A stretch of 64,000 bases of DNA from Gammaproteobacteria bacterium (GTDB lineage Bacteria; Pseudomonadota; Gammaproteobacteria; Magnimaribacterales; AG-339-G14), in assembly GCA_045564455.1 (NCBI GenBank), contig JBJLHG010000002.1, forward strand, positions 231,877 to 295,876, read 5' to 3'. The position numbers and the translations under genes are program-made. Of this stretch, positions 1 through 64,000 are shown piece after piece. Position 1 is the stretch's first letter; every line of letters starts with the position of its first letter. Below the pieces are notes generated by a model. That model was not told the origin of the DNA. It worked only from the letters and a program-made list of their open reading frames with translations, and made no database searches.

Positions 1-157
1 TTCGACTCAACATCTTCATTTTGGAATGGGGCAAACCGAAACTAAACTCAATCTTCCGTCTGGAAGACACGTTCTTCAATTAGTTTTAGGTGATAAATAT
101 CATGTGCCGCATCAGCCACCATTGACGTCCCAGAGAATCTTGGTAACTGTAGAGTAG
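1..157 (+). CDS. DUF4399 domain protein, C-terminal fragment (gene starts left of the window)
   Basis: Frame 2 is open from the window edge to TAG at 155-157. The tail HLHFGMGQTETKLNLPSGRHVLQLVLGDKYHVPHQPPLTSQRILVTVE fits the conserved C-terminal half of DUF4399 proteins (HLHFG.GQTE ... G.H.LQL.LGD..H.PH). Confidence 0.5.
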   Translation, partial: STQHLHFGMGQTETKLNLPSGRHVLQLVLGDKYHVPHQPPLTSQRILVTVE

Positions 158-231
158 AAACTTTGCCGAAAAAAAAATGATGGGAAAGTATTTAAAATAT
201 TTTTTCTAGCTTTATAAAGTATTAATTAGTT

Positions 232-237
232 TATAAT
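232..237 (+). promoter_or_regulatory. Candidate -10 hexamer TATAAT, which would place the transcription start at or near the A of the micro-ORF ATG (leaderless)
   Basis: Exact TATAAT lies 6 nt upstream of ATG 244, and there is no Shine-Dalgarno sequence in between. AT-rich background makes a chance hexamer likely, and I found no good -35. Confidence 0.2.
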
Positions 238-243
238 TGGTCT

Positions 244-291
244 ATGTGTGAATGTTGTGATTGCTGCGAGTGCACTTGTTGCACGAAGTAA
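244..291 (+). CDS. Polycysteine micro-ORF MCECCDCCECTCCTK (candidate Cys-responsive leader peptide for the downstream TauD-family gene)
   Basis: ATG 244, TAA 289-291. Eight of 15 codons are Cys (a TGT/TGC mix) interspersed with E/D/T. It lies in the 200-nt intergenic region, 67 nt upstream of and co-oriented with the TauD-like gene. Confidence 0.45.
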   Translation: MCECCDCCECTCCTK

Positions 292-358
292 AAATTTAAA
301 TTAGAAGAAACTAAACCATTGTTTTGGTTAACAGACTGATGGTAGAGTATTTTTTAAT

Positions 359-1225
359 ATGAATAAGTTCAGTCCAGATGCTTTTGAAAAAAAAGAGCTG
401 CCTTTTACAGTTAACAGACTTAGCCCTACTATTGGCGGTGAAATTTTAGGCATTGATTTATCCAAACCCCTAGATGCTAAAACAAAAGATTTAATCTATG
501 AGGCTTTATTGGTCTATAAAGTTATTTTTTTTAGGGATCAGAACATTTCTACAGAGCAACACATGGATTTTTCAAAGAATTTTGGAGAGTTAGAAATTCA
601 TCCTTTTGCTCCAAAAAAAGAGAGTTTCCCTGAGGTTCTGGTAATTTCTCACAATGAAAAAAGTAAAGGTAGAGAGAATACTTGGCATTCTGATGTTACT
701 TGGAGACAACAACCATCTCTTGGATCTGTATTAAGAATGATAGAGAAACCAGATCATGGAGGCGATACTTTATTTGCAGATATGTATGCTGCTTATGATG
801 GACTGAGCGATGAAGTAAAAGAAAAACTAGAAGGTGCTATAGCTGTTCATGACTTTGCAAATTTTAGAAATAGACTGATTAAGCAAGGAAAGTCGAATCG
901 TGAAATTGAAGCTTTCAACAAGGAATATCCTATGCCGGAACATCCAGTAATAAGAACGCACCCAGATACAAATAAAAAAGTTATATACGTAAATGCTGCA
1001 TTTACTCAATACATTAAAGGGTGGGATAAAGAGGAGTCAAAAGATATGTTAACTTTTCTTTATTCTACGGCATCAATACCAGAATATCAGTGTCGCTTTG
1101 CATGGCAAGATAATTCCATAGCGTTTTGGGATAACAGAGCATGTCAGCATTATGCAAACTCAGATTACTGGCCAAATATAAGGAAAGTAGAAAGAGTTAC
1201 AATTGTTGGTGATAGGCCTTATTAA
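359..1225 (+). CDS. tauD: Taurine/sulfonate alpha-ketoglutarate-dependent dioxygenase (TauD/TfdA family)
   Basis: Colinear with E. coli TauD: FGELEIHP, WHSDVTW (HxD iron ligands), GGDTLFADM, HPVIRTHP, WDNRACQHYANSDY (distal His), VTIVGDRP. Confidence 0.85.
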   Translation: MNKFSPDAFEKKELPFTVNRLSPTIGGEILGIDLSKPLDAKTKDLIYEALLVYKVIFFRDQNISTEQHMDFSKNFGELEIHPFAPKKESFPEVLVISHNEKSKGRENTWHSDVTWRQQPSLGSVLRMIEKPDHGGDTLFADMYAAYDGLSDEVKEKLEGAIAVHDFANFRNRLIKQGKSNREIEAFNKEYPMPEHPVIRTHPDTNKKVIYVNAAFTQYIKGWDKEESKDMLTFLYSTASIPEYQCRFAWQDNSIAFWDNRACQHYANSDYWPNIRKVERVTIVGDRPY

Positions 1226-1324
1226 GCCTTTAATTATTTATAACTTGAAACGAGAAAAAAAAAGAGGAGAATAGACTACCATTTTCCAATCAAATGAAAC
1301 TTTTAGAAGACTATTAAATTTTAA

Positions 1325-1726
1325 ATGAGATCACAACTATTCGGCGATAGATTTGCCATGACTTTGTCAGCAGCATGTGTCATCCATTGTTTTTTTGTTC
1401 CCTCTTTCCTCATTCTATCTTCAGGATTTCTTTCATTTTCTATAGACAACGAATTCATTCACAAAATGATCGTAATGATCGCCATTCCAGTAAGTATTTT
1501 TTCTTTTTCAGCGGGATATAAAAATCACAAAACTATTATGTCATTTCTGCCCTTGGGAATTATCGGACTTTTCGTGCTAAGTTTTGCCGTAGTCTTTGGT
1601 GAGGAAATTCTGGGTGAATTTATTGAAAAAGGCCTTACCTTAGTTGGCTCCATGTTGGTTGCATATTCGCACTTTAAAAACTATAGAGCATGCAAGAATG
1701 CTGATTGCAATTGCCACGAAGCATAA
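1325..1726 (+). CDS. MerC-domain-like small membrane protein with Cys pairs
   Basis: 133 aa with about 4 TM segments. Has AACVIHC in TM1 and a C-terminal CKNADCNCH. Family assignment is from memory only. Confidence 0.4.
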   Translation: MRSQLFGDRFAMTLSAACVIHCFFVPSFLILSSGFLSFSIDNEFIHKMIVMIAIPVSIFSFSAGYKNHKTIMSFLPLGIIGLFVLSFAVVFGEEILGEFIEKGLTLVGSMLVAYSHFKNYRACKNADCNCHEA

Positions 1727-1777
1727 AAAGAGCTTATTTTTTTACTATTTTCTAACTTCTCTCGTTAATGTATCAAT

Positions 1778-2158
1778 CTAAGCAATAAGATTTGAGCCCA
1801 TCATAAATAAAACAATAACTGATGGTGCCCATATAAAAGGTCTGACGTGTTTAAATCTATAAAGATCTACCATAGCGCCTAGCAGATAAACGACTCTTAA
1901 TCCCAACCAAATCTGAGCCAAAAGTAAATTATCCACTTCTAAAACTACAGATAAAACAGCAAAAGTTAAAAAAATAGGTAGCGTTTGTCTCAAATTTTCA
2001 CTTGCTAAAACCATTCTCTTTGAGAGATTGTTCTCATTAGAGACATCGCCGCCAGCAAAAGACCACTCAACGAAAGGTACTTTATTAAGCGAAAAACTCA
2101 TTCTTAAAAAAAGATGTAATAGATAAAAAACTCCAACATAATAAATTACTTCAACCAT
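1778..2158 (-). CDS. MAPEG family membrane protein
   Basis: The hydrophobic ~126-aa product is of MAPEG size and topology. I prefer the internal ATG at 2158, preceded by GGAGA, over the track start at 2227. Confidence 0.5.
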   Translation of the reverse strand: MVEVIYYVGVFYLLHLFLRMSFSLNKVPFVEWSFAGGDVSNENNLSKRMVLASENLRQTLPIFLTFAVLSVVLEVDNLLLAQIWLGLRVVYLLGAMVDLYRFKHVRPFIWAPSVIVLFMMGSNLIA

Positions 2159-2241
2159 AGCATTCTCCAATATTTTTTTAATGTTAAAGCCTTTGAGCAA
2201 AAATTTAAAGAAAATATATTCAACCAAGCTATAATTTACCC

Positions 2242-3153
2242 ATGGGGAATTATGATTCTATATTGAGCCCTGATGAGATTGCTCAATTAAGAGAGAAAAA
2301 AGATTGGGTTACTACTTGGACAGTTGTCTCCATGTGGTCTCAAATTTTTTTAGCTTTCTTTTTGTTTGCTGTATTTCCTAACCCATTTGTATTTATAGTC
2401 TCAGCTTTAATTGTTGGCGCGAAACAATTTGAAATGACTGTGCTCATGCACGATGGCGCACATGGCCTGATGTATAAAAACAGGAAGCTAAATGATTTCA
2501 TTTCTCAGTGGTTTTGTTCTTATCCGGTAATGACCGATACACTTCCGTATAGAAAGATTCATTCTCAACACCATAAATTTACAGAAACCGACCAAGATCC
2601 TGATCTTGGGTTAACCAAAGCTTTTCCAACTACAAATAAAAGTTTAATGAGAAAAGCTCTTAGAGATTTAAGTGGAATAGCTGGTATGAGAAGATATTTG
2701 GGAGCTTTTAAATCTGCCTGGGGTAGTAACTTAAGTTTGGTAGGTCACTTTAGGAGATTTTTTAAAAAACTTTATGGTTTTTTTACAACCAATGCAGTAA
2801 TTTTTTCAGTTTTATTTTTTACAGGAAACCCTTGGCTATACCTCTTGCTATGGTGGGTTCCAATGATTACTTTGTTTAGTTTCTTTTATAGAATTAGAAG
2901 CATTACTGAACACTCTGGAGTAGAAGGAGGAAATGATTTTAAAAATACCAGAACGACTTTAGTACCTTGGTATTTAGGATATTTTTTGGCGCCTCTAAAT
3001 GTGAACTTCCATATAGAGCACCATTTGTTTACTTTTTGTCCTTGGTATAATTTGCCAAAAGCTCATAAGCTTCTTGAACAAAAGGGTTATATTTCAGAAA
3101 TGGAAATTGCTCGAAGCTATAAAGAAGTTTACAAAAAAATCCTTATTCAATGA
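2242..3153 (+). CDS. Fatty acid desaturase family membrane protein
   Basis: Three histidine boxes (HDGAHG, HSQHHKF, HIEHHLF) and several TM segments. Confidence 0.85.
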   Translation: MGNYDSILSPDEIAQLREKKDWVTTWTVVSMWSQIFLAFFLFAVFPNPFVFIVSALIVGAKQFEMTVLMHDGAHGLMYKNRKLNDFISQWFCSYPVMTDTLPYRKIHSQHHKFTETDQDPDLGLTKAFPTTNKSLMRKALRDLSGIAGMRRYLGAFKSAWGSNLSLVGHFRRFFKKLYGFFTTNAVIFSVLFFTGNPWLYLLLWWVPMITLFSFFYRIRSITEHSGVEGGNDFKNTRTTLVPWYLGYFLAPLNVNFHIEHHLFTFCPWYNLPKAHKLLEQKGYISEMEIARSYKEVYKKILIQ

Positions 3154-3884
3154 TTGATTTATATTACGCTCCAACCCCGAATGGTTGGAAGATTTCAATT
3201 ATGCTTGAAGAGTGTGAATTGGATTATAAAGTCATCCCGATTAATTTAGGAAAGGGCGATCAATTTAAGCCAGAGTTCTTAAGAATTAGTCCTAATAATA
3301 GAATGCCTGCCATTGTTGATCACACCAATATTATAAATGGAGAAGCAATGAGTATTTTCGAGTCTGGAGCAATCTTGATGTATCTTGGAGAGCGAACTGG
3401 GCAGTTTTTTTCGCAGAAATCTCCTGAAAAAGAAAAAGTTTTGGAATGGCTATTCTGGCAAATAGGCGGATTAGGTCCAATGGCAGGCCAGGTAAGTCAT
3501 TTTGTAAACTATGCCCCAAATTTTCCAGGTGATCATTCTTATTCTGAAAAGCGATATAAAAATGAATATGATCGTTTGCTGGGAGTTATGGAAAGAATAT
3601 TAACAGAGCGAGAATATTTAGCTGGTGATTACTCCATTGCTGATATGGCTTCTTTCCCTTGGGTTACAGCTTATAAAAGATATGAAGTGGATCTAGACTC
3701 TTTTACCAACGTCAGAAGATGGTTTGATGCAATTAAAATGAGGCCGGCGGTAAGAAGGGGAATGGAAGTGGGTAAAGAACAGAGAAACTTTGGCAAAGGT
3801 ATTTCTAAAGAAAGCCTTAAGACAATGTTTAGTCAAGATGCTAAAAGCATAGCCAAAATGGCTGAAGATAAAGAAAATAAATAA
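3150..3884 (+). CDS. yfcG: Nu-class glutathione S-transferase / GSH-dependent disulfide reductase, YfcG-like
   Basis: Nearly colinear with E. coli YfcG: MIDLYYAPTPNGWKI, GKGDQFKPEFLRISPNNRMPAIVDH, FESGAILMYL, WLFWQIGGLGPM. Confidence 0.85.
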   Translation: MIDLYYAPTPNGWKISIMLEECELDYKVIPINLGKGDQFKPEFLRISPNNRMPAIVDHTNIINGEAMSIFESGAILMYLGERTGQFFSQKSPEKEKVLEWLFWQIGGLGPMAGQVSHFVNYAPNFPGDHSYSEKRYKNEYDRLLGVMERILTEREYLAGDYSIADMASFPWVTAYKRYEVDLDSFTNVRRWFDAIKMRPAVRRGMEVGKEQRNFGKGISKESLKTMFSQDAKSIAKMAEDKENK

Positions 3885-3887
3885 ACT

Positions 3888-4481
3888 TTATAGAAGTCCT
3901 TCTAATAGTTGTATACGATCATTTCCAAAAAACATATCGTTGTCATTTATAAAAAAAGTCGGAGAACCAAATCCACCTCTGTCCATTAATTCTTGAGTGT
4001 TATTAATCAATCTAGTCTTGGTTTTAGATTGGTTAATAAACTCAAAAAAAATATCTGGAGAAACATTAAACCTGCCTGCAACAGCAGATAAGAAATCATC
4101 TGAAGAAATATCTTTCCCATCACTCCAATACGATTTAAAAATAAATTCTAAATAAGATTCAATGTTCCCATTATCTATAAAATAAAAAGCTCCTCTCATA
4201 GCTCGAACACTATTAATAGGAAATATTTTTGGCCAATTTATAGTTATGTCACGGTATTGAGCCCAGTCCGCTAGGTCCTTTTGTGAATAATCAAGCTTTT
4301 CTTTTATTGGATTTTTTCGGCTTTCATAGACGCTTGGATTGATGGAATTAAAAATACCTCCAACAAGAATAGGTTTCCAAATAATTTTAAAATCTTTCCT
4401 TTCCATTAGGTCTAAAACACCCATAAATGAAAGATAAGTCCAAGGGCTACTGCAGTCTAAGAAATATTCTAATTTTTTCAT
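3888..4481 (-). CDS. 2-hydroxychromene-2-carboxylate isomerase / DsbA-like (kappa-GST type) protein
   Basis: DsbA-like fold. N-terminal YFLDCSSPWTY and C-terminal GGFGSPTFFI...FFGNDR are typical of the HCCA isomerase family. Confidence 0.75.
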   Translation of the reverse strand: MKKLEYFLDCSSPWTYLSFMGVLDLMERKDFKIIWKPILVGGIFNSINPSVYESRKNPIKEKLDYSQKDLADWAQYRDITINWPKIFPINSVRAMRGAFYFIDNGNIESYLEFIFKSYWSDGKDISSDDFLSAVAGRFNVSPDIFFEFINQSKTKTRLINNTQELMDRGGFGSPTFFINDNDMFFGNDRIQLLEGLL

Positions 4482-4499
4482 TAGTAAAATTTTATTCGG

Positions 4500-5249
4500 C
4501 TATTCCAAAATAATTTTGACACCACCCAAAGAGATTTCGTTGTTTTGCATGACTTCCATTTCCAAGGCATTTTCTATAATTTTTTCTTTATTAAACGATT
4601 TAACAATAAAAGCACTTACGCCTTCTCCTCTGCCATCAGTATCATCTACAAAAATTATTTTTGACCGATCGAGTTGAATAGTTATTTCATCTGAGGAAGA
4701 TCTCTTTACACCCAAAGCTTTTTCCCATTTCGAGCAAAGATTTGAAGGGTTGTCAGATTGCATGATCACACCAGAAAGGCAATCAACTAATTTAAGATTA
4801 ATATCCTTTTCCCAGTTTGTTCCAGCCCAAAGCCACGCATTCGCTGGCTCCATTTTATCCAATGATAAAATTGCTCCTCCAACTTGCTTGGGATGCAAGT
4901 GAATGGTCCTCGCACGAATTTCTTCTTCTCTTCTGTCTCCCTGCCAAACAATCTCAATATCGGAAGAATTAATTCTTTCTTCTTCTTTCTCAAAACATTC
5001 TACATCCACGATCACCATATAACCGCCTTCACCATTTCTTTTTTTTAAAAATCTTTCAGCAGTCGTATTTTTCTGAACGGGCATGACTATTTCAAAAAAA
5101 GTATCGTTGAGGGGGATGAGAACATTTTCCAAACCAAAATTAATTAGACCGGCATCATGATAGGTTTCTTTGAGATCTAAAAGATTACAAATCTGACTGG
5201 CTAATTTATCCCTTTCCTCGCTAACAAAAACTAACTGTCTAATTCTCAT
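4500..5249 (-). CDS. VOC / glyoxalase-like domain protein
   Basis: Starts at MRIRQLVFVSE... (ATG 5249); the 22-codon upstream extension in the track looks spurious. Has glyoxalase-like repeats (FFEIVMP, GGYMVIVDV). Confidence 0.5.
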   Translation of the reverse strand: MRIRQLVFVSEERDKLASQICNLLDLKETYHDAGLINFGLENVLIPLNDTFFEIVMPVQKNTTAERFLKKRNGEGGYMVIVDVECFEKEEERINSSDIEIVWQGDRREEEIRARTIHLHPKQVGGAILSLDKMEPANAWLWAGTNWEKDINLKLVDCLSGVIMQSDNPSNLCSKWEKALGVKRSSSDEITIQLDRSKIIFVDDTDGRGEGVSAFIVKSFNKEKIIENALEMEVMQNNEISLGGVKIILE

Positions 5250-5290
5250 AATCTTTGTAGAATAACAAATAATAAACAAGTGAGAAATAA

Positions 5291-6106
5291 ATGATGGAAT
5301 TAGATACAGGCACAACTCATCTATTGGCTAAAAAAGAAAATGGAGTGGGTTACTTAATTATGAATAGACCGGAAGCAAGAAATGCAATGTCTATGGAAAT
5401 GAATGAGGCGCTGCAAAAGAAAATCGCTGAATTTGAGCTAGATAACGATATTCGATGTATTGTTTTAACTGGCGCTGGGAAAGGTTTTTGTGCCGGTGGA
5501 GATGTAAAAGGCATGGCATCTAAGGATAGCAACGATGAGAATACAATTGATAAAGCCATTCATAGGCAAAGAGATCACCAAAGAGGCACTTCAGGGAAAT
5601 TATTTAAAATGCCAAAACCTACAATAGCCTCAATACCAGGCCCAGCAGCGGGAGCAGGACTTTCTTATGCATTGTCTTGTGATCTAAGAATAATGTCTTC
5701 TGAAGCATTCATGACCACAGCTTTTGCAAAAGTAGGATTTTCTGGAGATTACGGTGGAACTTATTTCATGTCCAAGTTAATCGGTTCTGCTAAAGCAAGA
5801 GAACTATATTTCCTTTCCGAAAGAATATCTGCAAAGGAGGCTTTAAATTTAGGACTTACAAATTGGATAGAAGAACCTGAAGAACTAGAGCTTAAAACTA
5901 AAGAATTAGCAGAAAAATTAGCATCCGGCCCAGCAGTCGCATATAGATATATGAAAGAAAATCTCAATAGAGCAATGAGTGGAGAAATAGATGAATGTCT
6001 AGACCTAGAGGCAACCCATCATGTTCATTGTGGTGAAACTATGGATCATAAAAACGCTGTTAAAGCATTTGTTGAGAAAAAGACTCCAAAGTTTCAAGGA
6101 AAATAA
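5291..6106 (+). CDS. Enoyl-CoA hydratase/isomerase (crotonase) family protein
   Basis: LIMNRPEARNAM and the oxyanion-hole motif LTGAGKGFCAGGDV. Full-length crotonase fold. Confidence 0.85.
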   Translation: MMELDTGTTHLLAKKENGVGYLIMNRPEARNAMSMEMNEALQKKIAEFELDNDIRCIVLTGAGKGFCAGGDVKGMASKDSNDENTIDKAIHRQRDHQRGTSGKLFKMPKPTIASIPGPAAGAGLSYALSCDLRIMSSEAFMTTAFAKVGFSGDYGGTYFMSKLIGSAKARELYFLSERISAKEALNLGLTNWIEEPEELELKTKELAEKLASGPAVAYRYMKENLNRAMSGEIDECLDLEATHHVHCGETMDHKNAVKAFVEKKTPKFQGK

Positions 6107-6127
6107 GAAATCAAATATCATCATATT

Positions 6128-6964
6128 TTGCGTAATTTATTAGTTTTATTAGTCTTTTCTTTCTCTCTTTTTATTGCGGCAAATGAAGATGAAAAAGATT
6201 TCATCGAATTATCTTATGGAGATTCAGAAAAACAGAAAATAGATTTTTATCCGGGCACTTCAAAAAAAGTATTAGTTTGGATTCATGGAGGCGGCTGGCT
6301 ATACGGAGATAAAAGAGCTTCTAGATGGATAGAAAGATTGGAAAAATTCTTTCCAATAAATGAAGATTTAAACATCTTTATGGTTGGTTATCGTCTTGGA
6401 AGAAACACCGCCCCGCAAGCAGCAGAAGACGTTCTTTGTGCTTATAAGTTCATAGAGCAAGAAATCTCTAAAAGGGATCTTTCATCTGAAGACATTACTA
6501 TAATGGGCTTCAGCTCAGGAGGTCACCTAGCGTTGATGACAGGCTTAATGAATAGCAAAGGCAGTGGGCATGAATGCATTGCTAAAAAATCACCTGCGGC
6601 AATTATTAATTTTTTTGGAATAACAGACATAGAGAAAAATTATTATTTTTTGAAAGAAAATAATGCATTTTTAAACTTTGTTAGTTGGTGGGTGGACTCA
6701 GAAGAAAGTATTTTAAAGATATCAAATAAATATTCACCTGTTAATTTAGTTAGTGAAAATTCTCCACCAACAATAACAGTTCATGGCGATAAGGACACTT
6801 TAGTTGGTTATGATCAAGCGCTTATTCTAAAAGAGATAATGGGGGATAAAAATCAATTGGTGACTGTAGAAGGAGGCGGACACTGGAGATTTTCTGAGGA
6901 TCAAAATAAAAAAATTAAGACTGAAATAGATAGATTCATGAAAAAGAATATTTTTAAAAATTAA
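6128..6964 (+). CDS. Secreted alpha/beta hydrolase (esterase/lipase, HGGG type)
   Basis: TTG start, signal peptide, HGGGW oxyanion motif, GFSSGG nucleophile elbow, C-terminal HGDKD. Confidence 0.8.
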   Translation: MRNLLVLLVFSFSLFIAANEDEKDFIELSYGDSEKQKIDFYPGTSKKVLVWIHGGGWLYGDKRASRWIERLEKFFPINEDLNIFMVGYRLGRNTAPQAAEDVLCAYKFIEQEISKRDLSSEDITIMGFSSGGHLALMTGLMNSKGSGHECIAKKSPAAIINFFGITDIEKNYYFLKENNAFLNFVSWWVDSEESILKISNKYSPVNLVSENSPPTITVHGDKDTLVGYDQALILKEIMGDKNQLVTVEGGGHWRFSEDQNKKIKTEIDRFMKKNIFKN

Positions 6965-6988
6965 AAAAATTAGGTAAGGTTTAAATAA

Positions 6989-7381
6989 ATGAAAACACTT
7001 ACTGAAAAAATAACCTTTGAATGTTCAGCATCAAGTTTATGGAACATATTATCTGATGTTACTAGATGTGATTGGGTGCCTACTATAGAAGAAATTAGCC
7101 TGGAAGGAGACTGTCGAGTTTTTGAAATGGAAGGCATGGGCACTGTTAAAGAGCGGATTTTATTGCTTGATAACGAATCAATGAAATTGCAATATTCAGC
7201 AGTTGAAACTCGAACGCCACTGGAACATCATCTGGCAACTATGCATATCACCGAACTAAATAATGAAACCTGTCAATTAGAGTGGACCACAGAAATAGAC
7301 CCTGAGATATTTGCAGATGCAATCCATCAAGGTATGTTGATATCAATTGAGGGAATTTCAAAAGTCGTATCAAATAATTAA
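6989..7381 (+). CDS. SRPBCC (START/polyketide-cyclase-like) family protein
   Basis: 130 aa with a typical SRPBCC N-terminus (W..L.D......W.P) and matching size. Confidence 0.6.
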   Translation: MKTLTEKITFECSASSLWNILSDVTRCDWVPTIEEISLEGDCRVFEMEGMGTVKERILLLDNESMKLQYSAVETRTPLEHHLATMHITELNNETCQLEWTTEIDPEIFADAIHQGMLISIEGISKVVSNN

Positions 7382-7393
7382 TAAAAATTAAAT

Positions 7394-7939
7394 ATGATCG
7401 ATTACTTTAAAACCCAAAAAATCATTCATTGGTTAATGGCTATTATGATTATGCTTGATTTGAATGTTGCGCAAAAATTTGGTGGTGATATGGAGCTTTT
7501 GGACAGACTGGAATCACGAGCTGATCATGCGACTGCCGGCTTAATAGTGACATTTCTATTTATTTTGAGAATGATTCTTAGATATAGGTATGGCGCTCCT
7601 GAGTTGCCTGCAACAATGCCAAAATGGCAGGTGATTTCAGCCAAAGCTGGCCATTACGGACTTTATATTCTAATGGCAGGTTTGATTATTACTGGAATTA
7701 TCTCAGCTTCATTCGCATCTGATACGATAATGATCTTTGGCTCTTATGATTTGGCCTTTTTCACTCATAATGAAAATTTGTTTTCAATCATTAGAAATGT
7801 TCATGAGTTTTGTACAAACGCCATTATTGCTTTAATAATAATTCATATCCTAGCTGCTCTTTATCATCACTTCGTCGTAAAAGATCAAACTACTTTAAAT
7901 ATGACTAAATTTTGGACTTCGAAAACTCAAACAGATTAA
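7394..7939 (+). CDS. Cytochrome b561 family protein
   Basis: Four TM segments with conserved His residues (HWLMAIMIM, HATAG, HILAALYHHF). Confidence 0.75.
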   Translation: MIDYFKTQKIIHWLMAIMIMLDLNVAQKFGGDMELLDRLESRADHATAGLIVTFLFILRMILRYRYGAPELPATMPKWQVISAKAGHYGLYILMAGLIITGIISASFASDTIMIFGSYDLAFFTHNENLFSIIRNVHEFCTNAIIALIIIHILAALYHHFVVKDQTTLNMTKFWTSKTQTD

Positions 7940-7960
7940 TATGACTGAGGGGAAAACTAT

Positions 7961-8329
7961 ATGAGTGAAATATTTTTTGGAGCATGTGCCTTTATATGTA
8001 TTGGAGGTTTTTTTATTCATGAAATAAAAGGAACCCCTTTAATGATTCCTCCTTTAGAAGACTCTGATCTTCAGCCCAATGTTAAAGGCCTTTTAAAATT
8101 TTCTTGGCATGTGGGTTCAATTTTATCTTTGGGTATAGGTTCTCTGTTTATGATTACAATAGCTATTCCTGGAAACGAATTGATGTCTAAAGTAGGGACA
8201 GCAATGTTAATTGGAATGGCTCTTATAGCTTTATCAATGTCTTACAAAAATCCAGTCATGCGGAAAACACCTGCGCCTTACTTATGGCCTTTTAGTTCTT
8301 TATTGGGAATATTAGGTATTTATTTATGA
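7961..8329 (+). CDS. Hypothetical small membrane protein
   Basis: 122 aa with 3-4 hydrophobic segments. No family recognised. Confidence 0.5.
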   Translation: MSEIFFGACAFICIGGFFIHEIKGTPLMIPPLEDSDLQPNVKGLLKFSWHVGSILSLGIGSLFMITIAIPGNELMSKVGTAMLIGMALIALSMSYKNPVMRKTPAPYLWPFSSLLGILGIYL

Positions 8330-8385
8330 ATAATTCTCATCCTTTAGCTGCATTAACCGCTGAAGAAATTAAAAAGGAGGCATAA
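8326..8385 (+). pseudogene. 19-codon relic of the 5' end of a copper amine oxidase gene
   Basis: MNNSHPLAALTAEEIKKEA*. HPLAALTAEEIK matches the conserved CuAO N-terminal motif HPL..LT..EI (E. coli TynA has HPLNALTADEIKQ). It has an ATGA overlap with the upstream ORF, and its stop abuts the next ATG. Confidence 0.35.
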
Positions 8386-8778
8386 ATGTTCAGCCACATA
8401 ATGATAGGAGCTAATGACATAGAAAAATCTAAGATGTTCTACGACAAGATTCTGGGAGTTTTGGGATGTAAGCCAGGAAGGTTTTTCCCAAACCTCTCAG
8501 GTCAAACAAGATATTTTTATTTTCATGAAAATATGACTTTTTGTATATCTGAGCCAATTAATAATGAATTAGCTACTCACGGAAACGGAACCACCATAGG
8601 CTTTAGTGTGAAAGATCCAGAAACAGGAAACGCTTGGCATGCTGAGGGAATAAAAAATGGCGGTGTTACTTGTGAAGATCCTCCAGGTATTAGAGAAGGA
8701 AATGGTTACAAAATGTATTTAGCATATCTCAGAGATCCTTCTGGGAACAAACTATGCGGATTTTTAAATATAGACTAA
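8386..8778 (+). CDS. VOC family (glyoxalase/bleomycin-resistance fold) protein
   Basis: MFSHIMIGANDIEKSKMFYDKILGVLG is a typical VOC N-terminus; C-terminal YLRDPSGNKL. Confidence 0.8.
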   Translation: MFSHIMIGANDIEKSKMFYDKILGVLGCKPGRFFPNLSGQTRYFYFHENMTFCISEPINNELATHGNGTTIGFSVKDPETGNAWHAEGIKNGGVTCEDPPGIREGNGYKMYLAYLRDPSGNKLCGFLNID

Positions 8779-8791
8779 AAGATGAAAATTT

Positions 8792-9406
8792 ATGATTAGA
8801 AGCAATTGGATAGTTGCATTATTAATTTATTCGATTTTTTTCTTTTGGTATACAAACTTTTCAGGACCTCTATCTCAAGAAGAAATAAATTTGGCAATAC
8901 AAAGAATTGAAGAAGATGATTTAGCTTCCAAAGAAGATAAAGAAAATATTCTTAAATTTATGCAAGAGGACGATGGTGGTGATTTTTACATGGTTAACTA
9001 CCTAGATTTTAACGAAAATCCTCCCACTTTAAAACATACTGGAAAAGGGGCTTCTGCAGAAGATCTTATGAACTATTATATGGAATATATGTATCCAGAG
9101 ATGTTTTCTAGGGCTTCACATCCGGTCTTTTTTGGCGCTATTTCAGCAAATGCTCTAGATCATATTGGCGCTGAAGAAACAAAGAAATGGGACCAAGTGG
9201 GAATTGTAAGATATAGAAGTATAAGAGACATGTTAGAAATTAGTGGTAATGAAGTTTTTAATGAAAGACACGAGTATAAGGTAGGGGCTTTAACAAAAAC
9301 AATAGCTGTACCTGTACCTTCCCCTCTATTTTTTGATCTAAGAATTATTATTCTTATGTTAATTTTAATATTAACGCTTAGCCTTGATTTATATAGGAAA
9401 AAATAG
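8792..9406 (+). CDS. Hypothetical protein with N- and C-terminal TM anchors
   Basis: A 204-aa ORF in the same operon-like + strand run. No family recognised with confidence. Confidence 0.5.
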   Translation: MIRSNWIVALLIYSIFFFWYTNFSGPLSQEEINLAIQRIEEDDLASKEDKENILKFMQEDDGGDFYMVNYLDFNENPPTLKHTGKGASAEDLMNYYMEYMYPEMFSRASHPVFFGAISANALDHIGAEETKKWDQVGIVRYRSIRDMLEISGNEVFNERHEYKVGALTKTIAVPVPSPLFFDLRIIILMLILILTLSLDLYRKK

Positions 9407-9500
9407 ACAAAATGTCATTTATTGTACCTTTTTTTAAATTAACAATTAGCTTATAAATTAGTTAAAGTTACAATCTTGTAAATAATTTTTGGGAGAAAAT

Positions 9501-10637
9501 ATGACGGCTACGATATCAAAAGAAATAAGAACAGAAATAAATGAAGAAGGAAAACTCTACCTTTCTATTTCAACATCTGATGTGCCTGTTCCAGGTGACG
9601 ATGAAGTTCTAATAAAAGTTGAAGCTTCTCCCATCAATCCCTCAGATTTAGGATTATTGATTAGTTTTGCAGCAGATTTATCAAATATTAACACCACAGG
9701 GTCAGGTGATGAGACTGTAACCTCTTTTGGTATTCACCCTGCTTTAATGCAATCACTAAAGCCAAGAGTAGGTCTTTCAATGAAAGCAGGCAACGAAGGT
9801 GGTGGAGTAGTTATAGACGCTGGAAAGAATGTCAAAGATTTAATCGGTAAAACAGTTGGAGTAGCAGGGGGAGAAATGTATTCTCAATACCGTTGTTTGC
9901 CTGCAATGAGTTGCTTAGTTATGAATGAAGGCACTTCCCCGGTAGAAGCGGCCTCTTCTTTTGTAAATCCTTTGACTGCTTTGGGTTTTACAGAAACCAT
10001 GAGATTAGAAAATCATAAAGCCATAGTTCATACAGCAGCAGCGTCTAATTTAGGGCAAATGTTAGTTAAAATTTGTAAAGCCGATTCAATTCCATTAATC
10101 AACATAGTTAGAAAACAAGAGCATGTAGACCTTTTAAAAGGCATTGGTGCTGAGTATGTTCTTAACACGTCTGATGCTGATTTCATGGGTAACTTGATTG
10201 ATGCATTAGTTGAAACTGGAGCAACTTTGGGTTTTGACGCAACCGGTGGAGGAAACGAAGGAAAACTGCCTGGGCAAATATTAGCAGCTATGGAAATTGC
10301 AGCTAATAAAAATGCTAAGGAATACAGTCGATACGGTTCAGATACATACAAACAAGTATATATTTATGGAGGATTAGACCCTTCGCCAACAGTACTTAAT
10401 AGATCTTTTGGCTTATCTTGGGGGTTGGGAGGATGGTTACTAACACCATTTATAGGCAGAGTAGGAATGGAAAAATTTCAAGAAATGCGTGACAGAGTAG
10501 CAAAAGAAATTACAACAACTTTTGCAAGTAACTATACTCAAGAGATTTCTTTAGAAGAAATGCTTGATCCAGAGATAATAAAAACTTATGCAAAACAAGC
10601 TACTGGTACTAAGTTTTTAGTTACGCCGCATAAATGA
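9501..10637 (+). CDS. MDR-superfamily NAD(P)H-dependent oxidoreductase (quinone oxidoreductase/alcohol dehydrogenase-like)
   Basis: GroES-like N-domain (VLIKVEASPINPSD) and a Rossmann region. ATG 9501 is preceded by GGGAGAAAAT, so I prefer it to TTG 9489. Confidence 0.75.
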   Translation: MTATISKEIRTEINEEGKLYLSISTSDVPVPGDDEVLIKVEASPINPSDLGLLISFAADLSNINTTGSGDETVTSFGIHPALMQSLKPRVGLSMKAGNEGGGVVIDAGKNVKDLIGKTVGVAGGEMYSQYRCLPAMSCLVMNEGTSPVEAASSFVNPLTALGFTETMRLENHKAIVHTAAASNLGQMLVKICKADSIPLINIVRKQEHVDLLKGIGAEYVLNTSDADFMGNLIDALVETGATLGFDATGGGNEGKLPGQILAAMEIAANKNAKEYSRYGSDTYKQVYIYGGLDPSPTVLNRSFGLSWGLGGWLLTPFIGRVGMEKFQEMRDRVAKEITTTFASNYTQEISLEEMLDPEIIKTYAKQATGTKFLVTPHK

Positions 10638-10876
10638 TTCAAAGACTATTTGGCGCAGCGCTAATTTTTTTATCAGCTGCTTATATACCTATTATTGGCG
10701 CAATAGCTGTAAACTCATCTTTTACGGTTGCTCAAAAAGGCTTGTATAGTGCAATAGTATATGGAGCAAGTTGGATAATATTATTTTTAGGAATATATAT
10801 GGCTGGACCTGAATTAGTTAAAAAACTTAAAGATTTTTATGAAAAAATTAAAATTAAAATCTTCAAACAGAAATAG
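10634..10876 (+). CDS. Small membrane protein, translationally coupled to the upstream oxidoreductase
   Basis: 80 aa, 2-3 TM segments, ATGA overlap with the preceding stop. Confidence 0.45.
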   Translation: MIQRLFGAALIFLSAAYIPIIGAIAVNSSFTVAQKGLYSAIVYGASWIILFLGIYMAGPELVKKLKDFYEKIKIKIFKQK

Positions 10877-10928
10877 TATTTTTAATTTTATAGTTCTAAG
10901 AGAATTAGATTATTCAAATCATATTTAA

Positions 10929-11585
10929 ATGAAAAAACAAAAAATAACCTCTTTCATTCACAGAGAAGGATGGAGATTTTCTTTTGTTGCATTATTAATT
11001 TCAATATCCTTAAGCTTCATTTGGCTTCCGCTAGCAATTTTTGGATACTTAGTAACTTTCTTTATTATTTGGTTTTTCAGAGATCCAGAAAGATCTACGC
11101 CTGATACTCCCAATGCGATAATTAGTTCTGCAGACGGAGAAATTTGTTTAATTGATGAAGCATTTCCACCTAAAGAGCTTGGGCTAGAAGATATTTCAAT
11201 GAAAAGAGTATGTATTTTTATGAATGTTTTTAATGTTCACGTAAATAGAAGTCCGATAGAAGGAAGTGTGGAAAAAATCTCTTATAAAGAAGGAAGTTTT
11301 TTCAATGCCAGCTTAGACAAAGCAAGTGAAAAAAATGAAAGAAATTCATTGATTATAAAAACACAAAATGGAGCCCAAATCATAGTTGTTCAAATTGCAG
11401 GATTAATAGCCAGAAGAATTTTGAGCTTCATTAAAACGGGAAAATATTTATCTGCCGGAGAAAGATTTGGTTTGATAAGATTTGGCTCAAGAGTAGATAT
11501 ATATATGCCAAAAAATACAAAAATAGATATAGGCCTTGGCGATAAAGTTGTTGCTGGCGAGACAATAATTGCTCATCTGAAATAA
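10929..11585 (+). CDS. psd: Phosphatidylserine decarboxylase proenzyme (short, Asd-type)
   Basis: N-terminal TM segments, NVHVNRSP, and the self-cleavage region RFGSRVD. Confidence 0.85.
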   Translation: MKKQKITSFIHREGWRFSFVALLISISLSFIWLPLAIFGYLVTFFIIWFFRDPERSTPDTPNAIISSADGEICLIDEAFPPKELGLEDISMKRVCIFMNVFNVHVNRSPIEGSVEKISYKEGSFFNASLDKASEKNERNSLIIKTQNGAQIIVVQIAGLIARRILSFIKTGKYLSAGERFGLIRFGSRVDIYMPKNTKIDIGLGDKVVAGETIIAHLK

Positions 11586-11592
11586 TTTCTGA

Positions 11593-12315
11593 ATGAAAAA
11601 GATAGATTTTAGATCTCTAATACCTAATTTAATTACATTAGCAGGGCTTTCTTTTGGTCTCAGTTCTATAAGATTTGCACTAGAATTACAGTTTGAAACA
11701 GCGGTAGTTTTCATTATTTTTGCAGCAATATGTGATGTGCTGGATGGTTTAGTGGCAAGAGTTTTAAACAGTCAATCTGAATTAGGAGCTGAATTAGATT
11801 CTTTAGCAGATTTTGTAAATTTTGGAGTTGCCCCAGGACTAATTTTATATATGAGCATCATGCATGAAAGAGATTTTGTAGGCTCTATTGCAGTGCTTAT
11901 CTATATTTTATTTTCTTGTATCAGACTAGCTATATTTAACTTGGATTCAGAAGATCAAAGCTCTGAGCAATCAGGGTTCTTTATGGGTATACCTACGCCA
12001 GTTGGAGCTGTTTTGATTCTGTTACCGGTCACACACATATTTATTGGATTTGATTGGGCCTCAGAAAATATAAATCTTGTTGCAATTTATACAGTTCTAA
12101 TAGGAGCTTTACTAATAAGCAGGGTTCCAACCTACTCTTCAAAAAGAGAAAAGTTAAAATTAAAAAAAAATAATTATGTTATTTTTTTAATACTTTTTAC
12201 TCTAGTCATTCTTGGTCTGATAAATTTCTTATGGATCTCATTGACTCTTCTGTCGGCTTTATACATTTTAAGTATTCCTTTTTCTCTGAGAGCTTGGAAA
12301 AATCAAAAGTCCTAA
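11593..12315 (+). CDS. pssA: CDP-diacylglycerol--serine O-phosphatidyltransferase (CDP-alcohol phosphatidyltransferase type)
   Basis: Has the motif D..DG..AR........G...D...D (DVLDGLVARVLNSQSELGAELDSLAD) and sits adjacent to psd. Confidence 0.85.
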   Translation: MKKIDFRSLIPNLITLAGLSFGLSSIRFALELQFETAVVFIIFAAICDVLDGLVARVLNSQSELGAELDSLADFVNFGVAPGLILYMSIMHERDFVGSIAVLIYILFSCIRLAIFNLDSEDQSSEQSGFFMGIPTPVGAVLILLPVTHIFIGFDWASENINLVAIYTVLIGALLISRVPTYSSKREKLKLKKNNYVIFLILFTLVILGLINFLWISLTLLSALYILSIPFSLRAWKNQKS

Positions 12316-12384
12316 AATTTTTATTTTCCTAAAGGGCTATGATGAATCTATTAAGTTAGAATATTAAAAAACGAGGGGGTTTTT

Positions 12385-12864
12385 ATGCCAGAAATTACAA
12401 TATTGGGTTGGTTTCATACCATTCTTGGAGTCTTAGCTTTGCTTTTTGGCTTCTACTCTTTAGGAAAATATAAGTTCATAAAATATGAAAACTTTTCGGG
12501 TAAATTTTATTTGCTGATTACTTTGATTGTTGCGGGAACTTCATTGCTTATATACAACCAAGGAGGATTTGGCCCAGCACATGCGATGGGAGTTCTAGCA
12601 ATAGGCGCGGTTCTTGTTGGGATTTTTGCTGAAAAAACAGAAGTTTTCAGAAGTTTCTCTAAATATATTGAAACTTTGAGTTACTCCTCAACTTTTTTAT
12701 TCCATTTGGTGCCGGCAACATTTGATGGTCTAAGAAGATTACCAACAGATAATCCAATAGTGAAAGAATTAGATGATCCTATTTTATTAAATTCTATTCT
12801 GGCGGTATTTTTAATATATTTATTATTATTAGCTTCTCAATTTTATATTCTCTATAAAAAATAA
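12385..12864 (+). CDS. Hypothetical polytopic membrane protein
   Basis: 159 aa with 4-5 TM segments and the SD sequence GAGGGGG upstream. Confidence 0.5.
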   Translation: MPEITILGWFHTILGVLALLFGFYSLGKYKFIKYENFSGKFYLLITLIVAGTSLLIYNQGGFGPAHAMGVLAIGAVLVGIFAEKTEVFRSFSKYIETLSYSSTFLFHLVPATFDGLRRLPTDNPIVKELDDPILLNSILAVFLIYLLLLASQFYILYKK

Positions 12865-12868
12865 AAAA

Positions 12869-14077
12869 ATGAAGTCCGCTATAGTATTAATTTTAATAAT
12901 CATTATTGTAATCTTAGCTATACTATTTGGACCTAATGTTTGGAGAATCTATAAAGTGACTAATTTATTTAATGAAGAATCTATCTCATATAATTTTATA
13001 AATATGGATGAATTTTTTCCCATATCAACTCCAATAAAAGCTTCAGAAAATCCTCATATATTTGAAAAAAAAGAAAACTTCCAACTTCCTGAAACATATT
13101 TTTACGAAGGAGAAGAAAAAAGCTTGATGAATGCCATTGATTATTTTCAAACAGATGGAATGGTCATTTTGCATAAAGGAGATTTGATTTATGAGAATTA
13201 CTGGAATGATAATAAAGAAGATACTAGACACATTATATGGTCAGTATCAAAATCATTTTTATCAGCTTTGATAGGAATAGCAGTAGAAGAAGGGTTAATT
13301 GAAAGTATTGAAGATCCAATTACTAAGTACCTCAAAGACTTTATTGGAACAGGATATGAGGGAGTCTCAATTAAAAACCTTCTTCAAATGTCTTCTGGAA
13401 TTGGTTTTAATGAGGACTATGGAGATCCTGATTCTGATATAAATCGTTATGGAAGAGTAACTGCTACCGGCACATCTCAAAGAGAATTTGCTAAAACCTT
13501 AAAAAACGCTAGAACGCCTGGAACCTATAATCATTATGTGAGTTTAGACTCTCAAATGCTGGGAATGTTAGTTGCTGAAGTTTCAGGAGTTTCTATTAAG
13601 GAGTATCTCCACGATAAAATTTGGAATCAGATTGGCATGCAAGATGACGCTTTTTATTTAACAGATCATCAGGATATAGAAATGTCTCTGGGAGGTCTCA
13701 ATGCAACTGTAAGGGACCTTGCTAAATTTGGGCAACTATACTTAAACAAGGGAAGCTGGAAAGGCAAACAAATTGTTCCTGAACAATGGGTAGCTGACTC
13801 AACGATTCCAGATGGAAAACATGTGCAACCTTTTGCAGGCGAAGATTTATCATCGAGTAATTGGGGGTATGGCTATCAATGGTGGGTGCCTGGACCAGTA
13901 GTAACAGATTACACAGCTCATGGTGTTTACAATCAATTTGTTTACGTAGATCCAAAAACAGAAATTGTAATAGCAAAAACTTCCTCTAACTTTAGATTTG
14001 TAGAAGAAAAAGAATTTACTAAAGATGCACACATAGCTATCTTTAGAGCAATATCTGAATTGATTTCAGAAAATTAA
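12869..14077 (+). CDS. Membrane-anchored serine hydrolase (beta-lactamase/transpeptidase-like family)
   Basis: N-terminal TM segment, SxxK active-site motif SVSKSF, and beta-lactamase-family length. Confidence 0.75.
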   Translation: MKSAIVLILIIIIVILAILFGPNVWRIYKVTNLFNEESISYNFINMDEFFPISTPIKASENPHIFEKKENFQLPETYFYEGEEKSLMNAIDYFQTDGMVILHKGDLIYENYWNDNKEDTRHIIWSVSKSFLSALIGIAVEEGLIESIEDPITKYLKDFIGTGYEGVSIKNLLQMSSGIGFNEDYGDPDSDINRYGRVTATGTSQREFAKTLKNARTPGTYNHYVSLDSQMLGMLVAEVSGVSIKEYLHDKIWNQIGMQDDAFYLTDHQDIEMSLGGLNATVRDLAKFGQLYLNKGSWKGKQIVPEQWVADSTIPDGKHVQPFAGEDLSSSNWGYGYQWWVPGPVVTDYTAHGVYNQFVYVDPKTEIVIAKTSSNFRFVEEKEFTKDAHIAIFRAISELISEN

Positions 14078-14110
14078 ATAACTTTTATAATCTTCAAAAT
14101 ATTTACTATC

Positions 14111-14704
14111 GTGAAAGAAGGAAAAATTTTAGTTCCCAAAATACATTTGGCAAATAGGCCCAAAATAATTCAGTGGATTGGAAGAACCATACAGAAATTT
14201 TCTGGCTGGAAAGTTCATGGAGAAATACCAAATTTAGAAAAATTTGTTTTAGTAGGAGGCCCTCATACTTCTAATTGGGATTTTGTTCATGCCTTGGCTC
14301 TTATTTGGGCAATAGATTTAAAATTATATGTATTGGCTAAACATACTCTTTTCTCAATTCCTATTTTAAAAAATATTATGAGAGGCATTGGAGGAATTCC
14401 AGTAGACAGAAAAAATCCCCAGTTAGTAGTTGACCAAGTGTCTAAATTATTAGATGAGAGAGGAGGTGTCATCATTGGCCTTACCCCAGAGGGAACAAGA
14501 TCAAAAGTAGAAAAATGGAAATCCGGCTTCTTAAGAATATCAAAACAAATGGATTGTAAAATAGCGTTAGTGGGAATAGATTTTGATAAGAAAGTTTGTA
14601 CTTTTAGTGGATTTTTTGAACCTTCAGGAGATAATGAAAAAGATGTTAAAGATTTAAAGTCTTTTTACAAAGATTTTAAACCAAAAATACCAGAAAATTT
14701 TTAA
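14111..14704 (+). CDS. Lysophospholipid (1-acyl-sn-glycerol-3-phosphate) acyltransferase family protein
   Basis: GTG start, HX4D motif (HTSNWD), and PEGTRS motif (LTPEGTRSK). Confidence 0.75.
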   Translation: MKEGKILVPKIHLANRPKIIQWIGRTIQKFSGWKVHGEIPNLEKFVLVGGPHTSNWDFVHALALIWAIDLKLYVLAKHTLFSIPILKNIMRGIGGIPVDRKNPQLVVDQVSKLLDERGGVIIGLTPEGTRSKVEKWKSGFLRISKQMDCKIALVGIDFDKKVCTFSGFFEPSGDNEKDVKDLKSFYKDFKPKIPENF

Positions 14705-14718
14705 AAGAGGAGATTCAG

Positions 14719-15135
14719 ATGTTAGAAATTTATCAATCAGTTTTTATTGGTTTTTGGGTAATATTATCCACGATAATTATTCAGGCTTTAATCCTAGTCG
14801 GAGCACACAGAGCACAACCTGGTTATCAAGTTGGTGTGATAGATCCCAACTTAGGACAAGAATCCTTTTTTTTCAGAAGTCATCGTGCTTTTTGGAATTC
14901 CCTAGAGAATATAGTTCCTCTCTTTGGCTTGGGGATAATAGCTATACTATCCGGGTACAATGCTGAAAAATTAAATTTCATTATATGGGTTTATGCAATT
15001 TCCAGAATAATTCATATGATTTTATATTATTCAATTGCGACAGATAAAAATCCCAGTTTGAGAAGTTTATTTTGGATCTCAGGACTTTTTGCAAATATAT
15101 ATTTAATGGTTGATCTGGGTCTTTTCTTAATTTGA
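14719..15135 (+). CDS. MAPEG family membrane protein
   Basis: 138 aa, 4 TM segments, R..RAH.N..EN pattern (FRSHRAFWNSLENI). Confidence 0.65.
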   Translation: MLEIYQSVFIGFWVILSTIIIQALILVGAHRAQPGYQVGVIDPNLGQESFFFRSHRAFWNSLENIVPLFGLGIIAILSGYNAEKLNFIIWVYAISRIIHMILYYSIATDKNPSLRSLFWISGLFANIYLMVDLGLFLI

Positions 15136-15167
15136 TGGATAAATAAAAAAAAATTATATAATCCCAT

Positions 15168-16022
15168 ATGGAAAATAATTCAGGGAATATATCTTTCATC
15201 GTTCCATGTTATGAAAGTTCAAATGCTTTAAAAACTCTTCTTTTATCTATTCCAAAAGAACATGAAGTTATTCTTGTGAATAACTCTCAAGAAAAAGAAA
15301 TTAAAAATGTTGCAAGTATTTATGATTGCAAAATAATTCAAAATGAAAAAAATCTGGGGTTTGGCTCTGCATGTAATATTGGAGCAAGACTAGCGAAAGG
15401 AGACTTTCTTTTTTTTCTAAACCCTGACTCTTCTCTTAGTCCAGATGCAATAAGCGAGCTATTAAAAGCGGTTGAAAGGTATCCTGAAGCAAGCGCTTTT
15501 AATCCTAAAATCTCTGATGCGTTAGGCAAACAAAACTTTAAGAGAAGGTCTGTTTTATTACCCAAAAAAGAATGGATGAGTAGAAAACGTCCAGAAGGAG
15601 ACAAAGAAGTTTCAATTTTAAGTGGATCAGCAATTTTTATAAAGAAAGAGGTTTTTTTAAAGATTTCCGGATTTGATGAAAATATATTTTTGTATCATGA
15701 AGATGATGATTTATCTATTAGATTAAAAGCAGAGGTGGGCCCTTTGATGTATATTCATAATGCTTTAGTGACTCACATAGGAGGTAGCTCAAGCTCGAGA
15801 AATTCAACAATAGCTGCACTTAAAGGCTATCATATGGGTAGATCAAGAGTTTATGCTCAAAAAAAACATAAAATAAAAGGGTCTACATTAAAAAATATTA
15901 TGTTTGCAAGTTTTCAATTATTATCTCCGGAAATTTTATTTTCTTCTAGAAAAAGAGCTAAATTCTATGCTTTCTTCAAAGGCGTCAATGAAGAAATTTT
16001 TTTTAAGGATAAAGTTAAGTAG
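15168..16022 (+). CDS. Family-2 glycosyltransferase, WbbL-like rhamnosyltransferase
   Basis: FIVPCYES N-terminus and FLNPD. SGSAIFIKKEVFLKISGFDENIFLYHEDDDLSIRL resembles the E. coli WbbL core. It lies directly upstream of rfbBDAC. Confidence 0.8.
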   Translation: MENNSGNISFIVPCYESSNALKTLLLSIPKEHEVILVNNSQEKEIKNVASIYDCKIIQNEKNLGFGSACNIGARLAKGDFLFFLNPDSSLSPDAISELLKAVERYPEASAFNPKISDALGKQNFKRRSVLLPKKEWMSRKRPEGDKEVSILSGSAIFIKKEVFLKISGFDENIFLYHEDDDLSIRLKAEVGPLMYIHNALVTHIGGSSSSRNSTIAALKGYHMGRSRVYAQKKHKIKGSTLKNIMFASFQLLSPEILFSSRKRAKFYAFFKGVNEEIFFKDKVK

Positions 16023-16024
16023 AT

Positions 16025-17020
16025 ATGATATTTGTTACAGGTGGAGCAGGTTTTATAGGCTCAAATTTCATTTTAAAATGGCTAAATTATTCAGAAGAAA
16101 GTATTTTAAATATAGATAATCTATCTTATGCAGCTAACCTAAAAAATCTATCTGCAGTAGAAAAAGATATTAGATACAAATTCGAAAAAGTAAATATCCA
16201 AAATCAACAAAAAATAGAAGATCTTTTTTTTGAAAATAAACCTAGAGCAATTATAAACTTTGCTGCTGAAAGCCACGTCGATAAGTCTATTGAGGGGCCA
16301 GAAGCTTTTATAAACGCAAATATCTTAGGAACTTTTTCTATGCTTAATGCAGCCCTAAACTATTACAAAGTAATATCTAAAGAAGAAAAAAGAAGTTTTA
16401 GGTTTATACATGTTTCAACAGATGAAGTTTTTGGCTCCTTAAAAAAAGAAGACCAAAGCTCAAATGAAAAAAGTGCTTATAAACCAAACAGTCCGTATTC
16501 TGCTTCTAAAGCGGCTAGTGATCATTTAGTCAGGGCTTGGTTTCATACCTATGGTTTGCCAACCATAACCTCAAATTGCACTAATAATTATGGACCAAGA
16601 CAATTTACTGAAAAATTAATTCCTTTGATAATATCTAATGCAGTTAAAGGAAAAAAATTGCCAATTTATGGAGACGGAAAAAATATAAGAGATTGGCTTT
16701 ATGTAGAAGATCATTGTTCAGCAATAATAAAAATTTTAGAAAAAGGCAAAGTAGGAGAGACTTATAATATTGGTGGAAACAGTGAAAAAAATAACAATGA
16801 AATTGTTTCAGAAATTTGCAAAATTTTAGATTCCATTTCGCCAAGAGAAGACAAGACTTCATACTTATCTCAAATTGAATATGTAGAAGATAGAGCGGGT
16901 CATGATTTTAGATATAGCTTAGATATTTCAAAAATAAACAAGGAACTTGGCTGGTTCCCAGAACAAACTTTTTCTGCTGGATTAGAAAAAACAATTAAAT
17001 GGTATCTGGATAATTTATAA
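16025..17020 (+). CDS. rfbB: dTDP-glucose 4,6-dehydratase
   Basis: GGAGFIGSNF, STDEVFG and YSASKAASDHLV catalytic YxxxK. Confidence 0.95.
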   Translation: MIFVTGGAGFIGSNFILKWLNYSEESILNIDNLSYAANLKNLSAVEKDIRYKFEKVNIQNQQKIEDLFFENKPRAIINFAAESHVDKSIEGPEAFINANILGTFSMLNAALNYYKVISKEEKRSFRFIHVSTDEVFGSLKKEDQSSNEKSAYKPNSPYSASKAASDHLVRAWFHTYGLPTITSNCTNNYGPRQFTEKLIPLIISNAVKGKKLPIYGDGKNIRDWLYVEDHCSAIIKILEKGKVGETYNIGGNSEKNNNEIVSEICKILDSISPREDKTSYLSQIEYVEDRAGHDFRYSLDISKINKELGWFPEQTFSAGLEKTIKWYLDNL

Positions 17021-17028
17021 ATCTTGTA

Positions 17029-17949
17029 ATGTTAGATAAAAATATTCTGGAAGATAACAAGAAAAAGATTTTAATTCTTGGATCAAATGGGCAAATCGGA
17101 AAGCATCTCTCAAAAGATTTAACCACGCTCGGCGAAGTAATTTCCTTAGACAGAGATGGATTTGATTTTGAAAATCCAAAATCTTTAGATTTAATCATTA
17201 AAACAATAAATCCAAAATTTATTATTAATGCAGCTGCATACACAAACGTCGATGGCGCAGAGGATTTTGAAAAGAATGCCTATCAAGTTAATGCTTTGAC
17301 AGTAAAAAAACTAGCAATTTTGGCCCATGAAAACGACGCCGTTTTAATACACTTTTCAACTGATTATGTATTTGATGGCTCAAAAGAAAAACCTTATTCA
17401 GAGAATGATACTGCAAAGCCTATCTCAGTTTATGGAAATTCTAAATTAGAAGGAGAAAAATTTATTGCTGAGGCATGTTCAAAGTACTTAATTTTGAGGA
17501 CCAGCGGTGTTATTTCAAAAAATGACGACAACTTCATTTCAAAAATAATTAATCTATCTAAAGACAGAGATGAGTTAAATATTGTTTCAGATCAAGAGAC
17601 TAGTTTAAATTTTTCGGGTTTTATTTCTTCGGCTGTTTATAAAATAATTACTTCACTTGAACAAAATTTAAATAAAGAAAATAGATGGGGAACCTATCAT
17701 CTTTCTGGTAGTGAATCAGGCACTTGGTTTGAATTTGCTAAGTTCACTCAAGAGATATCAAAAAAAATATATCTAAAATCTAGCTTTTCTATGATAGATA
17801 TAAATCCGATACCTTCATCAAAATTTACTCAAAGAGCTAAAAGACCAAAATATTCTTTTCTCTCTTCTGTTAAATTAAAAGATAACTTTGGAATAGAATT
17901 ACCTAATTGGAAAAAAAGCATTATTGAAATTATGGGAAATAATGAATAA
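17029..17949 (+). CDS. rfbD: dTDP-4-dehydrorhamnose reductase
   Basis: GSNGQIG Rossmann motif, STDYVFDG and YGNSKLEGE. Confidence 0.9.
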   Translation: MLDKNILEDNKKKILILGSNGQIGKHLSKDLTTLGEVISLDRDGFDFENPKSLDLIIKTINPKFIINAAAYTNVDGAEDFEKNAYQVNALTVKKLAILAHENDAVLIHFSTDYVFDGSKEKPYSENDTAKPISVYGNSKLEGEKFIAEACSKYLILRTSGVISKNDDNFISKIINLSKDRDELNIVSDQETSLNFSGFISSAVYKIITSLEQNLNKENRWGTYHLSGSESGTWFEFAKFTQEISKKIYLKSSFSMIDINPIPSSKFTQRAKRPKYSFLSSVKLKDNFGIELPNWKKSIIEIMGNNE

Positions 17950-18826
17950 AACTATAAATAATAGAAAAGGAATTATATTAGCTGGAGGAGTTGGTTCAAG
18001 GCTTCATCCACTTACACAAGTTATTTCGAAACAATTACTTCCTGTCTTTGACAAACCTATGGTCTATTATCCTCTTTCAACACTTATGCTTGCTGGAATA
18101 AAAGAAATAGCAATAATATCTACACCTAAAGATTTGCCTAAATTTAAGAAATTACTAGGGTCTGGAAAACAGTGGGGCTTAAAATTAAAGTATATAAAAC
18201 AGACAAAACCAAATGGAATTGCTGAAGCCTTCATTCTGTCAAAAGATTTTATTAAAAACGATCCTAGTTGCTTAATATTAGGAGATAACATTTATCATGG
18301 AAACGACTTAACAAAAATTTTAAGAGAAGCAAACGAAGATGAAGATAATTCCACTATTTTTACATATCAAGTTAAGGATCCAGAAAGATTTGGTATTCTG
18401 ACTTTAGATAAAAGTGGTCTGCCTGCAAAGATCCAAGAGAAGCCTAAGTTACCAAAAAGTAATCTTGCCATCACGGGCCTATATTTTTTTCCAAAAAATG
18501 TTTCTTCAAGAGCTAAAAAATTAAAACCATCTAAAAGAGGAGAATTAGAAATCTCTGATCTTAATGCGGGTTATTTAAAAGACAAATTATTAAGAGCTAA
18601 GATATTAAATAGAGGTTTTACTTGGTTAGATACTGGAACGTTTGATAGTTTGCTTGAAGCTTCAAACTTTATTTCTCTCGTTCAAAATAGACAAAGCACA
18701 ATTGTTGCCTGTCCGGAAGAAATTGCATATAAAAATGGGTGGATTAAAAAGTCTGATTTATTAAAATTATCTAAGTCGATGAAAAACTCTTATAGCAGCT
18801 TCCTAACAAAACTTTTGAAAGAATAG
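17942..18826 (+). CDS. rfbA: Glucose-1-phosphate thymidylyltransferase
   Basis: MNKTINNRKGIILAGGVGSRLHPLT and LGDNIYHG. Start taken at ATG 17942, an 8-nt overlap with rfbD. Confidence 0.95.
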   Translation: MNKTINNRKGIILAGGVGSRLHPLTQVISKQLLPVFDKPMVYYPLSTLMLAGIKEIAIISTPKDLPKFKKLLGSGKQWGLKLKYIKQTKPNGIAEAFILSKDFIKNDPSCLILGDNIYHGNDLTKILREANEDEDNSTIFTYQVKDPERFGILTLDKSGLPAKIQEKPKLPKSNLAITGLYFFPKNVSSRAKKLKPSKRGELEISDLNAGYLKDKLLRAKILNRGFTWLDTGTFDSLLEASNFISLVQNRQSTIVACPEEIAYKNGWIKKSDLLKLSKSMKNSYSSFLTKLLKE

Positions 18827-18827
18827 A

Positions 18828-19364
18828 ATGAGAAAAGAATCCCTAAACGAAGTATCAATCTTAAACCCAAAAGTCTTTTCAGATGAAAGAGGAAGTTTTT
18901 CAGAAAATTTTAATCTCCATAGGTTTAGAGAATCAATAGGAGATGATTATTCATTTGTACAAGACAATAAAAGTGTTTCTAAAAAAGGAGTCTTTAGAGG
19001 TCTTCACTATCAACTTAATAATCCTCAAGGAAAGTTAGTGCAAGTTTTCTCTGGGGAGGTTTTTGATGTAATTGTAGATTTAAGAAAAAGCTCAAATACA
19101 TTTGGAGACTGGATGGGAATAACTTTATCTAAAGAAAATGGGAAACAATTATGGGTGCCTCCAGGATTAGCTCATGGATTTTTAGTATTGAGTAATGAAG
19201 CAGAATTTTTCTACAAGGTTACAGACTATTGGAACAAAGATGATGAAAGGTGCTTGAAATGGAATGATCAAGACTTAAATATAGATCTACCTATAAAGCC
19301 AACCTTAATTTCAGAAAACGATCAAAAAGGAAAACTTTTTAAAGATGCTGAATATTTTGCATAA
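18828..19364 (+). CDS. rfbC: dTDP-4-dehydrorhamnose 3,5-epimerase
   Basis: DERGSFSE, RGLHYQ and PPGLAHGF. Confidence 0.95.
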   Translation: MRKESLNEVSILNPKVFSDERGSFSENFNLHRFRESIGDDYSFVQDNKSVSKKGVFRGLHYQLNNPQGKLVQVFSGEVFDVIVDLRKSSNTFGDWMGITLSKENGKQLWVPPGLAHGFLVLSNEAEFFYKVTDYWNKDDERCLKWNDQDLNIDLPIKPTLISENDQKGKLFKDAEYFA

Positions 19365-19433
19365 CTTTTAAGACGTTTAAATTAGTTTTAGAAATTAAAT
19401 TCAAACTGATAATATAATTTCGGAGAAAATTTT

Positions 19434-20357
19434 ATGAATCGAGTTACACAGCACTTAGGAACAAAATATCCAATCGTCCAGGCACCCATGGGTTGGATAG
19501 CAAGAAGTCAGTTAGCTTCAGCAGTATCGAATTCAGGTGGGCTAGGAGTCATAGAAACTTCTTCTGGAGAGGTAGATGCATGCAAAAAAGAAATAAAAAA
19601 AATGTCGGAATTAACTGACAAGCCTTTCGGAGTTAATTTACCAATAATGTTTTTACAAGATGATTCAATTGTAGATTTTGTTGCTGAATGTGGAGTTAAG
19701 TTTGTTACCACATCAGCTGGAAGTCCTGCCAAATACATAGATGTTCTTAAGGGCGCAGGTTTAACTGTTTATCATGCAGTACCAAGTCTTGCTGGAGCTA
19801 TGAAAGCAGCTGAAGCTGGAGTCGATGGATTAGTTGTAGAGGGAACAGAAGGTGGTGGATTCAAAAATCCCGAAGAAGTAGGGCTATTTGTTTTAATTCA
19901 AGCTATAAGGAAAAAAATTGATCTTCCAATAATTGCTGCTGGAGGAATAGCAGATGGCCAAGGAATGGCTGCAGCGTTTGCTGTTGGAGCAGAAGGGATT
20001 CAGATGGGTACAAGATTTGTTTCTAGCAAAGAAAGTCCAGTACATAATAATTGGAAGAATGCTATTTTGGAGGGTACTGAATCTGATACGTATGTATTGA
20101 ATAAAACAGGCTCGCCTTGTTTAAGAGCAATTAAAACTGATTATACAAAAGAGATCTTTGAAAAAGGATCAATGGATATGAGTGTTTTTGGAAGCGTTCA
20201 AGACTTATATTTTGGCGGCGATCTTAATGCTGCGCCAGCTCTAACTGGACAATCAATGGGGCTTATAGATGAGATAAAATCTGTTCAAACTATAATTAAT
20301 GAAACTGTAAAAGACTTTAATTCTACTTGTGAACAACTTCAAAGTTCTAAGATATAA
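19434..20357 (+). CDS. Nitronate monooxygenase / FabK-like FMN oxidoreductase
   Basis: YPIVQAPMGWIA, VVEGTEGGGF, IAAGGIADG and IQMGTRF. Confidence 0.85.
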   Translation: MNRVTQHLGTKYPIVQAPMGWIARSQLASAVSNSGGLGVIETSSGEVDACKKEIKKMSELTDKPFGVNLPIMFLQDDSIVDFVAECGVKFVTTSAGSPAKYIDVLKGAGLTVYHAVPSLAGAMKAAEAGVDGLVVEGTEGGGFKNPEEVGLFVLIQAIRKKIDLPIIAAGGIADGQGMAAAFAVGAEGIQMGTRFVSSKESPVHNNWKNAILEGTESDTYVLNKTGSPCLRAIKTDYTKEIFEKGSMDMSVFGSVQDLYFGGDLNAAPALTGQSMGLIDEIKSVQTIINETVKDFNSTCEQLQSSKI

Positions 20358-20437
20358 TCTTTAAAAAATTTAACTAGCTATTTCAATCCTTTTGAAAAAG
20401 AATTAATCTAATTGATCAAAGTTAAGGAAAGACTAAA

Positions 20438-20902
20438 ATGGATTGGTTCTTACAAAACATAAGCGTAATTATTCAAGCTGCAGCAGCCCTTGGAGCTCTT
20501 GGCACAGTATTTTTCTTGATAAGAGAAATGGCAGAACAAAATAGAGTTTCTAAAGCAAATGTAAGACAAAATGTTGCTGACAGCCATCAAAAGATGGCGT
20601 TAGCTGGAATGACAAAAGATATTGTTCAAATAAAAATTAAACTCAGGAAAGATGAGCCTTTAACAGAAGAAGAAGATGCGATGTATTTATCATATTTTGC
20701 AGTGATGCTTCGATCTAGAGAAAATCAATATTATCAATACACAATTGGCATGCTGGATGAATCAGAGTGGGCATCATTTTTAAAATCATTTAAAACATTA
20801 TTCAAATCACCTCATCACTTAAAGTTATGGTCTTTCATGAGAGAAACCTTTGATTCAGATTTTGTTTTGATAGTTGATGATTTAATAGAAGAGGGGAAAT
20901 GA
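20438..20902 (+). CDS. Hypothetical membrane-anchored protein (one N-terminal TM), coupled to the EAL gene
   Basis: A 154-aa ORF whose stop overlaps the EAL ATG (ATGA). No family recognised. Confidence 0.5.
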   Translation: MDWFLQNISVIIQAAAALGALGTVFFLIREMAEQNRVSKANVRQNVADSHQKMALAGMTKDIVQIKIKLRKDEPLTEEEDAMYLSYFAVMLRSRENQYYQYTIGMLDESEWASFLKSFKTLFKSPHHLKLWSFMRETFDSDFVLIVDDLIEEGK

Positions 20903-22020
20903 GCATAAATCAGAAAAAACAGCTTTATTTAATAGAATCTTTACAGCAACATCCAAGCGCTTTCATTATTTTTGATAAAAACTTAAGCATTCAATGGATG
21001 AATAACTCTTCAAGATATATTTTTGCATGTGAGGACAATTGTGAACCTGATTGCAACGATGACTGTGATGTTGAAATTAAAGGAATTTTCAATATTAAAA
21101 AATCGGAAAAATTAAAAGAGGTAAAAGTTGCTTCGTCTTTTGAATCTAACGTAGACATGAGATTAAGAAAAATTAATTTCTTTCTTAGATGCAGAGTCCA
21201 TGAGGTTCCTATAGCAGATGAATCGACTTTTTTTCTCTTAGAGGTTTTAACAAACAACAAAGAAACTTTAGAGGCTCTTCGAGGGACGATTTCATGCATT
21301 GAGCATGACAGAATAGATTTGGCTTATCAAAAACAAGTAAATTTAAAATCGGGAAAATTAGTGGGTTTAGAAGCTTTGCTAAGAATGAGAGACGAAGATG
21401 GAAATATTATTCCGAATGATAAATTCATACCATTGATAGAAGGAGAAAGCCTATTTTCTTTAGTAGTAATGGCTTCTTTAGAAAAACTAAAAGAAGCATT
21501 TGATTTAAAAAATGAAGTAGATATGTCAGGCGTAACTATTTATTTAAATGTTTCTGCTCATACTGCTATGCAGGAAAACTTTACTAATATTTTTATAGAA
21601 TATGTAAAGGAATTGAATCTACAACCTGGAGAACTTGGTTTAGAGATTACAGAAACAGCCGAGCTAGAAGATGTAAAAAAAGCTGGCGAATCTTTTCAAA
21701 AATTAAAAGATTTTGGTATTCCGTTAGCAATAGATGATTTTGGTGCTGGATATTCCTCTTTGAGTTATTTAAGAGACTTGCCAGTAGATTCTGTGAAGTT
21801 AGATAAAGTTTTTTCTCAAACTATTTCTGAAAAGACGACTTCAGAATTAATTAAATTTGTTGTCAGTGTATGTGATACTTTGTCATTACAAATGCTAGGC
21901 GAAGGAATAGAAACAGAAGATCAAAAACAAAGATTCATAGATATTGGATGTCCTAATGGACAAGGTTATTTAATGCATAGGCCTGAATTTTTAGACGAAT
22001 TAAAAGGTAGTTTAGGATGA
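20899..22020 (+). CDS. EAL-domain c-di-GMP phosphodiesterase with a PAS-like N-domain carrying a CX3CX3CX3C insert
   Basis: VGLEALLRM, YLNVS, LEITE, DDFGAGYSSLSYL, VKLDK, EGIET and QGYLMHRP, so all catalytic EAL signatures are present. Confidence 0.9.
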   Translation: MSINQKKQLYLIESLQQHPSAFIIFDKNLSIQWMNNSSRYIFACEDNCEPDCNDDCDVEIKGIFNIKKSEKLKEVKVASSFESNVDMRLRKINFFLRCRVHEVPIADESTFFLLEVLTNNKETLEALRGTISCIEHDRIDLAYQKQVNLKSGKLVGLEALLRMRDEDGNIIPNDKFIPLIEGESLFSLVVMASLEKLKEAFDLKNEVDMSGVTIYLNVSAHTAMQENFTNIFIEYVKELNLQPGELGLEITETAELEDVKKAGESFQKLKDFGIPLAIDDFGAGYSSLSYLRDLPVDSVKLDKVFSQTISEKTTSELIKFVVSVCDTLSLQMLGEGIETEDQKQRFIDIGCPNGQGYLMHRPEFLDELKGSLG

Positions 22021-23477
22021 GCCAAGAAATAAAAAAGCCATCAAAAGGCGCAGAGCAAATACTTCTTGCTCAAATAAAACAAGAATTTACTGCGCCAGCT
22101 GACGCTATAGAACAATACATTGATTTAATTGCTCAATATGCAGAAGAAAATAAAATTAATTTAAATGATGAGATAACTCAAATTAGATCAGGGCAAGAAA
22201 AGCTTTTGACGCAATATGAAGAAGCATTCAGAGAAAATACTAAAAACGATGCTCAAAGAAATAAAACAGCTCAAGAATATTCTGAACTGAGACATAATTT
22301 AAGAACACCATTAAACGCAATAATTGGGTATAGCGAAATATTAATGGAAGATTTTGAAGACGATTTATCGGAAAGCTGTATAGAGGATCTCAATAATATT
22401 TTATCCCTTTCTCGAGATACAGAAAAAGCTATAGAAAAATTTGTAGACTTTATTAAAGGAGATCTTAAATCCGAACCTTCAGATAATTCAGGAACAAGCA
22501 GCATAAAGAATGCTGAGTCTCTTTTTAAATCTTTAGGAGATCTTGATTATAGTCTTGAGATAGACGACAACTTAAAAGATGCTGATATTTTAATAGTAGA
22601 TGATAACGTTACAAATTGTGAAGTTCTTCAGAGACGACTTGGACAACATGGACTAGATTGCAGAGTTGTATACAACGGGACAGATGCAATAACAGAAGTT
22701 AACCGACAAACTCCTGATTTGATTCTTTTAGATGTAATTCTTCCAGATATCAATGGGTTAGAATTATTGAAAGAATTTAGATTAAATCATAGTGCAGATG
22801 AACTTCCGATAATTATGGTTTCGGCTTTTAATGATGTAGATAGTACAGCTAAATGTATTAAGTTAGGAGCTACAGATTATTTACCAAAGCCTCTTAACGG
22901 GACCATCTTAATGGCTAAAGCTGTGGCTAGTTTAGAGGCTAAATATTTTAGAGAAGCAAATAGAAAGCTTTTAGAAGAGTTGCACATAAGAGCAACTACT
23001 TGTCCTCTTACAGGAATTTACAATAGAAAAGTAGTGTTTGATCACGGGCAAGAATTCTTCGAAAAAGCAAAGAAAGAAACTGAAAAACACTTTTCTTTAT
23101 TATCGATAGATATAGATTTTTTTAAAAAAGTAAATGACACCTACGGCCATCCTGGAGGCGATGTTGTGATAATTGCTTTAGCTAATTTATTAAAAGATAA
23201 AAGCGAGCCAAATATTGTTGGAAGGGTTGGTGGAGAAGAATACATGGCTCTTATCATGGATAATGAATCAGAAACGATAGAAGAATTTTGCTCTTCTCTT
23301 AGAAAAGAAGTAAACAATCTAAAAATACCATTCCAAGATATAGAGATTAATATTAATATTAGCGGAGGCGTAACTCATTCTTCAACCTCGTCAAGTTTTG
23401 AAGATATGATCAATGTTGCCGATGAAAGATTATATAAATCTAAAGAAAATGGAAGAGATCAAATAACTTTTGACTAG
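22017..23477 (+). CDS. DHp(HisKA)-only / receiver / GGDEF fusion protein (response-regulator diguanylate cyclase)
   Basis: H-box LRHNLRTPLNAIIGYSEIL (His93) with no HATPase_c domain. REC domain (ILIVDDN, LILLDVILPD with Asp239, KPL). GGDEF domain with GGEEY at residues 405-409. Confidence 0.9.
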   Translation: MSQEIKKPSKGAEQILLAQIKQEFTAPADAIEQYIDLIAQYAEENKINLNDEITQIRSGQEKLLTQYEEAFRENTKNDAQRNKTAQEYSELRHNLRTPLNAIIGYSEILMEDFEDDLSESCIEDLNNILSLSRDTEKAIEKFVDFIKGDLKSEPSDNSGTSSIKNAESLFKSLGDLDYSLEIDDNLKDADILIVDDNVTNCEVLQRRLGQHGLDCRVVYNGTDAITEVNRQTPDLILLDVILPDINGLELLKEFRLNHSADELPIIMVSAFNDVDSTAKCIKLGATDYLPKPLNGTILMAKAVASLEAKYFREANRKLLEELHIRATTCPLTGIYNRKVVFDHGQEFFEKAKKETEKHFSLLSIDIDFFKKVNDTYGHPGGDVVIIALANLLKDKSEPNIVGRVGGEEYMALIMDNESETIEEFCSSLRKEVNNLKIPFQDIEININISGGVTHSSTSSSFEDMINVADERLYKSKENGRDQITFD

Positions 23478-23490
23478 ATAGGGAAATAAT

Positions 23491-23850
23491 ATGAAAAAAA
23501 TTTTATATGTTGAAGATAATGAAATGAATAGGGATATGCTGGGAAGAAGATTAACTAGAAGAGAGTATGAGGTTATCTTCGCTTTCGATGGTCAGGAAGG
23601 CCTAGATAAAATGAAATCAGAAAATCCTGATTTAGTTTTAATGGATATGGGGTTGCCAGTCTTGGATGGATGGGATGCTACTTCCAAAGCTAAAGAGGAT
23701 CCTGAGATTTCTTCAATTCCAATAATTGCTTTAACTGCTCATGCTATGGAACATGATAGACAAAAAGCTTTAGATTGTGGAGCGGATGATTTTGATACTA
23801 AGCCGGTAGATTTCAAAAGGCTTTTAGAAAAAATAGAAGCTAAGATTTAA
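23491..23850 (+). CDS. Single-domain response regulator (CheY/DivK-like receiver)
   Basis: ILYVEDNEMNRD, LVLMDMGLPVLDG, ALTAHA and TKP. Confidence 0.9.
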   Translation: MKKILYVEDNEMNRDMLGRRLTRREYEVIFAFDGQEGLDKMKSENPDLVLMDMGLPVLDGWDATSKAKEDPEISSIPIIALTAHAMEHDRQKALDCGADDFDTKPVDFKRLLEKIEAKI

Positions 23851-23851
23851 G

Positions 23852-26848
23852 TTAGTTATCTTTAAGTATTTTTGCAACTAGCCCTGGCAATTGATTTATT
23901 GAAACTTCGTCTTTTTTAATCAAGCCTTCTACATTTTTATTAAGTAATTCAGCTTGAACATCAGTTAAATCTTTTCCTGAATAAACTAGAACATTAGGTC
24001 GATCTTCTTCAGGCTTTAAAGAAATTAAATTTTCAAGAAATTCAAAACCGTCCATTCTAGGCATTTCTAAATCTAAAACAATAAGAGATGGATTTTTATC
24101 AAGCTTAGTTAAACCATCTTTACCATCTTTAGCTAAAATAGGATCATATCCTGCATCAATTAAAGATCTTTTTAAGATGTCTCTAGTATTCGCATCATCA
24201 TCAACTATGAGAATAGTTTTATTTTTATCATCGATACCTATTAAACCAGATACAGTTTCAAGAAACTTAGCTCTATCAATTGGTTTGGTTAAATAATCAT
24301 CAGCTCCTAATGAAGAAGCTAGTTTTTCTTGAGACATTTGGCTAACCATAACAACAGGAATATCTTTTATTTCCTCGTCAGATTTACATTCTCTTAAAAT
24401 AGACCAGCCATCTCTGCCCGGCATTAAAACATCCAATAAAATGAGCTTAGGATTAAGTTCTCTTATCATTTTTAATCCCTGCTCTCCATCAGTCGCGCCA
24501 ATTAATCTCATCCCAGCCTTAACGACAGTTCTTCTGATTAAATCATGCATAGCGACATCGTCATCAATAAGGATGCAGATATTTTCTTCATTAACATTTT
24601 CAGAAATCCCATCCTCTAACTCTTTTTGATCAGATGAAACTCTCGGAACGCAGATATTAAAAACAGAGCCTTTGCCTTTTTCACTAGAGACGTTTACCTC
24701 ACCACCCATAAGTTCCGCAAACCTTTTGCTGATTGGTAAACCTAAGCCAGTTCCGCCATGAGTAGCTGAAGTTGATCTTTCAGCTTGCGTATACTCTTCA
24801 AAAACTTTTGCCACTCCTTCTGCACTCATTCCTTCGCCATCATCAGTTACTTTAAACTCAATCATTTCAATTTCATCTTTTGTTATAGAACTTACATCTA
24901 ATGTAACTAAGCCATTTTTAGTAAATTTAAATGCATTACTTAAAAAGTTAGTTACACATTGCCTTAATTTTGTTTCATCTTGAGTCATTGAGCCAATGGC
25001 ATCTTGTATATTAATTACAAAGCCATTGTCATTTTTTGAAGCAAGAGGAGCATTCACATCTTTCAAAGTTTCTACTAACTTTTCAATTTCAAAGCTAGTT
25101 AGATAAAGCTCCATTTTCCCTGCTTCAATTTTAGAAAGATCTAACACATTATTAATCAAAGATAATAGATGAGTTCCTGCTGAGGTAATTTTTTGTAAAT
25201 CCGGCATTAGATCTTCGTAACCTAAATCTTCACATTCTTCGTAAAGCATTTCTCCATAACCTAAAATAGCATTTAAAGGTGTTCTCAATTCATGACTCAT
25301 ATTTGCAAAGAATTTACTTTTTTGCGCATTAGCTTCTTGAGCTTCATCCCTAGATTCTTCCATTTCTTTTGTTCTAGAATCTATCAAAACTTGAACTTCA
25401 TCTGCCATTCTTGAAAAAGCTAAAGTCATTAATTCAACTGATGCATCTTCACTAGAAGCTTCATCACTGCTATCGGCAAGATCTTGCATTTTTTTTATGT
25501 CATTTAAGATAAGAGTTCTTGAGTCTCCTTCAAGTTCATCAGCCAGGATAGACATTTTTTCTATTATTGCTTCATCTCTTTCTTTTCTTCTTCGTGCTTG
25601 TTCTTCTCTTATATTTTCCATTTCTGTTAAATGGCCTCTATAAATTTCTAAGGCTTTTGCTAGCTGACCCACTTCATCATTATCTGATTTCAAAATCCCC
25701 TTTCTGTCTGGCATAGTTTTTGATAAATCTCCTCCAGTTAGTGCTTCTAATACCTCTATTGCTTTATTTATTGAGCCAAAAGTATTAGCTGAAATTAAAG
25801 AAGTAATTAAAATTACCAAAAAAATTACTACAAAAATTAAAAAGAAAATTAGATTCAATATGTTGTTTTCTTGAGAGATACTTTCTCGTTCGTCTTTGAA
25901 AATAAAGAATTGAGCTTTTTCTGCTGAAAGATAAGAACTCAAAGGAAGAAGGGTCATGGAAGAACCCAATTCACTATCTCTGATATTAGTTCTATTTCCA
26001 TAAATAGATAAATATTCCTCTGCTTTTTTAACAAAAAGACTTAGATCGCTCTCGTCATTGAAAGACGCTTCATCTTCATTATTTAAATCTAATGCGTATC
26101 TTGCATAATCGTCTCCTAAAGAAATTATTCCCTCTGGAGTTCTTACTGCCGAAATTAGCTCAAACTCATCTCCAAATGTTTCTAAAGATTTTCTAATATC
26201 TATTCCCATAACAACAATAGCTTCAGCATCTCTACCGAAAGCTTTTACAGGAAAAGCCATTGTCTGATTTAAGGTCGATATTTCTTTCTCAGATGAATCA
26301 GAAATAGCAGAAAGAGTTCTTCTTGGTCTTTCGCTTGCATCATTCAAGTAATTTTGAAGATTCTCTGTAAAGTCAGGGTTTGCTTTTGGATTGCACGGAT
26401 CAATACCAGATAAATCCAAAGCACTTCCGCAGTAAAATCTATCTCCATTCGGGTAATAAGCCATAACATAACTTAAATTTCCTTCGTCAAGATCAAACTC
26501 AAACATGAGGTCTAACAAATAACTTGCTTCCCCTGAGTTTTTCTTAGTAATGAACTCAATTAATGGATTGCTATAATCATGATCAGGAGAGGAAAGCTCC
26601 TCTTCTGGATAAATTTCATTTTCTGGATCCCAAAAAGTTCCTCTTTCTCCAGAAGGAAGCCAACTGGAAATAGGATCAAAAGATGTCTCAAGAGTTTGAA
26701 ACCATGCAGCCTCATACGTTGTAACTAAAGATTCAGATGAAAATTCCCTTTGAGTATCTTCTCTCCATGAGTAAAGACCATAAAGGATAGACGCTAGAAG
26801 GATATTTCCTGCTAGTCCGATTAAAATCAGAGTAGTTCGAATACGCAT
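23852..26848 (-). CDS. Hybrid sensor histidine kinase: TM, ~300-aa periplasmic domain, TM, HAMP, HisKA, HATPase_c, REC, REC
   Basis: H-box SHELRTPLNAILGYGEML (His519), GGTGLGLPISKRF G2 box, and two receivers (ILIDDDV...LLDVLMPGRDG; ILIVDDD...VLDLEMPRMDG). Confidence 0.95.
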   Translation of the reverse strand: MRIRTTLILIGLAGNILLASILYGLYSWREDTQREFSSESLVTTYEAAWFQTLETSFDPISSWLPSGERGTFWDPENEIYPEEELSSPDHDYSNPLIEFITKKNSGEASYLLDLMFEFDLDEGNLSYVMAYYPNGDRFYCGSALDLSGIDPCNPKANPDFTENLQNYLNDASERPRRTLSAISDSSEKEISTLNQTMAFPVKAFGRDAEAIVVMGIDIRKSLETFGDEFELISAVRTPEGIISLGDDYARYALDLNNEDEASFNDESDLSLFVKKAEEYLSIYGNRTNIRDSELGSSMTLLPLSSYLSAEKAQFFIFKDERESISQENNILNLIFFLIFVVIFLVILITSLISANTFGSINKAIEVLEALTGGDLSKTMPDRKGILKSDNDEVGQLAKALEIYRGHLTEMENIREEQARRRKERDEAIIEKMSILADELEGDSRTLILNDIKKMQDLADSSDEASSEDASVELMTLAFSRMADEVQVLIDSRTKEMEESRDEAQEANAQKSKFFANMSHELRTPLNAILGYGEMLYEECEDLGYEDLMPDLQKITSAGTHLLSLINNVLDLSKIEAGKMELYLTSFEIEKLVETLKDVNAPLASKNDNGFVINIQDAIGSMTQDETKLRQCVTNFLSNAFKFTKNGLVTLDVSSITKDEIEMIEFKVTDDGEGMSAEGVAKVFEEYTQAERSTSATHGGTGLGLPISKRFAELMGGEVNVSSEKGKGSVFNICVPRVSSDQKELEDGISENVNEENICILIDDDVAMHDLIRRTVVKAGMRLIGATDGEQGLKMIRELNPKLILLDVLMPGRDGWSILRECKSDEEIKDIPVVMVSQMSQEKLASSLGADDYLTKPIDRAKFLETVSGLIGIDDKNKTILIVDDDANTRDILKRSLIDAGYDPILAKDGKDGLTKLDKNPSLIVLDLEMPRMDGFEFLENLISLKPEEDRPNVLVYSGKDLTDVQAELLNKNVEGLIKKDEVSINQLPGLVAKILKDN

Positions 26849-26876
26849 CTAGCGTCCTGTATTAGTAAAAAAAGAT

Positions 26877-27266
26877 TTACTGAACTTTAAAGACCATCTT
26901 TACTTGGACATCATTAACTTTCACAGATACTCCTTCATAAACAGGAGGCTCATATAAGTATTTTCTTATAGATTTCATTGCTGCTCTTTCAAACAAACCT
27001 GCAGGTTCACTCTCAACAACATAAGGGTCTATAACTGATCCATCAGTATCGATATCAAACTCAACAAGAACATAACCATCTTTAGCAAGTCTCAAGGCTT
27101 TCCTTGGAAATTTTGCCGGTTGAGAATAAATTCTTTTAACCTCTAATTCGACCTTATCATCTTCTCCAACGTAGCCTGATTCAGCAAAAGACGATGTTGT
27201 AAAAACTATAATTAGAGCGCTGAAAAGAATTGCTTCAATATTCATTTTCTTTAATAAACTTATCAT
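26877..27266 (-). CDS. Secreted stand-alone TonB C-terminal domain protein
   Basis: Start at ATG 27266, preceded by GGAGA. Signal peptide ...TTSSFA-ES, then YSQPAKFPRKALRLAKDGYVLVEFDIDTDGSV...YEPP (TonB_C). No proline-rich spacer. Confidence 0.7.
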   Translation of the reverse strand: MISLLKKMNIEAILFSALIIVFTTSSFAESGYVGEDDKVELEVKRIYSQPAKFPRKALRLAKDGYVLVEFDIDTDGSVIDPYVVESEPAGLFERAAMKSIRKYLYEPPVYEGVSVKVNDVQVKMVFKVQ

Positions 27267-27327
27267 TTGATCTCCTGGATAAAAAAACATTATAAATCGG
27301 ATGTATTTCCACGTAAAATCATTATTT

Positions 27328-27726
27328 ATGGACAGAGTAATAGGAGGCATGCTTTTAAATCAGAGATACTGGGATATTTTTTCAGTATCAGGAAATGATT
27401 CTGTCAAAAAAGCTTGCCAAATAATGGATGAGAAAAAGATAGGAGCACTGCTGGTACATTGTGATGAAACTGGCGACACTCAAGATTTAAAAGGGATTTT
27501 AACTGAAAGAGATATTGTAGAACTTATTTCTAGAAAAGACGTTGATATAGAAGATTTTAAAGTTCAAGACATAATGTCAGAAAATATAATTAGTATTACA
27601 TCGGCAGAAACTGCAGGGGATGCATTAAATCTCATGATTGAAAATCAAATTAGACACCTGGCCGTCATGGAAAATAAAAAATTAATAGGTGTTCTTTCTA
27701 TGAGAGACATTTTAAAGAAAAATTAA
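27328..27726 (+). CDS. CBS-pair domain protein
   Basis: Two CBS motifs (GALLV...GILTERDI; IRHLAVMENKKLIGVLSMRDIL). Start is ambiguous among 27301, 27328 and 27349. Confidence 0.75.
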   Translation: MDRVIGGMLLNQRYWDIFSVSGNDSVKKACQIMDEKKIGALLVHCDETGDTQDLKGILTERDIVELISRKDVDIEDFKVQDIMSENIISITSAETAGDALNLMIENQIRHLAVMENKKLIGVLSMRDILKKN

Positions 27727-29291
27727 AAATTTAATTCTTTATTATTTATTAAAGAAGGAGACGGACTTTTTAATTTATCAGGATAATCGCTAGTAAAATG
27801 CAGACCTCTACTCTCATGCCTTTGGCTAGCACTTTCTATTACAATCCTAGCAACTAAAACAAGATTTCTTAGCTCTATAAAGTCAGAGCTAATCTCATAA
27901 TTGCTATAAAAATCCTCTACCTCTTTGTGAATAAGTTTTATTTTTTCTTTTGCTTTTTTTAATCTATCGTTGCTTCTCACAACTCCAACATAATCCCACA
28001 TCAAACGTCTAGTAGCATCCCAATTATGAGATATGAGAACATTTTCTCCTGCAGTAATAACTTTTGAATTATCCCATTCAGGTAAATCATCTGTTAAACA
28101 AATAAAATTTTTTTTTATGTCTGAGGCCGCTGATTTAGCGAAAACTATGCACTCTAATAAAGAGTTACTTGCCATTCTATTAGCTCCATGAAGACCAGTA
28201 CAAGAAGTTTCTCCAATTACATATAATGAACTAATATTGGTTTTTCCATTCAAATCAGTTTTGACTCCACCGCAAGTATAGTGAGCTGCAGGGACTACAG
28301 GGATAGGTTCTTTGGTAATATCAAATCCAAACTCCATACATTTTTTATATATAGAAGGGAAAGATTTTTTAACTTGATCTCTTTCTTTGTGACTAATGTC
28401 TAAATAAACACAATCTTTACCAGTTTTCTTCATTTCTTCATCAATAGATCTTGATACAACATCTCTAGGAGCAAGTTCTTCTCGAGTGTCATAATTTTTC
28501 ATAAACTCTTCATTTTTGTGATTCACTAGTTTTGCTCCTTCACCTCTTAAAGCCTCACTAATTAAAAAAGATTTAGCTTTTGGGTGAAAAAGACAAGTTG
28601 GGTGAAACTGATTAAATTCCATATTTGATAATGTACAGCCAGCTCGCCAGGCAAGTGCAAAACCATCACCACTAGCGCCATCAGGATTGCTGGTGTAGAG
28701 ATAAATTTTACTAGCTCCACCTGTAGCAAGTATTGTGGAGCCAGCAGAGATTGTTATAACTTCTTCTTTTTCTTTATTAAAAACATAAGCTCCTTTGCAA
28801 ATTTCATCAGAAGTAATTAAATCCACCGCGAGATGATTTTCTAAAATTGTAATGTTTTTATTTTTTAGGACTTTTGCAGCAAGAGAATCAGAAACTTCGC
28901 GTCCTGTTGTGTCTGCTGCATGAATAACTCTCCGGTGTGAATGTCCTCCTTCCCGAGTTAGATGAAAGTCTTCGCCATTGTCATTTTTAGTAAAACTTAC
29001 ACCCGAATCAATTAACCACTTTATCGCTGATTTACCATTCTCAATACAAAATCTTACAGCTTTCTCGTCGCAAAGATCATCGCCAGCAATTAAAGTGTCT
29101 TTGATATGACTTTCAGTAGTGTCATCTTTAGCAAGAACTGCTGCAATTCCTCCTTGAGCATACCAAGTTGAACTATCTACAAAAGTTTCTTTAGATATCA
29201 ATATAACTCTGAAATCATTTGCTAATTCCAAAGCAGCAGTCAAACCTGCTGCGCCACTTCCAATGATTAGAACTTCGGTATTTATTTTCAT
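27723..29291 (-). CDS. nadB: L-aspartate oxidase
   Basis: VLIIGSGAAGL, AQGGIAA, HYTCGGV and RHESRGLHF. Start taken at MKINTEV (29291) rather than 29321. Confidence 0.95.
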   Translation of the reverse strand: MKINTEVLIIGSGAAGLTAALELANDFRVILISKETFVDSSTWYAQGGIAAVLAKDDTTESHIKDTLIAGDDLCDEKAVRFCIENGKSAIKWLIDSGVSFTKNDNGEDFHLTREGGHSHRRVIHAADTTGREVSDSLAAKVLKNKNITILENHLAVDLITSDEICKGAYVFNKEKEEVITISAGSTILATGGASKIYLYTSNPDGASGDGFALAWRAGCTLSNMEFNQFHPTCLFHPKAKSFLISEALRGEGAKLVNHKNEEFMKNYDTREELAPRDVVSRSIDEEMKKTGKDCVYLDISHKERDQVKKSFPSIYKKCMEFGFDITKEPIPVVPAAHYTCGGVKTDLNGKTNISSLYVIGETSCTGLHGANRMASNSLLECIVFAKSAASDIKKNFICLTDDLPEWDNSKVITAGENVLISHNWDATRRLMWDYVGVVRSNDRLKKAKEKIKLIHKEVEDFYSNYEISSDFIELRNLVLVARIVIESASQRHESRGLHFTSDYPDKLKSPSPSLINNKELNF

Positions 29292-29292
29292 T

Positions 29293-29502
29293 TTATACAA
29301 ATAGTCTGACGAGGAACCCAATTATCAAAATAGAGACCATAACTATTAGAAAATATTTAAAAAAAGGAGATCTTCTTTTATTCCAATTTATTCTATCTGT
29401 CCTATTTCTTTGTTTAGCTGATGCTCTTAGAGGTCCAAGAAGAAAAAAAACTCCTAGAGAAATGAATATTAAAAGTCCAAAAAATATAGTGTTAAAGTCC
29501 AC
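29293..29502 (-). CDS. Small two-TM membrane protein
   Basis: 69 aa, GTG start sharing one base with the upstream stop (TAGTG). Fills the gap between the BI-1-like gene and nadB exactly. Confidence 0.4.
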   Translation of the reverse strand: MDFNTIFFGLLIFISLGVFFLLGPLRASAKQRNRTDRINWNKRRSPFFKYFLIVMVSILIIGFLVRLFV

Positions 29503-30275
29503 TAGCGACTTCTTAATTTAGATAGAAGTCTTAACATTTCTAAATATAACCAGATTAAAGTTACCATAAGAGAGAATGCTCCGAACCACTCCATATACTT
29601 AGGTGCGCCTTGTTCGGCACCTTGTTCAATGAAATCAAAATCAAGAACTAAATTCAATGCCGCAATAGCTACAACAAAAAGACTAAAACCAATTCCAAAA
29701 AGTCCATTTGAATGAATAAAGCCAATACTAGAACCAAACATATTCATTACCATACTGACAACATATAAGAGGCCAATTCCCATAGTTGCTGAAACAATCA
29801 TCAATCTGAAGTTTTCTGTAGGCTTTATAACTCCTGTTTTGTACAAAACAAGTAACGAGGCTAGTGTTCCTAAGGTTAAACCTACTGCTTGAATAACTAT
29901 TCCAGGAAATTGAAGTTCAAATATTGCAGATATTGCTCCTAAAAATAATCCCTGAGAAAGTGCATATAAAGGAGCTGTAATTGGAGCCCAGGTTTTTTTA
30001 AAAATTGTAGCTAATGCAAATACGAATCCAAAAATTGCTCCACCTATTGCAATTGGCATGACTGTTTCTGGCAAGCCAGTAGAAAAAAACTGGTTCCAGG
30101 TATAAGAAGCAGTTAAGACAACAAGAAAAAGTAATATTCCTGTTTTATTCACCGTACCTTGCAGACTCATTGTATTTCCAGATAAAGCATCTGGGGTAAA
30201 GTTTGAAAATGTAGCGTCGTTCATCGAAGGATTTCCTGATCTTCCGAACATTTTTAATGCGTTGTGTTTTGACAT
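29502..30275 (-). CDS. Bax inhibitor-1/YccA-like membrane protein
   Basis: The N-terminus FGRSGNPSMND followed by 7 TM segments is typical of the BaxI_1 family. Confidence 0.7.
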   Translation of the reverse strand: MSKHNALKMFGRSGNPSMNDATFSNFTPDALSGNTMSLQGTVNKTGILLFLVVLTASYTWNQFFSTGLPETVMPIAIGGAIFGFVFALATIFKKTWAPITAPLYALSQGLFLGAISAIFELQFPGIVIQAVGLTLGTLASLLVLYKTGVIKPTENFRLMIVSATMGIGLLYVVSMVMNMFGSSIGFIHSNGLFGIGFSLFVVAIAALNLVLDFDFIEQGAEQGAPKYMEWFGAFSLMVTLIWLYLEMLRLLSKLRSR

Positions 30276-30332
30276 AATTTGCTCTAGTTTTAGTTGTTTA
30301 AATATTATTTTATATCAAGTTATTAAAAATAA

Positions 30333-30926
30333 TTAAGGTATTAGCCAATTACTATCAAGATTTCCATTTGACCAGTCAAAAGAAGATCTTCTATGGCCGG
30401 AGCCTTTTAGATATAAAAATTCTAAATAATCAAATTCAAAGATAATTACAGAAAAATTTTTATAACCCTCTTCTATTTCTGTTTCTTCTTTAACTATATC
30501 GAATTCATCTGGAATAGAAATTTTCTCTCCAGGTGCGCCTTTTACCGAATAGCACATTTTTGACATTTCTCTTGATTGATTCCAAGCATTTTTTGTTATC
30601 TCATTATCATGATGAATTGATGAAGAACCAGTTAATCTGATCTGAATCTTTAAAGAAGGGTCATAACCATGAATAGTTGAAATAGACTTTTTGTCTATTT
30701 GATTTATTTTTCTTGAACGACTATCTGTATGAAATCTTAAAATTCTTTTTTCTTTCTCAAACTCTCTCAAAACTACTGTTCTTGAAGATATTTTATTATC
30801 TTCTAATGTTGATAAGGTGGGTGTGTGAAACAAAGATTTGCTATCATCGACAGCACTTGAAAATATATTCTCAGCTTCTGATAGAGTTAAATCTAAAGAG
30901 TTATAAAAGTTTGCTTTTTCGGTCAC
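30333..30926 (-). CDS. Pyridoxamine 5'-phosphate oxidase-like FMN-binding protein
   Basis: TLSTL..ISSRTVVLREF......LRFHTDSRSRK pattern of the PNPOx-like fold. Confidence 0.55.
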   Translation of the reverse strand: MTEKANFYNSLDLTLSEAENIFSSAVDDSKSLFHTPTLSTLEDNKISSRTVVLREFEKEKRILRFHTDSRSRKINQIDKKSISTIHGYDPSLKIQIRLTGSSSIHHDNEITKNAWNQSREMSKMCYSVKGAPGEKISIPDEFDIVKEETEIEEGYKNFSVIIFEFDYLEFLYLKGSGHRRSSFDWSNGNLDSNWLIP

Positions 30927-30968
30927 GTTATTTATTTCAATTAATATATCTAGCTTAAACTACTAATA

Positions 30969-33137
30969 ATGGATATCTCATATATTTTAGACGATTTAAA
31001 CCCTATTCAACGTGAAGCAGTCACAGAAGAATTACCTTATTCCTTAGTATTGGCTGGCGCTGGATCAGGAAAGACTAAAGTGATCACTCATAAAGTTGCT
31101 TGGCTGTGCAAGGTTAAAGAAATAAATCCTCTGTCTTTAATGACCGTCACATTTACAAACAAAGCAGCAAAGGAAATGAGGGGAAGAATCGAATCAATTT
31201 TAGGCGAGCAACTTAATCAAATGTGGTGTGGAACTTTCCATGGATTATTTCATAGGATGTTGAAAATGCATTGGCAAGAAGCTGGCTTAGCTAAGTCTTT
31301 TTCAATTTTAGATGGTGATGACCAAAATAGAGTTATCAAAAGAGTCATAAAAAGAATGAATTTAGATGAAGCCACATGGCAACCTAGACAGACTCAATGG
31401 TTTATAAATAAACAAAAAGATGAAGGTAGAAGAATTGCCAAATTACCTAACAAAGCAACTTATGTTGAAGAAAAAATGGCTGATATTTATTTAGAGTATC
31501 AAAAAACCTGTGAAGAAGAAGGAGTCGTAGATTTTGCCGAAATTTTACTTCGTTGCCATGAGATGCTGACAAAAAATCCTGAGCTATTGAGCCACTATCA
31601 AAAACGCTTTCAACATATTTTAGTTGATGAGTTTCAAGACACTAATGAAATCCAATATCTTTTATTGAAGCAATTAGTCGGAAAAGAAGGTGAGATGACT
31701 GTGGTTGGAGACGATGACCAGTCAATATATAGCTGGCGTGGAGCAAAAAGTTCAAACATTAATAGGTTTATTAAAGACTTTAAAGAAGTTAAAACTTTAA
31801 AACTTGAACAAAACTATCGATCTACAACGAATATTTTATCAGCTGCAAATGCTGTAATTAGAAATAATCCAGAACGATTAGGAAAAGAGCTATGGACTGA
31901 AAAAGAAGAAGGAGAGTTAGTAAAAATATATAGAGCTTTTAATGAAAGAGATGAAGCTAAATTTATAGTAGATATTATTAAAAGCTGGTTAGACGAAGGT
32001 AGAAATTTGTCTGAATGTGCAATTATTTATCGATCTAACGCACAATCAAGAATATTAGAGGATTCAATTCTTAGGGCAGATTTGCCTTATAGAATATATG
32101 GCGGAGTACGATTTTATGAAAGGTTAGAAATTAAAAATGCTTTGGCTTATGCAAAATTGGCAATAGATCATGAAAATGATACTGCTTTTGAAAGAATTAT
32201 AAATGTTCCAACTAGAGGCGTCGGCGCTAAAACTATGGACCAAATTAGAGAAATTGCTAGAGAAGAAAATTCTTCTCTATGGATTGCAGCAAAAACTTTT
32301 GCCGATTCAGCTGGACCTAAAATTGCTAACTCCTTAAAAACATTTTTTAAATTAATTGAAAACTTCTCAGAAAGTGCTGCCAAAAAAGAAATAGAAGAAT
32401 TTTTTGAAAATTTAATTGAAAGCTCTAATTTAAAAAACTTTCATGGGAAAGAACCTGGAGAAAAAGGAAGGTCCAGAGTAGAAAATTTAGAAGAACTTGT
32501 TTCGGCCGCCGCAGGCTTTTTCTCTATTGGTGAAGATGCCGATGATGAAAGATCCCAATTGGAACTATTTTTAGACCAAGCTTCGTTGGATGCTGGAGAA
32601 AACCAAGCAGAAGAAAATGAAGACGCTATTCAAATGATGACTCTTCATTCTTCAAAAGGGCTGGAGTATGCTTTAGTTTTTATTGCAGGTTGTGAAGAAG
32701 GATTATTTCCCCACAAAAGATCGGCTGAAGATCCTAGGCAGCTAGCAGAAGAAAGAAGGCTATGTTACGTAGGAATGACAAGGGCAATGGAGAGACTTTA
32801 TTTAACATATGCCGAGGTTAGAAACGTTTATGGAGTTGATGGATTTAGTCCAGCTTCAAGATTTTTAAAAGAAATACCTGAAGAGTTTAAATATGAAATT
32901 AGAATGGCATCTGAAAATATTAGCAAATCAAAAAGTTTTTCTCCTAAAATAGTAGGTGGAACAGATCATAAAGTTGGAGGATTCTCTTTAGGCGACAGAG
33001 TCGGCCATCCATCTTTTGGAGAAGGGGTAATTTTAAATTACGAAGGTGATGGATCTAATGCAAGGGTTCAAGTAAATTTCGATCAAGAGGGCACTAAATG
33101 GCTAGTTTTAAGTTTTGCAAAGCTAAACAAAATATAA
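30969..33137 (+). CDS. uvrD: DNA helicase II
   Basis: LNPIQREAV, AGAGSGKT, DEFQDTN, VGDDDQSIYSWRGA, QNYRST, MTLHSSKGLEY and VGMTRA. Confidence 0.95.
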   Translation: MDISYILDDLNPIQREAVTEELPYSLVLAGAGSGKTKVITHKVAWLCKVKEINPLSLMTVTFTNKAAKEMRGRIESILGEQLNQMWCGTFHGLFHRMLKMHWQEAGLAKSFSILDGDDQNRVIKRVIKRMNLDEATWQPRQTQWFINKQKDEGRRIAKLPNKATYVEEKMADIYLEYQKTCEEEGVVDFAEILLRCHEMLTKNPELLSHYQKRFQHILVDEFQDTNEIQYLLLKQLVGKEGEMTVVGDDDQSIYSWRGAKSSNINRFIKDFKEVKTLKLEQNYRSTTNILSAANAVIRNNPERLGKELWTEKEEGELVKIYRAFNERDEAKFIVDIIKSWLDEGRNLSECAIIYRSNAQSRILEDSILRADLPYRIYGGVRFYERLEIKNALAYAKLAIDHENDTAFERIINVPTRGVGAKTMDQIREIAREENSSLWIAAKTFADSAGPKIANSLKTFFKLIENFSESAAKKEIEEFFENLIESSNLKNFHGKEPGEKGRSRVENLEELVSAAAGFFSIGEDADDERSQLELFLDQASLDAGENQAEENEDAIQMMTLHSSKGLEYALVFIAGCEEGLFPHKRSAEDPRQLAEERRLCYVGMTRAMERLYLTYAEVRNVYGVDGFSPASRFLKEIPEEFKYEIRMASENISKSKSFSPKIVGGTDHKVGGFSLGDRVGHPSFGEGVILNYEGDGSNARVQVNFDQEGTKWLVLSFAKLNKI

Positions 33138-34198
33138 TAATTTTTTTATTAAGTATTTTTTTACTTTCCTGTTCATCAGAGGAGATATCAAGCTCTTCCT
33201 CTTCAGCAAAAGAATCATACAAATGGCGAATGGTCACTACTTGGCCAAAAAACTATCCTGGCGTTGGGTTTGCAGCTGAAAATATTTCCAAATTAGTAGA
33301 TGAGATGAGTGGTGGACGTCTACAAATTAAAGTTTTTGGAAATGGTGAGCTCGTTCCAGCAATGGAAGTTTTTGATACTGTCTCTAGAGGTAGTGTTGAA
33401 ATGGGACACGGTGCAGCTTATTATTGGATTGGAAAAGTTCCCGCCGCACAATTTTTTACTGCCATTCCTTTTGGATTAAATGCTCAAGAAATGAATGCCT
33501 GGCTTCATTACGGTGGTGGACTAGAGCTTTGGCAGGAGCTTTACGAGCCATTCAATATAATCCCAATGGCAGGAGGAAATACTGGTGTTCAAATGGCGGG
33601 TTGGTTTAATAAAGAGATAAAATCTTTAGAGGATTTAAAAGGTATTAGAATGAGAATTCCAGGGATGGCTGGAGAGGTATTCACTAGAGCTGGAGGAGAA
33701 GCAGTATTAATGCCAGGGAGTGAAATTTTTACTAATCTTCAAACCGGCGTGATCGATGCAGCTGAATGGATAGGACCTTACAATGATTTAACCTTTGGTT
33801 TTCACCAAGCAGCTAAATATTATTATTATCCGGGATGGCACGAACCAGGACCAACGCTTGAAACCTTAGTTAATAAAGAAGCTTTCAATTCTCTGCCAAA
33901 AGATCTTCAAGCTATACTGATCACAGCTTCAAGAGCAGTAAATCAAGATATGCTTGATGAATATACAGCAAGAAATAATCAAGCATTAATATCTTTAGTA
34001 AATGATCATGGAGTAAAGTTAAAAAAATTACCTAATGACGTTTTAATTGAATTCAAAAAAATTACTAAAGAGCTTTTATTAGAAATGACTGAAAAAGATG
34101 AAGCTTCGAGTAAGATTTATAAATCTTTATCTGAGTTTCAAAAAAATGTTTCTCAGTTCCATGAGATTTCTGAACAAGCTATTTATGATCTTCGTTAA
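33098..34198 (+). CDS. TRAP transporter substrate-binding protein (DctP family), predicted lipoprotein
   Basis: Lipobox FLLSC, YKWRMVTTWPKNYPG, and colinear DctP-type fold. The only canonical start (ATG 33098) overlaps uvrD by 40 nt. Confidence 0.85.
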   Translation: MASFKFCKAKQNIIIFLLSIFLLSCSSEEISSSSSSAKESYKWRMVTTWPKNYPGVGFAAENISKLVDEMSGGRLQIKVFGNGELVPAMEVFDTVSRGSVEMGHGAAYYWIGKVPAAQFFTAIPFGLNAQEMNAWLHYGGGLELWQELYEPFNIIPMAGGNTGVQMAGWFNKEIKSLEDLKGIRMRIPGMAGEVFTRAGGEAVLMPGSEIFTNLQTGVIDAAEWIGPYNDLTFGFHQAAKYYYYPGWHEPGPTLETLVNKEAFNSLPKDLQAILITASRAVNQDMLDEYTARNNQALISLVNDHGVKLKKLPNDVLIEFKKITKELLLEMTEKDEASSKIYKSLSEFQKNVSQFHEISEQAIYDLR

Positions 34199-34479
34199 TT
34201 AATTTTCTTTATTATCCAAAATCCAATTGAAGTTGAAATAATAAATCGTAAAGAGAATAAAAGAGAGGCGGGTAAAGATAACCACCAAAGAAAATATATA
34301 TTTAGGATTTCATTTAACGAACCGAACCATTGGAAAAGATCGAGAGCAACTTGCCAATATTCTAAAAAATAATTTTCAACACTTATGGGACTGACAAACA
34401 AACTGTGTATGAAAAACAGAACCAGATAAAAATCTCCCCAAATTAGAAAATAACCCAAACCTCTTAAAAAGCTATGCAT
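34195..34479 (-). CDS. Hypothetical small membrane protein
   Basis: 94 aa, 3 TM segments. Its start overlaps the stop of the upstream dipeptidase gene by 8 nt. Confidence 0.4.
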   Translation of the reverse strand: MHSFLRGLGYFLIWGDFYLVLFFIHSLFVSPISVENYFLEYWQVALDLFQWFGSLNEILNIYFLWWLSLPASLLFSLRFIISTSIGFWIIKKIN

Positions 34480-35554
34480 CTGCCAGATTTTTTACTTCTT
34501 TCCATACTCTTAAAATGTTTCCGTTTAGTATCTTTTGTAAGTCCTCTTTTGAATAACCTCTATTCAATAATTCCTCAATCAAATTTGGAAATTTAGAAAC
34601 ATCATTTAAATCATCAGGCAAAGGTACTTCACCATCAAAATCAGATCCAAGTCCTACATGATCAATACCCACAAGATCTTTTACTCTATCTATATGATCA
34701 GCAACATTTTTTACAGAAACTTTAATATTTGGATTTGCTTTTCGATCAGCAACGAAATCAGATCCAAAACAAATTTGAATCACGCCATTATTTTTTGCTA
34801 ATGCAATAAGCATCTCATCAGACACATTTCTTTCCCATCCTGGAGTGAAATGACGAAGAGAAGAGTGCGTGGCAACAACCGGAGCTTTGCTAAACTCGAG
34901 AACCTGCATAAAAGCAGCATCCGAGACATGAGAAATATCAATCATCATGCCTTGTTTATTCATTTCCTCAATGACTTTAAAACCAAACGGACTGAGGCCT
35001 TTCCATCTTTTATTTTCATCATATGACGAATCAGAAATATGATTGCTTCTTGAATGCGCCAGAGTTATATAATTAACACCTTTATCAGCAAAATATTTAA
35101 TATTTTCTAATTTTCCTTCAATGGGCGCTCCATTTTCTATGCCATAAGCAATACCAACTATGTCTTTTTGTTTTAATTTTTCCATTTGGTAGGGACTATT
35201 GATAAAAATAAATTTATCAGGATTTTGATCAATAATATTATTCATCATTTTTATTAAGTTGTTGGCTAACTCAAATGATGTTCCTTCTTCCTCAGTTCTG
35301 GCAGGGATATAAATAGAAAAAAAAGGTAGATTAAGTCCTCCTTCTAAAGCTCTTGGATAATCAAAATGAAATGTAGTTAATTCTGTGATGTCTTCGCTAA
35401 AGCCATCATTACTTTTTTGTCTGTAAAGTTGGAAGGGAATATCAATATGAGTATCAATGATCAGAAGTTCTTGACTCAAAGCTTTTGCTTTATCTAATGA
35501 ATTATTAGAACAAGATATAAAAATAAGACTTGCCAACAAAAAAATTTTTTTCAT
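34472..35554 (-). CDS. Membrane dipeptidase (peptidase family M19), predicted lipoprotein
   Basis: Signal/lipobox-like LIFISCS, IDTHIDIP, ATHSSLRHF and GLGSDFDG. Confidence 0.9.
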   Translation of the reverse strand: MKKIFLLASLIFISCSNNSLDKAKALSQELLIIDTHIDIPFQLYRQKSNDGFSEDITELTTFHFDYPRALEGGLNLPFFSIYIPARTEEEGTSFELANNLIKMMNNIIDQNPDKFIFINSPYQMEKLKQKDIVGIAYGIENGAPIEGKLENIKYFADKGVNYITLAHSRSNHISDSSYDENKRWKGLSPFGFKVIEEMNKQGMMIDISHVSDAAFMQVLEFSKAPVVATHSSLRHFTPGWERNVSDEMLIALAKNNGVIQICFGSDFVADRKANPNIKVSVKNVADHIDRVKDLVGIDHVGLGSDFDGEVPLPDDLNDVSKFPNLIEELLNRGYSKEDLQKILNGNILRVWKEVKNLADA

Positions 35555-35558
35555 GAAA

Positions 35559-36926
35559 TTAATATACTACAGAAGGTAACAGCGTTGCTAATACTGGAAA
35601 GTAAGCTACTAAACACAAAACTAGAATCTGAATAAGAATAAATGGGATCACTCCTTTATATATAGTTTCTGTTTTTATTGACTCAGGAGTCACTCCTCTT
35701 AAGTAGAATAAAGCAAATCCAAATGGAGGAGTTAAAAAAGAAGTTTGCAAATTTATTGCAAGCATAATTCCCAACCACAAAGGATCAGCTCCCATGGCTA
35801 TTAGAATCGGTCCTACTATTGGAATAACAACAAAGCTTATTTCAATAAAGTCTAAAATAAATCCAAGTAAGAAAACTAAAATCATAACGATTAGCATCGC
35901 TCCAAAAAGTCCTCCAGGAATAGCATTGAAAATGCTATTAATTAATTCTTCACCGCCGTAACCTCTAAAAACTAAAGAAAAAATAGATGCCCCTATTAAA
36001 ATCATAAAAACCATAGAAGTTATAAATGCTGTTTGAGTGACAGCGCTCGATAAAACTTGAATAGAAAGTTTGCCGTGGAAAAAAGTTATAACTAAAGCCC
36101 CCATGGCACCTATCCCAGCTGCCTCTGTAGGAGAGGCTATTCCTAAAATAATTGATCCTAGAACAGAAAAAATAAGTAAAAAGGGCGGCAGCAAAATACC
36201 TATTAAGTTTATTAAAGATTGGTCGGATTTTATTTCTTCTTTGAATTCAGAGATGTCAGTATTTGATACAGAGAATACAAAATATAAGGCATAGGCAAAA
36301 ACTAAAATTAGCCCAGGTATTATTGCCGCCATGAACAAGTCACCAACTGAAAAAGATTTGGCTGCAAAATTTCCCATACTTAATTGAGCCTGTTGATAAG
36401 CTGTAGCTAAAACATCTCCAAGAATAACCAGCGCAATAGATGGTGGGATTATTTGTCCCAGAGTACCAGTTGCTGCTATTAAACCAGTGGAAACCTCTTC
36501 GGAATAGCCTCTATTAAGCATTGCTGGCAAAGATATTAAACCCATAGCAATTACTGTCGCTCCCACTATTCCTGTACTTGCAGCCAATAAAGCTCCAACG
36601 ATGACTACAGATAAACCAAGCCCGCTTTTAAGCTTCCCAAAAAACAAAGACATTGATTCTAAAAGTCTTTCGGCTATCTTTGATCTTTCTAATACAACAC
36701 CCATAAAGACAAATAATGGAACCGCTACTAAAGTAGCGTTATTCATAATTCCGAAAATACGATTAGGAATTGTTTCTAAAAGATATAAATCAAATACGCC
36801 AGCTAAATAACCTAGGCCAGCAAAAATTAAAGATACACCGCCCAATGTAAAGGCAACTGGAAAACCTAAAAGTAAAGCAGCACAAACTACAAAGAATAAT
36901 ATGAGAGGTAAGAATTCAATCATCAC
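35559..36926 (-). CDS. dctM: TRAP transporter large permease subunit
   Basis: 455 aa with about 12 TM segments and a DctM-type sequence. Overlaps dctQ. Confidence 0.9.
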   Translation of the reverse strand: MMIEFLPLILFFVVCAALLLGFPVAFTLGGVSLIFAGLGYLAGVFDLYLLETIPNRIFGIMNNATLVAVPLFVFMGVVLERSKIAERLLESMSLFFGKLKSGLGLSVVIVGALLAASTGIVGATVIAMGLISLPAMLNRGYSEEVSTGLIAATGTLGQIIPPSIALVILGDVLATAYQQAQLSMGNFAAKSFSVGDLFMAAIIPGLILVFAYALYFVFSVSNTDISEFKEEIKSDQSLINLIGILLPPFLLIFSVLGSIILGIASPTEAAGIGAMGALVITFFHGKLSIQVLSSAVTQTAFITSMVFMILIGASIFSLVFRGYGGEELINSIFNAIPGGLFGAMLIVMILVFLLGFILDFIEISFVVIPIVGPILIAMGADPLWLGIMLAINLQTSFLTPPFGFALFYLRGVTPESIKTETIYKGVIPFILIQILVLCLVAYFPVLATLLPSVVY

Positions 36927-37416
36927 TTAATAAAGAAAACATTGATGCAAAGCTTTGTAAAATTAAAATAATGCTAAATATTAAAAGCGTAGCTTTATAA
37001 AGATAGACAAAGGGTAGACCTCCTGGCTCTGGAGAGATCTCAGCTATAGACCATGAGAAAGATACGTAATCAAATGAAAGAATTAGAATAAGCCAAGCCA
37101 TAGGTTGTAAAAAAATTAAATGACCTAGTAAATTTATTGTTTTTTTACTCTCCTTGCTTGCTCTTCGGTAAAAGATATCTACTCTGACATGTTCATCATT
37201 TTCTAACGTATAGGCAGAACAAAAAAGAAAAGTAATTCCATGAAAATAAATTACAAGCTCCTGCAAACCAACCACTCCTATTCCTAATACATATCGAAAA
37301 AAAACAATAACAGTGGTAAAAACAATCATTAGCAAAACTGCCCATGAGCTAATTTTTCCAAGATAATGTGGAAAAATTGTAAGCAAAGAATGTATTGTTT
37401 GATTAATATTGTTCAT
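36916..37416 (-). CDS. dctQ: TRAP transporter small permease subunit
   Basis: 166 aa with 4 TM segments, immediately upstream of and overlapping dctM. Confidence 0.8.
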   Translation of the reverse strand: MNNINQTIHSLLTIFPHYLGKISSWAVLLMIVFTTVIVFFRYVLGIGVVGLQELVIYFHGITFLFCSAYTLENDEHVRVDIFYRRASKESKKTINLLGHLIFLQPMAWLILILSFDYVSFSWSIAEISPEPGGLPFVYLYKATLLIFSIILILQSFASMFSLLSDD

Positions 37417-37446
37417 AACGAAATTATGATTAAATAAGAGTTATAT

Positions 37447-38223
37447 ATGATTATTGTTTTATCCCCAGCCAAAACTTTAGACTACGATTCCCCAGTTGAT
37501 AGTTTTGATTATACAACGCCTAGCTTTCTTGGTAAGTCTGAGACTCTGATAAATATTATGCGCTCATATGAACCAGATTATATTTCAGACCTCATGGGTT
37601 TGAGTGAAAACCTTGCTTTTTTAAACTTCGAAAGATATCAAACTTGGAAAAAAAGAAAAAAGCCATCTGAAAATGCAAAACAAGCAATCTTTGCATTCAA
37701 AGGTGATGTTTATCAAGGCTTGGATATTGAAACCTTGTCTAAAAAAGTAATATCTTATTCACAAGATCACTTAAGAATTCTTTCAGGTTTGTATGGTTTG
37801 TTAAAGCCTTTAGATCTTATTTCACCTTATCGTTTGGAAATGGGAACTAAACTGAAATCTGGAGATATCAATGGTCTTTACGATTTTTGGAAAAAAGATT
37901 TAACCAGAGCAGTAAATAAAGATTTAAGCAAACAAAAAAATAAGGTGCTTGTTAATCTGGCTTCTAATGAATATTTCTCCGCTTTAGACAAAAACTTAAT
38001 TCAAGGTAAAACTATCTCACCAGTTTTTAAAGATTTTAAAAACGGCGATTATAAAATTATAAGTTTTTATGCAAAAAAAGCTCGAGGAGCGATGGCAAGG
38101 TTTATTTTAGAAAACAAGATTGAAAGATCAGAAGAACTCATAGATTTCAATCTAGACGGATACAAGTTTAGTAAAAAACTTTCAACTGATCTTGCGCCTA
38201 CCTTTATAAGGAAAGAAAAATAA
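37447..38223 (+). CDS. yaaA: Peroxide stress protein YaaA (UPF0246)
   Basis: MIIVLSPAKTLDY, RILSGLYGLLKPLD and YAKKARG. Confidence 0.9.
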   Translation: MIIVLSPAKTLDYDSPVDSFDYTTPSFLGKSETLINIMRSYEPDYISDLMGLSENLAFLNFERYQTWKKRKKPSENAKQAIFAFKGDVYQGLDIETLSKKVISYSQDHLRILSGLYGLLKPLDLISPYRLEMGTKLKSGDINGLYDFWKKDLTRAVNKDLSKQKNKVLVNLASNEYFSALDKNLIQGKTISPVFKDFKNGDYKIISFYAKKARGAMARFILENKIERSEELIDFNLDGYKFSKKLSTDLAPTFIRKEK

Positions 38224-38225
38224 TT

Positions 38226-39089
38226 CTATTTAGCTGATTTTCCGTAATCTTTGATATCCAGCATATCTTTAAATTCTGGATCACGCTCTTCCATTCTTGA
38301 CGTCATTGCTTCTGCCATATCATCTTGAGGTAACATAGCTCCGCTCCATAAGGCGTTGTATTCTAAACCTTCGGCAATAGTATGATCTCTTGAAAAATTT
38401 AGAACAGCTTTTGTACCATGAACTGCAAGAGGACTTTTAGATGCAATTTCTGCAGCCATCTCTTCTATTCCAGCAATCATAGAAGCGTGATCTTCATAAA
38501 CTTTATTTACTAAGCCACTTTCTAATGCTTCATCAGCAGCCATTCGCCTTCCCGTGTAAGCTAACTCTCTTACTTTTCCTTCATTGATGACTCTAGGAAG
38601 TCTTTGCAAGGTGCCTATGTCTGCTGCCATACCTATATTAATTTCTTGGATACAAAAGAATGCATCTTTGCTAGCAAATCTAATATCAGTGGCAGTGATT
38701 AAATCTAAACCACCTCCAATGCAACCACCTTGAATCCCGCATAAAACCGGAACTCTTAATTTTTCCATCTTAGAGAGCATATTTTGCAGTTCCATAGCAA
38801 CTCTATAAAGACCTTCACCATTTCTAGCGGCATCTGGTTTATTGCTTTTCTTTGATCCTTCTCCGGTGCCTAGAGTGCCAAAATTTTGCAGATCCATTCC
38901 GGCGCAGAAATGCTTGCCTGTTGAAGATAAAATTAAAACTCTAATTGATGAATCTCTATTAATTTCTTCCATGACAATAGGTAATTCATGCCAAAAATTA
39001 AATGTCATTTTATTTAGTTCTTCGCCTTTATTTAAAACTAGACGAGCAATTCCGTCTTTAGTTGAGTAATCAAAACTTTCGTATGTCAT
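38226..39089 (-). CDS. Enoyl-CoA hydratase/isomerase family protein (dienoyl-CoA isomerase-like)
   Basis: ILSSTGKHFCAGMDL and CIGGGLDLITATDIR, crotonase fold. Confidence 0.85.
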   Translation of the reverse strand: MTYESFDYSTKDGIARLVLNKGEELNKMTFNFWHELPIVMEEINRDSSIRVLILSSTGKHFCAGMDLQNFGTLGTGEGSKKSNKPDAARNGEGLYRVAMELQNMLSKMEKLRVPVLCGIQGGCIGGGLDLITATDIRFASKDAFFCIQEINIGMAADIGTLQRLPRVINEGKVRELAYTGRRMAADEALESGLVNKVYEDHASMIAGIEEMAAEIASKSPLAVHGTKAVLNFSRDHTIAEGLEYNALWSGAMLPQDDMAEAMTSRMEERDPEFKDMLDIKDYGKSAK

Positions 39090-39100
39090 TTTCTTCTCCT

Positions 39101-39277
39101 TTAAATTTTAGATTTTAATTCGTTCACAAGATTTTCAGCAACTTCTTCTAATTCTTCAATTAGGTCATAAGAAGAATGATAAGGCATAACAACTTTTCTA
39201 TTTTTTTTGCTAAGTCTTTTTAATCCATTGGATATTTCTTCTGCCTTTTCTAATAATTCTTTATTCTCTTCATTCAT
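39101..39277 (-). CDS. 58-aa helical small protein, not in the ORF track (below the length cutoff)
   Basis: ATG 39277 is preceded by GAGGA. Product is MNEENKELLEKAEEISNGLKRLSKKNRKVVMPYHSSYDLIEELEEVAENLVNELKSKI. Its TAA is followed by AGGAGAAGAAA and then the crotonase ATG. Confidence 0.4.
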   Translation of the reverse strand: MNEENKELLEKAEEISNGLKRLSKKNRKVVMPYHSSYDLIEELEEVAENLVNELKSKI

Positions 39278-39344
39278 TATTCGTATTATCCTCGTTGAGT
39301 ATTGTAAATTAAAAAAGTATTTTTAAAAAACTACTTTAAAAAAA

Positions 39345-40142
39345 ATGAATAATTTAGATTTAGTTTCTCCAATTACAGAAATTTTAATTAAGGCATCAAA
39401 ATTGATACTTAATATTTATCATCAAAATAATTTTGATAGTTCATTGAAAGATGATCTTTCACCTGTTACCAAAGCTGATAAAGATGCGCATTTTTTAATA
39501 ATTAAAGAATTATCTAGATTATTTCCCAAAATACCTGTTATTTCTGAAGAGGGAGAAGAAAAAGAAATTACTTCTAAAATATTTTGGCTAGTGGATCCTT
39601 TGGATGGAACTAAAGAATTTATTAATAAAAGCGAAGATTTCACTATCAATATAGCTTTAATAAATAATCATGAGTCAGTTTTTGGAGCTATTTATAAACC
39701 TCTTACAGATGAATTGTTCATAGGAGGAAAAAACTTACCAGCTTTTAGAAAGCAAAATAACGTAAAAGAAAAATTGCAAACAGATTCGAGGCCTAAAGAC
39801 TGTATTATTTGTCAAAGTAAAAGTCATAGCACTGAAAAGGAAAAGAGCTTTATAGAAGAATTAAAAAATAAATTTAATTCTCATAAAGTTATCAATGCTG
39901 GAAGTTCGATAAAGATTTGCTTAATTGCAGAAGGAAAATGTCATATATATCCTAGATTTGGAGACACACATCAATGGGATATTGCAGCTGGTCATGCGAT
40001 TCTAAAAGCTTCTGGCGGAGATATTTTAGATTTAAATCTAAAAGAAATAATTTATTTTTCATCTTATAAAAAGAAAGTAAATGGCTTTTTTGCCCTTTCA
40101 GATATACCTTTTTGGGTACCAAAAATTCAACAATTACAATAG
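39345..40142 (+). CDS. cysQ: 3'(2'),5'-bisphosphate nucleotidase
   Basis: Inositol monophosphatase fold: ISEE, WLVDPLDGTKEF and WDIAAGHAIL. Confidence 0.85.
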   Translation: MNNLDLVSPITEILIKASKLILNIYHQNNFDSSLKDDLSPVTKADKDAHFLIIKELSRLFPKIPVISEEGEEKEITSKIFWLVDPLDGTKEFINKSEDFTINIALINNHESVFGAIYKPLTDELFIGGKNLPAFRKQNNVKEKLQTDSRPKDCIICQSKSHSTEKEKSFIEELKNKFNSHKVINAGSSIKICLIAEGKCHIYPRFGDTHQWDIAAGHAILKASGGDILDLNLKEIIYFSSYKKKVNGFFALSDIPFWVPKIQQLQ

Positions 40143-40205
40143 TTTGTGTAAAATAATATTTTTTTATATGTAAATAACAGTATTTTGGGTATAAAATTCG
40201 CAATT

Positions 40206-41057
40206 ATGGCTAAAGAACTCCAACCAATGGATGTTTCAGCTCCAGGTCAAAACCTGGAAGCTTACCTTTCATCTGTTCAAAACATAGCTATTCTTTCTCC
40301 CGAAGAAGAAAAGAAGCTCGCAGAAGATCTTTACTATAGAAACGATCTTGAAGCCGCACGTCAATTAGTAATGGCCCATCTAAGATTTGTTGTTCATATA
40401 GCCAGAGGTTACTCAGGATACGGTTTACCTCAAGCAGATTTAATTCAAGAAGGTAATGTTGGATTAATGAAAGCAGTTAGAAAATTTAATCCAGAAGTTG
40501 GAGTGAGATTGATATCTTTTGCCGTTCATTGGATTAAATCAGAAATGCATGAATATATTATTAAAAATTGGAAAATCGTTAAAGTAGCGACTACAAAAGC
40601 TCAACGAAAATTATTTTTTAACTTAAGAAGTCAAAAGAAAGAACTGAAGTGGCTAACACCTGATGAAATTAAGGTCATTTCTAATGAATTAGGAGTAGAT
40701 GAAAAGTCAGTAAAAGAAATGGAGTCCAGATTGACTTCAGCTGATATGTCTTTTGATCCGCCTACTGAAGCCAGTGATGAGCAAGCCTCTTTTAGTCCTT
40801 CGGGTTTCTTAACTGATGATTCAAATGATCCGGCAGAATTAGTAGAAAAAGAAAATTCAGATGATTATAATTACGAACTTCTCCACCAAGCTATGGCCGA
40901 ATTAGATCCTCGTAGTAAAGAAATATTAGTAGATAGGTGGCTAGAAGAACAGAAATTAACCTTGCATGAATTAGCTGATAAATACGGAGTTAGCGCAGAG
41001 AGAATCAGGCAAATAGAAAAAGCTGCAATGGAAAAAGTTAAGAGTTATATCTCTTAG
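40206..41057 (+). CDS. rpoH: RNA polymerase sigma-32 (heat shock sigma factor)
   Basis: RpoH box QRKLFFNLR, region 2 DLIQEGNVGLMKAVRKF, and region 4.2 VSAERIRQIE. Start at MAKEL (ATG 40206). Confidence 0.95.
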   Translation: MAKELQPMDVSAPGQNLEAYLSSVQNIAILSPEEEKKLAEDLYYRNDLEAARQLVMAHLRFVVHIARGYSGYGLPQADLIQEGNVGLMKAVRKFNPEVGVRLISFAVHWIKSEMHEYIIKNWKIVKVATTKAQRKLFFNLRSQKKELKWLTPDEIKVISNELGVDEKSVKEMESRLTSADMSFDPPTEASDEQASFSPSGFLTDDSNDPAELVEKENSDDYNYELLHQAMAELDPRSKEILVDRWLEEQKLTLHELADKYGVSAERIRQIEKAAMEKVKSYIS

Positions 41058-41070
41058 AAAAGGAAAATAA

Positions 41071-41280
41071 ATGGCACAAATTAAGATTTCTCTTAATGGA
41101 AATTCTCACCTTATACCAGAAGACATTAATATCACTGAGCTTTTCTCTTTTTTAGAACTTAACGATAAATTTGTCGCAGTTGAATTGAATGATGAAATAG
41201 TTTTTAGAAGTAATTGGAAAAAAGTTAAATTAAGTTCTGATGACAAAGTAGAGTTAGTCAAAGCTATAGGCGGCGGTTAA
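41071..41280 (+). CDS. thiS: Sulfur carrier protein ThiS
   Basis: 69-aa ubiquitin-like protein ending in GGG, immediately upstream of thiG. Confidence 0.85.
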   Translation: MAQIKISLNGNSHLIPEDINITELFSFLELNDKFVAVELNDEIVFRSNWKKVKLSSDDKVELVKAIGGG

Positions 41281-41282
41281 AT

Positions 41283-42068
41283 TTGTCAAAAGATACTTTA
41301 AAGATAGCTGGAAAATTTTTTTCTTCGAGACTTTTGGTGGGAACTGGAAAGTATGAAAACAAAGATATAGCTGTTCAGGCGATTGAAGCTTCAGAAGCTG
41401 AAATAGTTACTGTTGCTATTCGAAGAGTAGAGCTAGATAAAAGTCTAAGATCAGAGCCTATCCTCAATTATATTTCTCCTAAAAAATATACCATTCTTCC
41501 AAATACCGCAGGATGCTTTAATGCAAAAGAAGCAATAAGAATAGCTCGTTTAGGTAGAGAAATATTAGACGGAAAAAATTTACTTAAATTAGAAGTTTTA
41601 AAAGATAAAGAGACACTTTTGCCATTAATGGACGAAACATTATTGGCTGCAAAAGAGTTGGTTAAAGATGGTTTTGAGATCATGGTTTATTGCACCGATG
41701 AACTAGAATACGCTCTGAAGCTAGAAGAAATTGGTTGCGTGGCTATCATGCCTTTGGCAGCTCCGATTGGATCTGGTCAAGGAATAGTCAATCCAGATGC
41801 GATTAATTCAATAGTAGAAAAAATTTCTCAACCAGTAATCATTGATGCAGGTATTGGAACAGCTTCTGAAGTAACAGTAGCGATGGAAATGGGATGTGAT
41901 GGAGTCCTTTTAAATACGGCAATTGCAAAAGCTAAAAAACCTACATTAATGGCTGAAGCTATGAAAGAGGCTGCGAGAAGCGGAAGAAAATCTTTTTTAG
42001 CAGGAAGAATGAAAACCGACTTAAAGGCAAATCCTAGTTCTCCAATGAAAGGAATAGTTAATTCTTGA
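41283..42068 (+). CDS. thiG: Thiazole synthase
   Basis: TTG start, FSSRLLVGTGKY, LPNTAGC, LKLEV, MPLAAPIGSGQG and DAGIGTAS. Confidence 0.95.
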   Translation: MSKDTLKIAGKFFSSRLLVGTGKYENKDIAVQAIEASEAEIVTVAIRRVELDKSLRSEPILNYISPKKYTILPNTAGCFNAKEAIRIARLGREILDGKNLLKLEVLKDKETLLPLMDETLLAAKELVKDGFEIMVYCTDELEYALKLEEIGCVAIMPLAAPIGSGQGIVNPDAINSIVEKISQPVIIDAGIGTASEVTVAMEMGCDGVLLNTAIAKAKKPTLMAEAMKEAARSGRKSFLAGRMKTDLKANPSSPMKGIVNS

Positions 42069-42715
42069 ATAAAACCATTAAAAGCTTTTCAAAAGCAAGA
42101 TCAAGATCTTCAATTAAAAATAAGGATTTGCTAAACGACGCAAATAGAGAAATTTTTCAAAAAGAAGAAAATTTTAAAGATTTTAAATTTCTAATCGACG
42201 AGTCAAAAATAAATAATCTAGAAATAGGTTTTGGGGATGGAAAACATTTATATGAAATGGCGACCTTAAGACCAGAAGAAAATTTTATAGGCGTTGAGGT
42301 CTTTGAGTCCGGATTAGCAAATACTTATAAAAAAATTGTTTTAAATAAAATTAAAAACTTAAGCATTGTTCAGGGAGACATTGTTCAAATAATTAAAAAG
42401 AATGAAAGTATAGAAATATTTGATCGGATGTATATCTTATTCCCTGATCCTTGGCCTAAATCCAAGCATAAAAAAAGAAGACTATTGAAAGAAAGATTTC
42501 TATCAAAAGTTAATGATCTGATAAAAAAAAATGGAACATTAATTATTAAAACAGATTGGCAAGATTATGCTGAGGAAATAGAAATAAATTTAAAAAAAAT
42601 GAATTTTGAATTCAATATAAATTATTTAGAAAATCTTTTTAAAACTAAATATGAGCAAATTGCTATTGACGAAGACAGAACGATAGTTAACTTTGAAGTT
42701 CAGATAAAATCTTAA
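42065..42715 (+). CDS. trmB: tRNA (guanine-N7)-methyltransferase
   Basis: EIGFGDG SAM motif and FPDPWPKSKHKKRR. TTGA overlap with thiG. Confidence 0.9.
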   Translation: MNKTIKSFSKARSRSSIKNKDLLNDANREIFQKEENFKDFKFLIDESKINNLEIGFGDGKHLYEMATLRPEENFIGVEVFESGLANTYKKIVLNKIKNLSIVQGDIVQIIKKNESIEIFDRMYILFPDPWPKSKHKKRRLLKERFLSKVNDLIKKNGTLIIKTDWQDYAEEIEINLKKMNFEFNINYLENLFKTKYEQIAIDEDRTIVNFEVQIKS

Positions 42716-43274
42716 TCATTTTCTCAGTAGATATGGTTCTGTGACTTATTTTCATTCTTTCTGTCTTGGAAAGCTCTGCCAAAGTTTGCTCTGAATTTTT
42801 TATTTGAAATATTGGATCATAACCAAATCCTTGAGTACCTCTTGGAATATCTATTATTTTTCCAAAAAGCTCTCCATATGTATATACAGTCTCCTTAGTT
42901 TTAAAATTAAAAAAAGATAAAACAGAAATAAATTTAGCAGCTTTCTCTTTTTGGTTATGCATTTTCCTTAGAAGTTTTTCATTATTAAGATCATCATTAG
43001 CCTTATTGCCAGCAAATCTAGCTGAAAATATCCCCGGAGCGCCGTTTAAAGCTAGAACCTCTAGACCTGAATCATCTCCAAAAGCTGGAAGACCGGTTAA
43101 CCTAGAAGCAAACTCAGCTTTGATAAAAGCATTTTCTTCATAACTGCTTCCAGTTTCATTTATATCTTCACTTGTATATTTAGACAAAGGTATTAACTCA
43201 ATATCAGTTTTTTCAAACAAGAAATCAAATTCTTTAATCTTTCCTGAGTTTTTAGAGGCTAGGACTAACTTCAA
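42687..43274 (-). CDS. rdgB: dITP/XTP pyrophosphatase (Ham1 family)
   Basis: LASKNSGKIKEF, DDSGLEV, GFGYDPIF and SHR. Confidence 0.9.
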   Translation of the reverse strand: MKLVLASKNSGKIKEFDFLFEKTDIELIPLSKYTSEDINETGSSYEENAFIKAEFASRLTGLPAFGDDSGLEVLALNGAPGIFSARFAGNKANDDLNNEKLLRKMHNQKEKAAKFISVLSFFNFKTKETVYTYGELFGKIIDIPRGTQGFGYDPIFQIKNSEQTLAELSKTERMKISHRTISTEKMIKILSELQS

Positions 43275-43858
43275 GATTTTTTGAAAATTTTATAAATTGC
43301 AATTTCCGCAAATAAATTAGGCATTAATTTAGATAAAAATGTGCTTTTTCCAGAATTATTAATCAATTTTCTCTTGGCTATAGTTAGGTTTGCATTTGAA
43401 CAAAGATCTTCGAAGTCTTTTAAAGAACACAAATGTAAATTTGGCGTAGAAAACCAGTCATGAGGCAAAGCAGACGATACTGGCATTTTACCAGTAATAA
43501 ATAATTGAACTCTACATCGAAGATTAGCAAAATTTGGAATACTTACGATACATTCGTCTCCAATTCTTACAATTTCTTCCAAAGCAATTTCAGGTTTTTT
43601 TAGAGTTTGAAAAGACTGGCTCATTAATACAATATCAAAAGACTTATCTCCAAAATTATTTAATCCTTTGTCAATATCTTGCTCTATAACGTTTAAACCT
43701 TTTTCAAGACTAAGCTGTATATTTTTATCTTCAATATCTATTCCTAAACCAACAACATTTAACTCTTTCTTTAATTCAGCTAGCATGGAGCCATCCCCAC
43801 AACCCAAATCTAAAACTCGAGATTCTTCGGGGATCCATTTCTTTATAATATTAAACAT
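43271..43858 (-). CDS. metW: Methionine biosynthesis protein MetW
   Basis: VLDLGCGDG SAM-methyltransferase-like motif. Overlaps metX, as in metXW operons. Confidence 0.9.
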   Translation of the reverse strand: MFNIIKKWIPEESRVLDLGCGDGSMLAELKKELNVVGLGIDIEDKNIQLSLEKGLNVIEQDIDKGLNNFGDKSFDIVLMSQSFQTLKKPEIALEEIVRIGDECIVSIPNFANLRCRVQLFITGKMPVSSALPHDWFSTPNLHLCSLKDFEDLCSNANLTIAKRKLINNSGKSTFLSKLMPNLFAEIAIYKIFKKS

Positions 43859-44957
43859 CTGAGCTTAAAAAAGTTTTTATTGTTTCGACATATCTTCTAT
43901 CTGGGAATAAGAAACCATCATGGCCTTGATATGATTCAATATTTACATAACTGACATTTTTTTTAGCAGCGACTAGAGAATTAACTATTTCTTTAGATCG
44001 TTTGGGGGAAAACCTCCAATCGGATGAAAAAGAAATTATGAGAAAATCAGACTTAGTTTTATTTAAAGTAGATACTAAATCTCCTTCAAAATATTTAGCG
44101 GGATCAAAATAATCCAATGCTTTGGTCATAAGAAGATATGTGTGAGCATCAAATTTATCTGAAAAATTATCAGCTTGATATCTAAGGTAACTTTCTACTT
44201 CAAATTCTACGTCGTATCCATATTCTATTTTGTCTTTTTTTAAATCTCTATCAAATTTTTCTTTCATAACTTCTTCAGACAAATAAGTTATGTGACCTAA
44301 CATTCTTGCCAAACCCAAACCTCTTTTTGGATGATGTGTTCCTTTTTCAAAATCTGGATCGGTAACTATTGACTGACGTGCTACTTCATTAAATGCTATG
44401 TTTTGAGCGCTTAATTTTGGAGCAGCAGCAATCACAACAGCCTTCTTTATTAGATCCGGATAATCGATGGACCATTGAAGAGCTTGCATTCCACCTAAGC
44501 TTCCTCCTGCAACAGAGTGCCAGTAATTAATTTCTAAGAATTCTCTTAAGAGATTTTGGCTGTTTATCCAATCTTTGACTGTAACTAGGGGAAAATCTTT
44601 TCCATACTTTTCACCAGTTTCAGGATTCAAACTTGAAGGTCCCGTAGAACCATGACATCCGCCTAAATTATTAAGAGAAACTATAAAAAATTTATTTGTA
44701 TCAAAAGCTTTATCTGGACCAATTAATTCGTTCCACCATCCAGCTTTTTTTTCATCTTCTTCAGAAAATCCCGCAGCATGATGATTTCCGCTAAGCGCAT
44801 GACAAATCAAAATAGCATTGTCTTTATTCTTAGAAAGAGAACCATAAGTTTCATAAATCAGATCAAAGCTTTTTAAGCTTTTTCCTGACTCTAAAACAAA
44901 TTCATCCTTATAAGAAAAAGTTTCGGGTTTTATAAAACCTAAAGATTTACTGCTCAT
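43851..44957 (-). CDS. metX: Homoserine O-acyl(acetyl/succinyl)transferase MetX
   Basis: CHALSGNHH, GGSLGGMQAL nucleophile elbow, and C-terminal GHDGFL. Confidence 0.95.
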   Translation of the reverse strand: MSSKSLGFIKPETFSYKDEFVLESGKSLKSFDLIYETYGSLSKNKDNAILICHALSGNHHAAGFSEEDEKKAGWWNELIGPDKAFDTNKFFIVSLNNLGGCHGSTGPSSLNPETGEKYGKDFPLVTVKDWINSQNLLREFLEINYWHSVAGGSLGGMQALQWSIDYPDLIKKAVVIAAAPKLSAQNIAFNEVARQSIVTDPDFEKGTHHPKRGLGLARMLGHITYLSEEVMKEKFDRDLKKDKIEYGYDVEFEVESYLRYQADNFSDKFDAHTYLLMTKALDYFDPAKYFEGDLVSTLNKTKSDFLIISFSSDWRFSPKRSKEIVNSLVAAKKNVSYVNIESYQGHDGFLFPDRRYVETIKTFLSSDV

Positions 44958-45511
44958 TAAAATAATGTTGGGAAGCCCGCAGAAAATCTTAGATTTTCTA
45001 TAGCTCTATCTACCTGTATTAAAATAAAAAAAACAATTATAGGAGAAAAATCTATACCGCCCATTGAAGTTAACCTTTGAAACGGCTTTAAAAGAGGTTG
45101 TGTAATATTGTGACAAATGCTTAAAAAAGGGCTGTTAGAGGAAGGTGCTACCCAAGTTCCTATAATAGATATAAAAAGAGAAAATCTAAGAATTTGAGAT
45201 ACTAAAAAAAACAAACTAAGAGCAGACCATCCAATTGCATTCAAGAGGCTAAAGTCCAAATCTTTACTAGCACTAAACAAATAAAAAGATACGAGCTTTA
45301 AATCTATAATCCAGAAAGCACACGCAAGGTCTATCCCAAATAAAATTGGTAAGAAAAATCTAAAAGGTTTGCAAAAAGGATCTAAGGTCGAAAAAGACAT
45401 TTTTACAATAGGATTTAACAGGCTTACTTGAAAAAATCTAAATAAAAGATAAAAAGTAAAAACAATTGCCAGAAGGTTTGTTAAAACAGAAGATGCATAC
45501 AAAGGATCCAT
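44957..45511 (-). CDS. yggT: YggT family membrane protein
   Basis: Two YGGT repeats (LDPFCKPFRFFLP...GIDL; TQPLLKPFQRL...GGIDFSP), in the yggS-proC-yggT context. Confidence 0.85.
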   Translation of the reverse strand: MDPLYASSVLTNLLAIVFTFYLLFRFFQVSLLNPIVKMSFSTLDPFCKPFRFFLPILFGIDLACAFWIIDLKLVSFYLFSASKDLDFSLLNAIGWSALSLFFLVSQILRFSLFISIIGTWVAPSSNSPFLSICHNITQPLLKPFQRLTSMGGIDFSPIIVFFILIQVDRAIENLRFSAGFPTLF

Positions 45512-46296
45512 TACTCTCCTAATGATTTAGATTTATCGATAGCTTCATTTATAGCATCCTGCCATATTTTTTTAATACCTGAAGCATCAATTTTAGCTAA
45601 AGCTGCTTCTGTAACTCCACCTTTTGAAGCAACCATGGTTTTTATATCTTTAAACCTCTTAGACTCTTCGCTTGATTTATGAATAAAGGAAGTTCCATCT
45701 AATAGGTCTCTAATCCATGACTCAGGATCATTAAAGCCATGTTCTTTAGCTATTTCACTCAGCGTATCGGAGAGATGACTTATGTATGCTGGACCAGCTC
45801 CAAAAATTGCAGTGAAAGCATCAAATTGATCTTCATCAATCTGAATGCACCTGCCTAGTAAACTGAGAAGATTTATTACGCTAGACTCATTAGTTTTAGA
45901 TTCTGTGTATATTGCAATTGGACTAGAACCGCTACTTATTCCTAATGTAGGCATAGCTCTATAAATATTTTCGTAACCATCGAGTTGTTTTTTAAGCTTT
46001 TCAAATTTTAAACCTGCTACGAAAGAAATAAGTACCTGAGACGAAAGAAAATTAGAAATAGTTGAATTAACTTCATCTGCTATATTAGGCTTAACTGTTA
46101 GAAATATTACCTCCGAGCTCTCGATTACTTCTTTGATATCAGTATATTGAACTCCTAAATTTGTTATTTCTTCACTTTCGACAGGATCAAATGCAAAGAT
46201 TTTAAAACTTGGAGCCAATCGCTCAATGGCATGTCTACCTAAATTTCCAGTTCCAATAAAACCTATAGTTTTTAAATCTTTAATTTCTTTCACCAA
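45511..46296 (-). CDS. proC: Pyrroline-5-carboxylate reductase
   Basis: IGFIGTGNLG, VKPN and SKGGVTEAAL. Confidence 0.9.
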   Translation of the reverse strand: MVKEIKDLKTIGFIGTGNLGRHAIERLAPSFKIFAFDPVESEEITNLGVQYTDIKEVIESSEVIFLTVKPNIADEVNSTISNFLSSQVLISFVAGLKFEKLKKQLDGYENIYRAMPTLGISSGSSPIAIYTESKTNESSVINLLSLLGRCIQIDEDQFDAFTAIFGAGPAYISHLSDTLSEIAKEHGFNDPESWIRDLLDGTSFIHKSSEESKRFKDIKTMVASKGGVTEAALAKIDASGIKKIWQDAINEAIDKSKSLGE

Positions 46297-46960
46297 ATAT
46301 TCCTGTACCTATTCTAATCATTGTTGATCCACTTTCTATTGCTAACTTATAGTCGTTCGTCATACCCATTGATATTTCATCTGCATCAATAAGTTTAGAT
46401 TGTAATTTTTTCGATAACAAAAAAGTTTTATTAAAACTATTTTTCAGCAACCCTTCACTAGTGTCATTTTTAGGTATTACCATTATTCCTTTTAAAATTA
46501 GGTTATTAAGACTATCTATTTCCTTTGCTAAATCCATAAGATCTTCTTCCAGCACTCCTGATTTAGACTCTTCACAATCTATATTAATTTGAATCAAAAT
46601 ATTAATAGTCTTATCTTTTGGACAATATTTAGATAACAGTCTTGCAGTTTTGATTCTATCAACGGTATGAACCCAATCAAAGTTTTCAGCTATTTCTTTG
46701 CATTTATTAGACTGAATACTTCCAATAAAGTGCCAAATTATTTCTTTCCCTTTTAAAGATTCTTTTTTTTCAAGAGCTTCTTGAAGATAATTTTCTCCAA
46801 AATTCTTTATGCCGCAACTATAAGCTTCGGATATTAGCTCTTTTGATTTTTTTTTGCTTACCGCAATTATTTTTACTGAATCTTCATTTTTATTTCTAAG
46901 TAGCAGAGTCTCTTTGACCGATAAAAAAGTTTTAGAAATTTTTTCATTAATTTCTGACAT
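46280..46960 (-). CDS. yggS: YggS family pyridoxal-phosphate homeostasis protein
   Basis: IIAVSKKKS (PLP Lys), FGENYLQE, HFIGSIQSNK and MGMTNDY. Confidence 0.9.
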   Translation of the reverse strand: MSEINEKISKTFLSVKETLLLRNKNEDSVKIIAVSKKKSKELISEAYSCGIKNFGENYLQEALEKKESLKGKEIIWHFIGSIQSNKCKEIAENFDWVHTVDRIKTARLLSKYCPKDKTINILIQINIDCEESKSGVLEEDLMDLAKEIDSLNNLILKGIMVIPKNDTSEGLLKNSFNKTFLLSKKLQSKLIDADEISMGMTNDYKLAIESGSTMIRIGTGIFGERN

Positions 46961-48675
46961 TACATTTTTTCAGGAGTAGAGATGGACAAAAGATCAAAAC
47001 CACTTTTTATAGTTCTTTTGATCCCTAGGAGCAAGACATATTTAGCATTTCTAGTTTTGGAATCATCATCGATAATTACTTCAGAATTATAATAAGTATG
47101 GAATTTTGAGGCTAAATCTCTTAAATAAAAACAAATAGGATGAATTTCGAGATCTCTATAAGATTGTTCTAATACATCCTGATACGATTCAATAAAAGAA
47201 ATAATTTCAGATTCTTGTGAGCCATTCAACTTTGATAGATTTTCTATTCCTTCTTCGATATCAAAGCTCATTCCTCTCTTTACTAATTCTTTTTCCAAGC
47301 TACAGATTCTGGCATAGGCATATTGAATATAATAAACAGGATTATTTTTATTTTCAGCAGTAGCTACATCTATATCAAAATCTAAAGATTGGTCTCCTTT
47401 TCTAGCTAAGAAAAAAAATCTTGCTGCATCGATACCAACTTCATCAATAAGACTACTTAAAGTAATAAATTCTCCTGCTCTAGTAGACATTGAAACAAGT
47501 TTTCCTTTTCTCAAAAGCGAAACAAATTGAATAAAAATAGTTTTGAGTATGTTTGTGTCTAATTTAAGAGCTTTAATGGCCCCCTCAATTCTTGGTAAAT
47601 ATCCATGATGATCTGCTCCCCAAACATTAATTAATAAATCAAAATTTCTTTGATATTTCAAATTATGATATGCGATATCTGATGCAAAATAGGTGGGCTC
47701 ACTATTTTCTCTAATAAAAACTCTATCTTTTTCATCACCATGCTTTGAAGAACGAAACCAAGTTGCACCTTCTTTTTCAAATAAATTATTCTTTGCTTCA
47801 AGATTTTTTCTAGTAATTTCAAAATCATTTTCCTTGCTATCAGATTGGTTATAAAGAGTTGATTCATTAAACCAAACGTTATGATTAACTCTAAATTTTT
47901 TTAGATCTTCTTTAATTTTTTTTATTTCTTCCTCGATGGAAAAATTTATTAAAAGGTCGAAGTCTTTAAAATTATTTTTAACAAATGCATTCATTTCATT
48001 AAAGTTTTTAATTTTATTAAAGTCATCAGGGTTAGTTAAAACAAAATTCTCTTTAAATAATTTTTTTGCTTTTGCTGCAGTTTCCTTGACGTAATCTCCT
48101 TGATAGCAATCATCAGGAAAATGTACATCAATTTCAAAAAGCATTTGGTATCTTAAAAAAACACTTAAACCTAAAGTTTCTGATTGAAGCCCTCTATCAT
48201 TTACATAATATTCTTGAGTAACTTTATTTCCTGCTCTAATTAATAGATTTGAAAGAGCAGAGCCAAAAGCAGCACCTCTTCCATGACCAACATGTATAGG
48301 ACCAGTTGGATTACAAGAAACATATTCGACAAGAATATTTATAGGCTCCTTTTCATTGATAGGAAAATAAGAAGTATCTTCCTGAATTAGTTTTTTTAAA
48401 TATTTTAGTGAAGCATCCCTTGTTAGAAAAAAATTTATAAAACCAGGACCTGCAATTTCAACTTTTTCTAGCCATTCAATTTTTTTTATTTGAGAAATTA
48501 TTTCTTTGGCTAATTCTTGTGGATTTTTATTGAGTTCCTTGGATAGAACCATAGCTATATTAGAGGTCCAATCTCCGTGAAGTTCTGATTTAGTTCTAAG
48601 GATTTCGGCAGAGCGCTTTTTATCAGTCAAACCTAAGACTATTCCATCTAACAGTTTCTGAATGTCTTCTTTCAC
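46960..48675 (-). CDS. argS: Arginine--tRNA ligase
   Basis: NPTGPIHVGHGRGA (HIGH motif), SMSTRAGE (KMSK equivalent), and the C-terminal anticodon-binding domain. Confidence 0.95.
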   Translation of the reverse strand: MKEDIQKLLDGIVLGLTDKKRSAEILRTKSELHGDWTSNIAMVLSKELNKNPQELAKEIISQIKKIEWLEKVEIAGPGFINFFLTRDASLKYLKKLIQEDTSYFPINEKEPINILVEYVSCNPTGPIHVGHGRGAAFGSALSNLLIRAGNKVTQEYYVNDRGLQSETLGLSVFLRYQMLFEIDVHFPDDCYQGDYVKETAAKAKKLFKENFVLTNPDDFNKIKNFNEMNAFVKNNFKDFDLLINFSIEEEIKKIKEDLKKFRVNHNVWFNESTLYNQSDSKENDFEITRKNLEAKNNLFEKEGATWFRSSKHGDEKDRVFIRENSEPTYFASDIAYHNLKYQRNFDLLINVWGADHHGYLPRIEGAIKALKLDTNILKTIFIQFVSLLRKGKLVSMSTRAGEFITLSSLIDEVGIDAARFFFLARKGDQSLDFDIDVATAENKNNPVYYIQYAYARICSLEKELVKRGMSFDIEEGIENLSKLNGSQESEIISFIESYQDVLEQSYRDLEIHPICFYLRDLASKFHTYYNSEVIIDDDSKTRNAKYVLLLGIKRTIKSGFDLLSISTPEKM

Positions 48676-49242
48676 TTATTTAACTCGGCTTTGGTATTCA
48701 TTGGTTCTAGTATCTATTTTTACTACATCACCTTGATTAATGAACAAAGGAACCTTAACTTCTAAATCATTAGCTAACTTAGCCGATTTTAAAGTGTTGG
48801 TTGTAGTATCTCCTTTGAAGCCAGGCTCAGTTTCTACAATCTCTATCTCAGCAAAAGTATCTATTTCTACAGAAACTAGTGTATTTTCCCACAAAGCTAT
48901 TTCGTAAGTCTCTCCCTCTTTTACCCATAAACTTTTTGATCCCATTATTTCTAAATCAAAATTAATTTGTTCATAAGTTTTTAAATCCATAAAAATAGCA
49001 CTTTTACCTTCTTTATATAAATATTGCATATTAGAATTAGAAATATCAGCTTTTTCAACAGACTCTCCGGTTTTAAAAGTTTTATCTAAAACTCTGCCAG
49101 AAATTAAATTTTTATATTTAACACGCATTACTGCTTGGCCTTTACCGGGCTTATGAAAGTCGTTTTCTATTATTTCGCAAAGCTCATTTTCTATAATTAC
49201 TTTTAAACCAGATCTAAATTCGTTTGTGCTGATTTGTGCCAT
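48676..49242 (-). CDS. efp: Elongation factor P (Lys-type loop)
   Basis: MAQISTNEFRSGLK and HKPGKGQAVMRVKYKNL, with Lys at the modification position. 188 aa. Confidence 0.95.
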   Translation of the reverse strand: MAQISTNEFRSGLKVIIENELCEIIENDFHKPGKGQAVMRVKYKNLISGRVLDKTFKTGESVEKADISNSNMQYLYKEGKSAIFMDLKTYEQINFDLEIMGSKSLWVKEGETYEIALWENTLVSVEIDTFAEIEIVETEPGFKGDTTTNTLKSAKLANDLEVKVPLFINQGDVVKIDTRTNEYQSRVK

Positions 49243-49320
49243 ATTGTATTACTCCTTATTAAATGTAAGCTTTGCTATATGAGACATATTGTGGTTAATA
49301 AAAAAACGACTTAATGTTGC

Positions 49321-49337
49321 ATAATTAGAATCAAAAT
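49321..49337. promoter_or_regulatory. Candidate Fur box upstream of the TonB2-type cluster
   Basis: Extending one base each side, cATAATTAGAATCAAAATt (49320-49338) matches 13 of 19 positions of GATAATGATAATCATTATC. It lies about 110 nt upstream of ATG 49445. AT-rich background means a chance match is quite possible. Confidence 0.25.
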
Positions 49338-49444
49338 TTTAAAGTACCATGCTTAATGTGTAGTTTACATAAGAGAAGACAAAATTTTTTATTTTTTCCA
49401 TTTTAAAAAGTACTATAAAGATTATTTTAGGAGCAAGAAATTTC

Positions 49445-50209
49445 ATGAAAAGATATTTTAATAAAACTTTATTAATAACTTCATTTTTGATTTTATCAAT
49501 TAACGTTTCGAGTCAATTGGACTCTGTAATGGATGAAAATAAAGGCAGAACACAAGCAGCAGCTGTTTCACAAGCAAAAATTGATTCAACTCAAATTAAA
49601 ACTGATAAAGCCTCAACTGAATATAAAAGCGTTAGTAAACAGATCGAGGGTTTAAAGGTTTATAACGCTCAAAAAAGAAAGCAAATCAAAAGGCAAGTTG
49701 AGCGCATGAAAGAAATAGAAAAAACTATGAAATACGCATCAGTTCTTCAAAGACAAATACCGCCTCTAGCAAGAAGAATGCATGCTGGACTAGAGCAGTT
49801 CGTTGCATTAGATCTTCCTTTTAGCTCTGGAGAAAGAACAGAAAGACTTAAATTCATTCAAGATGCTTTGGATAATCCAACAGTTTCTCCTGCAGAAAAA
49901 CTTAGGCAGGTACTTGAAGGCTTTGATATTGAAGCTGAATATGGAAGAAAAATAGACACTTATAAAGACACTATTCTAATTGGAGATCAAGAAAGAGACG
50001 TAAACATCCTTAGAGTTGGAAGACTTGTCCTTGCTTATCAAACCTCTGATTTAGATAGAACAGGTATTTGGAACAAAGAAACAAAATCTTGGGAAAATCT
50101 TCCAGGAAGATATAGGGGTGTTGTGCGAGATGGAATAAGCATGGCTAAAAAACTTAAGACGGTAGATATGCTTGAACTGCCAGTTCCTGCAGCGGAGATA
50201 GTTCAATGA
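49445..50209 (+). CDS. DUF3450 periplasmic protein (TtpB-like component of TonB2-type systems)
   Basis: Signal peptide, coiled coil, and the DUF3450 core LPF..GER..RL.F......P.VS.AEK.RQVLE....E.EYGR.I.TY. Confidence 0.8.
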   Translation: MKRYFNKTLLITSFLILSINVSSQLDSVMDENKGRTQAAAVSQAKIDSTQIKTDKASTEYKSVSKQIEGLKVYNAQKRKQIKRQVERMKEIEKTMKYASVLQRQIPPLARRMHAGLEQFVALDLPFSSGERTERLKFIQDALDNPTVSPAEKLRQVLEGFDIEAEYGRKIDTYKDTILIGDQERDVNILRVGRLVLAYQTSDLDRTGIWNKETKSWENLPGRYRGVVRDGISMAKKLKTVDMLELPVPAAEIVQ

Positions 50210-51600
50210 AAAATATATTTAAAATCTTTTTAATCATTTCTATTGCTTTTGGATCTTTCTTCTCACTTGCACAAGAAGATAAGCCTCAATCAGAAGCCTT
50301 GAATTTAGAAGAGCTTCTTGATTTGGTTAAAGCTGGAAAATTTGCTGAATCTGAAGAGGCTACTAAAAGAGAGAACAGATTCTCTAAAGAAAAAAATAGA
50401 CAACAAACCTTATTAGCTAATGCAAAAGCAGAAAGAGCTAAGTTAGAGGCCATAGCTACAAATCTTGAAACAAGATTTGAAGCAAACGATGCAAAATTAA
50501 CTCTTCTAGAAGAACAATTGAAAACAAGACTTGGCTCTCTTTATGAAACATTTGGGCATCTTCAAGGAGTTGCTTCTGATACAGAAGACTATTTTAAAAC
50601 AGCCATAACGTCAGGTCAGTTTGGTAAAGAAAGAGAGGAGTTTTTAGGCGAACTAGCTAAAAAAATGGGAGAGGGTGTCAGTGTTGCAACAATTGAGGAA
50701 ATTGAGCAACTTTGGTACGAACTTTCAAGAGAGCTTGTTGCATCGGGAAATGTTCAAAGATTTTCGGCCACCGTTATAGATAATGATGGCGAATCATCAG
50801 AGCAAGATGTTGTTAGGGTCGGTAACTTTAATGCAGTTGCTGAAGGACAATATCTTACGTATCTTTCTAAACGGGGAGCTTATGAAACTTTGCCTAAACA
50901 ACCTGGAAGATATCTAGATGGTACATATGATGTTTTTGATGAGGATTCCGGTTTTGTCCAATTCGCACTAGATCCAACAGGTCCACAAGGCGGAGCTTTA
51001 TTGGTTAATTTAATTTCTTTACCTTCTTTCTTTGAGCAAATTCAATATGGAAGAATAACTGGTTATACAATAATTGTATTATTTCTAATAGCTATCGGTG
51101 TTTTTGGATGGCGTTTCTATGCATTATTTACAATAAATGGGAATGTTAAAAAACAAGCGGCTGGAGAAGTAGCTGGTGATAATCCCTTATCAAGAATATT
51201 TGCTGTTGCGGATCAAAACAAAACAGATACTGAAACTTTAGAGCTTAAATTATCAGAACAGATTCTTATAGAAAGAGCTGAAATAGATCAGTACATATGG
51301 GTAGTTAGGTTAATTTCTGTTATCTCACCTCTTCTTGGTTTATTTGGAACAATTATTGGAATGATAAATACCTTCCAGGCAATTACATTATTTGGTACTG
51401 GAGATCCTAAAACTATGGCTGGAGGAATTTCCGAGGCCTTAGTAACAACAATGCTTGGACTAATGTGTGCTATTCCTACTACGTTTATGGCAGCGGCATT
51501 ATCAAATTATTCCAAAGGAATATTGGCTATTTTAGAAGAACAAAGCACAGGTATGGTTGCAGTCAGATCAGAAGAAACTCATTCAGGTAGCAGTATCTAA
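50206..51600 (+). CDS. Large MotA/TolQ/ExbB-family proton channel protein (TtpC-like)
   Basis: Signal peptide and a long coiled-coil periplasmic domain, plus a C-terminal MotA/ExbB channel (SPLLGLFGTIIGMI, GISEALVTT). Confidence 0.85.
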   Translation: MKNIFKIFLIISIAFGSFFSLAQEDKPQSEALNLEELLDLVKAGKFAESEEATKRENRFSKEKNRQQTLLANAKAERAKLEAIATNLETRFEANDAKLTLLEEQLKTRLGSLYETFGHLQGVASDTEDYFKTAITSGQFGKEREEFLGELAKKMGEGVSVATIEEIEQLWYELSRELVASGNVQRFSATVIDNDGESSEQDVVRVGNFNAVAEGQYLTYLSKRGAYETLPKQPGRYLDGTYDVFDEDSGFVQFALDPTGPQGGALLVNLISLPSFFEQIQYGRITGYTIIVLFLIAIGVFGWRFYALFTINGNVKKQAAGEVAGDNPLSRIFAVADQNKTDTETLELKLSEQILIERAEIDQYIWVVRLISVISPLLGLFGTIIGMINTFQAITLFGTGDPKTMAGGISEALVTTMLGLMCAIPTTFMAAALSNYSKGILAILEEQSTGMVAVRSEETHSGSSI

Positions 51601-51602
51601 AA

Positions 51603-52127
51603 ATGAGCTGGTTTTTTAGCTTACAAGATACTTTGTTCTCCTTTCTTGAAAAGGGAGGAGGAGTGGTTTTATTAATAAGCCTCTTAGTAGTTTTAATGTG
51701 GTTTTTTATTTTTGAAAGGATCTGGTATTTCACATTCGTTCATCCAGCAGTAGAGAAAGATACTATAGATAAATGGTCTAAAGTTCCCGAACATAAATCG
51801 TGGAAAGGTCACATGGTTAGATCCATGCTTGTTTCAAAAGCAAATCTTCAAATACGAAGTAACTTAGAATTAATAAGAGTCTGTGTTGCAATTGCTCCTT
51901 TATTTGGACTTCTAGGAACAATTGTAGGAATGATTGAAGTTTTTCATATACTTGCTGTAACTGGAGGAGGAGATGCTAAAGCAATGGCTGGTGGAGTTGC
52001 TAGATCAACTATTCCTGCAATGGCAGGATTAATGGCGGCAATTCCAGCGAGTATTGCTGCAAGATGGTTAGAGCAAAATGCTCAAAAGAAATCAGATTTA
52101 TTATCAGAACATTTAACATACGAGTAA
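51603..52127 (+). CDS. exbB: Biopolymer transport protein ExbB
   Basis: 174 aa with 3 TM segments, and APLFGLLGTIVGMIEVF. Confidence 0.9.
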   Translation: MSWFFSLQDTLFSFLEKGGGVVLLISLLVVLMWFFIFERIWYFTFVHPAVEKDTIDKWSKVPEHKSWKGHMVRSMLVSKANLQIRSNLELIRVCVAIAPLFGLLGTIVGMIEVFHILAVTGGGDAKAMAGGVARSTIPAMAGLMAAIPASIAARWLEQNAQKKSDLLSEHLTYE

Positions 52128-52133
52128 AGAGAA

Positions 52134-52544
52134 ATGAGAAGATCTTTAATAAGCCAGGCAGTAGAAGAAGCAGATGAACCAAATATAACTCCAATGCTGG
52201 ATGTCGTATTTATTCTTTTAATATTCTTTATCGTGACAGCAAACTTCATCAAAGATCCTGGCCTTGAAATTACAAGACCAGATTCAGAAACTGCTGAAAT
52301 AACAGAAAATGCTGCAATTTTAATTGCAATTGGTCCGGCAGGTGAAGTTTATATGGATGGAAGAAGAATAGATGTTCGCCAGGTGAAAGCTAATGTCATA
52401 AGACTTATAGCAGAGAATCCTCAAGGATCTGTTGTCTTACAAGCTGATAAAAAAGCAACAGCTGAAAAAATCATTGGCGTAATGGATGAAGTTAGAGAAG
52501 CTGGCGTTATTGATATTTCAATCGCATCAGAGCCTAATTTTTAA
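52134..52544 (+). CDS. exbD: Biopolymer transport protein ExbD
   Basis: NITPMLDVVFILLIFFIV and the periplasmic domain VVLQADKKA. Confidence 0.9.
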   Translation: MRRSLISQAVEEADEPNITPMLDVVFILLIFFIVTANFIKDPGLEITRPDSETAEITENAAILIAIGPAGEVYMDGRRIDVRQVKANVIRLIAENPQGSVVLQADKKATAEKIIGVMDEVREAGVIDISIASEPNF

Positions 52545-53263
52545 TGGTTGAGAAATTTAAAAATCTATTAAAGAAATATCTTTCTATCGATATAGATGGA
52601 ATGGTCTTAGGCTCAGTAGAAGATTCAAATGTATATCAAAAATATGGAATTGCAGCTGCAGCAGCAACAGTAGTAGCCTTATTTTCACTGTTATTAATGG
52701 CTTTTCTAATAGCAACTGGTGAAGTTGAATTAGATGATGTAAAAACTAGAAAAATAGTAGACATAGTCATGCCAGAAAGGGATCCAGAGCTCATAGATTC
52801 TGTTGAAAGACCAGATGAGGCTGAACCAGAGCCAGATCAGGTCCCTCCTGAAGTAGATATTGAACAGGTTGATGATGTTTTAGATGACTCTCTTAATTTA
52901 AACTTTAAATTTAAAGCTAAAAGACAAGGAGTTTTCGCTGATGGTTCTTATGTTCCAATATTTCAAGTACCCCCTCAGTATCCTAGAAGGGCAGCAGAAA
53001 GAGGAATTGAAGGATGTGTTCTTTTAGAATATACAGTTACTCCTGCAGGAGCTGTAAGCGAACCAACTGTTATAAATGCAATTCCTAAAGGACTTTTTGA
53101 TAGAGCTGCGACAAGAGCTGCGTTAAGATATAAATACAAGCCTTTAATACGAGATGGAGTTCCTGTCGCAGTTGAAGGTGTAAGACAAAGAATTACTTTT
53201 GTTTTGGAGGGTGAAGGCAAAGGACCTGGATATATTCCAGAGAATTGTAGGGGTATGATGTGA
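52544..53263 (+). CDS. tonB: Energy transducer TonB
   Basis: TM anchor, acidic/Pro-rich spacer (DEAEPEPDQVPPE), and a TonB_C domain (PPQYPRRAAERGIEGCVLLEYTVTPAGAV). Confidence 0.9.
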   Translation: MVEKFKNLLKKYLSIDIDGMVLGSVEDSNVYQKYGIAAAAATVVALFSLLLMAFLIATGEVELDDVKTRKIVDIVMPERDPELIDSVERPDEAEPEPDQVPPEVDIEQVDDVLDDSLNLNFKFKAKRQGVFADGSYVPIFQVPPQYPRRAAERGIEGCVLLEYTVTPAGAVSEPTVINAIPKGLFDRAATRAALRYKYKPLIRDGVPVAVEGVRQRITFVLEGEGKGPGYIPENCRGMM

Positions 53264-54654
53264 TGAGATTAGTTTATATATTTGTTTTAGCTTTACTGTT
53301 AAGTTTTAATTTAGCTGTAAATGCTCAGGAAGAAAAAAAAGAGGAATTTAATTTTCCTGGATTTACTCTCTCTAAATGTCTTAAGGATTACGATATAAAA
53401 AAACAATCTGGTAGAAGAGTAGCTAAACTTCCAAGTGGAGTAGCTCAAAAATATCTTAAAACACTTTATCCAGTTCTTGAAGAAGATGATCTGCCAAGAG
53501 CATTAGAAATTCTTGATCGCATGAAATCTGATGGTGGGCTTAAACAAAGAGATAAAGCTCAAATGTACTATTACTATGCTTATGTTTATTTTAGTCAAGA
53601 AAACCTAAGGAAAGCTAAGACTGCTTATAATGATTTTTTAAAAATAGAGGAAGCAGACCCAAGATTAAAATCTAATGTTATTTTTAGCCTTGCCCAGATC
53701 GCATATTCTGAAGAAAAATATAAAGAATCTATTAGTAAAATGAAAGAATGGCTCTCTAAGGAAGCTAATCCAAGCTCAACGGGTTTCGATATTATGGCTG
53801 CTTCATACTGGCAATTAAAGGATAAAAAACAGGCTCTTAAAAATGCTCAAACAGGATTGTGTGTTGCAAAAGCAAATAAATCTAAACCCAGAGAATCAAC
53901 ATATAACCTTTTGCTTGCTCTTTACAATGAAAAACAACAAACAGAAAAAATGCTTTCGTTGTATGAAGAGCTAGTTCAATTTCATCCAAAAAAGAAATAT
54001 TGGACTCAACTCTCAGGTATTTATGGAGAACTAAAGCAAGAAGACAATCAGTTAACTTCTTTAGAGGCTGCATTTGATCAAAAATTATTAGATAAAGAAA
54101 ATGAGTATGTTGCTCTTTATCAATTATTAATGAGAGCTGATGCTCCTTATAAAGCAGCCAAAGTCATGGAATATGGAATTAATGGTGAATTTGTTAAAGA
54201 TAATGAAAAACATCTAAAAATGTTGGCGCAAGGATGGCACCTAGCTCAAGAATTAGAGACTGCTGAGACTATATACGAAAAGGCAGCAGAAAAATCTGAT
54301 GAAGGTGAATTATATGTATTCTTGGGGCAAATCTATTTAGCTACGGATAGATATAATCTGGCCATGGATACTTTAAAACTAGGTCTAAAAAAAGGAAAAT
54401 TAAAAGATCCAGTCACTGTGAACATCTTATTAGGACAAGTTTCATATGAAATGCAAAATTTTGAAGATGCAACTAAATTTTTTAGAACTGCTTTAGATAG
54501 GCTTGCTGATTTAAAAATTAAAGATAAAAAATTATTAGAAAAAAGACAAGATAAATTAAGATCTCAAGCCCTCACGTGGCTAACTTATACTGAAAAAGAA
54601 GCAAAAAGAGTCAAAACTCTTGAGCTAAGAAGAAAAGATTTAGAGAGTAGTTAA
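53260..54654 (+). CDS. Secreted tetratricopeptide-repeat protein (TtpD-like)
   Basis: Signal peptide and multiple TPR-like helical repeats. It is the last gene of the TonB2-type cluster. Confidence 0.75.
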   Translation: MMRLVYIFVLALLLSFNLAVNAQEEKKEEFNFPGFTLSKCLKDYDIKKQSGRRVAKLPSGVAQKYLKTLYPVLEEDDLPRALEILDRMKSDGGLKQRDKAQMYYYYAYVYFSQENLRKAKTAYNDFLKIEEADPRLKSNVIFSLAQIAYSEEKYKESISKMKEWLSKEANPSSTGFDIMAASYWQLKDKKQALKNAQTGLCVAKANKSKPRESTYNLLLALYNEKQQTEKMLSLYEELVQFHPKKKYWTQLSGIYGELKQEDNQLTSLEAAFDQKLLDKENEYVALYQLLMRADAPYKAAKVMEYGINGEFVKDNEKHLKMLAQGWHLAQELETAETIYEKAAEKSDEGELYVFLGQIYLATDRYNLAMDTLKLGLKKGKLKDPVTVNILLGQVSYEMQNFEDATKFFRTALDRLADLKIKDKKLLEKRQDKLRSQALTWLTYTEKEAKRVKTLELRRKDLESS

Positions 54655-55139
54655 TTCTTTAATTTATAAATTGTTAATCTGCAATTAGCCTTACTTTTCT
54701 CATCAAAAAAACTCTCCTCTTCTTTAATTGTCCATCTGCTCCAATCAAAATCAGGAAAATAAGAATCTCCTTGGTAATCTTTGTCAATATGAGTGATTAT
54801 TAGCTCATTCGCTTCAGATTGAAATAATTCATAAACTGAAGAACCGCCGATAATAAATACCTTTTCTCCTAACTTATTTATTAAGTTTTTTGCTGTATTA
54901 AAATCATTAACAACAAGAACTCCTTCATGTGAATATTTAATATCACTAGTTAAGATTATATTTGTTCGTTTTGGTAGAGGCCTTCCAATGGATTCAAAAG
55001 TTTTTCTACCCATCAAAACAGGATGACCAGTAGTAATTTTTCTAAATCTTTTTAAATCTTCAGGAATATCCCATGGCAAAGAATTATTGATACCAATAAT
55101 TTTATTTTTAGCTATTGCGGCTATTAATGCGATGTTCAT
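54651..55139 (-). CDS. folA: Dihydrofolate reductase
   Basis: IAAIAKNKIIGINNSLPW, GRKTFESIG and IIGGSSVYE. Confidence 0.95.
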   Translation of the reverse strand: MNIALIAAIAKNKIIGINNSLPWDIPEDLKRFRKITTGHPVLMGRKTFESIGRPLPKRTNIILTSDIKYSHEGVLVVNDFNTAKNLINKLGEKVFIIGGSSVYELFQSEANELIITHIDKDYQGDSYFPDFDWSRWTIKEEESFFDEKSKANCRLTIYKLKN

Positions 55140-55933
55140 TAAACTGCAATTGGAGCTGAAATACCTGGGTGAGACTCATAATTTAAAATTTCAATATCTT
55201 CATATTTAAAATCAAATATGCTGCAAACTTCTTGATTTAATTTTAGTTGAGGAAGATTCATTGTTTTTCTAGATAATTGCAACTTGGCTTGATCTAGATG
55301 ATTTAAATATAGATGAGCATCTCCTAAGGTATGTACAAATTTTCCTACTTTTAAATTGCATACTTGAGCAATCATATGATTCAGTAGAGCATAAGAAGCT
55401 ATATTAAAAGGGACTCCTAAAAAGATGTCTGCACTTCTTTGGTATAACTGGCAAGAAAGCTCTCCATTTGCTACATAAAATTGAAAAAGAGAATGACAAG
55501 GGGGCAGAGCCATATCATCAACTAGCGCAGGATTCCATGCGCTCACAATATGTCTTCTTGAATCTGGATTATTATTAATACCATTAATTAAATTTTGTAT
55601 TTGATCAATAGATCCTTTATTTCCATCTGGCCAAGAACGCCATTGAGCTCCATAAACAGGTCCTAGATCACCATTTTCATCTGCCCATTCGTCCCAAATA
55701 GATACGCCATTTTCTTTTAAATAAGAAATATTAGTTGAGCCTTGAAGAAACCAAATCAGCTCATGGATTATTGATTTCAAATGGACTTTTTTAGTTGTAA
55801 CCAATGGAAAACCATCAGAAAGATTAAATTCCATTTGATGTCCAAAGATGCTGAGAGTACCAGTGCCCGTTCTATCAGATTTTTCCTGACCTTCGTTTAA
55901 AACCTTCTGCATTAGATCAAGATATTGTTTCAT
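55139..55933 (-). CDS. thyA: Thymidylate synthase
   Basis: [31 protein letters not shown] and DAHLY. Confidence 0.97.
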
Positions 55934-56720
55934 TTTTATTTCTTCTACTTAAGATTAATAATAATAAGCCAATTAAAACCATCGGGATGGAAAGTAGCTG
56001 ACCTCTTGTAATTATATCTAAAAAATCGAAACCTATATGTGCATCTGGCATTCTAAAAATTTCTGTAATTATTCTAAATAATCCATAAACTGATAAAAAT
56101 GTTCCAGATATAAACATCCTTGGTCGAGGTTTTTTAGAAAGCCAAAATAAAATTATAAAAAGCAAAAAACCTTCAAAAAATGCTTGATAAAGTTGAGAGG
56201 GGTGTCTTGATAATTGGAGAGGATCGCTCCAAAAAGTCATTCCCCATGGAAGATCTGTCGGTCTTCCAAGCAACTCTCCGCCTAAAAAATTACCTATGCG
56301 AACGCTTCCTAAACCTATGGGAAAAGCTAAAGCTATGTGATCTGATAGTTGAAAGAAATTTATTTTTAATTTTCTGCTGAATAATAAAAATGAAACTAGA
56401 ACTCCTATAAGTCCACCATGAAAGGAAAGACCTCCTTCCCAAACTTTAAAAATACTTAAAGGGTTATATAAAACCTGATCTATTCCATAAAAGAACATAT
56501 ATCCTAGGCGTCCCCCAATTATAGCTCCCAAAACTCCATAAAAAAGGAAATCTTCTATATCGTCTTTCGAAAAAGGCGAATTATTCGAAACTATTTTTTT
56601 TGCATACCAGTGAATCCCAAGTATTCCTATAAGCCAAGAAATGCCATACCAATATACTGGCCACCAACCTAAAAAGGGGAAAGGTACATAGAAGGCAATT
56701 GGATTTATTGCAATATTCAT
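55917..56720 (-). CDS. lgt: Phosphatidylglycerol--prolipoprotein diacylglyceryl transferase
   Basis: [17 protein letters not shown] and RHPSQLYQA. Conserved lgt-thyA linkage. Confidence 0.95.
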
Positions 56721-57517
56721 AAATAATTTTTAAAAAATATTCTTAAAGCTCCTAAAATTACTAAAATAGCAAAACCATATCTAAGAGTTTTATCTTCTGA
56801 TTTAGAAGATAGGTTAGCCCCAATTCTTGCAAAATAAATACTCGTCAAGCCAACTATTAAAATAGCCGGAACATAGAGGGAGCCGAATGCATATGGTATT
56901 TTTTGATCTGTTTCAGGATAAACAAAATATGCTGAAATTGTTATAGACAAAGCTATAAACCAGCCAAGAGTAGAAGAATTACCAATAGCTTTGTGCATAG
57001 ACGATCCTCTGTATTTAAAGTAAGGGACCATAATAATTCCTCCACCAATCCCAACTATAGAGGCTAAGAAACCTATAGATGAAGATCCTATAGTTTTCTC
57101 TAATGATGAAGAATTTTTAATTACTTCCTTAGGCTCAAAATTTAAAGCAAGTTGAAATGCTACGGCGATTAAAAAAATTGATATTAATAAATTTACAGCT
57201 TCAAATCCAATTTCTAAGGAGGCAAATCTTCCAAGAACTGTTCCAATAATTATCCCGGGAATCATAAATTTTATTATGTCTAATTCAACATTATTATTTT
57301 TATTATGAACATACGCACCTGATGAAATCGCAAATACCATTGTTGCTCCAGAAGATCCTGTTGCCATATAAGGAATTAATTCAGGTGGGAATCCTAAATA
57401 TTCAAAAAGAAAAATATAAGCTGGAACTAAAATTATTCCACTTCCTATTCCAAAAAATCCTGAAAGAAGGCCAGAAAAAATACCAAGAATTATTAAAGGA
57501 AAAATTAGTTCAATCAT
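56717..57517 (-). CDS. TauE/SafE family sulfite/organosulfonate exporter-like membrane protein
   Basis: 266 aa with 7-8 TM segments and duplicated GIG(S/G)G motifs. Confidence 0.75.
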   Translation of the reverse strand: MIELIFPLIILGIFSGLLSGFFGIGSGIILVPAYIFLFEYLGFPPELIPYMATGSSGATMVFAISSGAYVHNKNNNVELDIIKFMIPGIIIGTVLGRFASLEIGFEAVNLLISIFLIAVAFQLALNFEPKEVIKNSSSLEKTIGSSSIGFLASIVGIGGGIIMVPYFKYRGSSMHKAIGNSSTLGWFIALSITISAYFVYPETDQKIPYAFGSLYVPAILIVGLTSIYFARIGANLSSKSEDKTLRYGFAILVILGALRIFFKNYL

Positions 57518-57572
57518 CGATATCTCATTATCGCTTATCTATAAGCTCTGATAAACTTATGTTTTTCCAATT

Positions 57573-58325
57573 ATGTGTTTAATTTTGCTTGCTCAAAAGC
57601 CATCAAATGAATTTAAGTTTGTTATGGCATCTAATCGAGATGAATTTTATTCTCGACCCACATTACCTATCCATTGGTGGACGAATATAGATGGACTTTT
57701 AGCAGGAAAGGATCTTGAACAAGGAGGAACCTGGATGGCTATATCAAAAAAAGGAAAATTTGCAGCTGTAACTAATGTTAGAGAATTTTATTCTAAAAAT
57801 TATCTAGATAAAAGTTATCTTTCTAGAGGTGATTTGGTCAAGGATTTTTTTAGCACCGGAAAAACCTCAGAGGACTATTTAAATAGTATTGATGAGGATA
57901 ATTATTTAGGCTTTAATTTATGTCTTTACGACCAGGATAAAGTTTCCCTTTTTTCTTCTAAAGGAAGAGAAGTTTTGGAAAAAGATAATTTTTTTGTTTT
58001 AGGAAATAAGCCAATTGGAAAAAAATCAGCAAAAATAGACTTAGCAAAAAAAGAGTTTAAAAATATTTTAAAATCAAATTTTAAAAATTCAGATCTTTTG
58101 AAATTGATGCAAGAACCTTCTGAGCGTTATGAATTTGAAAGAGAGAACCTAAAATCCAGACATGGCAATGAAATTTCTGCCAGATTTATCAAATCTGAGG
58201 TGTATGGAACTAGATCCACCACCGTTATGACAATAAATTATAAAAATAAAGTTTCTATTTCTGAGCAATTATATGAAAAGAATGGAAAATTTGGATCTTC
58301 CAGTAATTTTGAGTTTAAAATTTAA
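57573..58325 (+). CDS. NRDE (TANGO2-like) family protein
   Basis: MCLILLA N-terminus (Cys2), ASNRDEF (NRDE motif) and GGTWMA. Confidence 0.8.
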   Translation: MCLILLAQKPSNEFKFVMASNRDEFYSRPTLPIHWWTNIDGLLAGKDLEQGGTWMAISKKGKFAAVTNVREFYSKNYLDKSYLSRGDLVKDFFSTGKTSEDYLNSIDEDNYLGFNLCLYDQDKVSLFSSKGREVLEKDNFFVLGNKPIGKKSAKIDLAKKEFKNILKSNFKNSDLLKLMQEPSERYEFERENLKSRHGNEISARFIKSEVYGTRSTTVMTINYKNKVSISEQLYEKNGKFGSSSNFEFKI

Positions 58326-58798
58326 TGAATATAAAAGTTAGAGAAGGATATAGACCAAATGTGGCTATGATAGTTATCAATAATGATAATAAGGTTTTAA
58401 TTTGCCGAAGAAGAAATACTCAAACTTGGCAATTTCCTCAGGGAGGAATTGATTCAAACGAAAACATTCAAGAAGCCATGTATAGAGAGTTGCACGAAGA
58501 AGTCGGATTATCAAAAGAAGATGTCAATATTATAGGGGAGTCAAAAAAAACGATTACTTATGACATACCCATCACTTTAAGATCAAAAGTCTTAGGAGGA
58601 AAATTTAAAGGTCAGGATCAAAAATGGTTTCTTCTTAAAACTATAAAAGATGATTTAAAAATAAATTTAAATAATGAGATGATTCCAGAATTTGAAGAAT
58701 TTGAATGGGTTTCATACTGGCGATCTTTAGACAGGATAATTGATTTTAAAAAAGAAGCTTATCGTCAAGCTTTAACTGAATTGAGATTCTTTGTATGA
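58325..58798 (+). CDS. rppH: RNA pyrophosphohydrolase
   Basis: GYRPNVAMIV and Nudix box GGIDSNENIQEAMYRELHEEVGL. 157 aa. Confidence 0.9.
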   Translation: MNIKVREGYRPNVAMIVINNDNKVLICRRRNTQTWQFPQGGIDSNENIQEAMYRELHEEVGLSKEDVNIIGESKKTITYDIPITLRSKVLGGKFKGQDQKWFLLKTIKDDLKINLNNEMIPEFEEFEWVSYWRSLDRIIDFKKEAYRQALTELRFFV

Positions 58799-59439
58799 AA
58801 TTGGCGATTTATGATTTGGATGATACTTTGCTCTGCGGAGACAGTGAATTTAAATGGGCAAAATTTAATGTAAAAAAAGGTTTAATCGCAGAGGATCTTT
58901 ACATAAAAAAAATCTCTAAATTTGAAAAAGATTACAGAAGCGGAAATCTTGATTTTGAAGCTTACTGTAAATTTCTTATTAATCCTCTAGTGAATAAACA
59001 CATCAATGAAGTAAAAGAGTTGGTAAGAGAGTTTATATTTGAATATAAGGATCAATTGATAGATAAGTTAACTTATGAGCTTTTAGAGAGGCATGATGGA
59101 GATAAAATTATTATTGCATCTGGATCATTAGATTTCATAGTTGAAGGATTTTCAGAACTTTTTTCAGTATCGAATTTCTTAGGATCACCAATAGAGCTTA
59201 ACGAGGGAATAGTTACTGGTAATTTAGGAGGCACTCCGACCTTTGCTGAAGGCAAATTAAAAGCTGTATCTAAATGGTGTGAAGATAAAAGTTATATTTT
59301 GGAAGACGCATTCTTTTATACTGATTCCATTAATGATTTGCCTCTCGTAAAAGCATGTAAAAATAGTATTATTATTTCACCAGATAAAAAGTTAAAAATT
59401 TATGCAGAAGCTAATTCGTTAGAAATAGTAAATAGATAA
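58795..59439 (+). CDS. HAD-IB family hydrolase
   Basis: Motif I IYDLDDTL, motif II IIASGS, and motif IV YTDSINDLP. Confidence 0.8.
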   Translation: MKLAIYDLDDTLLCGDSEFKWAKFNVKKGLIAEDLYIKKISKFEKDYRSGNLDFEAYCKFLINPLVNKHINEVKELVREFIFEYKDQLIDKLTYELLERHDGDKIIIASGSLDFIVEGFSELFSVSNFLGSPIELNEGIVTGNLGGTPTFAEGKLKAVSKWCEDKSYILEDAFFYTDSINDLPLVKACKNSIIISPDKKLKIYAEANSLEIVNR

Positions 59440-59447
59440 TTAAATAA

Positions 59448-60656
59448 ATGAAAGATAAAAAATTAGCATTACAAAAAAAATATAATGCATTAAAAAAATT
59501 AAATTTAAAATTAGATTTAACGAGAGGGAAGCCATCAGAAAAACAATTGAGCCTCTCAAATGCATTGTTAAATAATTTAAGCCCTAATAGTTTTAAGTTA
59601 AATGGAGTTGATATTAGAAATTATGGAGAAATCGATGGATTGCCAGATGCTAAAAAATTAGGTGCTTCTTTGTTAGGAGTTAAATCTTCAAATATCATAG
59701 TAAATGGAACGAGCAGCTTAAATTTAACCGCAGCAATGATGCAGACCCTTTTTTTTAGAGGAAATGGAGACTTGTCATGGAAAGAAAGAAAAAAAATATC
59801 AATTTTGTGTCCTGTTCCTGGATATGACAGACACTTTTCTCTTTGCGAGGAGTTGGGATTAAATATGATTAACATCCCTTTAACAGGGAATGGCCCTGAC
59901 ATGGACTTAGTTGAGTCTATTGTTAAGAAAGATAAATCCGTAAGAGGAATTATCTGTGTACCAAAAAATTCAAATCCAACTGGAGAAACTTATTCTCGAG
60001 ATGTTTTAAAAAGATTAGCAAGGCTGCCTAAATTAGGAGCCAAAGATTTTATGATTTTTTATGATAATGCATATGCAGTTCATGATTTTTCAAAATCAAA
60101 AAAATTAGTGAACATTTATAAATTTTGTGAGGACTTCAAAACTACAAATAACATTTCTCTATTTTCAAGCACTAGCAAAATTACTTTTGCTGGGTCTGGA
60201 CTTGCTTTTATGGGAGCTTCTGAAAAAACTTTAAAAAACTTTTTATCTTTCTTTAGTAAGACGATGGTCGGTTCAGATAAAGTAAATCAAGCTAGGCATG
60301 TAAAGTTCTTTAAAAATTCTGATATGTTGAAAAATCACATGGAAAAATTAGGAGAATTAATAAAGCCTAAATTTGATATTGTTGAATCTCATTTATCAAA
60401 ACTACCAGAAGGATTGGCAGAATGGAGTCATCCTACAGGAGGGTATTTTGTATCCTTTAATTCAAAACCAGGCAAAGCTTCTAGAATTTATCGGTTATGT
60501 GCAGATGCAGGCCTTAAACTAACTCCTGTAGGTGCAACTTTCCCATATGGCAAAGATCCAAAAAATCAAAACTTAAGATTATCTCCAACTCAAGTTAAAG
60601 ATTCTGATTTAAAGAAAGCAATGGAGATTTTCGTCATTGCGGTTTTATTAAGCTAA
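59448..60656 (+). CDS. PLP-dependent aminotransferase (class I/II fold)
   Basis: NPTG, FYDNAYA, and SSTSKITFAGSG (PLP lysine). Confidence 0.8.
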   Translation: MKDKKLALQKKYNALKKLNLKLDLTRGKPSEKQLSLSNALLNNLSPNSFKLNGVDIRNYGEIDGLPDAKKLGASLLGVKSSNIIVNGTSSLNLTAAMMQTLFFRGNGDLSWKERKKISILCPVPGYDRHFSLCEELGLNMINIPLTGNGPDMDLVESIVKKDKSVRGIICVPKNSNPTGETYSRDVLKRLARLPKLGAKDFMIFYDNAYAVHDFSKSKKLVNIYKFCEDFKTTNNISLFSSTSKITFAGSGLAFMGASEKTLKNFLSFFSKTMVGSDKVNQARHVKFFKNSDMLKNHMEKLGELIKPKFDIVESHLSKLPEGLAEWSHPTGGYFVSFNSKPGKASRIYRLCADAGLKLTPVGATFPYGKDPKNQNLRLSPTQVKDSDLKKAMEIFVIAVLLS

Positions 60657-60725
60657 GTAATATACTGTTTCTTAAAGTAAAATTGCTTACGTTATTTATA
60701 AAAAGGAAACATCAGAGAGGACAAA

Positions 60726-60950
60726 ATGATAAAAAATATTTCAATTTTTCTTATAGCCATAGCTTTCAGCGGTTTCTTATCTGCAGGAGGAGGGGAATTA
60801 GCAATTAAACAAAAGGAAGCAAAGAGATTGCTTGAGGAAGCTGAATCGTTCTCATCGGAAAGTCAAAAAGAAGAAACTAAACCTTTAGCTCTAAAAAATA
60901 GTCATAAAATAAGACTTTTCAAAAACGGCTGGAAAGGGCCTAATTTTTAG
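60726..60950 (+). CDS. Small secreted hypothetical protein
   Basis: 74 aa with a signal peptide. The SD sequence GAGAGGA lies upstream. Confidence 0.4.
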   Translation: MIKNISIFLIAIAFSGFLSAGGGELAIKQKEAKRLLEEAESFSSESQKEETKPLALKNSHKIRLFKNGWKGPNF

Positions 60951-61279
60951 TTTCTAGCGCCCTGAAGTATTTCGTAAGAATTATTTTTATAAGGACCAAA
61001 ATTGTCCATTACATCTGGATGAGAAACCGGTAGATTAGAGCTATCGGCTAATAGGTTTTGCTGAGAAACATATGCTGTATAAAAAACGTCATCGTTTTCA
61101 GCAAAAACGTGGTAGAAAGGCTGATCTTTTTTAGGTCTCATCTGAGGAGGTATGCTTTGATACCATTCTTCAGTGTTATTGAATTCTGGGTCTACGTCAA
61201 AGATAACACCTCTAAAATCTAAAAATTTATGTTTAACTACTTGCCCAATAGCAAAATTTGTCTCAATAATTTCATTCAT
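60947..61279 (-). CDS. hspQ: Heat shock protein HspQ (YccV/hemimethylated-DNA-binding domain)
   Basis: FAIGQVVKHKFLDFRGVIFDVDPEF and PFYHV. Confidence 0.85.
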   Translation of the reverse strand: MNEIIETNFAIGQVVKHKFLDFRGVIFDVDPEFNNTEEWYQSIPPQMRPKKDQPFYHVFAENDDVFYTAYVSQQNLLADSSNLPVSHPDVMDNFGPYKNNSYEILQGARN

Positions 61280-61327
61280 TTATATTCTCATATTACACTA
61301 TTATATTTGGGACCACTTAATAAAAAT

Positions 61328-62383
61328 TCAAGTCTTATGAGGCTCACTTAAATAATCTTTTGATTGCATTTCAATCAATCTGCTAATGGTTCTTTTATAT
61401 TTTTCAATTAGTTTAGATCTTGTATAAAGAGCAGTAAAATCAGTTTCTGCGGACATTATTATTTTAACTTTACGGTCATAGCACTCATCTATTAAGCTTA
61501 TAAATCTTCTGGCTTCATCATCTGATTCAATTATTGGAACGTCAGAAATAAGAACATTATGAAATTCTTTTGCAATTTCAATATAGTCTGCAGAACTTCT
61601 AGGAGAAGAACATATTTCATCAAAATTAAACCAGATTGTTCCTTCTGAACTTTTGTTAATAATAATTTTTCTATCTAAGATTTTGATAGATTTTTTATTA
61701 TGTTCTTTTGCTTTTGATAAAGCATCATAAGATTTAGACATACTATTTTCAGAAGTAATTCCAAGAGGAGTAAAGAACAGTTCTGTTTGTTCTAAAGCTC
61801 TCAACCTATAATCATTTTCTGAGTCTAGAAAAAAAATCTCGCAATTATCTTCAATAGATTTAATGGCGGGTAAAAATAATTTTCTTTGAAGTCCGTTTGC
61901 ATACAAATTTTTAGGCTCTATATTTGATGTAGTAACTAAACATACTCCAGAATTAAAAAGCTCTGTCATGAAGCGCCCTAAAAGCATTGCATCTCCAATA
62001 TCCTCTACAAAAAACTCATCAAAACAAAGTACAGAATAATTTTTTGAAAGCTTTTTAACAATTTTCTTGATGGGATCTTTCTCTCCTTTAAGAGTGTGTA
62101 AATCAGCATGAAGATTATTCATAAATCTATGAAAGTGAAGCCTGATTTTTCGATCAGTTTTTAAGTGATCAAAAAACATATCCATAACGAAAGTTTTTCC
62201 TCTACCTACCTCACCATGAATATATAAACTTCGAGCCCTGTTACTTTTTCTAAGAAAATGAAAAAGAAACGAAGAAGTGTTTAAGATTTTAGTTCTTTCT
62301 TCTAATTTCTCTACAAGAGATAGCTGGAATTGATCCAGAAGAATATGCCCGCTATTAGCTTCTTTTAAGTATGTTTTTTTCAG
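61328..62383 (-). CDS. zapE: Cell division protein ZapE (AFG1-like ATPase), with a non-canonical or unresolved start
   Basis: Walker A GEVGRGKT is encoded at about 62186-62215, upstream of the first ATG (62185). Walker B is VLCFDEFFV. The frame is open up to 62452 with no ATG, GTG or TTG. CTG 62383-62381 forms CTGA with the upstream gene's stop. Confidence 0.8.
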   Translation of the reverse strand: MKKTYLKEANSGHILLDQFQLSLVEKLEERTKILNTSSFLFHFLRKSNRARSLYIHGEVGRGKTFVMDMFFDHLKTDRKIRLHFHRFMNNLHADLHTLKGEKDPIKKIVKKLSKNYSVLCFDEFFVEDIGDAMLLGRFMTELFNSGVCLVTTSNIEPKNLYANGLQRKLFLPAIKSIEDNCEIFFLDSENDYRLRALEQTELFFTPLGITSENSMSKSYDALSKAKEHNKKSIKILDRKIIINKSSEGTIWFNFDEICSSPRSSADYIEIAKEFHNVLISDVPIIESDDEARRFISLIDECYDRKVKIIMSAETDFTALYTRSKLIEKYKRTISRLIEMQSKDYLSEPHKT

Positions 62384-62667
62384 TTTACGCTTTTGTGAAC
62401 TGTAATTTCTGGCGCACCGTCTAAGAATGGTGCAAGCGCCATTCCTAATGCTTTAAAATGATCAGTTTGAACATGGTTTGCATGCGCTTCTTCTGTTTTA
62501 TAAAGCTCTATCATCATTATTACCAACGGATCTTCAGTCTCGTGCATTTCGTAATAAAAACAGTCAGGCTCATTGTCTGATACAGCACGAACGAGCTTAT
62601 TCATTGCTTCTATAAAATTATCCTTATCGCCATCTTTTATCTTTAATTTTGCTATTGCTCCAATCAT
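62380..62667 (-). CDS. Antibiotic-biosynthesis-monooxygenase (ABM) family protein
   Basis: 95-aa ferredoxin-like fold, with ELYKTEEAHANHVQTDHFK typical of YgiN-like quinol monooxygenases. Confidence 0.8.
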   Translation of the reverse strand: MIGAIAKLKIKDGDKDNFIEAMNKLVRAVSDNEPDCFYYEMHETEDPLVIMMIELYKTEEAHANHVQTDHFKALGMALAPFLDGAPEITVHKSVN

Positions 62668-62738
62668 TTTTTTCCTCTTTTTGTTATTATTATTAATACA
62701 TTAGTTAAGTATAACTTTTAAATACAAGAGGATAAATC

Positions 62739-63353
62739 ATGATAAAAATATGGGGTACAGAAAATTCAAGAGCTATGAGACCAATCTGGACAGCAGAAGA
62801 AATGGGACTAGATTATGAGTTAAATATGATGCCCTTTCCCCCTAGAGTATTCATGAAAGAGTATCTTGATGTAAATATGTTAGGAACCATACCTTATCTA
62901 GTAGACGATCAAGTTAAAATGACTGAGTCGGTAGCTATGTCTCAATATTTAGTAGAAAAATACGGACCAACAGATTTAAGAGTTACACCTGATGAGCCAG
63001 ACTATCCAGCCTATCTAAATTGGCTTTATCATTCAGATGCCACCTTAACTTTCCCTCAAACTGTAGTCTTGAGATACAAACTTCAAGAGCCAGGTGTTGC
63101 AGATGCTGCAGTAGAAGGTTATAGCAGATGGTTTGTTTCAAGATTAAAGCTTTTAGAATCTTCACTAGAAGATAAAGAATACCTTTGTTCAGATAGATTT
63201 ACTATTGCAGATATTTGTGTGAGTTATGCAATAAATCTTGCGGATTCCTTAGGAATTCAGCAGGCTTTTAAACCTAATATTAAGAGATGGACTGATAAAT
63301 TATTTGAAAGAGAGGCTTTTAAAAAATCTAAAAGTTATAAATTTGAAGAGTAA
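62739..63353 (+). CDS. Glutathione S-transferase family protein
   Basis: N-terminal thioredoxin-like domain (GTIPYLVDD, ESVAMSQYL) and a C-terminal helical domain (FTIADI). Confidence 0.8.
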   Translation: MIKIWGTENSRAMRPIWTAEEMGLDYELNMMPFPPRVFMKEYLDVNMLGTIPYLVDDQVKMTESVAMSQYLVEKYGPTDLRVTPDEPDYPAYLNWLYHSDATLTFPQTVVLRYKLQEPGVADAAVEGYSRWFVSRLKLLESSLEDKEYLCSDRFTIADICVSYAINLADSLGIQQAFKPNIKRWTDKLFEREAFKKSKSYKFEE

Positions 63354-63377
63354 AAAAAGCTAGGCTAAGTTAAAACT

Positions 63378-64000
63378 TTATTTTTTAGGCGGGAAAGGAA
63401 TCAAAATAGAAGTTTTCTCTATGTAATCCATATATTCAGAATTATTCGACCATTTTTTCATTCCTCTTGCCTCCAATAAATTTATTCCACTAACTTTAGT
63501 GAGTAAAAATATAATAAAAATAGGAGATATATAAGCAACCAATTGCCATCCGCTTAAAACAGGGGCTGCAATAACAGCTATACCTATCCACAATGTTATT
63601 TCTCCAAAGTAATTTGGATGACGTGACCAAGACCATAGGCCCTTGGTTATGAATAGATCTTTATTTGTTGAATCAGATTTAAAATTCGTTTTTTGTTGAT
63701 CAGAAATTACTTCAATAGAAAAACCAAGTAACCATACTAGAGATCCTATTATTGCCAAAATATCTATAGCAGCTTTATTCTCTGATGTAATAGCAGCTAA
63801 AGCCATAGCCATTGTGAGAAAAACCCATAAACCTTGAATAGTCCAAGTCATTAAGAACCACCAAAAATTTGTTTTCATTATATCGAACCTTCCATCTTTA
63901 CCATCTCTTTTAATCCTAAAGAACAAAAAAGAACCCAATCGAGAAGCCCAAATCCATATTAAAACGGTTAATAAAATATCTCTTAAAGAAACATCTATCG
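63378..64000 (-). CDS. DUF1295 / steroid 5-alpha-reductase-like membrane protein (5' end beyond the window)
   Basis: RHPNYFGEITLWIG signature. The frame stays open upstream of the track start (63938 is TTG) through position 64000. Confidence 0.75.
   Translation of the reverse strand, partial: IDVSLRDILLTVLIWIWASRLGSFLFFRIKRDGKDGRFDIMKTNFWWFLMTWTIQGLWVFLTMAMALAAITSENKAAIDILAIIGSLVWLLGFSIEVISDQQKTNFKSDSTNKDLFITKGLWSWSRHPNYFGEITLWIGIAVIAAPVLSGWQLVAYISPIFIIFLLTKVSGINLLEARGMKKWSNNSEYMDYIEKTSILIPFPPKK

What the first reader, a model, noticed from the sequence alone, without database searches (positions are those of the whole stretch)
232..358. Polycysteine micro-ORF (MCECCDCCECTCCTK) upstream of a TauD-family sulfonate dioxygenase: candidate cysteine-sensing leader peptide
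Seen in the sequence:
- ATG at 244 and TAA at 289-291 bound a 15-codon ORF. Eight codons are Cys (mixed TGT/TGC), separated by E, D, E and T. That composition is essentially impossible by chance in AT-rich spacer DNA.
- The ORF is co-oriented with, and 67 nt upstream of, a gene colinear with E. coli TauD, which releases sulfite from taurine and is a sulfur-starvation function.
- There is no Shine-Dalgarno sequence. An exact TATAAT at 232-237 would start transcription at about the ATG, which would make the ORF leaderless.

Established knowledge:
- Ribosome-stalling leader peptides rich in the regulatory amino acid control his, trp, leu, thr, phe and ilv operons in proteobacteria.
- Polycysteine leaderless short ORFs acting as Cys-responsive attenuators have been described in mycobacteria.
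- I know of no such element described for proteobacterial sulfonate-utilisation genes.

Inference:
- Stalling at Cys codons when Cys-tRNA is scarce would turn on sulfur scavenging.
- The spacer offers weak competing pairings. CTAAACCA (311-318) can pair imperfectly with TGGTAGAG (340-347), which overlaps the probable tauD ribosome-binding region and is followed by TATTTTTT (348-355). The local hairpin AACCA (314-318)/TGGTT (325-329) would compete with it.
- A further 5-bp hairpin, GTGCA/TGCAC (270-284), lies inside the micro-ORF.
- None of these is strong by eye, so the mechanism is open (transcription attenuation, ribosome-binding-site occlusion, or something else).

Alternative: a tiny metal-binding (metallothionein-like) peptide. 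A MerC-like Cys-rich membrane protein lies 1 kb downstream.
Basis: partly seen in the sequence, partly recalled or inferred. Interest (0 to 1): 0.8.

Follow-up and report, generated by a model that had tools for sequence, protein, structure and literature searches.

The report
Leaderless polycysteine micro-gene family in SAR86
The 15-codon, 8-cysteine mini-gene is real and belongs to a conserved, many-copy family in the abundant ocean bacterium SAR86, but it sits in front of many unrelated genes, so it is not a dedicated switch for the sulfonate enzyme TauD.

Summary
Observation confirmed. Window 244-291 encodes MCECCDCCECTCCTK, and TATAAT (232-237) ends 6 nt before the ATG.

The ORF is not a one-off.
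- 89 of 91 unique contexts have a -10 box, almost always exactly 6 nt from the ATG. None has a Shine-Dalgarno sequence.
- The copies sit before at least 16 different co-oriented gene families. These include NosD-like, lipoprotein, HXXEE, esterase, DedA, MerC and SMR genes.
- Marine viral contigs carry Shine-Dalgarno-led ORFs with the same cysteine spacing.

The TauD link is incidental.
- tauD in other SAR86 species lacks the ORF.
- Syntenic relatives have DUF4399-ORF-MerC.
- Strains with an identical TauD protein have deleted the 150-nt segment that carries the ORF.
- SAR86 reportedly has no sulfite reductase to use TauD's sulfite.

Best reading (about 0.45): a translated leaderless leader ORF that ties downstream expression to Cys-tRNA supply. 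This resembles the mycobacterial "Cys ribulon", but with non-cysteine targets and probably positive coupling.

Main rival (about 0.3): the peptide is itself a metallothionein- or phytochelatin-like thiol peptide.

I found no description of the family in the searchable literature.

The parts
2..157 (+). 3' end of a DUF4399 (PF14347) gene, the upstream neighbour
   Evidence: The frame runs to TAG at 155-157. The full gene is called as PF14347 in contigs that carry the identical locus.
156..162 (+). Direct repeat AGAAACT, copy 1. Left edge of the 150-nt presence/absence segment.
   Evidence: repeat D2: 153-162 and 303-312, spacing 150.
163..312 (+). 150-nt segment that carries the promoter and the micro-ORF. 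It is present in the window, L048 and L053. It is absent from L046, L051, L052 and L054, which encode the identical TauD protein.
   Evidence: Alignment of the DUF4399-tauD spacers and contig list. Scaffolds L047, L049 and L050 have N-gaps exactly at this site.
177..209 (+). Remnant of the first 10 codons of a 487-aa gene (ATGATGGGAAAGTATTTAAAATATTTTTTC, then TAG). The gene is intact between DUF4399 and the micro-ORF in L162.
   Evidence: In L162 the ORF at 5160-6623 starts MMGKYLKYFFGA. I read it by eye as M20-peptidase-like and did not scan it.
232..237 (+). -10 promoter hexamer TATAAT, 6 nt upstream of the ATG. This places the transcription start at or next to A244, which would make the mRNA leaderless.
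   Evidence: Family-wide, 89 of 91 unique contexts have at least 5/6 of TATAAT, and 86 of 91 have it at exactly 6 nt, against 3% of random ATGs. The 6-nt spacer itself varies freely.
244..291 (+). Leaderless micro-ORF encoding MCECCDCCECTCCTK plus stop
   Evidence: There are 119 family members in marine metagenomes. An orthologue in L162 differs by two synonymous Cys-codon changes and T14P.
294..364 (+). AU-rich hairpin. The 5' arm (294-312) starts just after the micro-ORF stop codon and pairs with 346-364, which holds the tauD ribosome-binding region and AUG. An inner hairpin lies at 315-343.
   Evidence: z = -2.8. Mean pairing of the tauD initiation region is 0.78. It falls to 0.54 with a ribosome on the micro-ORF stop codon, stays at 0.79 with a ribosome stalled at Cys12/13, and is 0.52 in the deletion allele. 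Seen at this locus only.
306..312 (+). Direct repeat AGAAACT, copy 2. Right edge of the 150-nt segment.
359..1225 (+). TauD/TfdA-family Fe(II)/2-oxoglutarate dioxygenase, the first gene downstream
   Evidence: Pfam PF02668, E = 1.1e-68.
1325..1726 (+). MerC-family membrane protein, the second gene downstream. In syntenic relatives MerC is the gene that directly follows the micro-ORF.
   Evidence: Pfam PF03203, E = 1.5e-23. Synteny. MerC profile search.

Best explanation
**What it is.** The micro-ORF is a translated, leaderless 15-codon leader ORF. Its own -10 box starts the mRNA at the AUG. It is one copy of a portable module, made of a -10 box plus the polycysteine ORF, that SAR86 carries at many loci.

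**How it probably works.** Ribosomes load on the 5' AUG and must decode eight Cys codons before they reach the stop codon. Only then can they hand over to the gene behind. At about half of the family's loci this happens by termination-reinitiation: the next start codon lies from 4 nt inside the ORF (overlapping ATGA) to 18 nt downstream of its stop. In this window it would happen by melting the post-stop hairpin that covers the tauD start. Downstream expression is therefore tied to charged tRNA-Cys, that is, to the cell's cysteine/thiol status. SAR86 depends on external reduced sulfur, so this would be an important signal.

**Direction.** The anatomy favours positive coupling (cysteine sufficient, downstream gene on).

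**Status of each step.**
- Shown: the ORF, the promoter geometry, coding-level conservation, the multi-locus distribution, co-orientation, and the coupling distances.
- Inferred: translation itself, the dependence on tRNA-Cys, and the sign of regulation.
For: - **Leaderless design is conserved.** The -10 box is invariant. The 6-nt spacer is free to vary and there is no Shine-Dalgarno sequence.
- **Coding-level selection.**
  - Codons 12 and 13 (Cys) and 15 (Lys) lay outside my search pattern, yet codons 12 and 13 were Cys in all 119 short ORFs recovered and codon 15 was Lys in the 15-residue majority (all 90 unique 15-aa copies; a few variants differ in length or C-terminus).
  - Cys codons switch between TGT and TGC.
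  - TAA, TAG and TGA all serve as the stop codon.
  - Nucleotide diversity at codon positions 1 and 2 is 0.01-0.03 in the ORF, against 0.18-0.52 in the gene behind it in the four largest groups (0.00 against 0.08 in a fifth). Codons 2-10 were partly fixed by the search pattern.
- **Linked to a downstream gene.** All 106 copies with enough flanking sequence are followed by a co-oriented ORF starting within about 370 nt, across at least 16 gene families.
- **Coupling distances.** About 50 of those 106 have that start from 4 nt inside the micro-ORF to 18 nt beyond its stop. Examples are the ATGA overlap at lipoprotein genes and 11-13 nt at NosD-like genes.
- **It looks like an add-on to a leaderless gene.** In lineages without the ORF, the NosD-like gene has its own TACAAT, 7 nt, then ATG.
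- **Window-specific structure.** The post-stop hairpin covers the tauD initiation region. In the model it is relieved by a terminating ribosome but not by one stalled at Cys12/13.
- **Precedent.** Leaderless polycysteine short ORFs act as Cys-responsive cis regulators at several mycobacterial loci (10.1101/834739).
- **Physiology.** SAR86 lacks sulfate assimilation and obtains cysteine from glutathione and similar sources (PMC3358033; PMC11582366).
Against: - No transcription-start, ribosome-profiling or expression data were available. Translation and regulation are inferred.
- Downstream genes show no cysteine or sulfur theme. Their Cys content is ordinary.
- No structure linking the ORF to the downstream start is shared across loci. 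The window's hairpin is AU-rich and is seen only at this locus.
- A mere codon sensor does not need a fixed Cys spacing, only polar spacer residues, a conserved C-terminal Lys, or position-specific synonymous codon choice.
- ORFs with the same Cys spacing occur in viral contigs as ordinary Shine-Dalgarno-led small genes.
- The ORF is dispensable. Strains with an identical TauD lack it. NosD-like orthologues at 81-85% identity lack it.
Confidence: 0.45

Rival explanations
1. The product matters, not the act of translation. The 14-15-residue peptide, (CxC)3-x-CC-x-K with acidic spacers, would be a ribosomally made thiolate peptide. It would work as a micro-metallothionein or phytochelatin-like binder of Cu, Zn, Cd or Hg, or as a thiol/redox buffer. 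It would be expressed from a strong promoter at many loci, often next to MerC-type thiophilic-metal transporters. Downstream genes would simply share its transcript.
For: - **The Cys spacing is specific.** In viral contigs, the pattern M-C-x-CC-x-CC-x-C gave 44 stand-alone ORFs of at most 18 aa, 33 of them with a Shine-Dalgarno sequence and nearly all with polar spacers. Two control spacings gave 0 and 2 Shine-Dalgarno-led ORFs, with hydrophobic, repeat-like spacers.
- **Non-Cys residues are constrained.** Spacers are D, E or N. Positions 11 and 14 hold only S, T, A, N, D or P. Lys15 is conserved.
- **Codon choice.** G/C-ending codons (TGC, GAG, AAG) are used in the 3' half against the genome's bias.
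- **MerC association.** 26 of 119 loci carry a MerC gene, all on the same strand. Control SAR86 sequence (162 kb) has none. The ORF sits directly before or after MerC in several contexts.
- **Neighbourhood.** My reading of the neighbouring genes is that they lean towards metal, thiol and detoxification functions: NosD-like, DUF4399, GST, MAPEG, GFA and glyoxalase. This was not tested statistically.
- **From my own knowledge.** CxC and CC motifs define metallothioneins. Alternating carboxylate and thiol groups define phytochelatins.
Against: - No stand-alone copy was seen. Every copy with enough flank heads a co-oriented gene, often at coupling distance. This is unexpected for an independent small gene.
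- Copies are scattered singly in front of different genes, not amplified in tandem.
- Three of four MerC paralogue contexts reached through the protein lack the ORF.
- Several large context groups have no MerC on the contig.
- I know of no functional free peptide this short and this Cys-rich in bacteria.
- Many strongly expressed copies, each more than half cysteine, would be costly for an organism that cannot assimilate sulfate.
- Metal binding was not testable here.
Confidence: 0.3
2. The unit is mainly a portable expression module: a -10 box plus a leaderless start. It spreads or is retained because it supplies a promoter and ribosome loading to genes placed behind it in a rearrangement-prone island. 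The polycysteine coding would be inherited baggage with little function of its own.
For: - The conserved unit is only about 66 nt, from about -18 to the stop codon. Its flanks are unrelated between contexts.
- The genes behind it differ between close relatives: tauD here, MerC in syntenic relatives.
- Presence is all-or-none between lineages.
- It is gained or lost as a discrete block in the window's own population.
Against: - It does not explain why every Cys codon, the reading frame and a stop codon are kept across species whose flanks have diverged beyond alignment.
- It does not explain why phages carry ORFs with the same Cys spacing behind their own Shine-Dalgarno sequences.
- No terminal inverted repeats were found and no second copy in the window. 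No transposase or integrase was noticed among the neighbouring genes examined.
- At the window locus the polymorphism is a deletion, not an insertion.
Confidence: 0.12
3. The ORF is a cysteine-starvation attenuator dedicated to tauD. Stalling at Cys codons when cysteine is scarce would switch on sulfonate scavenging.
For: - Leaderless polycysteine ORF directly upstream of tauD.
- The mycobacterial precedent, in which stalling relieves attenuation (10.1101/834739).
- The tauD start region is sequestered in a hairpin.
Against: - tauD in 24 other SAR86 genomes has no such ORF.
- The ORF's ancestral partner at this locus is MerC, not tauD.
- The ORF has been deleted in strains with an identical TauD.
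- The arm that pairs with the tauD start lies after the stop codon. In the model, a ribosome stalled in the Cys tract leaves it intact: pairing 0.79, against 0.54 for a terminating ribosome.
- No terminator is present.
- SAR86 lacks sulfite reductase, so TauD is unlikely to serve sulfur assimilation (PMC11582366).
Confidence: 0.08

Closest known systems
Mycobacterial polycysteine leaderless short ORFs, the 'Cys ribulon' (Canestrari et al. 2020, bioRxiv 10.1101/834739)
   Same: - The transcript starts at the AUG of a very short ORF rich in consecutive Cys codons.
- The ORF is unannotated.
- It is the first cistron, ahead of co-oriented genes.
- Several independent loci per genome share the design, which suggests a ribosome-mediated regulon.
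   Different: - Here the host is a streamlined marine gammaproteobacterium.
- All copies share one nearly fixed peptide, MC[DEN]CCDCCEC.CC.K, rather than independently evolved Cys runs.
- Downstream genes are not cysteine-metabolic.
- No RNA duplex overlaps the Cys tract.
- Many copies sit at reinitiation distance from the next gene, which suggests positive rather than relief-type control.
- Relatives with the same Cys spacing exist in phage contigs.
Classical ribosome-mediated attenuation leader peptides of proteobacteria (hisL, trpL, leuL, pheL, thrL, ilvL). From my own knowledge.
   Same: A 14-30-codon ORF packed with codons for one amino acid, upstream of and co-oriented with the regulated genes.
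   Different: - Those leaders have a Shine-Dalgarno sequence and a 5' UTR.
- They regulate biosynthesis of the same amino acid.
- They act through alternative terminator/antiterminator hairpins followed by a U-run.
- None of these features is found here.
Metallothioneins and phytochelatins. From my own knowledge.
   Same: - Very high Cys content.
- CxC and CC motifs and no aromatic residues.
- Acidic or basic polar spacers.
- Proximity to thiophilic-metal genes such as MerC.
   Different: - The bacterial metallothioneins I know of are about 50-55 residues long.
- Phytochelatins are made by an enzyme, not the ribosome.
- A 15-residue ribosomal version is unknown to me.
- No metal-binding data exist for this peptide.
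Short ORFs that confer translational coupling on promoterless or start-site-poor downstream genes, for example ORF-11 at integron attI1. From my own knowledge; not checked in the literature tools.
   Same: A tiny upstream ORF next to a promoter delivers ribosomes to whatever gene is placed behind it. The downstream cargo is variable.
   Different: There is no integrase or recombination site here, and the conserved polycysteine coding has no counterpart.

Membership tests
Mycobacterial-type polycysteine leaderless short-ORF attenuators (Cys ribulon) | The transcript begins at the start codon of the short ORF (leaderless) | tested here: met
   Met at sequence level only. A -10 hexamer lies exactly 6 nt from the ATG in 86 of 91 unique contexts, against 3% of random ATGs. 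The spacer is not conserved and there is no Shine-Dalgarno sequence. No 5'-end mapping was available.
Mycobacterial-type polycysteine leaderless short-ORF attenuators (Cys ribulon) | At least two consecutive Cys codons in the short ORF | tested here: met
   Three CC pairs and eight Cys in 15 codons. All are kept in the family.
Mycobacterial-type polycysteine leaderless short-ORF attenuators (Cys ribulon) | First cistron of an operon, co-oriented with annotated downstream genes, at several loci | tested here: met
   All 106 copies with enough flank have a co-oriented downstream ORF, across at least 16 gene families.
Mycobacterial-type polycysteine leaderless short-ORF attenuators (Cys ribulon) | Downstream operons encode cysteine-associated functions | tested here: not met
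   Pfam finds NosD-like, HXXEE, BD-FAE esterase, VTT/DedA, MerC, MORN, SMR, CPDase, cupin, TauD and DIOX_N. None is a cysteine biosynthesis gene.
Mycobacterial-type polycysteine leaderless short-ORF attenuators (Cys ribulon) | An RNA duplex sequesters the downstream ribosome-binding site and is blocked by a ribosome stalled in the Cys tract | tested here: not met
   Mean pairing of the downstream initiation region with the ORF is 0.00-0.13 in most contexts, with two small groups higher at 0.23 and 0.42. In the window the partner arm lies after the stop codon and is untouched by a ribosome stalled at Cys12/13 in the model.
Mycobacterial-type polycysteine leaderless short-ORF attenuators (Cys ribulon) | Downstream expression responds to cysteine supply and depends on the ORF's start and Cys codons | not testable with these tools
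   Needs reporter, proteomic or ribosome-profiling experiments.
Classical transcription-attenuation leader peptides (his, trp, leu type) | Alternative terminator and antiterminator hairpins with a U-run between the leader ORF and the first gene | tested here: not met
   No terminator-like sites in 1-1500. The fold shows one AU-rich hairpin that covers the tauD start and has no G+C-rich stem or U-tract. No Rfam leader family matched.
Classical transcription-attenuation leader peptides (his, trp, leu type) | The regulated operon makes the amino acid whose codons fill the leader | tested here: not met
Metallothionein-like Cys-rich metal-binding peptides | High Cys content in CxC and CC motifs, no aromatic residues | tested here: met
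   The peptide is M-(CEC)(CDC)(CEC)-T-CC-T-K. The spacing is specific compared with control spacings.
Metallothionein-like Cys-rich metal-binding peptides | The peptide accumulates and binds metal ions in thiolate clusters | not testable with these tools
   Needs peptide detection and metal titration.
RiPP precursor peptide | Leader plus core peptide, with maturase genes (radical SAM, cyclodehydratase, LanM and the like) nearby | tested here: not met
   15 residues leave no room for a leader. No maturase family appeared among the downstream-gene representatives scanned with Pfam or the gene tables of protein-anchored loci that I looked at.
MITE or insertion-sequence-like mobile element | Terminal inverted repeats, target-site duplication, several near-identical copies that include the flanks | tested here: not met
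   No terminal inverted repeat at the ends of the 150-nt segment. No second copy in the window. Similarity between copies stops at about -18 and at the stop codon. The AGAAACT repeats mark a deletion.

The most novel reading that the evidence does not exclude
The peptide itself is functional. It would be a 14-15-residue ribosomally made thiolate peptide with a fixed C-x-CC-x-CC-x-C-x-CC spacing, a gene-encoded counterpart of phytochelatin or the smallest metallothionein. SAR86 (acidic version, leaderless) and marine phages (basic version, Shine-Dalgarno-led) would share it. It would buffer thiophilic metals or thiol redox state, possibly together with MerC-type transporters. Because it is the first cistron, it would also gate the genes behind it.
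Probability: 0.3. Interest if true: 0.9.

Novelty: new variant of a known kind. Interest (0 to 1): 0.78.

Why it matters
SAR86 makes up a few percent of surface-ocean bacteria. It has a streamlined genome, which I take (own knowledge) to imply few regulatory proteins, and it cannot assimilate sulfate.

- **If it is a sensor.** A conserved, multi-locus, ribosome-read cysteine sensor would be the first "ribulon"-type regulon that I know of outside mycobacteria. It would show how streamlined ocean bacteria coordinate genes without dedicated regulators. It would also give a direct handle on their thiol and sulfur physiology.
- **If the peptide is the product.** It would be a new class of ultra-short gene-encoded thiol peptide, shared with marine phages. 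That bears on trace-metal (Cu, Hg, Cd, Zn) and thiol cycling in seawater.
- **For annotation, either way.** This 48-nt gene is invisible to gene callers. It is already corrupting public protein sets: NosD-like proteins carry a false N-terminus that is the micro-ORF read in the wrong frame.
- **For microevolution.** The locus shows stepwise deletion in a natural population.

Tried and rejected
- **Chance ORF.** Rejected by the statistics and by the family.
- **Off-frame artefact of a decayed gene.** The +1 frame reads VNVVIAASALVARSKNLN*. Gene callers use this frame at NosD-like loci. It is rejected because variable sites fall on third positions of the Cys frame and because the +1 frame joins the next gene only at some spacer lengths (gaps of 4, 11, 12 and 13 nt).
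- **Known RNA family.** None in 1-3000 at E up to 10 apart from spurious eukaryotic hits.
- **Intrinsic terminator or attenuator.** None.
- **Shared RNA structure between the ORF and the downstream start.** Absent.
- **Conservation upstream of tauD orthologues.** Absent. Those genes follow a gene I read by eye as HIT-like, or one I read as acyl-CoA-synthetase-like, and the closest relatives have a GGGAGAA Shine-Dalgarno sequence.
- **Mobile element with inverted repeats.** Not found.
- **RiPP precursor.** No maturases among the neighbouring genes examined.
- **Shine-Dalgarno loss as a mark of coupling.** Uninformative. Only about 25% of window genes show a Shine-Dalgarno-like sequence by a crude count.
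- **Cys-rich downstream proteins.** No; 0-2% Cys, except MerC at 4.4%.
- **Cultured phage genomes.** The regions of Methylophilales phage Melnitz-1 (EXVC043M) and Pelagibacter phage HTVC008M that weakly match the viral contigs contain no such ORF.
- **tRNA-Cys gene in the window.** None; the window has no tRNA genes.
- **Literature.** Searches for the peptide strings and for SAR86 with cysteine or leaderless found no description.
Full report
**1.

- Window 244-291 reads ATG TGT GAA TGT TGT GAT TGC TGC GAG TGC ACT TGT TGC ACG AAG TAA, which is MCECCDCCECTCCTK*.
- TATAAT lies at 232-237, 6 nt before the ATG, and there is no Shine-Dalgarno sequence.
- The next gene (359-1225) is a TauD/TfdA dioxygenase (PF02668, 1e-68). 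It is followed by a MerC-family gene (1325-1726). Beyond that lie MAPEG, fatty-acid desaturase, GST and DsbA-like genes.
- Upstream, a DUF4399 gene ends at 157.
- TGY codons are 2.1% of codons summed over three reading frames of the + strand. My own binomial arithmetic on that figure puts 8 of 13 internal codons at about 6e-6 for the whole window.
- The only other Cys-dense stretches have 5 Cys in 15. One (44439-44466, minus strand) is just an off-frame reading of AVVIAAA inside a 368-aa ORF that I read by eye as metX.
- No Rfam family and no terminator-like site overlaps the region.

**2. Organism and the tauD link**

- The window's TauD is 69-89% identical to TauD of SAR86 genomes, including the isolate HIMB1674.
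- In all 24 of those loci tauD sits in a different neighbourhood. It lies behind a gene I read by eye as HIT-like, or one I read as acyl-CoA-synthetase-like. The closest relatives have a GGGAGAA Shine-Dalgarno sequence. None has a Cys-rich ORF.
- The SAR86 literature adds that these genomes lack sulfate assimilation (PMC3358033) and sulfite reductase. Those authors therefore doubt that TauD serves sulfur acquisition (PMC11582366).

**3. A polymorphism inside one population**

- Contigs encoding the identical TauD protein fall into two classes.
  - The window, L048 and L053 have a 201-nt DUF4399-tauD spacer that contains the ORF.
  - L046, L051, L052 and L054 have a 51-nt spacer without it.
  - Three scaffolds have N-gaps exactly at this site.
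- The difference is a clean 150-nt block (163-312) bounded by the direct repeat AGAAACT at 156-162 and 306-312.
- L162 resolves the direction. Its TauD is 98% identical.
  - It has DUF4399, then a 487-aa gene (M20-peptidase-like by eye), then the promoter and ORF, then tauD.
  - Window 177-209 (ATGATGGGAAAGTATTTAAAATATTTTTTC, then TAG) is the stump of that gene's first ten codons.
- The series is therefore: L162 type, then window type (peptidase deleted), then the 51-nt allele (ORF and promoter deleted).
- The ORF is older than its absence, and it is dispensable in some strains.

**4. The ORF is one member of a large family**

Of these, 119 are ORFs of 14-17 codons: MC[DE]CCDCCEC[S/T/A/N/D]CC[S/A/D/P/T]K, in low-GC marine contigs.
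- The parts that my pattern did not force are conserved.
  - Cys12 and Cys13 are present in all 119.
  - Lys15 is conserved in the 15-residue majority, using both AAG and AAA.
  - The length is nearly fixed.
  - A stop codon follows, and it may be TAA (66), TGA (15) or TAG (9) among the 90 unique 15-aa copies.
  - Ser11 uses both TCN and AGC codons.
- A copy reached through a MerC protein anchor, not through the pattern, reads MCNCCDCCECSCCSK. Position 3 therefore tolerates D, E or N.
- I compared orthologous groups whose flanks have diverged beyond alignment.

| Region | Nucleotide diversity |
|---|---|
| -10 hexamer | about 0 |
| 6 nt between the -10 box and the ATG | 0.5-0.8 |
| ORF, codon positions 1 and 2 | 0.01-0.03 |
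| ORF, codon position 3 | 0.06-0.22 |
| Downstream gene, position 3 (four largest groups; 0.22 in a fifth) | 0.37-0.50 |

- This is the signature of a translated ORF. It carries some extra constraint at the nucleotide level.
  - Codons 2 and 4 are TGT in 96% of copies.
  - Codons 7, 8, 12 and 13 are TGC in 83-98%.
  - Codon 9 is GAG in 97%, although the genome prefers GAA.
- Ascertainment caveat: codons 2-10 were fixed at the amino-acid level by the search pattern.

**5. The leaderless design is conserved**

- In 89 of 91 unique upstream contexts the best -10 hexamer matches TATAAT at 5/6 or better (TATAAT 50 times, TATACT 34 times).
- In 86 of 91 it ends exactly 6 nt before the ATG.
- Only 3% of random ATGs in the window meet the same criterion.
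- No Shine-Dalgarno sequence is present. A start at the A of the ATG is therefore the designed geometry. It has not been measured.

**6. What lies behind the ORF**

- All 106 copies with enough flank are followed by a co-oriented ORF. These fall into at least 16 families.

| Downstream gene family | Copies |
|---|---|
| NosD-like beta-helix | 31 |
| Lipoprotein of unknown function | 16 |
| HXXEE | 15 |
| BD-FAE esterase | 8 |
| DedA/VTT | 8 |
| MerC | 6 |
| MORN | 4 |
| SMR | 4 |
| CPDase | 4 |
| ChrR-type cupin | 2 |
| TauD | 1 |
| DIOX_N | 1 |
| OGFr_N | 1 |
| DUF4177 | 1 |

- Two further small groups have no Pfam match.
- There is no cysteine or sulfur-assimilation theme. Cys content of the products is ordinary.
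- About half of the copies sit at coupling distance from the next start codon: an ATGA overlap at the lipoprotein genes and 11-13 A-rich nucleotides at the NosD-like genes.
- Where the spacer is longer, no shared structure links the ORF to the downstream start.

**7. The locus in relatives**

- Contigs syntenic with the window (DUF4399 71-87% and GST 86-88% identical) read DUF4399, ORF, MerC, further genes, GST, DsbA (L191, L213, L247, L269).
- The ORF's place after DUF4399 is therefore ancestral. tauD is a lineage-specific arrival between the ORF and MerC.
- A MerC profile finds MerC in 26 of 119 ORF loci, always on the same strand. It finds none in 162 kb of control SAR86 loci.
- Of four MerC paralogue contexts reached through the protein, one has the ORF. 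The MerC link is real but partial.

**8. Unbiased presence or absence**

- NosD-like orthologues at 86-99% identity carry an intact ORF (L463-L472).
- Orthologues at 81-85% identity have none. Instead DUF4399 lies upstream, and in L459-L462 the gene has its own TACAAT, 7 nt, then ATG.
- I saw no decayed intermediates. The module is intact or absent, as if it were added to, or removed from, a gene that is itself leaderless.
- A few other window genes also show leaderless geometry: 5 of 69, against 2.7% of random ATGs.

**9. Phage relatives**

- A looser scan of viral contigs (M-C-x-CC-x-CC-x-C) gave 100 stretches. Of these, 44 are stand-alone ORFs of at most 18 aa, such as MCSCCKCCNCNCC, MCKCCKCCSCTCC, MCKCCKCCTCTCPECN and MCNCCDCCDCGCGCKS.
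- 33 of the 44 have a Shine-Dalgarno-like sequence. They are packed between phage genes in at least six contexts. One sits directly before genes I read by eye as IscU- and IscA-like.
- Two control spacings with the same information content gave 0 and 2 Shine-Dalgarno-led short ORFs. Those had hydrophobic, repeat-like spacers. The Cys spacing is therefore specific.
- The contigs are distantly related to marine myoviruses (Melnitz, HTVC008M, P-TIM68). The matching regions of two isolates do not contain the ORF.
- The acidic SAR86 version is absent from viral contigs.

**10. Mechanism at this locus**

- The leaderless transcript folds so that 294-312, right after the stop codon, pairs with 346-364, the tauD ribosome-binding region and AUG. 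The spacer alone has z = -2.8.
- Modelled pairing of the tauD initiation region:

| State | Mean pairing |
|---|---|
| Free transcript | 0.78 |
| Ribosome stalled at Cys12/13 | 0.79 |
| Ribosome on the stop codon | 0.54 |
| Deletion allele | 0.52 |

- Together with the reinitiation distances elsewhere, this favours one rule: a ribosome that finishes the ORF turns the next gene on. Under that rule cysteine shortage would lower downstream expression, not raise it.
- This is inference from AU-rich pairings at a single locus. The sign of regulation remains open.

**11. Weighing the explanations**

- For a cis-acting, translation-read cysteine sensor:
  - the size class of the ORF;
  - the leaderless first-cistron position;
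  - 100% co-orientation with a downstream gene;
  - the coupling distances;
  - the scattered one-per-operon distribution;
  - the all-or-none add-on pattern;
  - the mycobacterial precedent;
  - SAR86's dependence on external reduced sulfur.
- For a functional peptide:
  - the specific and invariant Cys spacing;
  - polar-only spacers and the conserved Lys;
  - the codon choice;
  - the phage versions, which look like ordinary small genes;
  - the MerC and metal/thiol neighbourhood.
The first two are not mutually exclusive.

**12. Novelty**

- Searches of the held literature for the peptide strings, and for SAR86 with cysteine or leaderless, found no description.
- The closest known system is the mycobacterial Cys ribulon. 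This family shares its architecture but fails two of its features: cysteine-related targets, and a duplex overlapping the Cys tract.
- I file it as a new variant of a known kind, with a real chance of being something new if the peptide is the active part.

Noticed in passing
L056-L155 (viral contigs), e.g. L060:10272, L056:9181, L074:2997: A family of 13-16-codon ORFs led by a Shine-Dalgarno sequence, with the spacing M-C-x-CC-x-CC-x-C-x-CC and basic or neutral spacers (MCSCCKCCNCNCC, MCKCCKCCTCTCPECN and others). They sit between genes in several kinds of marine phage contigs. Control Cys spacings do not give such ORFs.
   Followed up: partly
L067:3577-3621 and downstream 3630-4359: In one viral contig the polycysteine ORF (MCKCCKCCNCTCCE) lies directly upstream of genes I read by eye as IscU- and IscA-like Fe-S assembly genes. 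No family search was run.
   Followed up: no
window 177-209; L162:5160-6623: The window keeps the first 10 codons of a 487-aa gene (M20-peptidase-like by eye) that is intact in the close relative L162. Together with the 150-nt deletion alleles this gives a three-step deletion series at one locus in a natural SAR86 population.
   Followed up: yes
P0001, P0002, P0012 (public protein sets); L170, L186 loci: Gene callers extend NosD-like proteins upstream through the +1 frame of the micro-ORF, giving false N-termini such as MIVAIAASAPAAQSKNLKK. One such cluster stands for 1224 member sequences.
   Followed up: yes
L459-L462:1460-1503; L455, L458: In lineages without the micro-ORF the NosD-like gene is preceded by DUF4399. 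In L459-L462 it has its own TACAAT, 7 nt, then ATG, which suggests the gene itself is leaderless. In the window, 5 of 69 genes show similar geometry, for example the desaturase at 2242.
   Followed up: partly
HXXEE loci, e.g. L201, L253, L156 (about 25-80 nt after the micro-ORF): A second short ORF of about 18-20 codons (MNQNFGGSRRTTFRFLYR, MKLYFGEFRRGPAESLSCCI) lies between the polycysteine ORF and the HXXEE gene. In some members (e.g. L156) its stop overlaps the HXXEE start. Three related loci lack it. An AT-rich inverted repeat, ATATTAG...CTAATAT, follows the polycysteine ORF's stop codon.
   Followed up: no
L213 and L269, about 40-65 nt after the micro-ORF stop: A near-perfect palindrome, TAACTCT-A-AGAGTTA, overlaps a TATAAT-like hexamer upstream of MerC. 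It could be an operator and a separate MerC promoter.
   Followed up: no
L181, L192, 5-70 nt after the micro-ORF stop: By eye, a terminator-like element follows the micro-ORF: a nested hairpin (AAACAAAG...CTTTGTTT around CAGCCGTT/AACGGTG) and then a T-rich run. It could be a true terminator, or an attenuator that a ribosome at the stop codon would mask. It was not folded or scanned.
   Followed up: no
window 1-5400; L455, L456, L458, L269, L171: The micro-ORF loci lie in a variable island with many glutathione-, thiol- and detoxification-type genes (GST, MAPEG, GFA, glyoxalase/VOC, DsbA-like, MsrAB) and small membrane proteins (MerC, SMR, HXXEE, DedA). Gene content differs between close relatives.
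   Followed up: partly
window 171-193 and 330-352: A 23-nt direct repeat at 78% identity (TGATGGGAAAGTATTT and TGATGGTAGAGTATTT). The start of the peptidase stump resembles the region just upstream of tauD. The cause is unknown.
   Followed up: no
window 44439-44466 (minus strand): A CCDCCC stretch that is only an off-frame reading of AVVIAAA inside a 368-aa ORF I read by eye as metX (homoserine O-acetyltransferase). It is a useful control for how Ala/Val-rich coding sequence mimics Cys runs.
   Followed up: yes
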